Positions 1-64,000 of a stretch of DNA of 64,000 bases are shown here, piece by piece. The notes under the pieces are model-generated. The model was given only the letters and a program-made list of their open reading frames with translations. It was not told the DNA's origin and ran no database searches. The translations under genes were made by a program, and so were the position numbers. Position 1 is the stretch's first letter. Each line of letters opens with the position of its first letter. Source of the DNA: Hydrolagus colliei (taxonomy: Eukaryota); the NCBI GenBank assembly GCA_035084275.1, contig CM068769.1, positions 1,736,001 through 1,800,000 of the forward strand, read 5' to 3'.

Positions 1-1059
1 TCCTTTCTCCACAAGCCTAATAGTAATCTCTCAAGCTAAAACAATAATACGTTAGTTACGCAATCCACGAATTGGTGGAAATTGATGGAGGCAATTGGCC
101 GCATATACATATCCCACAAATATACAATCCATTCAGTTTATAGTATACTTTGGAAATCGCTTTGGCACATCCAGAATATACGTAAAGCTCTGTATCATAT
201 TCCAAAAAATATCAAAGGCAAAAATAAACCGCCTATGCAGGATATCCTACAACCACAGACATGATATGGCAATATATCAAACGCAAGCATTATGATTGGT
301 AACTCAAGTTAACTCACTCTTCATGTACCCTAGTTTACACTGGTTATTAAGCAGATTGGAAAGATAGGGAGGTTCGAGCACATGATGTAGTCGGGAAATA
401 TTGAAATTGATTCAATACTTTTTGAACCGTGTACTCTGGTACGTATTCGAAAGGTGGGGGTAAGGAATTTTGTATCGGAATTCGAGAGAGCAGCAAAAAG
501 GCAAAGTCGAACCAGGAAGTGACAAGGCTTAGTCTGTTGTTGCGGCCGCTTCGGATGTGATTTACGAATTGTCAAACTTTAAATATGGCACTAGCCAGGG
601 AACCGATATGGGGTTGTAAGAAACCTATGTATGGAACAAGGTGCCAAACTTCCACACAGTGAGTCGGATGGAGCCTTCATCGATGAAAATATGTTCAAAC
701 GTGCATTCGTTGAAGGAAGCCAATAAATATGGCTTCCATTTTACTGCCATTCACCTGCGCAAAGTTTACACTCATTCAATAGTTGATGTCCCCAAATCAG
801 CTAACAAGTCACCAGCCCACAGGCAGTCATCGCTTTGGAAGTAGATTTTTGGTGCAATACACAGTTAAATTGAAGTTGATCCCCAAGGCTGCAGATGGCA
901 TCCCCAAGAGGGAACATGTATGTGTAGAAAAGACCGGGACCAGGGTTTGCACATTGTGGAACACTGTAGATGGCCGAGCAGAGGGGGGATGCACCATGAG
1001 CAGTTAGTGAAGTAGGACCAGATCCAAGAGATTGCAACAGCCATAACATTTCACTTGTA

Positions 1060-2480
1060 GAGCGCTATTTAAGTCGAGAGGACGACCCAATCCGCTGAAC
1101 AGACAGGAAAGGGCCTGGGAGAGGGAAAACTGTGGGGTGGAGGGGAGAGGCCAGAGAGAGGTAGGAGTCGAGGGAGAGTTGGGATGGCAGCAAAGGCACG
1201 GTCAAATAGGAGGGTCTTGAAATCGGCATTCAAGTAGGAGAGTCAAAGTGACACTGGGATGCAGTTCCAGAGTGTGGAATTAGAGAGGCTGAATGCCCAT
1301 CCGCTGCTGGTAGGTCGTGTCAGGTGGTAGATACGGAGCATACCGGAGCCCGATGAACAGAGGTGGTGGGGAATTTTATAGTGGGCAGCAGGTCGTTGTG
1401 ATGGATGGATAGACAAAGCTGGGAAGATAGGAGTGATTTTGCTGCGGAGATTGGTACGGATGAAAACACGAGCTACAGGGTTCTGGAGATGTTGACCTTC
1501 TGACGGGAAGACCCAGGATTGCCGACGAGGAGGGAATTTCCGTAGTCGAGCCTTGATTCGATGATTTCGTGGACCAGGCTTTCGGCTGCCTGTGGGTGAG
1601 GCAGTGGCAGAGGCTGGCAATGTTTCGAAGTGGGTGGAAGGAAGCTATTGCTCAAGGCATGGATGTGGGGGTGGAAGCACATTTAAGGGTCGAACAAGAC
1701 GTCCATTTTCCTGAGTCGCTTAAAGGGCGGTGAGTGCCCCTCTGGATGCTAATGGCGTCAGCGACTGAGCTGCAGAGGCGCTGATCCGAGCAGCTCAGGA
1801 GGGCTTCAGTGTTGCGGAGACACAACTGGACAATTTTGTTTTTTGTCCAGGGTTCAATGTTAGACAGGCAGTGAGGACGTTAGTGAGAACGTGGAGTTGA
1901 GGGTGGAAGCAAAAAGATAGAGTTGGGTGTGATCCGCATGCATTTCAAAATTTACCTCATGTCTGCGAATGATGTCACCGAGAGGATCAAACAGAGTGTG
2001 AAGAGAAGGGGATCAAAGACAGAGTACTGAGGAATTCCGCACGAGACAGACCCACTATGTTGGCGATGGAATGAATTGATGTTATGCAGGATGGCTTGAT
2101 CGAGAGTGTCGAATATGGCAGAGACGTCAAAAAGAATGAAGAGGCAGAGAAAGATCTTGTCACAGAGAGATGACGACATTTGTTCATTTGATGCGCGCTG
2201 TCTATGTGATATAGGCAAGGCGTAAACTGGATTAGATTTGTGATAGGCGCCAAATCGTTGATGTAAGTGGGATAGAGAGTATTTGTTTTAGGAAATAACG
2301 ATGGTGGTTTTCAATAGAAATTGAATAGTACTCGAGGAACGAGATTGCTTGAGTGTGACATTCAAAATTAGGCAAGGGAGTGGGATTTTTTGAAATATGC
2401 TCTGTGTGAAGCGGCTCGAGGCAGCAGGTACTGATCTTGATTTTTGTGCTGCTGGGGAAAAGTGAAGCGGGTACGGTTTG
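1060..2480 (-). mobile_element. L2-clade LINE fragment (RT C-terminus and 3' region), degenerate
   Basis: Minus-strand ORFs give AAESLVHEIIESRLDYGNSLLVG (1473-1682) and LFILFDVSAIFDTLDQAIL (1952-2218), which are typical L2 ORF2 RT motifs. Frameshifted; boundaries approximate. Confidence 0.8.
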
Positions 2481-2936
2481 GGACAATAACTGAAGGGAAC
2501 ATGCAGTAATAGAAGGAAATCTTGCCGAAGGAGGCGTGGGGCTAGAGGCACATTTTTTGCGGAGTGTGGGGTGGGGATTGTGGGGTGCAGGGGCATAGAA
2601 GTCATCCAATTTGCTGTTTTTTATCTTGAAGATAAAGGAGTGGAATACCATATCACAGTTGAAATAATTGTGGAACACGCTCCCTCAAGCCCTACCGATT
2701 GCCTGCTTTCCCTCTTTTCAATTAGTATCCGAAACATTTTTGACCGTGGTTACGGCCAACTATCCATCCATATCCTCCTCCACGCTGGCTCTAACATTCA
2801 CCATTTGCATTCGCATGGAGAGGCTGTCCTGCGTGTAGGTCTCCATATAAGTCCAAGTTATTGTTGTTGAGAATGCCACGCAGCACCTCTAGCTTGTTAA
2901 GCCATTGTATAAGTAAATGACTGATCTGTTCTACAC

Positions 2937-3139
2937 GTTGAATTACAAGCTTTTGACAGTTTGATATGTTTTCCTCGCAAAAAACACCTATCAATCTCAA
3001 TCTTCAAAGCTGGAACATGCTTAAAACTGAGATATGTGAATTTCAACAGAGGCAAGCTGTTTCAAAGACCCTCGAAGTTCGAGCATATTTATCAATGCAG
3101 AAATCTGGAAAGGCCATGCATGCCAAATAAGTTATAGTC
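2937..3139 (-). pseudogene. Degenerate fourth coding exon of the GBP-like gene
   Basis: Acceptor ttcag| at 3140. The frame continues from exon 3 as (S)TITYLA (cf. GBP YVTELT) but hits TGA at 3043-3045. A GT follows at 2936, giving 203 nt, which matches my recollection of the equivalent GBP1 exon size. Little protein similarity beyond the first residues. Confidence 0.4.
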
Positions 3140-3764
3140 CTGAATCCAAGCGTACAATAGTAATAAAAATATTTGCGTTTGATATAGCGCTTTTCACATC
3201 TAATCGACGTCCCAAAGCGCTTCACAGAAGATACTGCAAACTGAATTGACTATAATTGTACGGGAAACGCTGCAGCCGATTGCGCTCAACAGTGTCCCAC
3301 GAACAGACGTGGAATTAAAACAAACTATATTTGTTATTCTTTCTTTTTAGATGTATTTCAATAACTACCAATACAGTACCATTGGAAGATTCGACTCAAT
3401 GGTACTGCAGAATTACAGAAAAACAGGACGATTCACAATGCTCAGGTTAATCAGTTCGTATCAGTGTGTGAACTTTCACAGCACAGACTCGTCGATGTAT
3501 TCCACTATAAAACAGTATAACCATCTTGAAGCGAATTGAGAACAAAAACACGTGCGTTTATGATAATTGTTGCATTTGGTTGTGATGCGACTAGAGAAAT
3601 TAAAGTTACTTTTATAATAATCTTTTAATTGTTTATAGTTGCTGATCAGATGTGAAGGAAGTATGAAAGCGCGTCAAAGGACACCACGTAAAATGATTGT
3701 CTGTATATGTATAGTCAAATATATGAAACTCAAGTTCTTTGTTAAAGTAATGAGTGAAGGATAC

Positions 3765-3874
3765 GAGATATGTGTGAGATCGAAGCTGTCGATAGGAACC
3801 GTGCTGTTGTAGATCAGGAAGTTGCTCAAAAACAAACACAGCGCAAAGATGCATTTGTTGTTCCACTCATTGCC
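3765..3874 (-). CDS. GBP-like coding exon 3 (110 nt)
   Basis: ccgcag|GGC...ATC TC|gtatcc. Encodes GNEWNNKCIFALCLFLSNFLIYNSTVPIDSFDLTHI, aligning with GBP1 [36 protein letters not shown]. Phase 0 in, phase 2 out. Confidence 0.85.
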
Positions 3875-5032
3875 CTGCGGATAAACAGACATACGGCATT
3901 ACTTAATGTATAATACCGTTGTAAATTTATTGATAGATGTAATTCACGTAAAGCATTTAAATTATTTACAACAACTTCTACCACGCCGAAAACTGCCATT
4001 GAACTCCCCCAGACACCTCCTACCACATATTATCCTCTGGTTCATTAATCAGTTGTTGTTCCGTTTGTCTTTTTAATTTCTGAGAATTGAACCTACACTT
4101 TCCCACTTCTGACATCATCCTCAACTATGCATTTTGCATGTAGTTCATGCACACAGAATCAATCTGTGATTAGCATTATTGTTCGCTATCTCTGACCTCG
4201 ACACATCTGACTTCGCTTACTCTTGCTTCTTCGCCGCTCATCTTGCCCACTTCCAGTCGAAACGTTAGCAGTGAGATTTTCATGGTCACAGTTGTCAATA
4301 CTGTTCTCTCCACCTGTAATCACGGTTCCCTTCTTCCAGATTCTTGATATCCCTTTTGCATTCGATCATTCGAACCGGCTCCATGCTTCTTTTCCCACTG
4401 AATTGGTGCTTCCCTACATTGATTCTTACCATCATAGCATTTCCAAGTTTGCTCATCCATTGCTTTCTCCCTTTCACCATCATTCAGAAAATTCCCCGAG
4501 GGTTGTAGCCAGCATTCACATCTCTTTAAAATCTATGCGCTCTCTCTCGTCGTTCACATTCGCATACATTCTGTCAACTTCCATATGTATGCTGACCAGG
4601 TCCAACTATCTATTTGATTGATTGTTTTCAGGACCACTGCTACTCATTCATGATGTTCTGGATAAGATCAAAGCGACTCATATTCAGTACTATTTTGAAA
4701 TATATTTAGTGGAGTCGTACTTCATGGCATTATTTAAATTTTCTCTTTCCCGCTCTCCTGATTAAGATTCATGGAAATAAAAGTTATAATTTTAGGCATG
4801 ATTTCCATGTTGGACTTATCATCAAATATTTTCGTTATCTTAATCCCGTCAATGAAATCAATGGGAGAGTGAAGAGCAAACTATACTGACAAACTGATCT
4901 ATACATTCCTGGGTACATCCTCCTAAATGTGAACTGCAATCTGTTTTCAATACCTGCAATGTTGCGAACATAAATCTAAACAAGTTTTGTATCAATGTCG
5001 CATTTCCCTAATTTGCTTTTGAATCCACTTAC

Positions 5033-5160
5033 CACCCGAACTTCATCCAGATCTTCAGAAACCAGCAGTACTAGGCGGAGGTTACGTTTTGCAGGGTGAG
5101 CCATGCACCACATCCAGATACCTTTGGTCCCAACCCGAGCATTGGAAATATCGAAGAAAC
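5033..5160 (-). CDS. GBP-like coding exon 2 (128 nt)
   Basis: tacag|GT TTC...CGG GTG|gtaagt. Encodes GFFDISNARVGTKGIWMWCMAHPAKRNLRLVLLVSEDLDEVRV (GBP signature TKGIWMWC..HP). Confidence 0.9.
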
Positions 5161-5609
5161 CTGTATTACCCCAAATAAACACGTTAGATGTAGCGAATAA
5201 AGTCGGTTCATCCAGAAGCAACATTAAATGTACATTATATCTCAATATCTACCCTGCCCAAATGATCACTTGCATAGTGTTAAGAAATAATGGAAATGTC
5301 CTTTAGTATCAAAACTATTTAAATGAAAATTGCTTCTCCAAATCAGCCGGCACAATACGCTTCGTAGTGCATGCCTTATCAATGTTGGATCGAGCAACGA
5401 ATACAGGATGGAATTTTTGGGCTGAACAGAGCCGTTCACACGAGTGCAGGTGACCAAACCTGTAAAACATTCTGCAGTTGTGTTCTTATCAGAGTGGAGT
5501 AGGTGTCCATGAGGTTTTTACTCAACCACAATGAAATAGACAATAACAACCGCAACAACATTACAGATAGGATCGCATTTCACGTCGGGTTGACGTGTAA
5601 ACAAAATAC

Positions 5610-5820
5610 CTTTCTCTTTGCCCGCCAATCTTTCCATCAAAAACGAAGTTGCTGAGTTGCTTGGCCCCACATTTGCCACCACTACGACCTGCTGTGTGAT
5701 CTCGGACAGGATCTTCAATGCCTCAGAATTTACACAGAGCTGACCTGAGGCTCTGCTTTCTATCAGACAAACGGGACAATCTTCTGTCTGGCTGGGCTGG
5801 CATCCCTCTGTAGCCATCAT
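5610..5820 (-). CDS. Guanylate-binding protein (GBP family) first coding exon
   Basis: ATG at 5820; PVCLIESRASGQLCVNSEALKILSEITQQVVVVANVGPSNSATSFLMERLAGKEK matches the GBP N-terminus. Donor G|gtattt at 5609. An upstream acceptor (ttttacag| at 5867) places the ATG in an internal exon. Family is clear; orthology cannot be assigned. Confidence 0.9.
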
Positions 5821-6479
5821 GGACTGTGAGCTCCTTCAGTTAGACACGTCGAGACATTTCATTAATCTGTAAAATAACGAAGCCGTTTTATATCAATTAA
5901 TATAAAAAATCTCTCACTCTCAGCAAATAAAAAAAAGAATAAATTACATTGAAAGTGAAAGAGACATGCCGTGATATTGGAAGAAGTTTAATTTGAGTGA
6001 GGGATCACTGCTGTTTGAAATTGGTACTGGATTTATATGGAAGCAACTTGTGTGACGTTGGACGACGTGTGACGTTGGATGTGTGGTGACAACTACTGTT
6101 GACAGAAATTTCGTAAGAGACTGGAAGAATTTGCTGAGGCTTCTGATGCTAACAATATTTAATTGCATCAGTTAGTAAATATAGTTTTTGTTGCTTCGTT
6201 GATACAGGTCAAGCATTCACATGTTCCCATTGTTGTATCGGTTGCAAACAATTTAATTACATCACTTTCTCATCCATATTTATTTACAATGACTGAATAA
6301 TGTAACGAAAATAAGGAGCAGAGCTGCTCATGATACAGATGTTTGGGAGAAATTGTATTTCAGGGTCGAACAAGACACCAAGGTTCCTCACTGGATTGGT
6401 GAAGTGGATGCTGTTGCTGCCAGTGCATAAACGATGGAGGCTCTAGCACAATACAATAGTAAGACAATAATTAACCAAC

Positions 6480-6790
6480 ATAAATATCCATGTATTTGAT
6501 GTAGCGCTTTTCACATCTTTTCGACTTATCAAAGTGCTTCATATAATGTACTTTAAAGTGAACTGACTCTGTGTTTGTGGGCGAATCGCGGCAGCGAATT
6601 GCGCACAGCCGGGTCCCACAAACAGACGAGGGTGGAAATGACCAATTGTTATTGTTGTTGTTTTTTGCAAGGATTATTTTTAGACGTGTAGACTAAAGAA
6701 ACTTGGCAAAACCTTCTCCCCGATCCGCCTGAATTCGCACAAATTTCTCATACATGTAAGGCGAATGCTCTGACCAGTGCTCCCCTGGAG
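6480..6790 (-). mobile_element. tRNA-derived SINE with L2-like 3' tail
   Basis: Minus-strand tRNA-like head (ggagcactggtcagagcattcgccttac...gcgaattcagg) and tail aagcactttgataagtcgaaaagatgtgaaaagcgctacatcaaa. This family recurs more than 20 times in the window. Confidence 0.75.
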
Positions 6791-8835
6791 CTCCACATGA
6801 TACATGCCTACAGATCACGGAATTTATCCTCTGTGAGTCCGTGCGGTGTGATATGAATAGTCGAAGTTGTTGTTGTTAAGAACATAGGAGCAGCAAAACG
6901 TGTGTTTTACACTATTGCCAAATAGTTTAAAACACTCGGGATTTGGAATTATCTGTACTTTCAGATAATTTAATGAGTGCAATTCAAACTGCAACACACA
7001 ATGATTAAAAACATAATATATTTGCATTGTTTGCTGTTAAAATGTTATGCACAATTTATTGTGGTTTCGCATAATTTAAACACTTAAAATGTAATTGCAC
7101 TCTATCCATACTATTCATGCTGTAATTTCTGGACTCTGTAGCAGTAAAAGCTAATCAAGAGTCCATGATATCAGAGAATTGTTTCTACTTTTTTATGCTC
7201 CTACTCAAAAGCCAGTCTGCTTGTCATCATATTTTTTCATTATGGTATTTGTTCAATTGTTAAATTAATATTATTGTTGAAATTCTTCCTTTGTTGTTTA
7301 TTGTTGTTGTACCCTATGCCCCCTTTTGTTCGACAGGCTCCTCAACTCCATTCCACCTTTATTTAACATCGATGAATGAAATCCCACTGTTGACTTTAGC
7401 ATGGCTGGTCTGAGGTTCACACGCTGATCATTCTTCGCATTTTCTGCAGGGGGAAAATACTTTCAACCCTCCATTCCTCTACACAAAACTGGTATTCAAT
7501 ACAGCATGAACAATTGTGGCCAGAGCATGCGTTATTGACTCGCTTCTTCACCCAGTAGTCTAGGGTATCAATGATCTAGACGAGCGCATTGAATACAACG
7601 TACGTAACCTCGCGGATGATACTAAACTAGGTGGGAGAGTAAACTGATGCAAAAAGTTTGCAACGGGATATAGATAGGCTACGGGAGCGGGCAAGGAGTT
7701 CGCTGGTGGAATTTGATGTGTGGAAGTGTGAACTTATTCACCTAGGTAGTAAAAAGAGAAAAACAGATTATTTTTAAAATAGGAATAGATTAGATAGTGT
7801 TAGTGAGGCATTTGGGTGTCCTTGTACACCAGCCGCAAAAAGTTAGTTGGCAGTTACTGCATGCAAACAAATGGCGAACGGCATGTTAGCGTTGATTACA
7901 AAAACTGTAGAGCACAAGAGTAGCAAAGTCTTGCTGCAACAGAATAGGAGCTTGGTGAGACCGCACCTACGGAATTGTGTGCAGTTTTCGTCTCCTTATT
8001 TAAAAAAGGCATACTTGTCTTAGAGCTATTGCAGCGTAGATTCACTAGGTTACTTCCACGGATGAGTGGACTAACCTATGAGGATAGGTTGAATAAACTA
8101 GGGCTGTAGTCTCTAGAGTACAGAAGAATTAGAGAAGATATTATTGAACCAGATAGGATTCTTAAAGGGCTAGATAAAGTAGACAATGAGGGACTGTTTC
8201 CCCTGGTAGGAGAATGTAAAACCAGGGGTCATATTCTTAAAATGAAGGGTCAGCTTTCTTGGAATAACTCACAAAGCGTTTAGTTTATTCGTGTAAAGCA
8301 CAAACAGCCATTTAATATACTAACGGACGAAAGGAGAAATACCCTCACAGGTCAGATACCCGAGGTAGTACCTCTAAGGAACTAATAGAAACACAACAGT
8401 TTATATATTATTCTTTTGCACGCCATATGACAGTAGTATAAGTTCTAGGGAACGGCGATTAATCGGTTTTTCGATTAAACCCGATATGATTTTCAGATCG
8501 GTATGCCGATATGGTGATTCTAAAAAACTGTTATATCGAGAGATTCGATTTTAAAAATATACATCGATATATTTTTAATATCGTTCCTGGCAATATATCA
8601 ATATTGTTGGTATTAGCAGTGTAATGCGACCTTTTCCAGCTTACCTTGTGGCCGGCATTGCAACCTCCTGGATCTAGAGCATGGAATGCGCGTACATTCG
8701 GTGCGCGCGCACAATTAACGGGCGCGCACATCCGATCAGCGCGCACTCTTTACCGTGTATACTCGACGTGAGTCGTGGCGTCTTAACAAAGTCGCATCGC
8801 TGAAAATTGTAGTTTGAAAATTTACCTGTCTCATC

Positions 8836-9486
8836 ATGGGGAAAAGAAGCCCCGTATGGGACTACTGTGAAAACAATGCAGTCAGTAATGGTGTGTATAG
8901 ATGTACAGTTTGCAAGGTCTTGGTTAAGACATCTGATTCGAGCACGAGCAACCTCCGACATCACATTAAGCAGCACCACCCCGCCCAGCACGCTGCCCTC
9001 AGAGCGAAATCATTGTCGACAACAGCAGGAAGTCGAAACAGCGCTTCGGAGAAAGCGACAGGTAGTGGGGCCAGTACAGCTCAAACAATTCCTGCTTTAT
9101 TTAAGAGGAGAACATTGTACCAGAGAGGGTACAAAAAGTGGCAAAGTATCACGAACGCTGTCACTTTTTGCATAGAAAAGGAGAGCTTGCCAATGGCGAA
9201 GGATATTAATTCAGACTTCAGACTACCTAAAAATAAGTGGCATTTTGTGGCTGTAAGTGTTATTGTTGTGTGTGAGAGAGTTAGAAGCCAGATTATCAAT
9301 GCTTCTATGTGTGTGTCTAGTCAGACACACACAGCAGTGATAATCTGGCTTCTAACTCTAAAAGTCATACTGTCTGTCTCTCTCTTTTCTATTGTAATAG
9401 ATCTCATTTACACGTGGACATTACATGCTAGTTTCAAGCAACAAATGGAGGAGAATATATCTCTGGATTTTGTTTTTGGTGTGTGA
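8836..9486 (+). CDS. Truncated hAT transposase N-terminus with BED zinc finger (ZBED1-like)
   Basis: MGKRSPVWDYC...CTVCKVLVKTSDSSTSNLRHHIKQHH = BED finger, followed by ITNAVTFCIEKESLP typical of ZBED1-type transposases. No DDE core; homology is lost after ~135 aa, near a gtaagt donor. Confidence 0.85.
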   Translation: MGKRSPVWDYCENNAVSNGVYRCTVCKVLVKTSDSSTSNLRHHIKQHHPAQHAALRAKSLSTTAGSRNSASEKATGSGASTAQTIPALFKRRTLYQRGYKKWQSITNAVTFCIEKESLPMAKDINSDFRLPKNKWHFVAVSVIVVCERVRSQIINASMCVSSQTHTAVIIWLLTLKVILSVSLFSIVIDLIYTWTLHASFKQQMEENISLDFVFGV

Positions 9487-9499
9487 GTGTTCTATTTTA

Positions 9500-10260
9500 T
9501 GTTTAGAGCTGAAGGGAAAGGAGGAGAGGGGGATAGTTGGGAGAGAAGGAGAGAGGAAGAGAGGAGAGGGAGGGAGAGAATGAGAGGGGGGAATGAGGGA
9601 GAGAAGGAGCGTGGGGAAAAGGAGGGAGGGAGGGAGGGAGGGAGAGAAGGAGAGGGGGAAAGTTGGGAGAGAAGGAGAGAGGAAGAGAGAAGAGGGAGGG
9701 AGAGAAGGAGAGGGTGAAAGGAGGGAGAGAAGGAGCGAGTGGAAAGGAGGTAGAGAAGGAGAGTGTAAGAGAGGAGAGGGTGGGAGGGAGAGAATGAGGG
9801 GGGGAAAGGAGGGAGAGAAGGAGCGAGGGGAGGGAGGGAGAGAAGGAGAGAGGGGAGGGAGGGAGTGGGGGAAAGTTGGTAGAGAAGGAGAGAGCAAGAG
9901 AGGAGAGGGAGGGAGAGAAGGAGAGGGCGGGAGAGAAGGAGAGGGGGAAAAGAGGGAGAGAAGGAGCGAGTGGAAAGGAGGGAGAGAAGGCGAGAGGGGA
10001 GGGAGGGAGAGAAAGAGAAGGAGAGAGGGGAGGGAGAGAAGGAGAGGGGGAAAGGAGGGAGAGAAGGAGAGAGGGGAGGGAGGGAGAGAAGTAGAGAGTG
10101 GAGGGAGAGAAGGAGCGAGGGAGGGAGGGAGGGAGAGAAGGAGAGGGGGAAAGGAGGGAGAGGAGAGTGGGACAGTGGATGGGGAGGGTGAGAAGGAGAG
10201 GGGAAAGGAGGGAGAGAAGGAGAGAGGAGAGGAGAGAGAGAAGGATTGGGGGAGGTAGGG
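9500..10260. repeat. GA-rich (GGAGGGAGAGAA-type) low-complexity repeat inside the hAT element
   Basis: Purine-only tandem variants. This repeat accounts for the long Pro/Ser/Leu and Arg/Glu/Gly ORFs in the track. Confidence 0.95.
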
Positions 10261-12199
10261 AGCAAACAACATCGTATAATTCAACAGACCTTGACACCAA
10301 CATTACAAACTTTCTGGACATAGAGCACGCATTTCGAAATGTGCGTGCACCGCGACTGCGCGCGCATCGTCAGTGCGGCCGCACCGTCAATGCGCGCGCA
10401 CCGCGACTGAGCGCGCACCATAAATGCGCGCGCGCCATCAATGCACGCGCACTTCGAATGCACGCGCATGCGCAGTATAAATACTCGATAGATCGGTTTA
10501 AGCAGGTATGAGCAAACCGATATATCCATATCCGGAAAAATCCCATATCGCCGTTCCCTAATAAGTTCCTTTATCCAATTACAGCAATCCACCTAATCAA
10601 TAAAAGTGAATGCGAGAAGAGAGTTGAACTTTATTTACATTAGCCATGGGGTGCAAAAAGGGCAGAATCTGTTAAAACAGAACTAGACAATCACAAGTTG
10701 CTAACTGATAGATTGCAATTTTCAAAGAAAGAAGTAAATCGTATTTAATGATCAGGCATATACTGAATTAATTGATTACCAAATACAATAACAAGCAGGG
10801 AATGTCTAATTTAAGCAAGTACAAGCCTTTCTCCCTTCTTCGGTCTGAACTATGTCATACAACTGACGTTTGCTGATAACCCTGCTGACCTCTGGAATTT
10901 CTAACGGAGACTAAGAAACAGCTAACAATGTCCAGGGGAAATCTAAGAAACAGCTAATATGGTTTCCGATTTTTAACATGGTTTCCACACAGCCTTTTAC
11001 AACAGAGGTGAGGAAACATTTCTTCACTCAGAGGGTAGTGAATTTATGGAAGGCTGTAGATGCTCACTCCTTGAACATTTTCAAAGCTGAGACTGATATC
11101 TTTTTCAAAAATAGAAGGATTAGGGGATATGGTAATTACAGTTAGGTGAGAAGATCAGCCATTATCTTACCGAATGGCAGGGCAGGCTACAGAAGCCCAA
11201 TGGCCTACTCCTGCTCCCAATTCTTATGTTCTTATGATATATGCATATATATCAATCTGGACAAATGATATATGCAATCTGGGCAAGGGGAGCTTGAGCA
11301 ACATCAACCTTTTTAATGTTTCCTCTCTGTGTCATCTTATCCTATCTAATTTCTTGCATCTACCAATACTGTGGAATTGGCTGCATACTCTCTATACATG
11401 TAATTTTGGTGTTGCATATACTAACAAAGTGAGTATTCGCTCTTTCGCTCTCAATCAATTGATCATGCTACTCCAATGTTATCTTTGCTGCTACACCACG
11501 TCGTTGAAAACAACCCAGATTGCAATTCGCTCATATATATTGCTGAGAGATTGCTTTTATACTCATAACATGTTTGGTTACTATCTGCTTCGAAATAGAA
11601 AGTCACTAATAAATATGTAAAGGTTGACAGATAACAAGAGAGAGTGATACACCTATATAACGATACAAGAGACGAAAAGTGAAACAAAGTGAGAAAGAAA
11701 ATGACTATGCCAGCTCTTTCATTCAAATAGAATCCACGTGGTTCTTCAATGTGAAACTGTTAAGAATTTTTTGCTGCTATTGAATACAACATGTGAGGAT
11801 TAATTTTGTTAATATTCTGACTGCATTGTTAATGAACTACAAATCAACAAAGATGACAAGTCACCTGAACAAGATGATCTACATGCAAGCCTAATGTTAG
11901 GATTTGGGAATGGCTAATCCAGCACAGTACTTTTTTCGAAAAGTGTGATTGAGTTAATCGAGGAAGCTGCATGTCAATTATCTTAACACTGGTTGTGGAC
12001 AAAATATTAGAAATTATAATAAAAGGGGAATAATTTGTTATCTGCAGAAATAAACTGTGGTGAAGGCAGGCAGTCAAGAAGAGATAACCATTACAAAACG
12101 AAAAGGTGTAGTTGTCCTGTGTATAAGTTTCCAGAAAGAGTTTGCTAATACAACAGCAAGAACGTTTAAATTTTGAGTGCCTTTCACTTCGGGAGTACG

Positions 12200-12760
12200 T
12201 CATCGAATCATAGAATCTTATGATAAAAAAGGAGGCCGTTCGGCTCATCGCGTCTGTGCCGGCTCCTTAAAAAGAGCAAGTTAATGCCACTCCCAAGATC
12301 TCTGTCCATAACCACGCAAGCCATCCTCCTCATAAAAATGTGCATTAATCTTTTAAAAGTTGTTATCGAATCGGCCTCCACCACCTTTTCAGGAAATGCA
12401 TTCCAAATTGGAAGAAGTCGCTGACTGAAAAAAAATCCCCTCATCTCCCCTCTGCTTGTTTGTGAAACTATTTGAAATCTGTGATCGCGAGTTATGCATA
12501 CACCCAACAATGGAAACAAGTTTTCATTGTTTAGTGTGTCGAATCCCCTCATGATCTAAAAACATCTGTTGGGTCACCACGTAACCTTCTCTGCTCCAAT
12601 AAGAATATACCTAGCCTTTCTAGCCTTTCTCATAAATGAAGTCGCACTTTCTTGTTACCATCCTGATAAATCTCCTCTGTACCCTTTCCATTGCATTCAC
12701 ACGCTTCCTAAAGTGTGGCGATCAGAATTAAACGCATTACTGTAGCTCAGGCCTAATTAA
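12200..12760 (-). mobile_element. CR1 LINE 3' fragment
   Basis: ORF 12208-12552 (LFPLLG..TRDHRF...FFSQR...WNAFPEKVVEA) and an (atcatagaat) tail. Confidence 0.85.
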
Positions 12761-13479
12761 CGTTTTATAGTGGTTACACAAGATGAGGTCCCACAAGAAC
12801 AGAAGTTTACGAAAACAGTGGCATGGGAGCAGTGGTAGAAGATATTAAAGTATGATTGCAAAACTGAAAACAAAGAAATATATAGTATCGTAAATATAGC
12901 GCCAATATTTGCCAATAAAAACAAACTGGAGAATATGATGAACATGGCAGTAAAGATCAGAGGATTGCAGGAATACATAACAAGGCTACCAGAAATCGCA
13001 AGCACATTAAAATTTAATCTATTTGAGGAAAATGCAAACGTAAACATTCTGGTGGACAAAAACCATCAGTATACCACAATAGGATAGTACATTCTTCTTG
13101 CTGTCCAAGCTCATATGGGACACAACCGCAGGATGCATAATCAATAATATTGCACTTTCCTTCCAGAAATAGAATAATATTTCCGGAATGGGATTATAAT
13201 AATAATAAATTAATTAATAACAACTCCTACATTTGATATAGCAACTGATCACTCATCCTATACGTATGCAAGCGCTTCTTACGATAAACTGTCAAGTGCA
13301 GTGACAGCATTCTGTTGGCCAATTTTCAAAGTCCTCAAGTGCCCATTCGGCAAATGAGCTGGGTGTGGGAGCGGATAAAGTTGGGAGATTCAGGCGGATC
13401 GAGTACAGAAAGTGAAATGAATTAATTCGTTATTGATGCGCCTTAAAAGAGTGGAGGGAGGGAGGAAGAATCATAGATT

Positions 13480-13975
13480 CATAGAATCATAGAATCATAG
13501 AATATTACGGCACAAAAAGAGGCCATTCGGCCCATCTAGTCTGTGCCGGCTCTTTGAAAAGAGCGATTCAATCCCACTGCCCTGCCCGCTCCCCATAGCC
13601 TAACAGACCCGTTCTCCCTAAATAAAGATCTAATTCCCTTTTAAAAGTTGTTATCGAATCAGCCTCTACCACCTTTTCAGGCAATGCATTCCAGATTAGA
13701 ACAACTTGCTGAGTGAAAAAAATTCTCCTCAGCTCCCCTCTACTGCGCCTTGAAACTATTTTAAATCTGTGACCACGAGTCACAGATTCACCCACGAGTG
13801 GAAATAGTTTTTCTCTATTTGCCCTGTCGAAACCCCTCATGATCTTATAAATCTCTATTAGGTCTCCCCTCAATCTTCTCTGCTCCAGAGAGAATAACTC
13901 TAGCCTATCTAGCCTCTCCTCATAGCTGAAGTCCCTCAATCCTGGCACCATCCTAGTAAATCTTCGTTATACAGA
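13480..13975 (-). mobile_element. CR1 LINE 3' end, low divergence
   Basis: Open ORF 13568-13951 MVPGLRDFSYEERLDRLELFSLEQRRLRGDLIEIYKIMRG...WNALPEKVVEA; (catagaat)n tail. Confidence 0.9.
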
Positions 13976-15954
13976 GAATCGGAGGGACTCCCGGAATGGA
14001 GCTTGCGGACGTTGTGTAGTTTCTCACTAGGGAATGGGAGCATGTGAAGAGGGCACATTAAGACTACGAGGAATGCATCTGTATTCGGTCTTCTCGTGAT
14101 TGTGAGCTACCAAATGTTGCCCTCACTTTGTTCACTAGCTGTGGGATAATTTTCTAAATCAAGCGCAGTGTCTGAATTCAACTAGTTAGCTGTCCATCCT
14201 CATGACTTGCCACCAATCTGCCATGTCTCCAGGTCGAAACGCCTACCATCAGAGGCAGGACTTTCAGAATCTCTGTCCCACAATCTGGAACTCCAACCAC
14301 AGTCACTTCGCCTCGATGATTCCCTCGCATACTTCAAGGCTATTCTAAAGACGCTCCTTTTCGATCCTGCCATCTGCCCAAGACCAAATCCTCTTTATAA
14401 CACACTCCGCTGCACAACCCCTAAAAGCAATCTATCTGCATTTTCCACCATAATGTCCACTCGCTCTGCAACAAATCACTTATTATCCATGACATCATCT
14501 TGGATTAATATTCCGGGACATACAGAAAACGAAATTGCCCACCATTTTCATGTTGAATCGTCCCCCATGGCTACACGTTTCGCAGCACTGTGGCAACAGG
14601 TATATTTTATTTCTCTTACCCTGATGGGTCTTTCCCCGTGTTATCTATCGAATTTTACAATCCTCTTCAACTCCCTAAACCTTGACCTCTAACTCAACTC
14701 ACCATGCCGCTCCATCGGCCTCATTTCCGAACTAAGAAATGGCTTCTCCGTCTCACAAATTACCTCCTTGGATTAAAGACAGAGTTAGGATCCTTCTGCA
14801 CTGGCCGCGCTCCCATAACAGGGATGGAGAACCACAATAGCTCCCTCTACATTGTTTCCAAACTTGCAGGTCTGGGTTAGAGATGCAGTAAGTCCCCACG
14901 TACGCAAACAGAAAACAGGTAAAGCAATTATTCATCCTAAAGTCTCACTCTATTGTGGCGAGTGTCAGGGATATACAATGCGCTGAATAAAAGTCTTTAT
15001 ATCCGGTGAACATTCAAGAAATGTAGGTAGCCGTACCTGGTTTGTAGAGACAATCTGAGTTTCACCACTGGCATCTGGGGACAACGTCAGCCTCTGAGAC
15101 AGATTGGGGATCCGCTGATCGTGGGGGCTGGGCGATACGTCTCTCTATATCTGTTTTCATGCAGCTCCAAAGCTGCATTGATCATTGAGACTGGAAGCTG
15201 AACACACCCAGTCTGTACCTTACCCATTTTATTTGGTTGAGTAGTTAATGTTTTACCACTCACAGGAATTTTTTCTTTGTGCTTCGAAAAAGAAAGAAAA
15301 CAAGACGGCCTAAGAGAACAAAAGAGAGAAAAACACACCTGTAGACAAAGAGAGGAAAACTTAGAGAGGGAGCACAGATTCTACGTGAGCAATATTTTAT
15401 TTTCAACACCACATATCTACGCAAAAGGCGATTTTAAGAGAAAATGCTGCTCAACGTTTATTACATGAAAATTCTACACCTCGTTTATCATTTATAAAGT
15501 TTCCAGGAGAACGAGGCACACGATCGCTGAGAGGCCTGGAGGTAGGCCAAACTAATACATATTTTAAAAAGAATAATGCAGCTAAGGTACTCAACTCTAC
15601 AATAAAAGCGGAAATAACTAATTATCCACGAATGAAAATTTAACTAAGGCAGCTAGCACGGAGTTATGCTGATACATCCATGACAAATACGAATGAATTG
15701 TTTGAAGAAGTAATCCATAATGTTGACACGGAAAAGCAATGGTTATCGAGTATTTGAATTTTCTGATGAACTTTACTAAAATACCACGTGCAAGGCTGTT
15801 GGCACAGATCGGATTGTATAGATTCGAAAGAGTGGTTACAGAACGCATTAAGGAATGTTCAGAAAACTGAAAAGAAAGAGAAGAAGTTAAGGCTGTCTGC
15901 ACGGGCTGGGAAACAGCATCACTGAGCACCACTGAACTACCAGTCCTCTAGTTT

Positions 15955-16225
15955 GTGGACCGGTAGCTCAGTGGTTAGAACACTTGCCTTCCAAGCGAGA
16001 TAGCTGGGTTCGATTCCAAGCAGGGCAAAAACTTTGGCATAATATTTTTCTCTCCAAAAAAAATCCAACAATGCATGACTTTTTTGGGGATACTGCTGTG
16101 TTCAATTGGCTGCCGTGTTCTCCACAACTATGCAGTCAGTATTTTACAGTATTATCTGTGAAGCGCTTTGAGACACAGTCCAGAAGACTTGAAAAGCGCT
16201 ACATCAAATGCAAGGGTTATTATTG
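15955..16225 (+). mobile_element. tRNA-derived SINE
   Basis: A box tagctcagtggt, B box ggttcgattcc, and the shared tail gtgaagcgctttgagac...gaaaagcgctacatcaaatgcaag. Similar copies occur at ~25375-25670, 30405-30520, 46005-46320 and 55918-56230. Confidence 0.8.
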
Positions 16226-18299
16226 TGCATGTATGTAATTCTGCTGTTCATCATATAGATAAGCGATCTGGGTTTCGGAGATGTGCTGTCAGTATGCGTG
16301 CATGACATCAAATTAGTGTGGGGGTGGTGGATGGTAAACACTGAAGTAGATTTGATAAGAACGGTGGCAGATATTGAAAGTTTAACAATGTGGGAAGAGA
16401 AATTGAAAACAAACGTTTACCAATGTGAGCAGACAGATTGATAACAATAATAAATAAAATAATAATCCTAAAATGAATTTTATTGTGTGACAATGAAAAG
16501 TAAATCATTTTACTTCTGCGGGAAAGCTAAGGTATATTATATCCTTTAGTGGACAGTAAGACTTCCAGATGAACAGAGGGCAAACATATCTGGGATTTCA
16601 GATCCACAAAACTATCAAACACTAATCAATTACAAAAATACATTTTCAAAAATGACAAACGAAAGTAAATTGTTGATGTTGATTTCCATTTGGTCAGACG
16701 AATATATGATGTATACGGAATCCCATCATCAAATTAAAAGCCAGAGATTTCCACGCATCCCACCTACATATTACAATTCTTGTTGTATACATTGGAATGG
16801 ATTATAAAATTTATTCCTGATGTTTCGCATTGTTCTTCCCTAATCCCAGCTGTATTAGTCGCAGTTAGGCAAGAGCAAAGGTTTGGGGAACCCAGAATAT
16901 GTATTGGGATATACGTGTTGCAATCTAAAATTGTGAGCCAAATCGGTAATGAATGTAATTGTGAGGTGAGCAAAGAATAAGCAACGACTGAACCAAGAAA
17001 ATTGTGTCAGGTGAGGCATGTGAAGCGGTGACCGAAAGGGCTGGCAAAAAGCTGAGTTGCTCCCTTTTTATGCATAGGGCATTAACAAGTAACATTTCGT
17101 GCATATATCTCTGCAGAACATCACTTTCTCCCTCTTCCAAATCATTTGTACGGTTAGCATTCAGTTTTTAAACATTTTTAAAATCCGTTCTGCTACCTCT
17201 TCTATAACTCCAGCCGATTGGAATTTTATCAACATTTATCTCACATGGTACTTTAATCAATTCACTCTGGAAATACAGATATTTTATATCCACTGCATTT
17301 CTTTAACCGATATGTCGGTTACGTATCCCAAATTGAATAATATTTATAACGGATGTGTCTTCGTAGTTTCATGCTAACTGCTTAATTATACTTTACTTCT
17401 CCAGAAAAATATTTTGTTGTGGAATACTAAACATTGTCCACAACTGACTTGAAGATTATTGGCCTGGAGTTACTTCGAATAGTTGCATCGCACTTTTAAA
17501 AAAACATATATATTGGCCACTCCACAGTAATCTTAGTGACGTTAGTCACAGCCCTCATTGACACAGTGCCTTGTCGTCTTGGAAATTTTTCAAATGATTA
17601 GTAAGTGGATCATCATACCGATCCAGCTACCTTTGGAACGATCCGTTCATTTTTTAACTATTTTCTAAAATGTCTCACATTTAGTACACATGTCGTTTGC
17701 ATTGCAGCAATGTGCTCATATTTTCATTATCTTCTCTCTCTCGTTTTGTCTTCTCTATTTCCGCACAGGTATGTCTATCTCCAGTTATCTTTCTTCAACT
17801 ATTTCTCACTTTGTAACTTTCTGTTTGGATGCACAAAGGAGAAAACCTCGTGACCAATAATTCAGCCATGTCAAGGGGCAAAATACAGTCTAGGATTCTT
17901 CAGCTGCTGACAGTGAAGCCAAGTGAACAGTGAAGCCAAGATTGGAGCAGTGTGACAACAGGGAGCGAGAAGGAGAGGGACCCTGTGTCGCTATTGTGGA
18001 ATTAACTCACACAGTACTCAAACACAAGTAGCATATATGAGAACAATTTTAATAATACTGTACAGCTGAAAGGGGAAGCACCCACTCAGGCTAACGTCAT
18101 TTCCACTTAGAAGTTACACGTAATTTTTTAAAATCTTTATCTTATTATGACCCGTGACAATTCTGCGGCATTTTAAAACCAATCATAATAATACAAGTTT
18201 CCTTCATGACCATGTCTTCTTGTCTGACCCTGAAAACTTGGTGCAAAACAATACCTAACTCAGCCAGTTGGACATTGTCCACAACTAGATGTCAAGATA

Positions 18300-19020
18300 G
18301 ACTATATAATTCATAGTTGTGGGGAGTTCTTTGCCTCCCTTGTTTTTACCCAGATTTTGAGATGGCTCTCCTACTCACTTGGCAATTTGTACAATCATTT
18401 GCGCGTTTGCTATTGCTCACCTTGGATAATTGGCATGGACCAGTAACCAAGGTTATCCCAGCGAAAGGAAATTTGCACCCGATGATTTGTGTAGATAAAT
18501 TGTTTCTCTCCTGTTGCTCAAGGATGCTGACCATGCTTGTGTTGAGGACAGATTACGTTAATTGGTGCCTGATTGGAACTAACGGTAATTAATTGCTGCA
18601 GGGAAACAATTTAAAAGATGGACAGGAAAATGTAAACACAAAACCAAGAACTGGACGTGTCTTGCCACCATGCTCCAATGCTCTGGCATGCCAGGGTCAT
18701 GTGAACCAGGTGAACTTGTGGTATATTGTGTGTCACCTTCCGCACCCCCTTGTCCACAGGATAGACAGAAGACTTTCTCCAGTTGCCAGACGTGGAACCA
18801 TTGTTTCCTCTCCAATTGAGGTATTGGAAACTGTATTTTTTGGATGTTTGCAGGATATATGGAAACGCAATATTCGGTGGTGTCTTCTTAGAACTCGCTG
18901 CAACACAGTGACGCTTTGCAGTATTGAGGACCTTTGCTTAGAATGTACAGCTGCGGTTGAAGTGTGGACAGACAGAGTAGAGGGAGATTTAGAGTGTCTC
19001 CAATTCATGATGCCAATCTA
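18300..19020 (-). mobile_element. Highly degenerate Ty3/Gypsy-like gag-protease relic
   Basis: Minus-strand translation across stops gives FQSGTN*RNLSSTQAWSASL...FLSLG*PWLLVH, resembling the LILGxPWLxxHNP motif of Gypsy proteases. Weak support. Confidence 0.3.
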
Positions 19021-21689
19021 GAATATCAGTATATACAAGCAATGCAGAATCTAGATGCACCTAACTGAAAAATTAAGCTTAATACTGACAAAAGAATTGC
19101 GACAACAGAGAGACCGTCAGTGAAATGAAATGTTTCATCTGTCCCTCCACTTCACTCAGTAATTGTATCTGAGATTGTTTCACAACAAGTTGGAAGTACC
19201 TCGTCGAGGAACGTTAGTTCACGAACTACGCAAACACACTGCGTTACGCCCTCCACAACTCCCACCTCGAAAGCCTGTAGATCAAAATGAAATCCGAAGC
19301 GCGTGGCCTCTCCCACTACAAGATCCACGCTCGCCTCTACAGTAAGTCACTTTATCTCGTATTCTTGCCTAAATCCACTGGCTTCGCATCATTCAGAGGA
19401 TTCAATTCAAAATCCTTGTTCTCAACCTTAAAATCCCCCATGGCATTAACCCAGCCTACTTCTGAGACTTCCATACCACCACGCAACATCCGCTGCATGT
19501 CCCGTGACCCATCCAACCCACCATAGGCGGCCTTCCCTCTTTTGTCTAGCATTTCTACTGATCCGTGCTAGGTTTGATTTTCGGTCAGGCGTCAACCAAT
19601 GATTAATAAAAACATGTAAGTTATAATTAGCGTGAAAAATGTAGCTATGTTATTGTTGTCATGGCTTAGCTTTCTCTGTTTCTTATTTCTTTGTTTTTTC
19701 CCACTGCCACTTGGCAGCGTGAGTACCTAGTGTCGCACAATGTCACAGCACAACTTTAACTTAGCTGTGACGTGATGTTACTACAGTGAAATTCGTTTTC
19801 CACTGCATGGCCGCAATGACCTGTGTAGCCAATTTTGACAGCGACTACCTCAAACTTCCATCATTTAGCTTGGTAATGAGACTCTAGCAGTTAACCCAAC
19901 AAACACTCTAGGCTTCCACAAGTTGTGGTTCTTATCAAACTGCGGCTAGTGATCTCGGTTTATACCCCTCACCACGGAAAGATTATGGAAACCGTTCCAA
20001 CAATCTATCTGTAGGATTTATATGTGAGGGTGAGATGTACGTATATCTTACGTTGGTTTGGAGACTGTTCAACAGGTGATTGATTTCCACGCATGTCGGA
20101 CACTCGACAGAACAAAATCAAATTAGTCCAGAAACCATACTGGAGTGCTGGTTAAGTATGCGAGACCTTAAGAACACGAAGGTAACTATATTGTTGAGGC
20201 TAAAACTCCTCACATTTTGGACGCTGGTTCTTTTTCAGATCAGGCGTGTAACACGGGGGTTCAGTCTCGTGTGAATCGGGACCCGGTGTAGTGAGAAGCT
20301 GGTATGTTTTCCTCAATGCTGCTCACTCGTTTTCTGTCTATGCTAAATCAAACTTAACTACGGTTAAGCCTTCTGTGTACTGACCGAATGTCGCCATTTT
20401 GTTTCTGTTTCACCACGACTACGAAGGAAACTACCTAAGATGGTTGTCATACTATTGACATTGATTGAGCAAACATTTCATCGTACTGAGGCTCACCGTA
20501 ATTTACTGGTCCCAAGTCCATAGTCCAACGCAAAGTTATATTACATGAAAATATCCATAAAAGGCATTATTGCTTATTGGCCTTGACAGCCTTTCATTAA
20601 CTGTTACACCAATGATTTTCAAAGGACAGGGGCCTATGTTTGTACTATGCCTGGTAGCCTACAGTACGAAACTGTCCTGCGTTGGCCAGATATGCTTCCA
20701 ATGGCCAGAAAAGAATGGGGTGAGGCAAAGCGGAGGGACCAGATATTTCTAAAATATTTTGTATTCGGAGAGAGAATATGAGATTTCTCTTGAATACACA
20801 TTTAATATTTTCTACTCCCTCACCCCCTCCCTCTCTCTCGCTATGTACCAGATCCACTGTCTCTTAACGCAACCACAAACTCTCTCCTTCTCAAAACGCA
20901 CTTTCTGAATTTATTTCACACCTCCTCGCATTGTCTCTCACACTCTGTCTGCCAAACTTGCTTCTCTCTTTCTGACAAACGGTCTCCCACAGACGCTAAT
21001 CCACTATCTCGCATATTCTCTGTTCTTTTCTTTGTATCGTTCATGCATTCTTTTCTTGTACATTTTTTCACACACACATTATTTCTCAGTTTGGTTCAGA
21101 GACAGGTTAATAATTGCGAGGAGCAAATCGTTGGCCCATTCAAATCAGTACTAATTTGACGTTGTTAATTTTTTCCGGGTTAATCATTCATAAGGGAAAC
21201 CACCAATATCTAAAGTCTCTGTGGTGTAAGGTGCTGTGTACTTGTGACTGATTAAGCATTCCAATATATCCCATTCGTATGATAGCCATTTTATGAAATG
21301 CATCTTCTCAGGGAGAGAGCACGTATTCCATTTAAATGATCGTTTCAAATTTCTATGAATGAGTAGAATACATGGAATTCTCTATTTTATTTCCACACTT
21401 GTTTGGGAGTCTTACGAGCACAGAGTTGGTCTAATCAGAACTTGACAGGATTTGATTAACAAACGAGTTTTCAGGTTAACCATTCATAGAAACAGCCGTA
21501 TTAATGTCCAAAGTCCATCTGTTATTCTATTCTCGACTGTGCAGACACTAAGGAAGACAGTGCGAGTGTCGAAACATTTTAACCAGGCCTTGAGCAGGAT
21601 TCAAAATATAGAGGACTTAAAGCATATGGGGGATGGCAGATTAATTGAATTTCGTTTGAAGGTGAAACATTAGCATATAGCAGAGACTC

Positions 21690-23210
21690 TGGCCACAATC
21701 TCTTAATTGTTCTTGGATACAGGGGTGGTGCCAGAGGATGGAAGTTTGATAATGATAGTACCCTGTATAAAAGGGGCAGAGTTACAAACCTGCGAGTTAC
21801 AGGGAAGTCAGTCTAAAGTTGGTAGTGGGCATAGTTCTGCAGTCTATAATCAGGGAAATGGTAGATGTTCACTTAGCAAGATATAGGCAAATAAAGCGCA
21901 GCCAGCGTGGATTTGTTGAAGGCAAATCTTGCCTGCTGATGTAAACTATATCAGCGCTGCTGATATAGTTTACATGGATTTTCAAAAGGCATTTGACAAA
22001 GTGCCGCATGAGATGATTATCAGGAAAGTAGAGGCACATGGCGTAAAAGGGACAGTGGCAGCATGGATCCACAGCTGTCTGCGAGACAGAAAGCAGAGAG
22101 TTGTGATGAGAGGCTGTTTTTCCGACTGGAGGGAAGTGTGCAGTTGCGTCCCCCAGTGATCAGTTTTGGGATCACTGATCTTTGTAATCTATAGGAATGA
22201 TCTGGAGTTGTGTATCTGCCGTACAGTTTCCAAGTTTGCAGATGATACTAACTTAGGGAAAATAGGAAATAATGAGGAGGATAGTAACCATCCGCAGGAA
22301 TATATAAATAAAATGGTAAATTGGTGAGACAAATGCAGATGAAGGTTAATGCAGAGAAGTATGAGGTGATAGATTTGGGGAGAAGAAATGAGTGGAGGCA
22401 ATATAGGCCAGATAGTGCAATTTTAAGGGTTGTGAAGGAACAGAGAAACCTGGTAATTAGTGCTAGTGACACTATGAAGGTGGCAGATCAGGTAGACAAC
22501 CCTCTAAAGAAGGCATGTGGGATGCTAGGCATCACAAATAGTGTTAAAGTGTACAAAAGTCAGGAACTGACTACTAACCTCTATAAAACTTTGGTTAGGC
22601 CTCAACTGTATTACTTTGATCAATTCCAGTCACCACATTATAGGAATGATGCTAAGGTATTGGAAAGGGATTAAATAGGTTTAATAGAATGGTGCAAGGA
22701 TATAGGGACTCCAGTTACGAGAAAATGCTAGATAGGCTAGGCTTATTCTCTATAGAAGATTGAGAGGACACCTGGTTTATAAAATGATGGGGTGTTCGAC
22801 AGGTGAATAAGGGAAATCTGTTTCCACTGGTGGGCGTATCCGCGACGCGCGGTCACAGATTGAAAATAGTTTCAAAACGAAGTAGAGGTGAGCTCACCAA
22901 ATTTTTTTCACTCAGCGTGTCAAAGCGCTCTGAGACGCCATCCGGCTTGGCGGGCCCTATATAAATCGAAGTTGTTGTTGTTGTGCTTGAAGTTAGAATC
23001 TGGAATACATTGCCTTGAAAGGTTATGGATGTTGATTTGACAACAGCTTTAAAGAGATAAATAGATCTTTAATTAGGGAGAACAGGTCTGTTAGATTATG
23101 GGGAGAGAGCGGAGCAATGGGATTGAGTAGCTGCTTTCAAAGGGTGGGCAAAGACTGGATGGGCCGAATGGCCTTCTTCTGTGCTGTACGTTTCTATGAT
23201 TCTATGATCT
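21690..23210 (+). mobile_element. CR1 LINE ORF2 RT to 3' tail, degenerate, with a short SINE/L2-tail insert at ~22920-22985
   Basis: DIVYMDFQKAFDKVPH...GCFSDWREVCSCVPQ; FADDTNLG; LYKTLVRPQL; ttctatga tail. Confidence 0.9.
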
Positions 23211-26200
23211 CATTAAGCAGGGCAGTTCGAGGGACCTAGTGGCCTACGCTTGCTCCTAATTGCTATGTTCTTATAACTTTCTGCTTGTCACATACAGAGT
23301 GATGTAATGTGTTGATTTCACGGCAATCAAATGTCCATTATTGAGTGGTTACACCTTCCACAGTGAATTGACTAATATCTACTCGTGGTCTCCTTTAAAC
23401 TAACCACATTCATGCTCCCCAGTTTATTTACTTGAGGTTTTTCAACCCCGCTGAAGCAGCCGTTACCTCCACTCAGCGGTCACTGGCACATTTCACACCC
23501 AATTAAACAACTTTCCTTCACCCACCTTCGCTGAATCCCTCTGCCTAAATCCCGAACTCGCAATCTCCCACCATCTTGACCCCAATCTCCAGCCTCATTA
23601 CACATAATCGCCTCGCACCCGCATCACTTCGACTTGTGCCTTTACCCTGAAATCTCGTTCCATAGTAGAGTCCTGCAGCTCAGCAGTTAGATCACACGAA
23701 TTACAAGCGAGAAACCGTGGTTCGTGTTCAGGCAGGGCGAAACTGTGGGCTCATTTCTTTACTTCGAATGCCTAATAATAATCCACCAAATAAAAACAAG
23801 TGAATTTATATTCAATGATTCGCTTTGAGACGTCTAGAACATACGAAAACCGCTATATTAAAATGCATGCATTATTATTAGTATATTTAATGGTGCTATA
23901 ATAAAAATCACCATCTACAGTAGATGTAACTCGAGTGATAGATCCCCCAACTCAACTGTAAATCCACCCACGCGTTTCTGATTCTGAATCATGCTCAATT
24001 CAGGTAGCACAATTCTACTCCACATATTCGCCGGGCCTAACCAACATCAGCGGTTTGGATTTTGAGACTATCAGCCCCTCCTCTCTGAAACTCAATCCAG
24101 AGCCCCTCTGCCTGACACTCTCCAAGCAGTAGAATCCCCTGCCAGTCTGTGCCAGCACCGTGATGAAAATATAAGTATTCAGTGCAATTTCGCGGCGTTT
24201 TGCACGGTCCCTGGTTCTTGCTATTATGAACTCATCTGCCTAGATCCCTATTGGAAACCACTAGCAGGAACAATATCTTGCAATCAATTTGCTGGAGAAA
24301 GGAGAGGTCTTTCTCGGAGTTAGGTGTGCAACCGATTAAGCCAGGCTGAAAGCTGAAAGCAAGTTGTAATATTTTCACAGAGTACAGTTCAAATAATGGA
24401 AACGCTGACTGTGTTTCACGAGAGAGAATTATTGCAATACCCGATTATTGCCTCCCTGATCTGATACTAGCGATCGAAAACCAAACTAAACGCATCATTG
24501 ACCAACTGAAGGCCAAAGGAGTATTCGGGGAGATACAATCCCAGGTTGGTCGTTGTTTCACTTGGACTAAAAAATTTCAGGTTTACACACGAAGAAACCA
24601 AATTGTTTGTCACCCTGTCTGCGTCACCATGTATATCAGTCTGCCTCAGTCACTGACAATCAATCTGGCACAGTCACTATGTGTCTAATTTGTTCGGACA
24701 CCAGGTGGCAATCCGGTTCACTCATGAAATGTCATTCCGGCTCAGAATCCCAGTGTTAAATTACTCAGTTGCTATGTGTCGGTCTATACCCATTCAATAT
24801 CTGTCAGCCTGGCCAATAGCTCACTTTGTTGCTTCAGTCAGAAGGTTGATGATTTAAGGCCCCTAGTTGCAGAAAGGGAATCCATCCGGTTGAAACTGTC
24901 GATTCAGTACAGCGCTGTGGGAGAAGAGCTGTGATATCAGCTCTGGGATGTTCATCCGAGGTAAAAGGCGCTCTATCAGTGCAATTTTGTCGTTGTGAGA
25001 TGTGCCTTAAAAGATTTCAGTATTCATTGCCATGCCCTGTTCAGTGCAGACATAGACGCCATACAGGCTGTAAGGAAAATTGTTTCTCTCTCTGTACGTT
25101 TACTTACCAGTTTTGTGGCTTTGGGGTTGATATCATTGTTTGAAATCTCAGCCAGCTGCATGAAACAGACGCTAGAGTTTACAGGGAATCCTATCAAAAT
25201 CTGTGGGATCCATTTGCTACAGAAGTCCCTGCACCAAATATAAAAAATATTATACTTAAATGAAAACCAAACTGAATGGCATTTGAAATTTGATTAACTG
25301 TCGAGCACCATAGCTCGTCCTTCTTACGTGCAAGTCTCCATATCAATGGAATTTATTGATTATTATCATAATAATTCCTGTAGCTCAGTGGTTCGAGCAA
25401 TCACTTTGCAAACAAAATATCCTGGGTTCTATTCCCGGTTGGGAAAACCTTGGGCAAGCTTCCTTACTCGGCACAACACATAATAATACCTATGAAAAAA
25501 AATTCAGTTGAAAAAACAACTTTTTTCTGGACACTGCTATGCGCAATTGGCTGCTGCGTTGCATGCACAAATATTACCATCAATTCGCTTTACTGTATAT
25601 AATGGGAAGCATTTTGAGACGCCTGGAAGTCGTGATGAGGCGCTACATCGAATGAAAGATTATTATTTAGAGCGAAAGTACATACCATTGGGCGGAAGCT
25701 GTACTGGAGAACGTTGTGGCACAAGGTAGCAATGCACAGCTGAAACTGTGGGAGTGTTGCACGCGGTTAAGGATGAAAGTAGAATTCTGACTATCACATT
25801 TGAAGACATCGTAAAATAAGGTATTGTTGATAATAAGAAGCTATTTCGTTGTTTTCTCTGGCATGCTTACGTTGCAAAGCATAACACTCAGAGATCCCCC
25901 CAAAAAAAAAACACACGGGCAAATATCCGAGATGTTTATTCAAATGGACAACACTCTCTTTGGATACAATCCAGGAACAACCGGGGCTTAGTTTCCCATA
26001 AATAGACTTCAGTAAATGCTGGATCTATCCAGCTAATACATAGCTTGCCATTCAGAGCACTCTCTGGCAAGCTTTTCTACAGCTTTGCGAGCTAGGGATA
26101 GAATGTCCATTCCGGCTGTGACATGCAGGGTTAACCGTAGCTCTGTGGGAGTATTCCTTGCTCCTAGTGACTGTTCTGCCCTTCCAGTTCGGGTGGACTG

Positions 26201-26343
26201 TGCTTTCATTTAGAAATCCTCATGTCAATCCTCCTGGATCTGGAAATGAACAAGAGAGTAGCAAAGATGACTGACTGAATTCCATGTCTCGTTCGAAGTC
26301 ATTCAGCTCCATGTCTACCCTGATTCCCCTTTCCATCTTGCAG

Positions 26344-27834
26344 TCCGGTCTCTGAGTCTCGCGAGTGTCCATCTACTGGAAGGCAATGGGAACAACTGAG
26401 AAAGACAGCGGGGGTAACCCGCTGGTTGTCTTACCCGTGCCTGGAGCTCCAGGCATGTGTAAGACAACCAGCGTTCGGAAGCTCATCCACGAAAGGGTTA
26501 CCGGATCACACTTCAGGAAATTCGCTTTCGTTTTCCTCTTCAAATTCAAAGACCTCAACCTGATCGACGGGCCGCTCAGCCTGGTGGGGTTGGTGGAGGA
26601 CGCACACGCAGAGCTGGTCGGCTGCGCGTGCGCCATCCTCAAGAGGAAGGAAATCATCCTGTTTGCTTTAGGCGGCCTGGATGAGAGTAAGGCCGGAAAG
26701 GATTTGAACGCAGACAAGCTCTGCGATGATCCTGAAAAGTCAGCGCCAGGTTCCGTGCAGGTGAGCAGCCTGGTGGCCCAGTGTCTCCTCAAGGGCTGCT
26801 CCGTGCTGGTGACCAGGCCGACCGACCGCCTCTCTCTCCGTGGACACCAGTCGCATCGACCGCTGCACTGAGTTTCTGGGCTTTCTGCCGGAGCGACGCA
26901 AAAATGTAGTTCAACTGGTTCTTCAGTGACGTGAAGATCAGTGGCGAAGCTTTCCTATCTGGAGAGCAGAACGGAGTCCTGCACAACACGTGCTTCAACC
27001 TTTCCTGTTGCTCGATCCTTTGCACAGTCCTGAAGCCGCACTTTGTGGAAAAACAAAAAAAGCAGCACTCACCCAAAACCGTCACCCAACTTTTCCGAGC
27101 TACGTGCACGACATTCTGACCAAACATGGAAGGGAAGCCCAGTACAAGAGGGATTTGATGGGGGAAACTCGGCAAGTTGGTTTTGCACGACGTTTACAGC
27201 AAAGATTTAGTGTTTTATCCATATGAATTTGATAGTGTTCGCTTGTCACCTTTTCAGTTCCTCTCTGGCTTCCTGATCGAGACGCTGGAGAGTGAGAAAT
27301 CGTCAAAGCGGATTGTCCATACTTTCAACCACTTGACCGTTCAGGAGTTTCTGGCTGCTCTGCCTTGATACATCGCCAGAGGCCCTGGCGAACTGGAAGC
27401 CACACTCCGCAACGCCGAGGAGCGTTAAGATGGGCGTTTCGATATCTTCATCCGCTTCCTCGCCGGCCTCTCAAACCTCACGTACACCCACCAGATACAG
27501 ATTATCCTGGGGGAAATTTGAAACTGTGCCCCGTCCTGGACTGGCTGATACAGAAAACCAGGCGTTTACTGGTGGCCAACTGTAGGGAGGATCTACTCTC
27601 TTGCCTACACTGTCTCTTCGAAGCCCAAAACAAGCCCCTCGTCCAAGCTGCGTTCCGGTCGCTGACTACACTCAAACTCTCAAACCACCACCTGACTCCT
27701 GTGAATACACAGTTTTTGCGTATAATCAGGAATGCAGTGATGTGGACAAGCTAACTCTCATGGTTTGCAACATCCAAGCAGAAGGGATGAAGAGACTGGC
27801 ATTCGCGCTGCACAAGTGTAAGGAGCTTTCTTGA
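26344..27834 (+). pseudogene. NACHT-LRR (NLRC3-like) receptor, NACHT exon, pseudogene
   Basis: Walker A GAPGMCKTT (G to C), FAFVFLFKFKDLN, Walker B ILFALGGLDES, LLKGCSVLVTRPT, TCFNLSCCSILC, PKTVTQLF, FNHLTVQEFLAA, FIRFLAGLS, LHCLFEAQN. These motifs lie in several frames with multiple frameshifts and stops. Confidence 0.9.
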
Positions 27835-28696
27835 GTTATGTTTTTGCTGATTGTTCAATTTGGCTCCTTGGATGGCATTCGCATCTCTGAGTCAGAAGGT
27901 TCTAGCTTTAGATTCCCACATCAAGAGATAGAAACACTCTAGCCGACCGCTGCATTGGCGGAGGTCCCGTATTTTCAGATGAGAAATTATACCGAGATTC
28001 TTTCTACATTATCGGCAGAAAAGTTAATAGATTCCTCTGCGGTATTCAGAGAAAAGATGAGTGCTTTTCTCTCCTTGTGTTCTGCCTGACAATCCCCCAA
28101 TTGGAACTATTTGCTCGCTCAACTTTTATTCCTCATTGCTGCGTGTAGACATGCTCTTTCGTTTCTCTCGCAAAATACACGGTATTCGTTGAATGGAATT
28201 GAACGCCATTCCCCTTGGCCTTCATTCATTGAATGCATTGCCCAGCGCGTTCGCGAATCTTCAACTGTCCAGCACTTCTGAATATCTTCTCAATTGAACG
28301 AATTTGAATGAAACATCAGGTCATGTTTATTATTATAGATCGTATGGTTGCTCATGTTTTGTTTAATCTGGGAGATTCAGGAGCTGAGGTGCTGTCAGAG
28401 GTTGTGAGCAAACAAGATTGTAAATTGCATCAGTTGATGCAAGTGAACTTGAGGGGTGGAGGTGAGAGAGTTTTCACGCGAGATTTGCTGATTCCTTGTA
28501 GCGGAGTGTGGGAATGGAGGAAAATCTCTGAGGCGTAGTCCCTCTCAGTGATTTGCTCGACTAGTATCTGTAGCATCTCTGAATTTAATATGGGATCATC
28601 TGCATTTGCAGCTCACTGTTTCAAATCACGACGTGGGCAGCAATATGTGCGAATGAAATTCATACTCGTTGGCGCTATATCTGATTCTCTCTACAG

Positions 28697-28862
28697 CTTG
28701 GTGGGCAACAATCTCACGAACACAAGTTGTCTCCAGTTGCTACCAGCTCTGTATAAAAAACTATACGGTGACTCACCTTAATTTGAGCGGTAACTCGTTC
28801 ACAGGCAATTCAATCCCAATAGTGAGATACCTCATCGGCTGTAAAAACCTCCAGTCTCTCAG
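28697..28862 (+). pseudogene. LRR exon of the NLR pseudogene (166 nt, frameshifted)
   Basis: ctacag|..|gtaatc; LVGNNLTNTSCLQL [shift] CIKNYTVTHLNLSGNSFTG...CKNLQSLR. A further LRR remnant (LGDSGAEVLSEVVSKQDCKLHQL) lies at ~28370-28440. Confidence 0.8.
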
Positions 28863-31659
28863 GTAATCAGATAACAATTAACACTAACCTTACATTTGAC
28901 CCGCGTCTTTCACTTTAGGAGGAAGTTTCCATTTCCTGTGTTTTGTGTGGCACACATTTCTCTGAAGTTTGCTCACAGCAATTTCTCTGCACACAGCCAT
29001 GATGGGAACGAACGCTTTTAATGTTTGTCCCGGAAAATGAGACTCAGAGACAATTTTTAGTTAAATTTTGTTATCAGCACAATTGAATATCTTTTACATT
29101 ATGATGAAGGGTCATGAACCCGAGCCTTTAACTCTATTTCCTTTCTCCATTGATGCTGTCTGATCGGCTCAATATTCTAAGTGATTGCTTTATTATTTGT
29201 TTCGATGGTCTTTAAAATCTGTCCTAAAAAACGACGCAACCGAGGAGCGTGATGTGATCAAATAATGAATTAGCTGGTTGATGCAGAGAATTAAAGATCT
29301 GCATTCGCACACCCTTTCTCTGCTATCTAACTCACCAACGCAGCCACCACGCACCATCAAGGAAATGTATTTTTGCTTGTGCTCACTTTCGCATAATATA
29401 GCCCACTATTCTAACCCAATTCCCATCTTGTTTCCATATATGTTTCTATCCCTGTTCAACACCTATATAGTGTCCAAAACAACAATTATCTATTCTGACA
29501 TGATTGCCGTGCTCTCTCTAACTACCTCTCTCTACTTCCTCTCTTTCTCCGTCCACTCTTATCCCCTCCAAGTGAATTTCTCTCTTCAGGCTTGTGCTGT
29601 TGCGCGCTGCACCACACCAGAGCTCTCTCTTGTATCCCGTTGTCTTGCATTTCCACTGTGTTCACTGATGCCTTTATATCTCTGGCATGTTGTTCAAGAA
29701 TAAATTCACTGACAATTGGGAGAATGAACAGCTGGATTCTTTAATTTTTGGAAACGTGATCCGAATTTGATAGCATTAGATCGAGCTGCAAGTCAATATT
29801 TTAGGAAGCAGGGCCGCTGAAAGTCATAAACCTGAGGACAAATATTTTAAGTTCGATCATCTCTGCCACGTTCCTCTGGATCGCCATTCCACAGTCCATT
29901 GCTAATTTCAAAGCCGGTCCAAAGACTGTCCTTTTCAATCGTGCCTTCAGCCACCTTCCAAACACTCTACGTCCCCCTTTCCTTACCCTCATCGATGCCC
30001 CCGTCCCGACCGCTGACTGTTCAACACCTTGGGACGTAATGCTGACAGGATAGTCGCTCTATGAATGTAATTTTGCAGTTGTTGTTTTATAGCTTATCTA
30101 ACTGGAAGTAATAAGAATACATCGGGAATCGCTTCTGTCTCTCTCTCTCCCAATGTTGCTACACTCAACCCCGAGTCAACATGTTGTTCAAACGCTTTTT
30201 ATGGGACTCGGAATCAAATTTACAAGTGAACTCCAATACAATTTTGGGAACGGGGGGATTAATGTACATTTTAAGCGGTGCTTCCTTGGTATAAAATACA
30301 AAAATCGCTTCTGTCTGTTCGGGTTAACATTCAATTTCCCTGTCCAGTTCCCCACCATAACCTGCCCCCTCCGCGTACCTTCCCACTTCTACCATTTCTA
30401 TGTTGTCCTGTAGCTCAGTGGTTGGAGCTCTCGCCTTACAAGTGTGAGATCTGTGGTCGAATCCAGGAGGCCAGGGAGAAATCTTGGGCAAGACATCACA
30501 TGACGAAGAAGAATCCCTCAAAAGAACTATAATCAATTGGTCATTTCAATCGACGTACTCCTCTCGCTGTACAAAAGTAGTTTCTTTGTTTGGTGTTGTT
30601 TTAGGTGAATGGATCGAACCAAAATGATGATGCATGAGATAATACATATGTTGTATCGAGAACATCTATAGTAATAACACAGTGAATTTTCAAACTTATT
30701 GTTCAGACTATCGTTTATTCACTCCTTTAAACTCGGATCTGTGGTCGACAAACATGCAACTTCTGCTACAATCTGAATCATTTAAAATCATCAATTCTAG
30801 GAAGCGCTGTAACACGATAGGAACCATTTACAGTGCTTCCATTTGTGACACAACATTTTCACATTTGAAAATCGGAATTCCTGTCACGTGCCTTTCCCTA
30901 AACCAACATTCTGATTGATTCCTCGATGAAATCTCCTCTACCCTCATTTACAGAAGACTTCTCCTCACCGAATACCTCTCTCCTCATTGTCATTTCACTT
31001 CCCACTAACAACAACATATTGCGAAGATATAAAGGCCTTCTCACAATTCCTTCTGTACCCATCCCCAGGGGGTGAGGGTCAACCCCACATTCATATCATC
31101 ACCCACCCCTTCGACTCTCCAGCTCCGCCTCATAGAATCATAGAATCATAGAATTTTACGGCACAAAAGGAGGCCATTCGACCCATCTAGTCTGTGCCGG
31201 CTCTTTGAAAAGAGCGATTCAATCCCACTGCCATGCCCGCTCCCCATAGCCTAATAGACCAGTTCTCCCTAAATAAAGACGTGGATCTTGAACTCGATAC
31301 TCTCGAGGATGGGGAGCCAGTGAAGACGGGCGAGGGTGGGGGTTATATGGTCGCGGAGGCGGGTGCGGGTTAATACACGGGATGCAGAGTTTTAGATGAC
31401 CTGCAGCCTGTGAGTGGAGGAACTGCGGAGGCCGACGAGTGTGGAACTGCTTTGATACACTTCCACATCATCCCATATTTAAGTCTTATTAGGCCTCTGT
31501 GTGGCGTAAGAAAATTTGCCGAAGTTGTCGCGCTGATCTTCCTTGATTCAAACACAAGTCTCATGCCTGTATGTCAAGTGTGCACACAGGAGCTGCATTT
31601 GTGCGTACTGTAACTGTCAATCGTTTGAACTGATTGGCTGAAATTATTCCTTGTATCCA

Positions 31660-33480
31660 ACTACAACAACAACAACAAATTACATTTATAGAGCGCCTTT
31701 CACGTCGGGAGGACGTCCCAAGGTGCTGCACAGGAGGCGCATGACCCGAGGTGGGAGGGGAATGTTTGGGAAGTGGTAAGACACGAAGGGGAGGTTGAAT
31801 AATTCGGGGGGGAACAAAAGGCACGGTCGAAGAGGAAAGTCCTCAAACCGGCATTGAAAGAGGAAAGGGAAGAAACGAGACGGAGGGACTGGGGGATGGT
31901 ATTCCATAGGGTGGGAGATGAAAAACCGAAGGCCCGGCCTCCGATGGTGGGGCGGTTCAGAGGGGGTCTTGGAGCAGGCCAAGTCCTGTTGAACGGAGGG
32001 TCCGGTTGGAATTGTATGGGGAATGTATATTGGTTAGGCCTTGAAGGTTACGACGTGGATCTTGGACTCGATACTCTCGAGGATGGGGAGCCAGTGAAGA
32101 CGGGCGAGGGTGGGGGTTATATGGTCGCGGAGGCGGGTGCGGGATAGTACACGGGATGCATAGTTTTAGATGACCTGCAGTCTGTGAGTGGACGAACTGC
32201 GGAGGCCGACGAGGAGAGAGTTTCCGTAGTCCAGCCTTGAGCTGATGTACTCATGGATGTGTGTTTCGGCAGCGAGGGGGGTGAGGTAGATACGGATCCT
32301 GGCAATATAGCCCAGGTGGAAGTAAGCGTTGCCGGTCAATGCACGGATGTGGGGTAGGAAGGATAATTTTTGGTCGAACGTGATGCCGAGGTTCCTGACT
32401 GGCTTTGTGAGGTGGAGAGTACAGCCTTGAATGTTGAGAATGGCAGCGCCCGATGTGCGGAGGCGCTGGCTTCAGCCGATCAGCAGGGCGTCGGTCTTAC
32501 TCACGTTCAATCGCAGGAAGTGTCCCTCGTCTAGGACTCGATATCGGACAGACATGCTATCAGAACGTCGATGGTCTGGGGGTGGAGGGATGAAGCAGAA
32601 AGGTACAACTGGGTGTCGTCTGCATGCATGTGAAAATTTACCCCATGATTTCGGATGACATCGCCCAGAGGGAGGGTATTAATTGTGAAAAGAGGGGGCC
32701 GAGGACAGAGCCCTGAGGGAAGCCGTGAGAAACTGTGCGGGGGTTTGAGAAAAAACCATTGGAAGATACAAAGTGTAAACGGTGGGTCAGGTAGGAATGG
32801 AACCAATCAAGGACTGTGCCTTGAAGGTTGAGTTTGGAGGAAAGTCCATGGAGGCGGATGGTGTGATCGACTGTGTCGAATGCAGCAGACAGGTCAAGGA
32901 GGACGAGGAGGCAAAGGGAGCCCTGGTCACAGGCGGTTACGATTTCATTTGTAACCTTAACCAGGGCAGTTTGTGTGCTGTGAATAGGGAGGAAACCTGA
33001 TTGCAGGGGTTCACGAAGTGAATGGGTTGAAAGGAAAGTGCGGACCTGGGAGGCAACCACTCTTTCATGGACCTTGGATAAAAACGGGACGATGGAGATG
33101 GGTCGTTAACTTGATGGATGCGACACATCAAGGGAGGGTTTCTTCAGGATAGGGGTGATGGTGGATGTTTAAAGGGAGGTAGGGGCAGTGCCTGAGGAGA
33201 GGCAAATGTTGATGATGTCAGAAATGAACGGGCCCAAAAGGTGGAGCTGGTTGTGGAGGAGGGGGGGTGGGGATGGGTTGCAATGAGCACATGGTCGGTT
33301 TCATGGAGGTGATTAATTTTGTGACTAAAGACGGTGTTAAAATAAATGGGGGGTTGGTGGGTTTGAGATAACGGATGGAGGGGCGGAGGTGGATGAGAGG
33401 TGGGGGAAGGAAACCGCGGAGCGGAATCTCTCTATTTTGGACTCGAGGAAGTCCAACATCTCCTCACAACGTTCGTGTGA
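31660..33480 (-). mobile_element. L2 LINE ORF2 RT and 3' end
   Basis: LQSGFLPIHSTQTALVKVTNEI...LVLLDLSAAFDTVDH...GFPQGSVLGPL and FHMHADDTQLYL; the (ttg)n tail lies at ~31663-31680. Confidence 0.9.
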
Positions 33481-33779
33481 GGAGATGATCTGCGACGCTA
33501 GACTGGGGGGGGTGGGGGTGGGGCGGGGCGTAGGAGCTGGTTGGTGGTGGCGAAGAGGAGGCGGTGGTGTCTTTCGCTTCTAGGATTATCCTGGATTGGA
33601 AGGTTTATCCCGAGGATTATCCTGGAGTATAAGGACGATGTCGAATCAAGATGCCATACATGTGTAACTTTTGTTGATGTTGCTGTTGTTTGCTCAGGTT
33701 TACCTTCCTTTGTCCTTTCTACCCCTCAGCACTGCCCTGTTGTACTCCTGTAATAGCCCACATTTAAGTAAATGCTTCA

Positions 33780-34150
33780 TGGATCAGGCCGCTGGAAATC
33801 TAATCCATGGATTGGTCATCTACAGGGTTCACTTTTGCCATTCAAGATCCTGGTCCTTACATTGAAAGCCCCCCGCAAGCTCGCCCACCCTACATCCGTG
33901 ATCTCCAATCCCCTTATCAAGCTTCCCGCCCCCTCCATTCAGCAGGATCTGGCATGCTCCACATTCTCCACCCATGCCGCGCAACAATTGACGAACGAGC
34001 AAACAAGCATTCTGCCCCTAATCTCTGGAGCTCCATTCCGAAGGCCCTCCACCTCGTACTCTCTCTGGCCTCCTTCAAATTTCGCCTCAAGAATCTCCGC
34101 TTCGATGGTCCCAACAGCAACTGCTATCCCCCACGTCCCTCTCCTTAGCT
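33780..34150 (+). mobile_element. L2 LINE 3' fragment
   Basis: FKILVLTLKA..., ERANKHSAPNLWSSIPKALHLVLSLASFKFRLK. Similar L2 3' fragments occur at ~29790-30060, 49680-49780, 53700-54050, 58690-59360 and 60310-60540. Confidence 0.75.
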
Positions 34151-35164
34151 CGTGTCTGAATCAGTAACTGTCCAGCACCTTAGGTCGTCCTTCTGACGTG
34201 AAATGTGCAATCCAAATGTAATGTTGATGTTGTTGTTGTTCACTGCATCCACTGCTTTTTCGTCGACCTTCCCAACCGCTCTCTCCACGAACTGCAGATA
34301 ATAAAGAACTCTGCAGCTTGTGTATTTATCCGCCCCAGTCTGCATTCACCCAATGTCTTCTCCCTGCACGGCTTCAATGGCTAAAAATACCCCAGAGAAT
34401 ATAGCGTTCAAATTCCCGGTCTTTACTTTTTTGATATAGCGCTTTCCACATCTTATCCACGTCGCTAAGCGCTTAACAGAATACACTGTAACATCAGTTG
34501 ACTGTATGTATTAGGGCGCGACGTGGCAGCCAGTTAGGCACAGAAGCTTCCCACACAAACAGCCATGAATTTAAATGACCAATTTTATTCATGAGGCTTT
34601 TTTGGAGGGATTATTATCAGGCGTGTGTGTGGAGTAAGGAAACTTACCCAAAATTTCACCCTGATCTCCTTGGATTCGAACAAAGGTCACACGCTTGTAA
34701 GATAAGTGCTCTACACATTCAGCTACAGGAGCTTCAACGTGCTTATTTATCAAACGAATATGTTTTTCCTTCAAATAAATCTTACATTTTTCCAGAACTT
34801 ACTCGGCATTACATACATATTTTGAGTTTTCATGTCGTGGCCTACAAAACGAATGATGCTTAGATGCAAATAAATAACTGAGTGTGACTCCAATGTTATA
34901 TTGATCTCTATTAAACTGGAGACAAACTGTCCAGAATGTTGTACAGTACAATTAAGAGAACAAGGCAAGTCTCTACATGTGCAGAGTAGCCTTTCATATG
35001 TCAGTAAACCCATGTTATTAACAATCAGCCACGATTCTCCCTGAAGCTACAGGAATTGAAGATGTTCACAGTGACTGACGTAACCATGGAGCTGCCAGAG
35101 CTGACAGAGGACATGCACTGTGTGACTGGGCTACATCTGCTGTCCGTATCTGTTGTTATATTTC

Positions 35165-35600
35165 AAGGTTCAGTGTGTGTGTTCGTGTCTCTCTCTCTCT
35201 CTCTCTCACTCTCTCTCTATATATATATATATATAGCACTCTCTCACTGCTTGGGCAGCAAAGCACGTGTGTGACGCGTGTTTGTGTGTGACATGCTATA
35301 TGCGAATGTGAAAGAGAGTGTATATCTGTAAGATAGTGCGTGTGATTGTGTGTGTTTTCGTGCCTGAGCTTCATTGTGTATGTTCAAATGTGTCAATCTA
35401 TATTGATACATATGTGCTACTATGTATGTTTGTCTATGTGCGTATCTGAAAGCGTATGTGTGCCAGTGTGTGTACGAGTGTTTGTGAGAGTGTGTGGGCA
35501 AGTTTGTGTCAGTGCGTTTGTCTGTCTGAGGGACAATGCGTGTGCGTATATGACATTACGTGTGCAAGTATGTGTTTGTGTGTGGCAGTGCATATAATAA
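35165..35600. repeat. (CT)n/(AT)n/(GT)n compound microsatellite
   Basis: Directly visible dinucleotide runs. Confidence 0.9.
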
Positions 35601-36247
35601 CATAGCATACGAGTTTAGAGCTTGAAGATGCCATTCAGCGTCTTGATCCTGAACCACCATATAGAAAGATACATTTGTAGAGAAAATTAAATTGATTGTA
35701 CGTTAATATTGATAATACGTGCGCTTTTTCAAATCGTATCGACGTCTCAAATCGCTTCGCAAAATATTCTGTAATGTGAATTGACTGTATATTTGTGGGC
35801 GAAACGCGGGAGGGAATTGCGCACAACAGCGTCCCTAAAACTGTCGTCGATTGAAATGAGCAATTTTTATTGTTGTGGTGTGTTTGGAGGTATCGTAGCA
35901 AGCGTGTGTGTGGAGTAAGGACACTTGCCCAATGTTTCGCATTATGTGAGAAACACGACAGCCAATTGCAAACATTAGTGTCGAAAAGCAGTAGTAGATT
36001 GAGAAACCAATTTTTTTTATACACGAATATTAATCCTTGAATAATCAATCCAACTATCAAATAACAATCGTTTTCCTTCTTAATGATAGATAGTACTGCT
36101 TGTAAGATGGGCATTTGCCCAAATTATTGCCCTGCTGGTTACGAAACCAGGGTGTTCTCATTTGCGAGGCGAACACTCTCAGCATAAAGCTGCAGTTGAC
36201 TTAAATTGAATGTTGTTTGGGGTATGATTGTGTGTCAATCTTGATTA

Positions 36248-36286
36248 GGTTTTTGTACACGCAAGCCTTTGACTTGCAGCATTGTG
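36248..36286 (-). other. 23-bp-spacer recombination signal sequence of the V at 36287
   Basis: CACAATG - 23 nt - ACAAAAACC (consensus nonamer). Confidence 0.9.
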
Positions 36287-37100
36287 CTACTTGTTCTTAA
36301 ACCACAATTATAGGTGGCAGCGTCAGTAAAAATGAGACTGGTTATGCTTAATGTGGATTGTTTCTGACTCTTGTCAAGATGTGTAAAGTAACGGCTTTTG
36401 GCAAAACCTGCAGTGTTGCCTACTCCATCAGTATTCCTGTAGAGAATGTATTGGGGAGGGAGTCTTGGGTAATGTCTGTACCAGTACAGAGCGGCATAGG
36501 AAGAGCTGGTGGTATACGAGCAGCTCAGACTCGCCGTGTCTCCCTCTTGTTTGCTCAGCCTGTGTATCTGCTCTTACTGAAACTTCCAGTATCACATCTG
36601 CAAACAGGTAAAACGATCAACATCAAACTTAGTGCAATTATTGTCCTGATAGTTCACTAGGCTCAGACATATGAATGTTACGGGATAGGATAAACCATTG
36701 GGTTAGTTAACTTGGTCAGCACATACACACGAGTTAATTCAGGAATAAGTAGGAACCAATCGTTCGTTTCTTCCAAAATAAACACGATAGTAAAATTGGT
36801 TAGTTCAATCCACGAGTATGTGAGGGGACGCTGCTGTGTGCAATTGGCTGCGCGTTTCGCCCACAAATGTACAGATAATTCGCTTGACTGTATATTCTGT
36901 GAAGCGCTTTAAGAAGTCGATAAGACGTGAAAATCGCTATATAAAATGCAAGGATTATTATTATTATTGAATCCAGAAGTTTCAATCATCTTCAGAAGAA
37001 ACGGACTCTTTATGCAATTCCATATGTATTTTATGGTACACAGCCTCACGTGATAAGAGTTCACGTTCAATAAGAGAAGTGAAATGATGAAAATTCCCAT
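36287..37100 (-). pseudogene. TCR alpha/delta-type V segment (leader 37050-37100, V exon 36287-36597), pseudogene
   Basis: Leader MGIFIISLLLLNVNSYH|gtgagg. V exon after ttgcag: ...QEGDTASLSCSYTTSSSYAALYWYRHYPRLPPQYIL...STLSITSLIFTDAATYNCGLR. The leader and 5' end of the exon are out of frame with the V body. Confidence 0.85.
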
Positions 37101-37269
37101 TATTGCTCCTCACCAGACTAGCGTTGTACCTGAGTTTATTATACAAAATTTGTGTCGGTGATGAGGTGTTTCAGCATCATTTCCGTGACAAAACAGCATT
37201 GCATCATGACACAAGCCCTCCCTGTGACATTTTAGTCAGGATGGTGTTGCTCTGATCATGTTCTTTACT

Positions 37270-37800
37270 TCAACACCAGTGTGTGTGTGTGCGTTTGTAT
37301 GTGTGTAAGTAAGCGAATGAGTGAGTGAATGAGTTTGTGATTGAGTGTGTGAGTGAGTGAGTGAATGAGTGAGTGAGTGAGTGAGTAAGTGAGTCAGTGT
37401 GTGAGTGAGCGAGTGAGTGAGTGCATGCGTGAGTGAGCGAGTGAGTGAGTGCGTGAGTGCGTGCGTGAGTACGTGAGTGTGTGAGTGAGTGAGTGAGTGA
37501 GTGATTGAGTGAGCGAGTGCACGAGTGCGCAAGTGAGCGATTGCGTGAATGAGCGAGTGAGCGATTGCACGAGTGCGCGAGTGAGCGAGTGCGCAAGTGT
37601 GCATGTGCGCGAGTGAGCGAGTGAGAGTGTGAGCGTGTGACCGTGTGGGCGAGTGAGCGAGTAGGCGCGTGAGCGAGGGAGCGAGGGAGCGAGGAATCGA
37701 TCGATTTAGGGAGGCAGGGAGGGAGGGAGGTAGGGAGTAAACATTGATGGCAGTCAGGGAAGGAGTGGTTGAGCCGGGCAGGGAGCGTGTGAGAGAGGGA
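37270..37800. repeat. (GAGT)n/(GCGA)n/(GT)n microsatellite array
   Basis: Directly visible tandem tetranucleotides. Confidence 0.9.
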
Positions 37801-40263
37801 GTATATTCTTCTTGCGAGTGCCAAGTAGGCAATCAGGGAGCGAGAATCTTTTTTTTTTCACAATTGTTTGATGGAAACTATCCAAAGTATCCGAACTCCA
37901 AGTTTCCATTCATTCTTATTGTGAAAATGTATTCGCTTCTCATCGTCTAACTTAGACTTGCGTTTTCAGAGAAGAAAGTGGCTACGTTAAGCGGGGTCTA
38001 ATAGCACACTGCCGAATGAAATGACTGTAAATTTGTGGGAGAATCGCGGCTGCCATTTGCATATGGTAGCATCACACAGAGTGTTGCGTAGAGTTTGTGC
38101 CATTTATTTGGTGATGGAACGTGGTTTAGTGTGTTGTGTAAGGAAAATTGCCCAAGGTATATTCCTGCCTGAAATCGAACGCAGGTCTCGCTTTTAAGGC
38201 GAGGGTTCTACCTACTTAGCTACCAGGCTCCACACCGAGAGATTGGTGAGTGCGAGGCGAGTTAAGGTGGGCGAGGGGGAAGGGAATTCAACTGAAAACA
38301 CTGTTGAAATGAAACGTCTTAATCCAAGCTTTGAAGTAGAAAAGGTATCTGCTATGATACCATGTTGTCTGACATGCTAACCCAGCGATCCTCACGTATG
38401 CTCTTGACGTGGACATTCATTCCCTTTGTCAAAAACTCGATAATCGATTCGAATTGTTCAACTTTCTGTAGTTTAGCTGCTTAATAATAATCTCTCCCAA
38501 AAAAAACTTACATAGGTTATTTCAGTCCACAACGCTTTCTATGACGCTGCTGTACTACCGCGTTTTGCCCAACAATATTCGATCAAGGCAAGTGAATTGA
38601 CTATAGAATATTGGTCGAATCGCGGCAGCCAATTGCACACAGCAGCCTCCCAAGTAACAGTCATGAATTGAAAAGACTAATTTTATCATTTTGATTTTCT
38701 TTGGAAGGATTAATTCGCAGCGTGTGTATGTGGCTGTGTTTGTGTGGTGCGTGTGTGTCTGTGTTTGTGTCTTCGTGTGTGTGTGTGTATGGAAATGAAG
38801 TAAGGAAATTTGCCGAAGGGTTCACCCTAAACTGCATGGATTCGAAAACAGGACTCATGTTTGCAACGCGAATGCTCTTACCCCTTCGGTACGGAAGTCC
38901 ATCGAGGGAAAGATCTGTGCGAAGATCTTCAAGACTCTCGATTATGTAATACATCAAAAGCAAAGATGATTATTACTATTTTGATCACTTTCACTCTTCC
39001 ACTACATGAATATATTCGCCACTTTCTTCTGAGATATTGTCACGTGTTTCCTCTGAGAGATGCAGCAGCAAACTCGGTGATTGTCAAATAGGTGAACAGT
39101 CAGCATTGACATCTGTGCTGCGATTAAAACATTTGTCTGCCCTTGGCTGTTTTAATGTCAGTGGTATAGTCTGACGGTAGCAAAGAGTGTGTAAGTATAA
39201 TTGTAAAAAATCATATTTATCAAAAGTATAAAAAGTAAGATTTATTATTTTGAATTGAACTTTTTCCCTACATGAATCACGTATACTTCTTTTGGTTGGA
39301 ACTCAGTCACGAATTTTCTCTGAGATTGTCAAATAGGTCAACATTCAGTCCAGGCATCTGTTCTGATATAAAACCATGTCTCTCCTATTAGCAGTTTAAT
39401 GTAAAGTGGGGCAGGCTGACAGCAGGCTGATTGTAACATGGCTTGTGTGAACTCTTGGTAACAGTGGCTGTGTTAGATGCAGCCACATTGGCAGTCAATC
39501 TCTTCAGTGAAAGGCCCTCTACACAGGTCATTGTGTTGCTGTTGATGTTGGGTTCGATACCACGATAGTGCATCACGTTGGGCAGATATACGAACTGCAC
39601 ATGCGTCCGTTTAAAATGCAATAATTGGGAAACCTGTTGTATTAAAATTGCGGACTGCTATTCCATGCGTTTTATTTCTTTTATAAAAACGAAATAATAC
39701 TTTACAACATTCGCATTATGTACTAACTGTGCATAAGATTGGATTCCACACACAGTGAGAAATGTGTTTGGAATCCACACAGGGCTAAACCTTCGGCAAT
39801 TTTCCTTAAACACACTCAATAATAATCCGTCGCAAACCCCCCAAAAGATCACCAATAATAAATTGGTCTCTTCAATCTTTCATTGTTCGTGATGATGCTG
39901 CTGAGCGCAAATGGCTGGCTCGTTTCGCTCTCCCACAAATACAGAGTCAAGTCACTTGATAGAGTGTTCTGTGAAGCGCTTTGCGACGCTTTGCAAAAAC
40001 GTGAACAGCGTTATAAACAAAACAAGCTTTATTGATAATATTAGTGTTATTATTAACATGTCTTAGTTCTTATACGTATAAAAATCTGCTAATGGTTGCT
40101 AAAAACAACACCTATAATATACAGCTAGTGATGCATCACTTGTTCTTTTAGATTGACTTGATATGAAGTCAATAAGGTGTAAGCTATCGTGACAGTTAGG
40201 CGAGGGTTTGTTACATGGTGTCTCACTGCTCTTTTCTGTTTGCCAGTTTTTGGTTGTGATGAG

Positions 40264-40613
40264 GGTTATTGTAGGAGGCTTCCTATAATGTGTATAACTG
40301 GGGTGCAGACTGGCTGCACAATGATACATAGCGGAGTCTGGCAGCTGCAAGCTGGCGATGGTTAAATGGCTGATTTTCATGGCAGTGTCAAGTGAAGCAC
40401 AAATATGATCTCCAGTGGTGTTTTCTCCCCCTCCTGAGGGGTTTCTGTGGAGAAGGTATATCGGTGCCTCACCTGGGAACTGACGGTACCAGGAGACACT
40501 GAAATTCTGTCCGTAGATTCCTGAATATTAGCATTGGAAATCTACTCTCTCACCTACAATAGCCGTTTGTTCAGGCGGTGACTGAGAAACTGTGTAATTC
40601 GCTGAAAGTTCAA
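40264..40613 (-). pseudogene. TCR delta-type V exon (40303-40613) with degenerate 23-RSS, pseudogene; no leader found
   Basis: tatccag| ELSANYTVSQSPPEQTAIVGES [2-nt deletion] DFQC*YSGIYGQNFSVSWYRQFPGEAPIYLL...SHLTIASLQLPDSAMYHCAASL; RSS CCCAGTT-23-ACAATAACC. Confidence 0.85.
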
Positions 40614-42344
40614 CTGGATAACTCGATCCTATGGGGGTAAAAATTAGATAATGGTTGGAACTACAAAGTCATAACAATAATAATCCTTGCATTTTGTGTA
40701 GCACTTTTGATATTTTCTTTAAGTCTCAAAGCGCTTTGCAGATTAAATTGTAAAGTGACTTCCCTGTATATATGTGGGCGAAATGCGGCAGCCAATTGCT
40801 CACGGCAGTTTCCCACAAACAGTCGTGGAATGAAATTACCAGTTTTATCATTGTGCTTGATTTCGAATAATGATTGCGAGGCGTGTGAAGCAAGAAAATG
40901 TGCCCACGCTTTTGAGCTGACCTACTTGGATTCGAAAACAGTTATTACGCTGTAAATCGAGTGCTCTAACCACTAAAATAATGGACTCCACTGCGATTTT
41001 ACAGCACAGAAGAAGGCAGTTCTTCCGTATAGACAATTCAATATCCTGTCCGTCTAATCCCACACCCATGCTCCTATCATATTTCCAGCATACTTATTTT
41101 GGATTACTCTACTGATACAAACACCTTTTGAAATTTATTACTCAATCTGCTTGTATCGTAGTTTCAGTCGCGCTGTCCATATTGTGAAATAATTGTGATT
41201 ACCTCCCCTCTGGCTCTTTGTTTGACGATTGGTTAATAATCCACTGGCCAGTGCAAGAGATTCTCTGTACCTGCCCTATCAGTCACTCCCTTAAACTTCA
41301 TTGTTCCATGAAGAACACTGCCTAGCTCTCGTCTCTTCATTCATTCATAGTGTCTCATCTCTTTTATCATTCTGTTGAAACTCCTTTACAACCTGTCCAA
41401 GTCTCTGAGGTCATTACCATATATCCATTAAAACTGTATTGTTTCCAGGAAAGTTGATTTTCTAATCAACTTTAAGGAATAATTTGATCTGACTGGTGGG
41501 AAAACAGGGGAATGGATGAGCTGCTGAATTTAATCCGGATTTTAGTGCAGACACAACCCGTGTGCCTATTTCGGTGACACAATTTATATGACCTCTCGTT
41601 AAATACTCAAATTTATTAAGCTTCTGTTCTCCTTGCAGTAAATGGCAACCCAATTTTTTGTTGATTTCCGGTGACAATCATCACCAAAATATAAATATAT
41701 ACCCATTAGGTAACTCAATCCTAGACTTTGTATGTGATATGTCTGTGCTGCATTATGTCTATATCATTTCGCCCGCAAACAATATAACTCTGAACAATAA
41801 TAAGACTCAATACTTGTCACTAATAATAATAATAATCTTTGCGTTTGATATAGCAGATTTCAAATATGCTGGAATCTCAAAACGCTTCACAGAATACAGT
41901 GAAATGTTATTTGACTGTATTTTTGTATATTCTTTAAAGTTTACTATGTAAGCCATAAAACGTTGAGATGCCTCAAAGATATAGAGAGCAGTATATCAAA
42001 TGTAAGTATTATTATTATCTCTGATAAATATACGATTTAGTTACATTTCGCTTGCTTAGCCGTAAATTTGTTTGCGAAAGGAGATTGATCACATTGAAGC
42101 TTTGCTTGTCTGTGATCATGGGAATGTAAAGCAGAGAACCAGGTGTCATTGAGTACAGTTAACTAAAATAGTTTACAATTGAGAGAGATGGAATTCCCCT
42201 CTGTTGTTACTTTAACTTTGCTGCTGGAGGAGCTGAACTCTCTGGCTTGTTTCCAATATCAAGTCTCTCTCAGTTTGGGAGCCTATCAATGCAGTATCAC
42301 TTTGAGCTGAATATATGTGCATTCTTTATTACTTAATAAAAAAT

Positions 42345-42536
42345 NNNNNNNNNNNNNNNNNNNNNNNNNNNNNNNNNNNNNNNNNNNNNNNNNNNNNNNN
42401 NNNNNNNNNNNNNNNNNNNNNNNNNNNNNNNNNNNNNNNNNNNNNNNNNNNNNNNNNNNNNNNNNNNNNNNNNNNNNNNNNNNNNNNNNNNNNNNNNNNN
42501 NNNNNNNNNNNNNNNNNNNNNNNNNNNNNNNNNNNN
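42345..42536. other. Assembly gap (N run)
   Basis: Run of N. Confidence 1.
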
Positions 42537-43340
42537 CATTCTTGCCGTCTTACATTCTTGCTTAGCCCTCACCCCCTTGGCACCACATTATTCAGAAACC
42601 CCAGATCGGGTGCGTGGCTATAACTGTCAAGCGCATTGGGTTCTCAATAGTGACCTTAAGAAATATTTTTTTAAATAATTTCTCGCCAGTAATATTACTT
42701 AAATCGGTTTGCATGACGAAACCTGTGAGGATGAACGAACAAGAACAACAACAACAAAGTTACACTTCGATAGCGCATTTAATATCAGGAAATCGTCCCA
42801 AGGCGAAGGACAATAATTTTTTGGACCACCAGCTGGGGACGGGATGTGGAGGCATGGAATGGAGGAGGTTTGGGGTGACCAAAGAAGTTGTTGGTCGAAG
42901 GACGTGGAGCAGGCCGGTTAGTGCTGAACAGGGAGGGTGGGCGGGTTGGATGCTGGTTGTGGCGACGCAGATGTAGGCAATGGAGGGCTGTGAAGTTGTG
43001 GAGCAGAACATTGGGTTGGATTCTCTGGTTGATAGAAGCCAATCTAATACTGCATTTGCGTTGTATCTCACACTAGATGAGAACAATGTGCGACATTGTG
43101 CCTCAATTTACAACCTTTTAACTGAGAAGTACGATAGCTACCAGATGAACAGCTGACCCACCAGTTAACTGTGTGTTGTGTTGGATACGTTGATCTCACT
43201 CCTTTTATTATTAGTTTTTTTCTGACAATAGCAACAGTTCGTTGACCGGAGGTCAATGTTTCAGATTGTAGCCAGCAAAGAATGCCAGAGATGCAACTGA
43301 AAATGCATCTGATTTATTTTTTGAAACAATTATTTTTAGA

Positions 43341-43723
43341 TTTTTTCGCACTTGCTTTTCGTAACAGTTACTTTTGTTCCAAACGCATATTTATGTTTAA
43401 CTGAGCTTCGCACTGTGTGACGCTATTCTTCATATCGAACGTTACAATATTAGGTAGCGCTGTCTTGAAGTTCCAAAGCACTAATTTGCAGACAAGAAGA
43501 TTTCGATGTCTCGTCTGTAGCGCTGTAACTACAGACGAGACATCGAAATCTTCCCTTGTCATTCGCAAAAATTAGTGCTTTGGAAACTCTCAAGACAGCG
43601 TACCTCAATCATTGTAACGTTCGATATGAAGAATAGCGTCACACAGTGCGAAGCTCAGTAAACATAACTATGCGTTTGGAAGCACTAAGAAACAGTCTAC
43701 GAAAATATGCAAGCTGCGAAAAA
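43341..43723. repeat. Fold-back inverted repeat (~180-195-bp arms, 8-nt loop at 43521-43528)
   Basis: Left arm ...aagatttcgatgtctcgtctgtag, loop cgctgtaa, right arm ctacagacgagacatcgaaatctt... Complementarity extends to tttttcgca / tgcgaaaaa. The right arm carries many small insertions. Confidence 0.95.
43356..43520 (-). pseudogene. 3' half of a germline-joined NAR-like V-CDR3-J exon
   Basis: A single frame reads TDETSKSSCLQISALELQDSAT*YCNVRYEE*RHTVRSSVKHKYAFGTKVTVTK, then a donor-like gcaagt. It is co-linear with the exon at 44604-44956. Confidence 0.75.
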
Positions 43724-44603
43724 TCAGTATAAGTACATCAAAACTGCTGGCTTCTATTGCATGTAAATCCCAATTTAATCTGTTTCTCTGGACTGCCGTA
43801 ATCCTTCACGTAGGGCAGAAGCAAACGTTTGTTTCAGTCTATGTGTTATAAATGTGTATATTTTGTAGTTTTACCGTAGTATCTTTGCATCGTTGCATCT
43901 CATTCCACGAGAGTTTGTAGGACATGGCTGAGATCTATTCGTCTTACTCTCCATCCCAGCTTCTTCCTAACCTATCTGGCTAACCAACTGTTTACTTTAA
44001 GTTGCATTTTATTCTGTACCTGTTTTCTATTTGAAACCATGGTTTACAGATAAATTTCTTTCTTGCCAGGCAAACGGATCGATGTGCTCCAAATGGTACA
44101 GTTTGAGTGACGACGATGGAAGGCAACTTAGTACACCAAACTCCCAGCAAAGCGTATGAGCTTTATCTCTGGTTGAATGAGTTCCAGATGCAATATGGTG
44201 CTTCAACCCACAAGTTTCCTACTCAGAAGTAGTTACTGCCAACTGGATAATCTGCCTCTGCAGTGACGTGTTTATGTTTTATTTAATCTGACATTAGCAC
44301 AAGTAAATTAGGATCCTGTTTTCAATCCTGGTAGAAAGTGGAATGCATCTGAATGAACGCACAATTATTTGCTTGTTTGTGTATCAAGTTGATGAACTGT
44401 CATAAACAAGGCCCTGGAGAGTTAACTGTGTATCCATCGGATTTAGAAACCGGATTAGAGACTGATCACAGGCAGTGTAATCAATCGCTACATCCTATGG
44501 CCAAACATGTCATCTTGGATCAATCAACAAATACGAGTATTTTTTAGCGAATGGTCCTGAACAAATGTTGTGTGAGCCATTGCTTGAATCTATCCTCACT
44601 TAC

Positions 44604-44956
44604 TTTTTGTTACGGTTAATCTGGTTCCAGTCCCATCTTTGTTTTTTTTACCGAGTTTCGCACTTTGTAATGATATTCGTCCTATCGAGCTCCGCAATAA
44701 TAGGTAGCGCTGTCTTCAACTTCCTGGTTATTGATTTCTAAAGATAACGAAGTCGATACTTTGCCGGTTTTTATAACAAACTGATCGTCAGCAGGGATGG
44801 AAACCAGTCGTGTCTCTTTACCAACTTGTCTAACAAATTCCATGCTCTTGACAATCACATACAATTGTGCTTCAAATACACAGTTGATGGTCATCGACTC
44901 GCATTCTTGTCCCTGCATAGATATTGGTGTCTGCTTTACAGAGACACTGTCAGCTT
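44604..44956 (-). pseudogene. Germline-joined NAR-TCR/IgNAR-like VDJ exon (V fused to J), with a stop and a 2-nt poly-A slip
   Basis: tttcag| EADSVSVKQTPISMQGQECESMTINCVFEAQLYVIVKSMEFVRQ...SLSLEINNQEVEDSATYYCGAR*DEYHYKVRNSV [A8] KDGTGTRLTVTK |gtaagt. There is no J-type 23-RSS or intervening DNA between V and J. Confidence 0.85.
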
Positions 44957-46684
44957 CTGAAATATATACACAATGTGTTAATGAAAGTTAGTATTAGAAC
45001 ATAATAACATCAGAATTAGAACATAAAAACAGGAGAATCAGGAGCAGAAGGAACAATATGTTAAAGAAAGTACATATCAGTAAATAATAATCTGGAGGAG
45101 AAGGCCACTCGATCCTTCAAACCTGCCTCTCTATTTAAAAGATCATGGCTGATCTATCCTAATTCCACCGGACCGCCTTATCCCCACATCTCTTAAACAC
45201 TTTATCCACAAGCAATATATCAACCTCAATCTTGAATATGTTCAAGGACTGAGAATTTACAGCTCTTTCGGTTAGAAAACTCAATAAGCTCACTTTCCTT
45301 TGAGTGAAGTATCTGCCGTCCGAGTATTATCATTATTCCTTATTGAGTATTATCTGCAGATCATCTGAAACAATCTCAAGATTTGGCTTCAATTCATGCC
45401 TCACTTTGTATCGATGACAATTAGCACCTTGGTACGCCTTCGCATGAAAGCCACAGTGTAAACGCAACACGGATTTGTTGTCTCCACCGTAGAAGTTGGA
45501 GTGCAAAAAATCATCTTTAAACACGAAAGAGAATAATTCGACACAACTAACCTACTGATCACTGTGCTTTTTCTGTCTTTTCAATGTGCCTATGGTTGGT
45601 AGGGGGAAATTCATATCGATATTTTACTTAAAAGTGAAACAATTTCAACACTATTGGGAAAGAAACTGAGTGGGCATCTCCTTAGAATCGTCTGTAAAGA
45701 CTCCATCGGACTGTAGATGTAATACATCAAAATACACGGCCATGATTAAGAGTTTCCAAGCCAAACTGTGAATACTGTGCCACTGTGATAATGTGTCTTC
45801 CCCAAATACATTCCATGCAAAGACTGCTTTGTATGTCATTGAACACACATATTCTGTCAAATAGACTTGCATATTTTCTTGCTTGGAAAGCAGACCCTGC
45901 CTGTTGAGCTTTCACTTTCAGAGATAAAGGGAGCAGATTGATGAGAGACCCAACCCTCATTCACTGGTCTGCATTCCAGTTTATGTAAACTTGGATGCAA
46001 TGGTGGAGTCCTGTAGCTCAGCGGTTAGAGCACACTTCTTACCTATGAGACCTATGTAAGAATCCAGGCACATCAGGACGATTACTTGGGAAAGTTTCCT
46101 TACTCCACAAACAAGCCTAATAATAACACGTCCAGAAAAATCCTAGAATCATCTTGGTCATTGCAACCCAAACCACTATGTCGCAAAATGCTGTGAGCAA
46201 TTTAATACAGCGTTTCGCCCACAACGACAGAATCAATTTGCTTTACAGGATATTCTGTGAAGCATTTTGAGACGTCTAGAAGACAAGAATAGCGCAAGTG
46301 AAAACGAGCAAAGATTATTATTTTTATTATAGATTAACCGGCTTGCAAAACCGGACATCCATCGCTTTCCCTTACAGAGCTAAAGTGGAGAATTAGCTTG
46401 TCTTGCTTGGAAAACCGGAAACAGCCTGAAGCTCATCCACTTTCAGATATAACGAGAGCGGGTTGTTTAGAGATCCTGATCCTGATCTCATTTTGTGGTC
46501 TGCACTTCCATTGAATGACAACTTGGACACAGTTCAGCTCCCACAATAGTCCCATCTTCTGTATATTCTTCATCATGCCATAATGATACAGCGTTGATTC
46601 TGTGCTAAAACAGGTCGATCGCAGCATGAATTAATGCTGCCAGCAATACAAACATTACTGACAAATTGGTCATGAATTAATTAT

Positions 46685-46868
46685 TTCTTTCCTTCTTTCC
46701 TTCATTCCTTCATTCCTTCTTTCCTTCTTTCCTTCTTTCCTTCTTTCCTTCTTTCCTTCTTTCCTTCTTTCCGTCTTTCCGTCTTTCCGTCTTTCCGTCT
46801 TTCCGTCTTTCCGTCTTTCCGTCTTTCCGTCTTTCCGTCTTTCCGTCTCCGTCTTTCCGTCTTTCCGT
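46685..46868. repeat. (TTCCTTCT)n/(TTCCGTCT)n octamer microsatellite abutting a gap
   Basis: Directly visible; followed by N run 46869-47220. Confidence 0.95.
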
Positions 46869-47220
46869 NNNNNNNNNNNNNNNNNNNNNNNNNNNNNNNN
46901 NNNNNNNNNNNNNNNNNNNNNNNNNNNNNNNNNNNNNNNNNNNNNNNNNNNNNNNNNNNNNNNNNNNNNNNNNNNNNNNNNNNNNNNNNNNNNNNNNNNN
47001 NNNNNNNNNNNNNNNNNNNNNNNNNNNNNNNNNNNNNNNNNNNNNNNNNNNNNNNNNNNNNNNNNNNNNNNNNNNNNNNNNNNNNNNNNNNNNNNNNNNN
47101 NNNNNNNNNNNNNNNNNNNNNNNNNNNNNNNNNNNNNNNNNNNNNNNNNNNNNNNNNNNNNNNNNNNNNNNNNNNNNNNNNNNNNNNNNNNNNNNNNNNN
47201 NNNNNNNNNNNNNNNNNNNN
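46869..47220. other. Assembly gap (N run)
   Basis: Run of N. Confidence 1.
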
Positions 47221-47773
47221 GCTTTCAATTCCATCTTCAACTTTCATTTCTTTTATTTTGTCAGAATACCGTGTTCGCGTTCTTCAATAATTATTCAATT
47301 TATTGCTGTCGAGTCAAACAAAAATTCGGTGGAAACACTCAACGTGTACGATTCGAAAAGGCGGGATTCTAAAGGAATAGTTTACGTTGCATTTCATACT
47401 GGAGTCAGTTCAGTGCAAGGAGATATGACATCTCGGGAGAATCGATGCGGAGAGGGTTGTCATACGCCTTGGGAACTAACTTATCCTGCATTAGTCATTT
47501 AGTTTAATTTACATTCAACATATCTTGTAGGCACGTTTCTTTGAAAACTCTCCAGTAAAATTCAATGACATCAGAAAATAATGAAATGCATGTAATTTAC
47601 TAAATCAACAGCCTTTTCAAAATCACAAACATATGATTTATTTTCCAAAAGCCGTCAAGTGGATTGTTGAAATGACAAACTAGCAAATAACCATGAGCAC
47701 ATTTTTTTTTGAAAAATGCATTTGAGAAATTCACGTAAATACATTTTTATGTTAGGATGACAGACATGCTTAC

Positions 47774-47868
47774 TTTCTGTTACTGCGGCTTTGGTATCTG
47801 ATCCATCTTCAGTATAGTACCATCCATAACACAGTCACACAGCTCTCGTTATACAAGGGGCAAAAACT
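47774..47868 (-). other. J segment (47774-47829) with 23-RSS, NAR-TCR-like
   Basis: Encodes YGWYYTEDGSDTKAAVTE followed by phase-1 donor gtaagc. RSS CACAGTC (47830-36) - 23 nt - GCAAAAACT (47860-68). Confidence 0.85.
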
Positions 47869-48178
47869 GCTCTATCTGATCATGACTGAATACAGGCAAT
47901 AAGTATAACTAAATGATAAGAAGTTAGTTATCTATTTCTATATCTCTACCACGGTCTCAACATACATTCACTTTATCCAAACAGGTTTAGCTTAACTATT
48001 ATTTCCACCAAACACTGACAAGTTGCCTAGCCCAGAACACAACCTACTGTTAATAATTCCAGAAATATCCGCTTGAAATTAGTAATTTGGAAAGTAATCA
48101 CCTGACAAATGTAGCACAATACAACAGTACACAGAAGTTAGTAGTCACGTATAATGTATTTCCATGTAAAAAGCGCAC

Positions 48179-48252
48179 GCTATTTGTGCTAATTGATTCC
48201 AATGTGGCCTCCCCAAGCGTCCACCACAGTATTTGCTGTCAACACAAATACA
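48179..48252 (-). other. D segment (48207-48224, GTGGACGCTTGGGGAGGC) flanked by two 12-RSS
   Basis: CACAGTA-12-ACAAATACA on the V-proximal side and CACATTG-12-ACAAATAGC on the J-proximal side. All three frames are open. Confidence 0.85.
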
Positions 48253-48579
48253 TTCTTTTCCAAAACAAGTGTAATATTCTCTGGTCGTTTACAATTATTA
48301 TTCAATGATATAAAGGTCTGCAATTATTTTGAATATTTTCCGAATAGGACTTGTCATGCCACGTATCTCACTTCCTTAAACAGCAATATAATCCAATTGC
48401 TTTCAACAACTAAAGTCAATTTATACTCACCAAATCTTCTAATCTGTTCATCAATAATGTTTGTTTCTTGAAGAGAATGTTATGAAACACTATTGCACAA
48501 CACACAGCAATGGAAAATGTGCATTGAATTCAATGACAAAGTCATATTGTCTGTCTATTTTCTTTGAATTGGCGAAGGG

Positions 48580-49333
48580 CCTTTTTGCATTTCTGGAAGC
48601 CTGGATGCAGCATTGTCTTGTTCGAAAAATTTCGAGCTCTACATCTGTATGTAGCGCTGTCGGCAACTTGCAAATCATTAATTTCCAGCCTTGATGTCAT
48701 TGCTCCCACTTTGATAACATCAAACGGTCTTTCATTAGGGATAGGCTTCCAATCTCCTCCGTTTGGAAACGGCCTTCGAAATGCCAAGCTAATGGTTCCG
48801 TAGCTCCCCGAATTCCCTTCTGCAAAGACGCAGTTGATGGTCAAAGAATCGCATTCTTCTTTATTGTCAGAGGTTGGTATCTGTGTTACGGTTTCACTGA
48901 AAACATCTGAAACATGTAAAATAGGACATCAGGTTAATACAGGCAAAACCCTGACCTACACCAGCATCAGCAATTCCCGATGCTTGGCCTCAGTTGAATT
49001 GATTTCAATGAATACAATAATTATATAATTATGCTATCATGTTTAATGAATAGAATACACGCAGAACAGATTACTCGGTAGGAATCGGCTGTGGCTTTTC
49101 GCCCGCAAATAAAATAAAAATAAAAAAGAAGTACGGTCAGTTCTTCATACAATATACACTTTGAAGTGCTTTAACACGTTTCATCGATCTCAAAAGCCTC
49201 TGTATCAACGCAAGGAATAATGTAAATTATGCTAAGTTACAGTGTAACGATGCTATTCACTCGGGCAGTGTAATTGGAACAAAAACTCACCTTGTAAGCA
49301 GTGAAAGGCGATGGCGACAGAGATGAGATGCAT
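48580..49333 (-). CDS. NAR-TCR/IgNAR-like V segment (leader 49291-49333, V exon 48618-48906), open reading frame
   Basis: Leader MHLISVAIAFHCLQ|gtgagt. V: DVFSETVTQIPTSDNKEECDSLTINCVFAEG...LAFRRP...SRLEINDLQVADSATYRCRAR. Short FR2-to-second-Cys interval (46 aa, no CDR2) and a TYRC motif as in VNAR. RSS GACAATG-22-GCAAAAAGG. Confidence 0.88.
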
Positions 49334-49779
49334 TCTCTCCTCGCTGGACAACAGCGTGACTGTGTGAAACACAAGGATATTGTGTAGCAGCGTTAGAGAC
49401 TAAATTATACTTGTACAGAGCCTTTCGCTTCAGGAGAATAACATTAGCTTGTGATGTGATGCCTGCTGACAGCGCATTTGGGAGTTGGAGGAGGGCGGGG
49501 CGAGAAGCTTTTTAGGGAAAGTGAATAACAAACTGTGTACGTGAGCAAGGGGCAGAAGGGGGGTGATTTGGTGGTTACTATTGAATAAAATGAGCAGTTG
49601 GCGAATGCAGTGAGAGGAAAGTAAGTAAAGGCTCGCCAAGTGGGAAATCGGCTGCGTGTTGTAGTGAGTGCGTAAAAACAGGTTAACTACGAGAACAAAA
49701 AAATTACATTGATAGAGCGCCTTTCACGTCGGGAGGAGGTTCCAAGGCGCTTTACAGCGAGATGGGGACCAGTGTCGTA

Positions 49780-50400
49780 GAGGAAGGGGACGGGGTAGGG
49801 GCTAGAGGAAGGAGACTGGAAAAGTGGTTGAGTTAGTAGGGTAGATGGAGAGAGTTGGCAGTGGAGGGGGACAGAGAAGGCAGGTGAAGGGAGAGTTTTG
49901 GAATGGGAGTGAGTGATTAATGCGGGTTCTGAGAGATTTGGGGGTGGTGGGAGAGATGTGGGAGGGGACGGAAAAAGTTGGCAGCGGAGGGAGAGAATTG
50001 GGAGGAAGAGGGATTTGGAAATGGGGGCGAGATTAGGGAGGAGAAGAGTGCTGGAAGGGGTGGGAGAAAGTTGCGAGGGGAAGCAGAGTGTTTGGAGGAA
50101 TGTGAGAGAGGTTCGAGGGGAGAGCGAGAGATTTGGCAAGTGAGTGAAAGATTTGGGAGAGGAGAATGCGAGAGTTGGGAAGGTGGAGCGAGAGAGTTGT
50201 GAGTGGGAGGAAAAAACTTGGGAGGGGAGAGAGCAGAGATGGGAGGGAATTGGGAGGGGATGCACAGAATTGTAGTGCAGGGAGATAGTTGGTCATGGAC
50301 GGAGAGAGTTTGGAGGGGAGGGGGAGATATTTGGCAGATGTAGGGGAGTGTTAGGAGGAGAGGGGTGGAGAGATGGGAGGGGAGATGATGGGTGATGATG
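49780..50400. repeat. GA-rich low-complexity region attached to an L2 3' end
   Basis: Purine-rich degenerate repeat following the L2-type tail at ~49690-49770. Confidence 0.7.
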
Positions 50401-53045
50401 TCAAACTAGAAACTAGGGTAAAGGCATTGTGTGTACGTACAATGGCTTGAGTCGAATCTGATAGAAAGAATTATGGAGGGTTGCAATGTGGCACAGTGGA
50501 AGACGATTTGGCAGCCAAAGGTTCAGTTGAACCGTTTTAAAACTTCTCAGCTGCTGTACCAATTTAGAGCGTTTGCAGCATTAATATTTATGTTACATCT
50601 TGGCCAATCCATCTCTCTGTCTAAGTGTCTGACTTTGAAGTTGAGGCCAGTTGTGGAGAAAATTATTTACCTATTTACCCAGCTGTAATTAGGAACACGT
50701 TTATTTGTCGTTTGTCCAATGGCTTTGGACAGTAAACATTTCCTTCAAAATAATACTAATAATTGTGAGATCGCTCATTCCACGATTGAGTGTTGAAATT
50801 CGCTATTCATAATAGTCTGCAAACGTTGTCCACCAAACATTCAACAACATCAATTTGTGTATATATAGCGCCCTCCTCGCTGGACGGCGTCTCAGAGCGC
50901 TTCAAATTAAAGGTACATGCCAAGGAGAGCAGGAGAAAGCTGACCGAATGTGACACTATCAATACCCTTGTATCCTGTCAAGTGCTTGGAGCCCTCTCGA
51001 ACAAGTAATCAGCTGGTATATAAAATGTCAGCATTAGGAATATTTTGTTGTCTATTCTGACGGAAAGTAATTCTCTTTCCAACTGGCATTTGTGTTAAAT
51101 ATCGAGATGGTTGAGGGGATGTGAGGAGGAGATGATAGTTAGTGGACATAGAAGTTTGAGATTATTTTTGACTTCATAATGGAATGTGTGGAGAATGCAG
51201 TTTGGGGCTTTTTGTATGAAAGTGGTGATACTATTGATCATTCTGGAGACAATTTATTGTTGATATTCATGATAATCAACGCTTTTCGTATAGTGCTTAA
51301 TGACCTAATCGAGACGTCTCCAAGTGCCTCACGGAATGCAGAGTGGAACAGAGTGACATTGCGTTTTGTGGGTGAAACATTATGCAATTACGCACTGCAG
51401 GTTCTCACGGACAGAAGTGTATTTAATTATCAAATTGTTATTTAAAATGTAGTTCCTATACATTTCAGCGAATTATTACTTGATTTATTTTCTTTGACAT
51501 ATCTATTTATTTTTGTTAACTTCGTACTTAATTATTCAGAATTGTTGTTGTTATTTTGGTTTATTTACGCTTAATAATTGTTATTTCATGTATTTTTCAA
51601 GCATTTCTTTAATTATATTTTTTACTAACTAGATAATGACTTGGTTTGTCTATTTGTTTGAGTGTTTATTGGCTGATGTGTCACTTTTCCAAGGATAAGT
51701 TCCACTGGAACATGACTCGCCAATCGACTAACAACCGGGTTCCTATTTACTGTTCAGTAAAGAGAGGCAAGTGTCATAAAGAAACTGTCTATAGGTTTCG
51801 TCCAGCCTGGGAATCAAACGCAGGACTTCTCGATTGTTACGTAGGACGTCTCGCCTTAAAATTGGAGGATTCCACATTGTTTGTTAGATGGTGGCATCTA
51901 GTGGTGGTTCAGGAGAATGACAGCGTATGGTTTAAGTTGATATAGGAAACATGCAAGTTGGTTTTCAGTTAACCGTGTAAACATTGAATGCGGGATAAGT
52001 CGTATAACATTAATATTAATATTTTGCTCACATCAACACTCTCCACCACAACCACACTTCCCATATTGACGGTTTCTCGCGAACTCCGATCTCCCTCCCA
52101 CACACGCCCATCTCGTGTCTCTCTCCAAAGAACCTCCCATCCTCCAACCCCACACCCCTACGTAGCTCTCATCTCCCCATAGCTCTCGCCTCCCTGCATA
52201 GCTACCACACTTCCCATAGCACTACATCCAACTCCCCCACTCCACCCCACCACATTCCACACACAACTCAATCTCGCAAAGAGGTTCAAACAATGACACA
52301 CTTGCACCATTGAAGACTCAAATGTGCTCTGCGGCCTTCAGCACGGAAAATAAATAAAAGTTGTTGTATTTGTTCTTGTCATTCATCAAATGCGCAATAT
52401 ATCACAACATATTTAGCTGTGAAGTAACTTAACTGTGTATACATTGGACAGCCAGATAACACTGTTCAAGTGCGGATGGGTTCCGGATACTGTTGTGAAT
52501 GGAACCAACCACCAGAACACACTGCATATTTTGCAGCTGCCTACGCTATGGAAAGTAGTCCAAGGGCGCTGGGCCATCAGGGATTTTGGATCCGAGACAC
52601 AAGTTGGCTGTTCATGTGGGATGGAGGCCTGGGGTGGTGCGGATGGAATGGTGACTGACTCCACGGGCAAGGAGGAGAATTATAACTTGATAATCTAATT
52701 TTTCTGGAAAATTTCACGGCAGGCAGAGGGCACAGGTTGCTGGACAGTTAGCGCTTCGCATGAGAGTTTCGGCTCGGAATCAGGAAGGTTGAACGGCAGT
52801 GGGAGTTGTAGGTTGATTAGAAGCAAAGTCGATAACGAGTGTCTGGAGCTGGGTCTTGAGGGTAGTGAAAGAGAGAGAGGGCGAGCCAAACGGACAGCAA
52901 TATAGAGCTCCAGGGTGTGGGGGCGGAGAATACTCGATCACCGATAATTTCTTTAGTTTATTGGATAATTTCATCGAATCCCCGCAGGGCCTCAATGCCT
53001 GACCAAGATTCTGCACACTTTCCAACAGATGTACACAACGACAGC

Positions 53046-53399
53046 TGTTTAGGTTCTAGCGTTGCAGTGTACTTCACCACTGTGGTGAGACTGAAGGCAC
53101 AGTAATATACTGCAATGTCAGATGTCAGCAGCTCAGAGATGGATAAACTGGTGATAGAACTAGATTCCTGCAGTTGAGCAGGGATACGGTTTCCAAATCC
53201 TGTTCGTTTCACTAGATCGCCATCACCAGAATATATCTTCAGACTATAAACTCTGGGTGTTTGTCTGGGTAATGTATGTACCAGAATAGATAGTAATTGC
53301 TGGCAGTAGTGGTGCAGATACATACAAGATTGGCAGCTCTCCTTCTTTCTGAACCATCGTCGGCAGCTTTCTGTCTGACAGAATCGGCGTCACAGAGTT
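53046..53399 (-). pseudogene. TCR alpha/delta-type V exon (53085-53399) with 23-RSS, pseudogene
   Basis: LCDADSVRQKAA...CICTTTASNYYLFWYIHYPDKHPEFIV* [shift] ...GFGNRIPAQLQESSSITSLSISELLTSDIAVYYCAFSL. Acceptor reads ttccac| (AG to AC). RSS CACAGTG-23-ACCTAAACA. Confidence 0.88.
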
Positions 53400-55552
53400 G
53401 TGGAATAAACCAGGAGAAGCAAGGCGAAATATTGTTCACTTAATTCACAGTTCATTTGTCAGCAGTGGAACAATAGTTAGCAACACGTTTTACACAGCGT
53501 GTTATAGCATCTTTGAGACGCCTTAGTGCGCTGTCCAGCATATGCAATCAAAGACTTTCCTCCACTTCGAGTTCTATACACCCATATCTCCCATCACAGC
53601 TCACACCAAAGAAGCCCACATCTCCCGAGCTCCCATCTCTCCAGCTCTGAGCACTGACTGCCTTCCTCCCCAAACACTCCTTCCTAAGAAATCGGAATCA
53701 TTGCTGGAATATCCTGCACTTCGTGTAGGCCTCCCAAAGCGAAATATTCTTCGGCGGACGGGCTATTAATCTCCCTGCTCCCATACACTTCAACACCATC
53801 CAACAGTCCCTTCGCCTCGCTTCCTCCCTTGCCTGTTTAAGGCCGGTCTCAAGACACTCCACTTCGATCGTGCCTTTTGCTGCACTCCCAACACTCTCCC
53901 GCTCACCTTCCAACTCCCTCCCTCTCGCCCCTGCCAACAATCGCCCTCTCCAACTCTCAACTATATTCCTACCGTCCCAACTCTCTCACTTCCCTCCCAA
54001 GTGTCTACCACCGCCCTAGAATGCCCTCCCGACGTGAGATGCGCTCTATAAATTTACTATTTTGTTGCTGTTGCTTTGATAACAGCAATGCATGATAATG
54101 ATAATTTGCTTTACTGCTTTACTGATTCCAATTTGTTGGAGCGCCATCTGACGTCTTTTATTTGATACCAGGTGCCTCACAGAACATAGCTTGCTTGTAG
54201 TTCAGTACATTTCGTCTGAAAGTACGGCAACCAACAGTACAGCTGTGTTTCACAATCAGTCGTGGATTGTGTGACTACCGCTTTTGTAAGGTATGACAAA
54301 TATTGCATTTGATATCGTGGCTTTGCAAATCTAATCGAAGTCTCAAAGCGCTTCACTGAATATACACTAAAGCGAATTGATGGTAGACATATGGGCGAAA
54401 CTCGGCAGCCAATTATGCACAGTATTTTCCCACAAACAATCATGGATTGAAACGACCCATTTTTTAATTGTGATTGTTAACTTGTTACTAAATCTCCCTG
54501 AAAAGAAATTGGCTGATCGACTAGCAACTGGCGGCCAATTTTGCGCTCGGCAAACAGAGGAATTTGGAAGATGGAATCTTGCCCACCGATTCGCCAAGAT
54601 GGTTATCAAACTAGTAGTCCTCTCTCCGAAACCTTTCTCGGAAAAATACGGTCAATTCTCTTTACAGTATGCTCTGTAAAGCAAATTGAGATGTCGATAA
54701 GATGTGAAACGCGCTACATCAAATGCAAGGATTATTATTATATTATCATAACCTTGTCTCATATTCCATTCTACAAAGATGCAGCTTGATATGTTGGGTG
54801 TTCCCAGCTATTTCAGTGTTTGTTCCAGTTTACATTATGTTTCACTCACAAAACATTAAACTCAAGACAATATGTCGTTGTGTATCATCAACATCATTTG
54901 GGATCACTGGCTCGAAATTATTTTGCCTAACGAGCAAAGCCATTGAGACAGTGAGACACTTGAAAAATACTTCACTTGAAACAGTGTGATATCTAAAAGA
55001 GGGACATCTAAAATTGCTGGATAAGATTCTGTGTGATGTGTATTGAAAGTTTCTGTCTGCCAACTCGCCGTTAACTTCTTTTACATTATATTCACTGACA
55101 CACGTTGAGACATCAACCAACATCAAAAACAAAGTTACAGTTGTATAGCGTCTTTCACGTCAGGAGTACATCCCAAGGCGCTGCATATTTACTGCTTCAG
55201 ACCCGAGCTGAGGAGAGGTGGGGATGTGGGGAGGTGGGGAGTGGTGGCGGAGGAGTTCCGATGGATCCATCGAAGAGGAGAGTCTTTGGGCGAGACTCGA
55301 AGAAGGCCATCGAGCTATGATAATGCGCCCATAACCAAAATTAAAGATTATTATTGCTAATGTTTCTTACAATCTTTCCCTATGTATTCTATCACTTGTT
55401 CGCCTGTGGTTGGAAATGTAGTCATGTGTTTCCTCTGAGAGACACAGCAACAAATGTAGGAGTTGTCAAATAGGTCAACCGTCAGCAACGCCATCTGTAC
55501 TGTGTTTAAACCCATTAACTCGCTTCACAGGTTTATATTCAGTGGGGAAGAG

Positions 55553-55899
55553 TGTTTTTGTACGAGTCGCAGACTGGTTATCATCACTGTGTGGACGGAG
55601 AACACAGTAATACACAGCGCTGTCAGACAGCTCCAGCTGGGAGATAGTTAAACTGCTCAGGTTTGTCGAGGTCTGGAGTTCCATAGAGATTCGTTTATCA
55701 ATAAACTCCGCTCAGTATGCATTCCCACTGGAACGCTTCATGAGGACATACTGCGGTTGATTTCCCAGCTGTTCTCGATACCATTGCAAATAATAGCTGC
55801 TGAGAGATGTGTCCTACTGACTTTCCATGGTTACACTTCCTCCTACTTTCTCGGTCACTGGAGTCGCCTTCTGTGTCATAGAGTCTCCTTGGGCCAGGC
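55553..55899 (-). pseudogene. TCR alpha/delta-type V exon (55592-55899) with 23-RSS, pseudogene
   Basis: LAQGDSMTQKATPVTEKVGGSVTMESQ*DTSLSSYYLQWYREQLGNQPQYVL...Y*AEFIDKRISMELQTSTNLSSLTISQLELSDSAVYYCVLRP. First Cys lost, two stops, acceptor tttcac|. RSS CACAGTG-23-ACAAAAACA. Confidence 0.9.
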
Positions 55900-58800
55900 G
55901 TGAAATACACAAACATGCAGTCCCGTAGATCAAGCGTTAGAGTGCTCGCTTCGCAAGCGAGAAGACCTGGGTTCGATTCCTGGGCATGACAGAGCAAATC
56001 GTCAGGCAAGTTTACCAATAAGCATGCGTTTGGTTGCCTAGCGTCAAGTGGAACCCAATTGTTTGTCGATTGGCGAATTGTGTTTACCAAGGGTAACAAT
56101 CAGTTTGAAAATAAAGAAAGTATTTAGTCAGTCAATCAACGATCGTTTGTGGGACACTACTGTGAGCTCCTGGCTTCCCATTTTCTTGCACGAATTACAT
56201 TACTATTCACACAATATTCTGTGGAAGTGATTTTAGTATCTGAAACTCGTGCTTGACACAATGCGTCGATTCCTAGTTTTGTTATGAAACCTTTGGCAAG
56301 TTTGCCTACTCCATCCGCCTAATAATAATCCCTCAACAAATATACAATAATAAAATTGGTCACTTCAATCCACGACTGTTTATGGGACACTGCTGTGCAC
56401 AATTGGCTGCAGCGTGTTGCCCACATATATACAATCAATTGGTTTTACAGTATACTCTGTGAAGCTTTGAGACATCAATATGATGTGAAAAGTGATTCAT
56501 CAAATGCAAGTATAAATATTATTAGTAGTATTAACATAATGAAGAGTATATATATACACATAAACAAATCAAAGATTTTGAAAACTGGTTTAAATGTCTA
56601 CTGTTACACCATATTACCTATTAAAATGGCAACCAGGGGCAGACGCCCATTGAATCTCCGCATTGCCATCACTCACTCCAAGATCGCGATGTTTTGTGGT
56701 AAATTATTCGTGTTGATCTGAGAAATGCAACTCTAAGCCACGTGACGTTTGATCGCGGTGACCTCACTTCCTAATCCTGTGATGTGGACATCAACTGATC
56801 AGTGGGCTGGCGATGTCAATATGTCACAGTTATTCCTCTGTGGAACGGGATGGCGGAGCGAATCTTAAATGGTATAATCCAGTGTGGCGACAGGAGAATT
56901 GTTAGAATAATAATACTTTTGCAATTTGGTATTACTTTCTGTTTTAACGATGAAGCATCTCCAAGCATTCTACACAATATACTGTCAAGATTAGTGACTT
57001 TAGACCATATTTGTATGTAGTCATGATATTACATGGAATGAGTTAATGGTGTGGAACTTATACCCGACGAGCTGTGGACTGGATATCAATGAAACTGGGC
57101 TGGAATCAGAGCAAAAATCCGTAGAATCGCGAAACGCGGCAGCCAAATTGCGCACAATAGTGTCCAACAAACAGTCATGTTAGTGTGATTAGGGGGAAAC
57201 TAGGGTACAATGGCAAGGGGATGGTGTAACGGTAGGGGGAAGGAGAGCACGACCCGAAAGGTTGACTTAATTTTTCTTTCTCAATAGTTGCTGCCTGGCC
57301 TGCTGATTGTTCCCAGCCATTTCTGATTTTGTTTCAGATTTCCAGCCTCTGCAATATTTTGCGTGTTTATTCAGGCAGAATATATTGAAGGGAGTTCAGC
57401 TAGTTGGTCACACGTATTGTGTAGCTATTACTGAACATAATTGGCTACGATTTATGCGCTCGATACACCGTCTGGCATTGAGTACGCTATCTATTTAGAA
57501 GCAACTTGTTGTTGTTGATCTGATTGTTCATGTCAATTATGGTCAACCTCATCTTGGACATATGTGGAAACCCACAACCAGGCTCAAGCAAATCCAAACC
57601 AGGTGGAGCATTCCATTCATACCACCATTCCTATCGGATAATACAACAATTATTATTCCGCTTGATATGAATCCTTTAGAATCCAATACCTCGGAGCCTA
57701 GAGCTATCACACGATAAGCGAGACATGGGTTTGCTTCAGAGCATGGCAAAAGTTGGACAAGCTGATGTACTCCTCTGTTGATGCCTCTGTTTATTTAGCA
57801 TTAAATAGTAACCCGGTTGTTAGTCGATTGGCCAATCACTGATTAGGCATTGTTAACCAATCATTATATGACAATGATTACGTCACCAAATTTACAATTT
57901 TTCATGGAACACTGCTATGCACATTTGGCTGTTGCGCGTCGATCATTAAAATTACAGTGCATTCACATTATGGTGTATTTTATGTACCGTTTTGTTGGGT
58001 ATCGATGACGTGATCAGCTGCTATTCTAACCACAATGATTATTATTGTTGTCCTCATGTCTTCGGAACGCCTCAAACTACTTCGCAAAATACATGTATCG
58101 ACTACAATTGTTTGAAGGTGATGTGAAGTCAGAAAATCAAGACAGTGGATTGGCTCTAGTGGTCAACGTATGATAGTTCATCTCTGTCTTCATATTTGAT
58201 GTAAAACGTGACATAGTGCAATGATAGAAATAATAATGTGTTGTACGTTCACGTGTCTTACGCCAGCTCCTAATACAGTAAAACACTAACCTACCAGTCG
58301 TAGATTTTGATCCTCCAATAAATAGTATTGTTGATGATAATAAACTTTTTAACGTGATATAGTGCCTAATCACATCTTCAAGATATGTTAAAGCGAATCA
58401 CGGTGAAGAGAATTAACTCTATATTTGAATTAACTCTATATTATCTCTCCCCCATCCTCGCCAGAATCCATTGACACTCATCATCTCATTTGTGAAAGCG
58501 AAACACAGTATCTACAGTGAAGTGAATTAAATCTATATTTGACGGGTAGATAAACGGCAGCCAATTGTGCAGAGTACTGACAAGCAAACTGTCAGAGATT
58601 GATAGAACATTTACTATTGTTCATTTTGGCGGAATTATCTGCTCTGGGTAAACTCATTGACGAACAACTGGATTCCAGCTTCCAACCAAAATAACTTTGA
58701 TTCACATAGCGCCCTCCACGCCGGATGGTGTCTCAGAGAGCTTCAAAACAGTGGATACCGGGACCGAACCAGGGGTAGGGTCACAAAGTTTACCAAAGGC

Positions 58801-61126
58801 GAGGTCGAAGAGAAAGTTATTCAGCTATGACGTGAAACTGGGAAGAGGCGAAGGAGTTGAGGCAGGCAATTCCAAGTTTATATCGGTTTTTGGAGTGAGG
58901 TATTGCCGGCGACGAGCGATCCGTCGAAGGTTATAGAAGGCAGTGTTGTTAACGGACCGGATGAGGAGGAGGAAGGACAGTTCGGAGTCGAAGCTCATGC
59001 CTAGGTTGCGCACAGGTTCAATAACAATACCAACAACAATTTAAACTTAAAGAACGCCTTTCATGTCGGGAGGATGTCCCAAGGCGCTACACAGGAGGCG
59101 TGTGACCCGAGCTGGGAGGGGAGTGTTCGGGAAGGGGTGAAACACGCAGGGAGGTCGAAACGTTCGGGGGGGAACAAAATGCACGGTCGAAGAGGAAAGT
59201 CTTCAAACCGGCCTTGAAAGAGGAAAGGAAAGACACAAGGCGGAGGGATTGGGGGATTGAATTATTTAGGGTGGGAGCGGAGAAACTGAAGGCCCGGCCT
59301 CCAATGGTGGGGCGGTTAGGGAGGGTTTCTTGGAGCAGGTCAAGTCCGGCCAAGGTTCGGATAGGTTTATGAGCACGCCGGGATGTGCCACTAAATCACC
59401 ACACGTATGTCGCACTCCATATCTCTCACCCCCACAACCCGCCACCCTACGATGCCCTATCACACTTCCCCACACCCAACCAAAATAACTCTCGTATCAA
59501 CACTGCTCCCTCCTCCACCCTTAGCTACCACACTTCCCATAGCTTCCACCCTCATTCGAATCTCGGGTTGAAAGACGGAATTTCTTGTGCCTTGCTACGT
59601 CCTCACCAAATTGAAGACAGAATGTTCATGTTCGGCCTAAAGGGCCCAAAATCAATACAATTCGTTGAATTTGTTGTTGGCGATAAAGGCGCCAGACAAC
59701 TGTACATATTTTTGCTCAGAAGTGACTTAACTCTGTATACATGGGTAGCTTGACAACCAAATGACACTTTTCAAGTTCCCAGATACTGTTGTTGATGAGA
59801 TCAACCACCACAACACACTTGTGCACCTTCCTTTTCTATGGAAAGTAGTCTACAGTAGTTCACTTTACAGTGCCTTCTGCGAAGCGCTTTCAGTAGCCCA
59901 GAAAACGCCAAAACCGCTTTATCGGAAGGACTATTATTATTATTATTATTACTATAGTCTGTCTGTAACACCGTTTGTCTAAAAATATAAATAGTGATTC
60001 CTTCAATTGATACAGCGGATTATAACTTCTTTATACACGTCTCAATTCTCTTCAGGTCTTCTGAACGTCTAAAGGAGATTTACGGAATATACAGTCAAGG
60101 GAATTGACTGTAGAGTTGACGATGAATTCCGGCAGTAAATTTCGCACAGCAGTGTCCCTCAAACAGTGGTGAATAACAGCGAGTTATTACCGATTATTTT
60201 TCTTGTAGGATTATTACCATGTGTGTGGAGTAAGGAAACTTGTCCAAGGATTCACACTGCTGATGTGGCTATATGCCAAAATTACAAATCGTTTCAAAGG
60301 TAACAAAATTGCATGCCGAGTGCCTCTCAACTTGCGCATCCCAACGGCACATCATGCTGTGGTCTATTCTACATCCCCCGACCCATCTGCCCAACCAATC
60401 GCATGCGAGCTTTTAGCCAATTTGCCCCCAAACTCTGGAGCTGCATACCGCAGTCCCTCCGCCTCGTCCCTTCTCTGGCCCGCTGCAGGTCTCGACTGAA
60501 GACTCGGCTTTTCGACGGAACCATCAGCAACTGCTAATCCAGCCCTTCCATTATTTTGCATCCACCCACGCGTCCTCTGCTCTGGTGAGAAGCAGTAACT
60601 GCCCAGCGAATGCGAATATCCGGCTGACGTGAACGGCGCTGTACAAATGCAATTCTGTTGCTGCCGTTCTTCGTTACACAGCTCCTTTACTGCGGAATAG
60701 TTGTCTGTTTCATTCTGCAAGAAGGTTGAAAAACAATTGCGAGCAGGAGGTGATGATTTGGAGCGGACTGCGCATTCTTCCAAAATACTGCTGCAATTCT
60801 TGCTTGTTACACTGTTGACTATTGGTCCAAAGATTTAGTAAATAGAAAGAAACATGGGAACCGTCGGGCTGCTGAAGTGTCTGCACCCCGCAGGGTCTCA
60901 ATGCCTGACCAATAAACTGAAATAAGTAAATAGCAGCTGGAGCTTTAGCACCCAACTCGTTCAATAATTGCTGTCTGCATTTATTGTAATGTATAATTAT
61001 GTGAGAGTTTAGCTGCCAAGCTGATGGGAGGGGAATGTGCTTTCCTCTGAGTCTGGCTGCTGAAGTGACTGCTCCCCGCAGGGCCTCAAGACCTGATCCA
61101 GATTCCGCTCGCGTTTCAACCAGACG

Positions 61127-61903
61127 GAGATACTACAGGCACAGTAATACACTGCGCTGTGAGATACCAGCAGCTCAGCGATGGATAAACTGGTGGAACA
61201 ATTAGATTTCTGTAGCTGAGCTGAGAAACGGTTTCCAAATCCTGTGCCTTTGACTGGATCGCCACCCCAATAATTATGCCGGACTATAAACTCTGGGTGT
61301 TTCTCTGGTTAATGTCTGTATCAGTTGAGATTGTAATCGCTGGCAATCGTGAAGTACGTGGAAACCAAATCGACAGTATCTCCTTCTTTCTTAACAATCG
61401 TGGCAGCTTTCTGACTGACAGAATCGGCGTCACAGAATTCTGCAATAAACGAGGGAAAGCACTATTATTCATAGAATATTAGAATCTTATGTCACTAAAG
61501 GAGGCCAATCGAGTCTGTGATGGCTCTTTGAACAGAGAAATTCAATCCCACTCGCCAGCTCTCTCTCCCCATAACTGTGCATACTGCCCTAAACAAATAA
61601 AATTCTACATCTCTTTTAACAGATATTTTGTCAAAGGCCTACCCCACCGTTTCAGGGAATGCATTCCAGATCAAAACAACGGGCTGAATGAAAAAACGTT
61701 TCCTCAACTCACCTCTAATTATGTTAGAAACTATTAGATCACCTGAATTGCGGACTGATTGCACTGTCCACTCAGCTACATGTCTCCCTCCAACAACTGT
61801 TGTTTTGATGGGGCTTAAAATCGGCAGTGACACTGAGTTAGCTCAACACGACCTCACCTGCCGTAAATGTTCCCAGGACTACACAGAGAGCAAACAGCCT
61901 CAT
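61127..61903 (-). pseudogene. TCR alpha/delta-type V (leader 61858-61903, V exon 61127-61439), pseudogene, RSS deleted
   Basis: Leader MRLFALCVVLGTFTA|gtgagg. V: EFCDADSVSQKAATIVKKEGDTVDLVSTY...LN*YRH*PEKHPEFIV...STSLSIAELLVSHSAVYYCACS. Paralog of the V at 53085. A CR1 fragment sits in the leader intron (~61470-61750). Confidence 0.9.
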
Positions 61904-61959
61904 TGCCGCTCCTCAGCCTTCGCTGTTGTGTCTCTGACATGCGTTTGCTGGGAACCAAC

Positions 61960-62010
61960 AGCAATATGCGTCACTGGCAGATCCCACAGTCCCACGTCAC
62001 CTCACTGACA
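61960..62010 (-). promoter_or_regulatory. CRE-like motifs upstream of the V leader
   Basis: GTGACGTG and GTGACGCA lie ~60-100 bp 5' of the leader ATG. TGACG (CRE) elements are known features of TCR V promoters. Confidence 0.35.
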
Positions 62011-63606
62011 TCCCAAACTTGCTTCAAGAACAGGAACCGATTGCTCTTACACTGCGCAATACAACAATGAATGTGTGTGTGCGTGGTGGAAGTGGGGTGG
62101 GGTCAGAAAATCCTCCAAATCGGTTCCTGTTAACCCTACAATCAAAGCGCAGCATGCAGGATTTTCATAGTAAAAATACAACAACAAAAATTTTAATTGA
62201 ATTTGCTCCCTCGAAGTCGTAGGGCGTCCCAGAGCGCTTCACATTAACAGATGCTGGGCTCGAGCCAGGTGCAGCGCGAGAAAGGCGAAGGCATGGTCGA
62301 AGAGGCAGGTTTTCAGCCGAGACCTCAAGTTAGATTGACAGGGGGCGAGGCGAATGGAGTGAGGAAGGGAGATCCAGAGCCTCGGGATGCAGTGGCTGAA
62401 GGCGATTTAACATCTTCTCAAAAACGTCTCATAGCGCTTCACAGAATATACTGTTAAGTGAATTGACGTTATATTTGTCGGCGAAACGCAGCGTCAATTG
62501 CACACAGCAGCGTCCATACATAGAGTCGTCGATTGTAATGACCGATTTCATTATTATGGTTTTTAAATAGTTACTAAATCTTCCTGAAGTGCAACCGGCT
62601 GATCGATTACCAACCAGCGGTCGCTAAATGCATGGCAACAAGAGTAATTTGGAAGATGCAAATTTGCCCAAATTTTATTATTGATAGTTATCAAATCAGA
62701 GGTATTCTCTCCGAAATATTTCTCCTAACAATAGGTCAATTCTGTTTACAGTATATTCTGTGAAGCGCTCTGAGATGTAATTGAAATGTGAAAAGCGATA
62801 CATCAAAATTGCAAGGGTTATTAGTATATTATCAGACCCTTGCCTCACTTTCCATTCTACACAGATGCTACGTGAGCTGTTTGATATTCCCAGCGATCTC
62901 CGTATTTGTTCCCGTTTAAATTATCTTTCGCTGACAAAGCATTAAGGTCAACACAATGTGTCGTTGAAGTTTGTACAATTAACAATCATTTGGACCAGCG
63001 GCTCGAAATTAGTTTGCCAATAGCAAAGCTGTTGAGAAAATGATACATCTCAAAAAAGCTACACATGCTACTATGTGATATCGAAAAGCGGTGGACAAGA
63101 TATAGTGTGATATATGGTGACATAGATTTATGTGATCTATCAGCCGACTCGCAGATAACTCAATTTACAGTTTATTAACTGAAGCACGTTGAGTCGTCGG
63201 GCAACAACAACCAAATTACATATGTACAGCGTCTTGCACGTCAGGAGAAAGTCCCAAGTCTCAGAACAGTTGCTGCTTTAGAAACCAGCTGACGAAGGGG
63301 TGGGAAGCGGGGAGCGGAGGAGGTGTTACCGATGCGTATATCGAAGAGGACAGTATTGGAGGAAAACTCCAAGGAGACGAGGGAGACGCGATAATGCCCT
63401 CGTAACAAAATTAAAGATTAGTTTTGCTCTTGTTTCCTCTACTCTTTCCCTATATATACCATTCTATCACTTTTGCGCTTGTGGTTTGGAAATTTAGTCA
63501 CGTGTTTCCTGTGAGAGACAGACCAGCAAATTTACAAGTAGCGAAAAAGGTCAACTGTCAGTAGTGACATCTGTGCTGTGATTAAACCCATTAACTCCTC
63601 TTTGTA

Positions 63607-63952
63607 AATTTATGTACGGTGGTGTAGCCTGAAGGTAACACTGTGCGAGTGATCACCACAATAGTATGTGGCTGAATCAGATAGAGCCACAGCCAGCACA
63701 GTTACACTGCATGTCTTGCTGCTCGTGTCCAAACTAGTGGTAAAAAGAGCTTCAGCATATTCAGCTCTGAACGTGGCTCTATCGTAAGCATGTCTCAAAG
63801 TCTACAGTGGTGGCTGGCCTGGATAATGACGGTACCAGTACATCAAACATGGATGAAACCAGCAGAGTTTTTCCATCTCAGGGTCACAGTCTGGCCTTCA
63901 GTGACTGACACTTCCCTCTGTGATGGTTCAACAACATCTCCATTCGCTGTCG
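63607..63952 (-). pseudogene. TCR alpha/delta-type V exon (63646-63952) with 23-RSS, pseudogene
   Basis: caacag| TANGDVVEPSQREVSVTEGQTVTLRW (C to W)... [shift] MYWYRHYPGQPPL*...SSKTCSVTVLAVALSDSATYYCGDHS. RSS CACAGTG-23-ACATAAATT. Confidence 0.9.
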
Positions 63953-64000
63953 CTGTTGCCAGGAAGAATATGTTAGAACAAAAAGAAAAATTGCTACATT

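What the first reader, a model, noticed from the sequence alone, without database searches (positions are those of the whole stretch)
47774..49333. Complete unrearranged NAR-TCR-like cluster with IgH-type RSS logic and an unusual V
Seen: leader, open V exon, one D with 12/12 RSSs and a J with a 23-RSS and phase-1 donor, all within 1.6 kb. V23-12D12-23J is the IgH-type arrangement, embedded among TCR V genes. The V lacks CDR2 (46 aa from FR2 to the second Cys versus 59 in the V at 36.3 kb), has a non-canonical FR1 Cys, and lacks the canonical FR2 Trp (Phe at or next to that position; also in the 44.7-kb V: FVRQ). The V heptamer begins with G (GACAATG), which should block RAG cleavage. The J motif is GSDT rather than GxGT. 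Established: NAR-TCR is a doubly rearranging TCRdelta chain of cartilaginous fish.
Basis: partly seen in the sequence, partly recalled or inferred. Interest (0 to 1): 0.7.

Follow-up and report, generated by a model that had tools for sequence, protein, structure and literature searches.

The report
Broken NAR-TCR gene cluster, chimaera-type
This is an ordinary germline NAR-TCR V-D-J cluster (the extra antibody-like domain that cartilaginous fish add to a T-cell receptor delta chain); the features flagged as odd are the family's normal hallmarks, and this copy looks disabled.

Summary
On the minus strand lie a leader (49333-49291), a V exon (48906-48618), one D with 12/12 signals (48252-48179) and a J with a 23 signal and a phase-1 donor (47868-47774).

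The V is a NAR-type domain. All of the top PDB sequence hits are shark VNARs, and its closest relatives are Callorhinchus milii NAR-TCR chains.

The "unusual" features are published hallmarks of NAR-TCR V: no CDR2, a Cys in the a-b loop and no FR2 Trp. They appear in every NAR-TCR V I compared.

The V23-12D12-23J layout is also the family norm. I found it, with conserved spacers, in horn shark, catshark and sawfish genomes.

The J motif GSDT is close to the GSPT of C. milii.

The one real anomaly is the V heptamer GACAATG, where the three sharks keep CAC. The leaderless supporting delta-V 7.2 kb downstream (40601-40303) has an in-frame stop and a CCCAGTT heptamer. Every conventional V in the window is also broken.

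Most likely this is a decaying NAR-TCR unit in a holocephalan TCR alpha/delta V region. It is a new member of a known kind, of low interest.

A side observation may deserve follow-up: leaderless, germline-joined NAR V(D)J exons sit between the NAR J and the supporting V, here and in horn shark.

The parts
49291..49333 (-). Leader exon, MHLISVAIAFHCLQ plus 1 nt (phase 1), donor gtgagt at 49290
   Evidence: 7 of 14 residues match the C. milii NAR-TCR leader MSLLGVSISFLFLQ.
48907..49290 (-). Leader intron (384 nt), ending in the acceptor ..tttacatgtttcag
48618..48906 (-). NAR-TCR V exon with an open frame: DVFSETVTQIPTSDNKEECDSLTINCVFAEG..LAFRR..LEINDLQVADSATYRCRARNFSN. It has the a-b loop Cys, lacks the FR2 Trp and lacks CDR2.
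   Evidence: The top 29 PDB phmmer hits are all VNAR, best 1e-9. It is 48-53% identical to C. milii NAR-TCR V. In the tree it lies in the NAR clade (99/96) and outside the IgNAR clade. The AF2 model has pLDDT 72.7 and its best folds are VNAR.
48579..48617 (-). V recombination signal: heptamer GACAATG (48617-48611), 22-nt spacer CTGCATCCAGGCTTCCAGAAAT, nonamer GCAAAAAGG. The first heptamer base is G, not C.
   Evidence: It is collinear with the shark NAR-TCR V signals CACAGTG/CACAGCG-22-ACAAAxxxx, with a shared GGCTT(C/T)C spacer core.
48225..48252 (-). 5' signal of the D: TGTATTTGT-12-TACTGTG (CAC intact in signal orientation)
48207..48224 (-). D coding segment GTGGACGCTTGGGGAGGC, open in all three frames
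48179..48206 (-). 3' signal of the D: CACATTG-12-ACAAATAGC
47830..47868 (-). J signal: AGTTTTTGC-23-GACTGTG (CACAGTC in signal orientation)
47774..47829 (-). J coding segment, YGWYYTEDGSDTKAAVTE plus 1 nt (phase 1), donor gtaagc at 47773
   Evidence: It resembles the C. milii NAR-TCR J YTADGSPTKVTVTK (P0016).
44604..44956 (-). Second NAR-type V fused in the germline to (D)J. It has no leader, a phase-1 acceptor, and J ..KDGTGTRLTVTK plus 1 nt with donor gtaagt. It is broken by a TAG at 44684-44682 and a 1-nt frame shift in the A-run at about 44649-44642.
   Evidence: Its V part is sister to C. milii A0A4W3GPE3 (P0030) at 97/88 support, and P0030 reads through the same V..J stretch as one open frame.
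43396..43662 (-). Fragment copy (112 nt, 71% identical) of the V-3'/J part of the 44.7-kb element, embedded in nested inverted repeats (52-nt arms at 98%, 25-nt arms at 100%)
40303..40601 (-). Leaderless supporting TCR-delta V, a pseudogene: ..TNYTVSQSPPEQTAIVGERVDFQC*YSGIYGQNFSVSWYRQ..DSAMYHCAAS. It has an in-frame TAA directly after Cys23 and Tyr at the CDR1 Cys position.
   Evidence: It is 55-73% identical to 14 C. milii supporting-V proteins. Acceptors lie at 40629 and 40602, both phase 1.
40264..40302 (-). Decayed signal of the supporting V: CCCAGTT-23-ACAATAACC. At the same place, C. milii copies translate as H-S-D .. T-I-T, which fits CACAGTG..ACAATAACC.

Best explanation
The region is the first, antibody-like half of a NAR-TCR gene unit in the TCR alpha/delta V region of a holocephalan. 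The closest sequences on record are from Callorhinchus milii.

**How an intact unit would work (inferred from the family)**
- RAG joins D to J using the 12 and 23 signals.
- RAG then joins V to DJ using the 22/23 and 12 signals. The 12/23 rule forces the D to be included.
- The leader-V-D-J exon is then spliced from its phase-1 J donor to a leaderless 'supporting' delta-V.
- The supporting delta-V rearranges on its own to the delta D/J/C segments.
- The result is a three-domain delta chain whose top NAR domain binds antigen unpaired.

**What this copy can and cannot do (inferred)**
- D-to-J joining is still possible.
- V-to-DJ joining should fail or be very rare, because the cleavage-critical first heptamer base is G.
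- The only supporting V downstream carries a stop codon and a CCC heptamer.
- The unit is therefore most likely a decaying, non-expressed copy in a stretch where every other V is also broken.

The identity and the anatomy are shown. The loss of function is inferred. My confidence in the NAR-TCR identity is about 0.93, and in loss of function about 0.6. The confidence given for this explanation is for the whole statement.
For: **Identity**
- PDB phmmer hits are all VNAR, and the fold search gives VNAR.
- A full HMMER scan of 1.8 billion proteins gives NAR-TCR chains as the only full-length relatives, with C. milii closest.
- The tree places it in the NAR clade at 99/96, outside the IgNAR clade (84/87), next to C. 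milii NAR-TCR V.
- The a-b loop Cys, the missing Trp and the own leader match the published hallmarks (PMC1845163).
- The C. milii genome has NAR-TCR but no IgNAR (PMC3964593).
- A full IgNAR heavy chain finds no IgNAR C exons in the window.
- A homologue of the supporting V lies 7.2 kb downstream of the J. The same distance is 7.7 kb in horn shark, 4.6 kb in catshark and 1.9 kb in sawfish.
- The layout, spacer lengths and parts of the spacers are the same in three elasmobranch loci.

**Decay**
- The V heptamer is GACAATG, against CACAGTG, CACAGTG and CACAGCG in the sharks.
- CAC is required for RAG cleavage (bioRxiv 10.1101/2021.12.03.471157; abstract of PMC12711392).
- No alternative CAC lies near the V end.
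- The supporting V has a TAA stop and a CCCAGTT heptamer.
- The joined NAR V at 44.7 kb has a stop and a frame shift.
- The conventional Vs at 36.3, 53.1, 55.6, 61.3 and 63.7 kb all carry stops or frame shifts.
Against: - The leader, both splice sites, the 289-nt V frame, both D signals and the J signal are all intact. Inactivation, if real, is therefore recent or partial.
- The single G could be an assembly error or one allele. The assembly has gaps, and at least one lesion nearby (the A-run shift at 44.65 kb) is of a kind that sequencing errors produce.
- A 352-nt gap (46869-47220) lies between the J and the next exon. I did not and may not fill it, so an intact supporting V there cannot be excluded.
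- No transcript or repertoire data were available.
- I could not read the DNA of C. milii orthologues, so lineage-specific tolerance of such a heptamer is untested.
Confidence: 0.6

Rival explanations
1. The cluster is a working NAR-TCR V-D-J. The G at 48617 is an assembly error, a rare allele, or is tolerated at low efficiency. The J splices to an intact supporting V that is hidden in the gap or lies elsewhere.
For: The leader, V frame, splice sites, D and J signals are all intact. The invariant structural residues shared by six NAR-TCR V domains are kept. A gap lies 550 nt downstream of the J. Tyr at the CDR1 Cys position also occurs in a C. milii supporting V (P0134), so that change is not in itself a lesion.
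Against: The only supporting V seen is dead by a substitution-type stop and a CCC heptamer. Every neighbouring V is broken. CAC is reported as required for cleavage. The gap is flanked by a (GGAAAGAC)n microsatellite, which is a sufficient reason for a gap without any exon in it.
Confidence: 0.27
2. The V is dead but the D-J pair is still used. Upstream V segments with 23-type signals join to this D, so the cluster survives as a D-J-splice module.
For: Both D signals and the J signal keep CAC and good nonamers. Upstream Vs at 53.1 and 55.6 kb carry consensus CACAGTG-23 signals compatible with the D's 12 signal.
Against: Those upstream Vs are themselves pseudogenes. The J would still have to splice to a supporting V that is broken here. 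There is no precedent that I could check.
Confidence: 0.08
3. It is an IgNAR or IgH-type immunoglobulin cluster whose J splices to Ig constant exons.
For: The RSS logic is of the IgH type and the V fold is that of VNAR.
Against: The V has the a-b Cys and lacks the Trp, unlike the IgNAR V domains compared. It falls outside the IgNAR clade. A complete IgNAR heavy chain matches nothing but V exons across the whole window, which includes the 47.7 kb downstream of the J. A supporting delta-V follows instead. C. milii, the holocephalan studied, lacks IgNAR and IgW (PMC3964593).
Confidence: 0.02

Closest known systems
NAR-TCR (NAR-TcR) of cartilaginous fish: Criscitiello, Saltis & Flajnik 2006 (nurse shark); Venkatesh et al. 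2007 and 2014 (elephant shark, Callorhinchus milii)
   Same: - Own leader.
- VNAR-type V without CDR2.
- Cys in the a-b loop.
- No Trp in the WYRK motif.
- Own D and J.
- J with a phase-1 donor.
- A leaderless supporting delta-V downstream.
- Location among TCR alpha/delta V segments.
- V22/23-12D12-23J signals, as in the horn shark, catshark and sawfish loci read here.
   Different: - The V heptamer starts with G.
- The supporting V has a stop codon, a CCC heptamer and Tyr instead of the CDR1 Cys.
- The J has GSDT. C. milii has GSPT, GTGT or GSGS, and elasmobranchs have GSGT or GAGT.
- The V is only 48-53% identical to the closest C. milii V.
IgNAR V (VNAR) gene clusters of elasmobranchs
   Same: The fold and framework motifs (SLTINC, INDL.V.DS.TYRC), and the missing C'/C'' strands.
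   Different: The IgNAR V domains compared keep the Trp (WYRK or WFRQ) and have no a-b loop Cys. IgNAR V genes are followed by IgNAR constant exons, and none are present here. From memory, IgNAR clusters use three D segments, against one here.
TCR-mu of marsupials and monotremes
   Same: A three-domain TCR chain with an extra N-terminal V made by its own rearrangement. In marsupials one V is germline-joined, which parallels the joined NAR V(D)J exons noticed at 44.7 kb and in horn shark.
   Different: TCR-mu arose independently from VH-like genes (PMC3457774). Its germline-joined V is the supporting domain, not an extra NAR-type one.

Membership tests
NAR-TCR | N-terminal V of the VNAR type (no CDR2, no C'-C'' strands) | tested here: met
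   All of the top PDB sequence hits are VNAR. There are 46 residues from FR2 to Cys, against 59 in a conventional V. Foldseek's best matches are VNAR, with TM 0.6-0.68 on a model of pLDDT 72.7.
NAR-TCR | Cysteine in the a-b loop of the NAR V (putative interdomain bridge) | tested here: met
   KEEC-DSLTINC. This column is invariant in the six-sequence alignment and present in all 16 NAR-TCR V compared. It is absent from the IgNAR V compared. The feature is named in PMC1845163.
NAR-TCR | Loss of the canonical Trp of the WYRK motif | tested here: met
   The window has LAFRR. Relatives have FFRQ, FYRK or FFKQ. IgNAR has WFRQ or WYRK (PMC1845163).
NAR-TCR | Own leader peptide on the NAR V | tested here: met
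   The 43-nt leader exon has a phase-1 donor and is homologous to the C. milii NAR-TCR leader.
NAR-TCR | Own D and J with signals that allow a separate V-D-J rearrangement | tested here: inconclusive
   The D (12/12) and the J (23) are intact and collinear with three shark loci. The V signal is in place, but its heptamer reads GACAATG, so V-to-DJ joining is doubtful.
NAR-TCR | J splices to a leaderless supporting TCR-delta V downstream | tested here: inconclusive
   A phase-1 donor sits at 47773. A leaderless supporting-V homologue with a phase-1 acceptor lies at 40601. That V has an in-frame stop, and no transcript data exist.
NAR-TCR | Supporting V carries a Cys in CDR1 | tested here: not met
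   The window has SGIYGQ, against SGICGQ in P0016 and SGFCQY in elasmobranchs. At least two C. milii copies also lack it: P0134 has Tyr and P0002 has Trp. This concerns the partner V, not the cluster in the finding.
NAR-TCR | Lies in the TCR alpha/delta locus | tested here: inconclusive
   The cluster is flanked by V segments whose best single-stretch PDB hits include V-delta-1 and many TCR alpha chains. No delta constant exon lies in the window, which is as expected for a V region.
NAR-TCR | Expressed as a three-domain delta chain | not testable with these tools
   No transcript or repertoire data for the source species were available.
IgNAR cluster | V followed by IgNAR constant exons, with the FR2 Trp kept and no a-b loop Cys | tested here: not met
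   tblastn with the IgNAR heavy chain P0056 finds only V exons. The residue pattern is of the NAR-TCR type. The V lies outside the IgNAR clade.

The most novel reading that the evidence does not exclude
Leaderless, germline-joined NAR V(D)J exons with a phase-1 acceptor and a phase-1 J donor sit between the rearranging NAR V-D-J and the supporting delta-V. This holds in this holocephalan (44956-44604, broken) and in horn shark (L001 10849-11193, broken; L001 11974-12318, intact). C. milii has an intact homologue (A0A4W3GPE3).

If such cassette exons are spliced in, cartilaginous fish would make delta chains with an invariant second NAR domain, or with an invariant domain replacing the rearranged one. 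That would parallel the germline-joined V of marsupial TCR-mu. I found no description of this in the papers I could search.
Probability: 0.1. Interest if true: 0.6.

Novelty: new member of a known kind. Interest (0 to 1): 0.27.

Why it matters
The finding adds a holocephalan example of the germline NAR-TCR layout. It also shows that the layout is conserved between chimaeras and sharks, rays and sawfish: spacer lengths of 22/23, 12/12 and 23, and even parts of the spacer sequence. This supports the view that the single-domain V with its own IgH-like signals was already part of the delta locus in the common ancestor.

As a gene it probably does nothing in this copy. Its main practical value is as a natural C1-to-G heptamer variant on an otherwise intact V, which gives a clean test of RAG stringency in a cartilaginous fish.

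Tried and rejected
- **Word-indexed protein search:** the V alone found nothing. The full HMMER scan was needed.
- **C. milii genomic DNA:** I tried to fetch it for P0016 and P0002, and neither is on record. No holocephalan orthologue of the heptamer could therefore be read.
- **Key papers:** Criscitiello 2006, Deiss 2019 and Ott 2021 are not held. The supplement of Venkatesh 2014 is not held. The published RSS layout of nurse-shark NAR-TCR is therefore quoted only from memory, and I replaced it with direct reading of three genomes.
- **Wasted search:** one literature search (TAILV/NAR) was useless.
- **Heptamer-12-nonamer after the 44.7-kb V:** I first read CAAAGTG-12-AAAAAAACA as a real signal, that is, a V with a 12-type signal or a hybrid joint. 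I rejected this. The stretch is collinear with an open frame in C. milii P0030, and its length fits V-extension plus D plus J-5'.
- **Leader for the 44.7-kb V:** none found. One 6/14 match at 47351 is at chance level.
- **The 44.7-kb V as the supporting V:** rejected, because it is of the NAR type.
- **Source species:** not identified beyond 'holocephalan'. The supporting V is 55-73% identical to C. milii copies, which are typically 77% identical to each other.

Full report
**Observation**

- **Leader:** a 43-nt leader exon (49333-49291, MHLISVAIAFHCLQ plus 1 nt, donor gtgagt), followed by a 384-nt intron.
- **V exon:** an open V exon (48906-48618).
- **V signal:** GACAATG, then a 22-nt spacer and GCAAAAAGG. 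It can also be read as a 23-nt spacer plus CAAAAAGGC.
- **D:** 18 nt of coding sequence (48224-48207), flanked by TGTATTTGT-12-TACTGTG and CACATTG-12-ACAAATAGC.
- **J:** AGTTTTTGC-23-GACTGTG, then 56 nt of coding sequence (47829-47774) giving YGWYYTEDGSDTKAAVTE plus 1 nt, with donor gtaagc.

The D-type double signal occurs once in the window against 0.00 expected from shuffles. 23-type signals occur 6 times against 0.4 expected.

**What the V is**

- phmmer against all PDB chains gives shark VNAR domains as the top 29 hits, best E = 1e-9.
- Pfam sees only a weak V-set or I-set C-terminal half.
- A word-indexed search found nothing.
- A full HMMER scan of 1.8 billion representatives found two kinds of hit. 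Multi-Ig proteins matched only on the F-strand motif. A set of proteins matched over the full length.
- The cluster look-ups identify the full-length set as NAR-TCR chains. Most come from elasmobranchs: horn shark, catshark, whale shark, epaulette shark, bamboo sharks, basking shark, smooth-hound and sawfish. The closest come from the elephant shark Callorhinchus milii (48-53% identity). The set also holds an IgNAR from Triakis.
- A profile search added about 60 more NAR-TCR two-domain gene models. C. milii is the only holocephalan on record.

**The 'unusual' features are the family's marks**

Venkatesh et al. 2007 (PMC1845163) state that nurse-shark and elephant-shark NAR-TCR V have three marks: a typical leader, a cysteine in the a-b loop, and no canonical tryptophan in the WYRK motif. 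They also state that the associated delta-V lacks a leader and has a CDR1 cysteine.

Every NAR-TCR V I extracted carries E-C at the a-b loop and F, Y or another non-Trp residue in FR2. The IgNAR V domains have T-G-E and W. In a six-sequence alignment of V exons translated directly from genomes, the a-b Cys and the FR2 Phe are invariant. The short FR2-to-Cys distance is the VNAR fold. An AlphaFold model from that shallow alignment (pLDDT 72.7, pTM 0.62, seven strands) matches VNAR crystal structures best, with TM 0.60-0.68. This model is only moderate support.

In a maximum-likelihood tree of 26 V domains:
- NAR-type V domains form a clade at 99/96, against conventional and supporting V domains.
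- The window V lies inside that clade. It is outside the IgNAR clade (84/87) and outside the elasmobranch NAR-TCR clade (95/96).
- It sits in an unresolved group with C. milii NAR-TCR V, and its nearest rows are P0016 and P0002.

A complete IgNAR heavy chain finds no constant exons anywhere in the window. The C. milii genome has NAR-TCR but no IgNAR or IgW (PMC3964593). The Ig alternative is therefore rejected.

**The RSS logic is the family norm**

I fetched genomic loci for three NAR-TCR gene models and read them.

| Species | V signal | D signals | J signal |
|---|---|---|---|
| Horn shark | CACAGTG-22-ACAAAATCT | 12/12 | 23 |
| Catshark | CACAGTG-22-ACAAATATC | 12/12 | 23 |
| Sawfish | CACAGCG-22-ACAAAAACC | 12/12 | 23 |
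| Window | GACAATG-22-GCAAAAAGG | 12/12 | 23 |

- The V spacers share a GGCTT(C/T)C core.
- The 5' spacers of the D share GTTGAC..AAA between the window and horn shark.
- The 3' D nonamers are ACAAATAGC in the window and ACAAATACC in horn shark.
- All four V genes carry 23-31 nt of coding sequence after the Cys codon. The long CRARNFSN tail is therefore normal too.

V23-12D12-23J is thus ancestral to the family. It differs from the host delta locus. From textbook knowledge, not tested here, the delta locus uses V23, 12-D-23 and 12-J.

**The J**

GSDT deviates from GxGT, and so do the J segments of C. milii:
- YTADGSPTKVTVTK in P0016, which shares 9 of 14 positions with the window J.
- NGSGSKVTVTK in P0044.

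Elasmobranchs have DGSGT or GAGT. The motif is therefore close to the lineage's own pattern. It is weak evidence either way.

**The real anomaly and its context**

The V heptamer starts with G where all three shark homologues keep CAC. No other CAC lies near the V end. CAC is described as required for RAG cleavage (bioRxiv 10.1101/2021.12.03.471157) and as strictly conserved (abstract of PMC12711392).

Downstream of the J, the first supporting-type V is at 40601-40303. It has these properties:
- It is 55-73% identical to 14 C. milii supporting V domains.
- It has no leader and starts at a phase-1 acceptor.
- It has a TAA directly after Cys23, where relatives have Gln.
- It has Tyr at the CDR1 Cys position. 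This is also seen in C. milii P0134, so it is not a lesion in itself.
- Its heptamer is CCCAGTT. The C. milii copies translate there as H-S-D, which fits CACAGTG.

The conventional V segments at 36.3, 53.1, 55.6, 61.3 and 63.7 kb all carry stops or frame shifts. The best PDB matches of the 36.3-kb V include V-delta-1 and TCR alpha chains.

The cluster thus sits in a graveyard of V segments and is itself hit at the one base that RAG cannot do without. Its intact frame, splice sites and D/J signals suggest that the damage is recent, or that the G is an error or one allele. Hence I give only about 0.6 for loss of function, against about 0.93 for the identity.

**Side observation**

Between the J and the supporting V lies a second NAR-type V (44956-44604).
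- It has no detectable leader in the 1.9 kb up to the gap.
- It starts at a phase-1 acceptor.
- It runs without any intervening signals into a J (KDGTGTRLTVTK plus 1 nt, donor gtaagt).
- It is broken by a TAG and by a 1-nt shift in an A-run.
- Its V part is sister to C. milii A0A4W3GPE3 at 97/88 support. That protein reads through the same V-to-J stretch as one open frame.
- A 112-nt fragment copy sits at 43.4 kb inside nested inverted repeats.

Horn shark shows the same plan. After an unrearranged leader-V-D-J come two leaderless, germline-joined NAR VDJ exons, and then the supporting V. The first exon (L001 10849-11193) has a TGA stop. The second (L001 11974-12318) is intact. The catshark and sawfish units read here have no such exons. 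Gene models are not evidence of splicing, so this stays a lead.

**Source organism**

The window is holocephalan, judged by the nearest relatives of all three V types. The supporting V is more distant from C. milii copies (55-73%) than those copies are from each other (median 77%). It is therefore either another chimaera or a decayed C. milii paralogue. I could not decide between these.

**Verdict**

The 'unusual' V and the IgH-type signals are the known family pattern. The G-first heptamer is real. Together with a dead partner V, it points to a decaying copy. This is a new member of a known kind.

Noticed in passing
window 44604-44956 (-): A second NAR-type V with no leader, fused in the germline to (D)J, with a phase-1 acceptor and a phase-1 J donor. 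It is broken by a TAG (44684-44682) and a 1-nt shift in an A-run. It is homologous to an open C. milii frame (A0A4W3GPE3).
   Followed up: partly
L001 (Heterodontus francisci CM071069.1) 10849-11193 and 11974-12318: Two leaderless germline-joined NAR VDJ exons lie between an unrearranged NAR V-D-J (8758-10081) and the supporting V (17821-18135). The first has a TGA stop and the second is intact. The layout matches the one in the window.
   Followed up: partly
window 43396-43662: A fragment copy of the V-3'/J part of the 44.7-kb element lies inside nested inverted repeats (52-nt arms at 98%, 25-nt arms at 100% with an 8-nt loop). This is either a fold-back rearrangement or an assembly artefact.
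   Followed up: partly
window 36.3, 53.1, 55.6, 61.3, 63.7 kb (-): All five conventional TCR alpha/delta-type V segments carry stops or frame shifts, although several keep consensus CACAGTG-23 signals. The NAR V at 48.6 kb is the only open V in the window.
   Followed up: partly
window 48589-48610; L001 9251-9272; L002 and L003 equivalents: The 22-nt spacer of the NAR-TCR V signal keeps a GGCTT(C/T)C core, and the 5' spacer of the D keeps GTTGAC..AAA, between a holocephalan and elasmobranchs. This is unusually deep conservation for RSS spacers.
   Followed up: partly
window 46700-46868, next to the gap 46869-47220: A (GGAAAGAC)n / (GGAAAGAA)n microsatellite abuts the gap, which probably explains the gap.
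   Followed up: no
window 26356-27751 (+): G+C-rich open frames with a P-loop-like GAPGMCKTT motif, which may be a fragment of a NACHT/NLR-type gene. LINE reverse-transcriptase fragments lie at 13.6 and 32.6-33.1 kb.
   Followed up: no
protein P0140 (C. milii A0A4W3..): A C. milii gene model reads from a supporting V, through its signal-derived residues (SDTYHRKP), straight into a J-like HGTGTAVTVTKSK. This is either a model artefact or another odd germline fusion.
   Followed up: no
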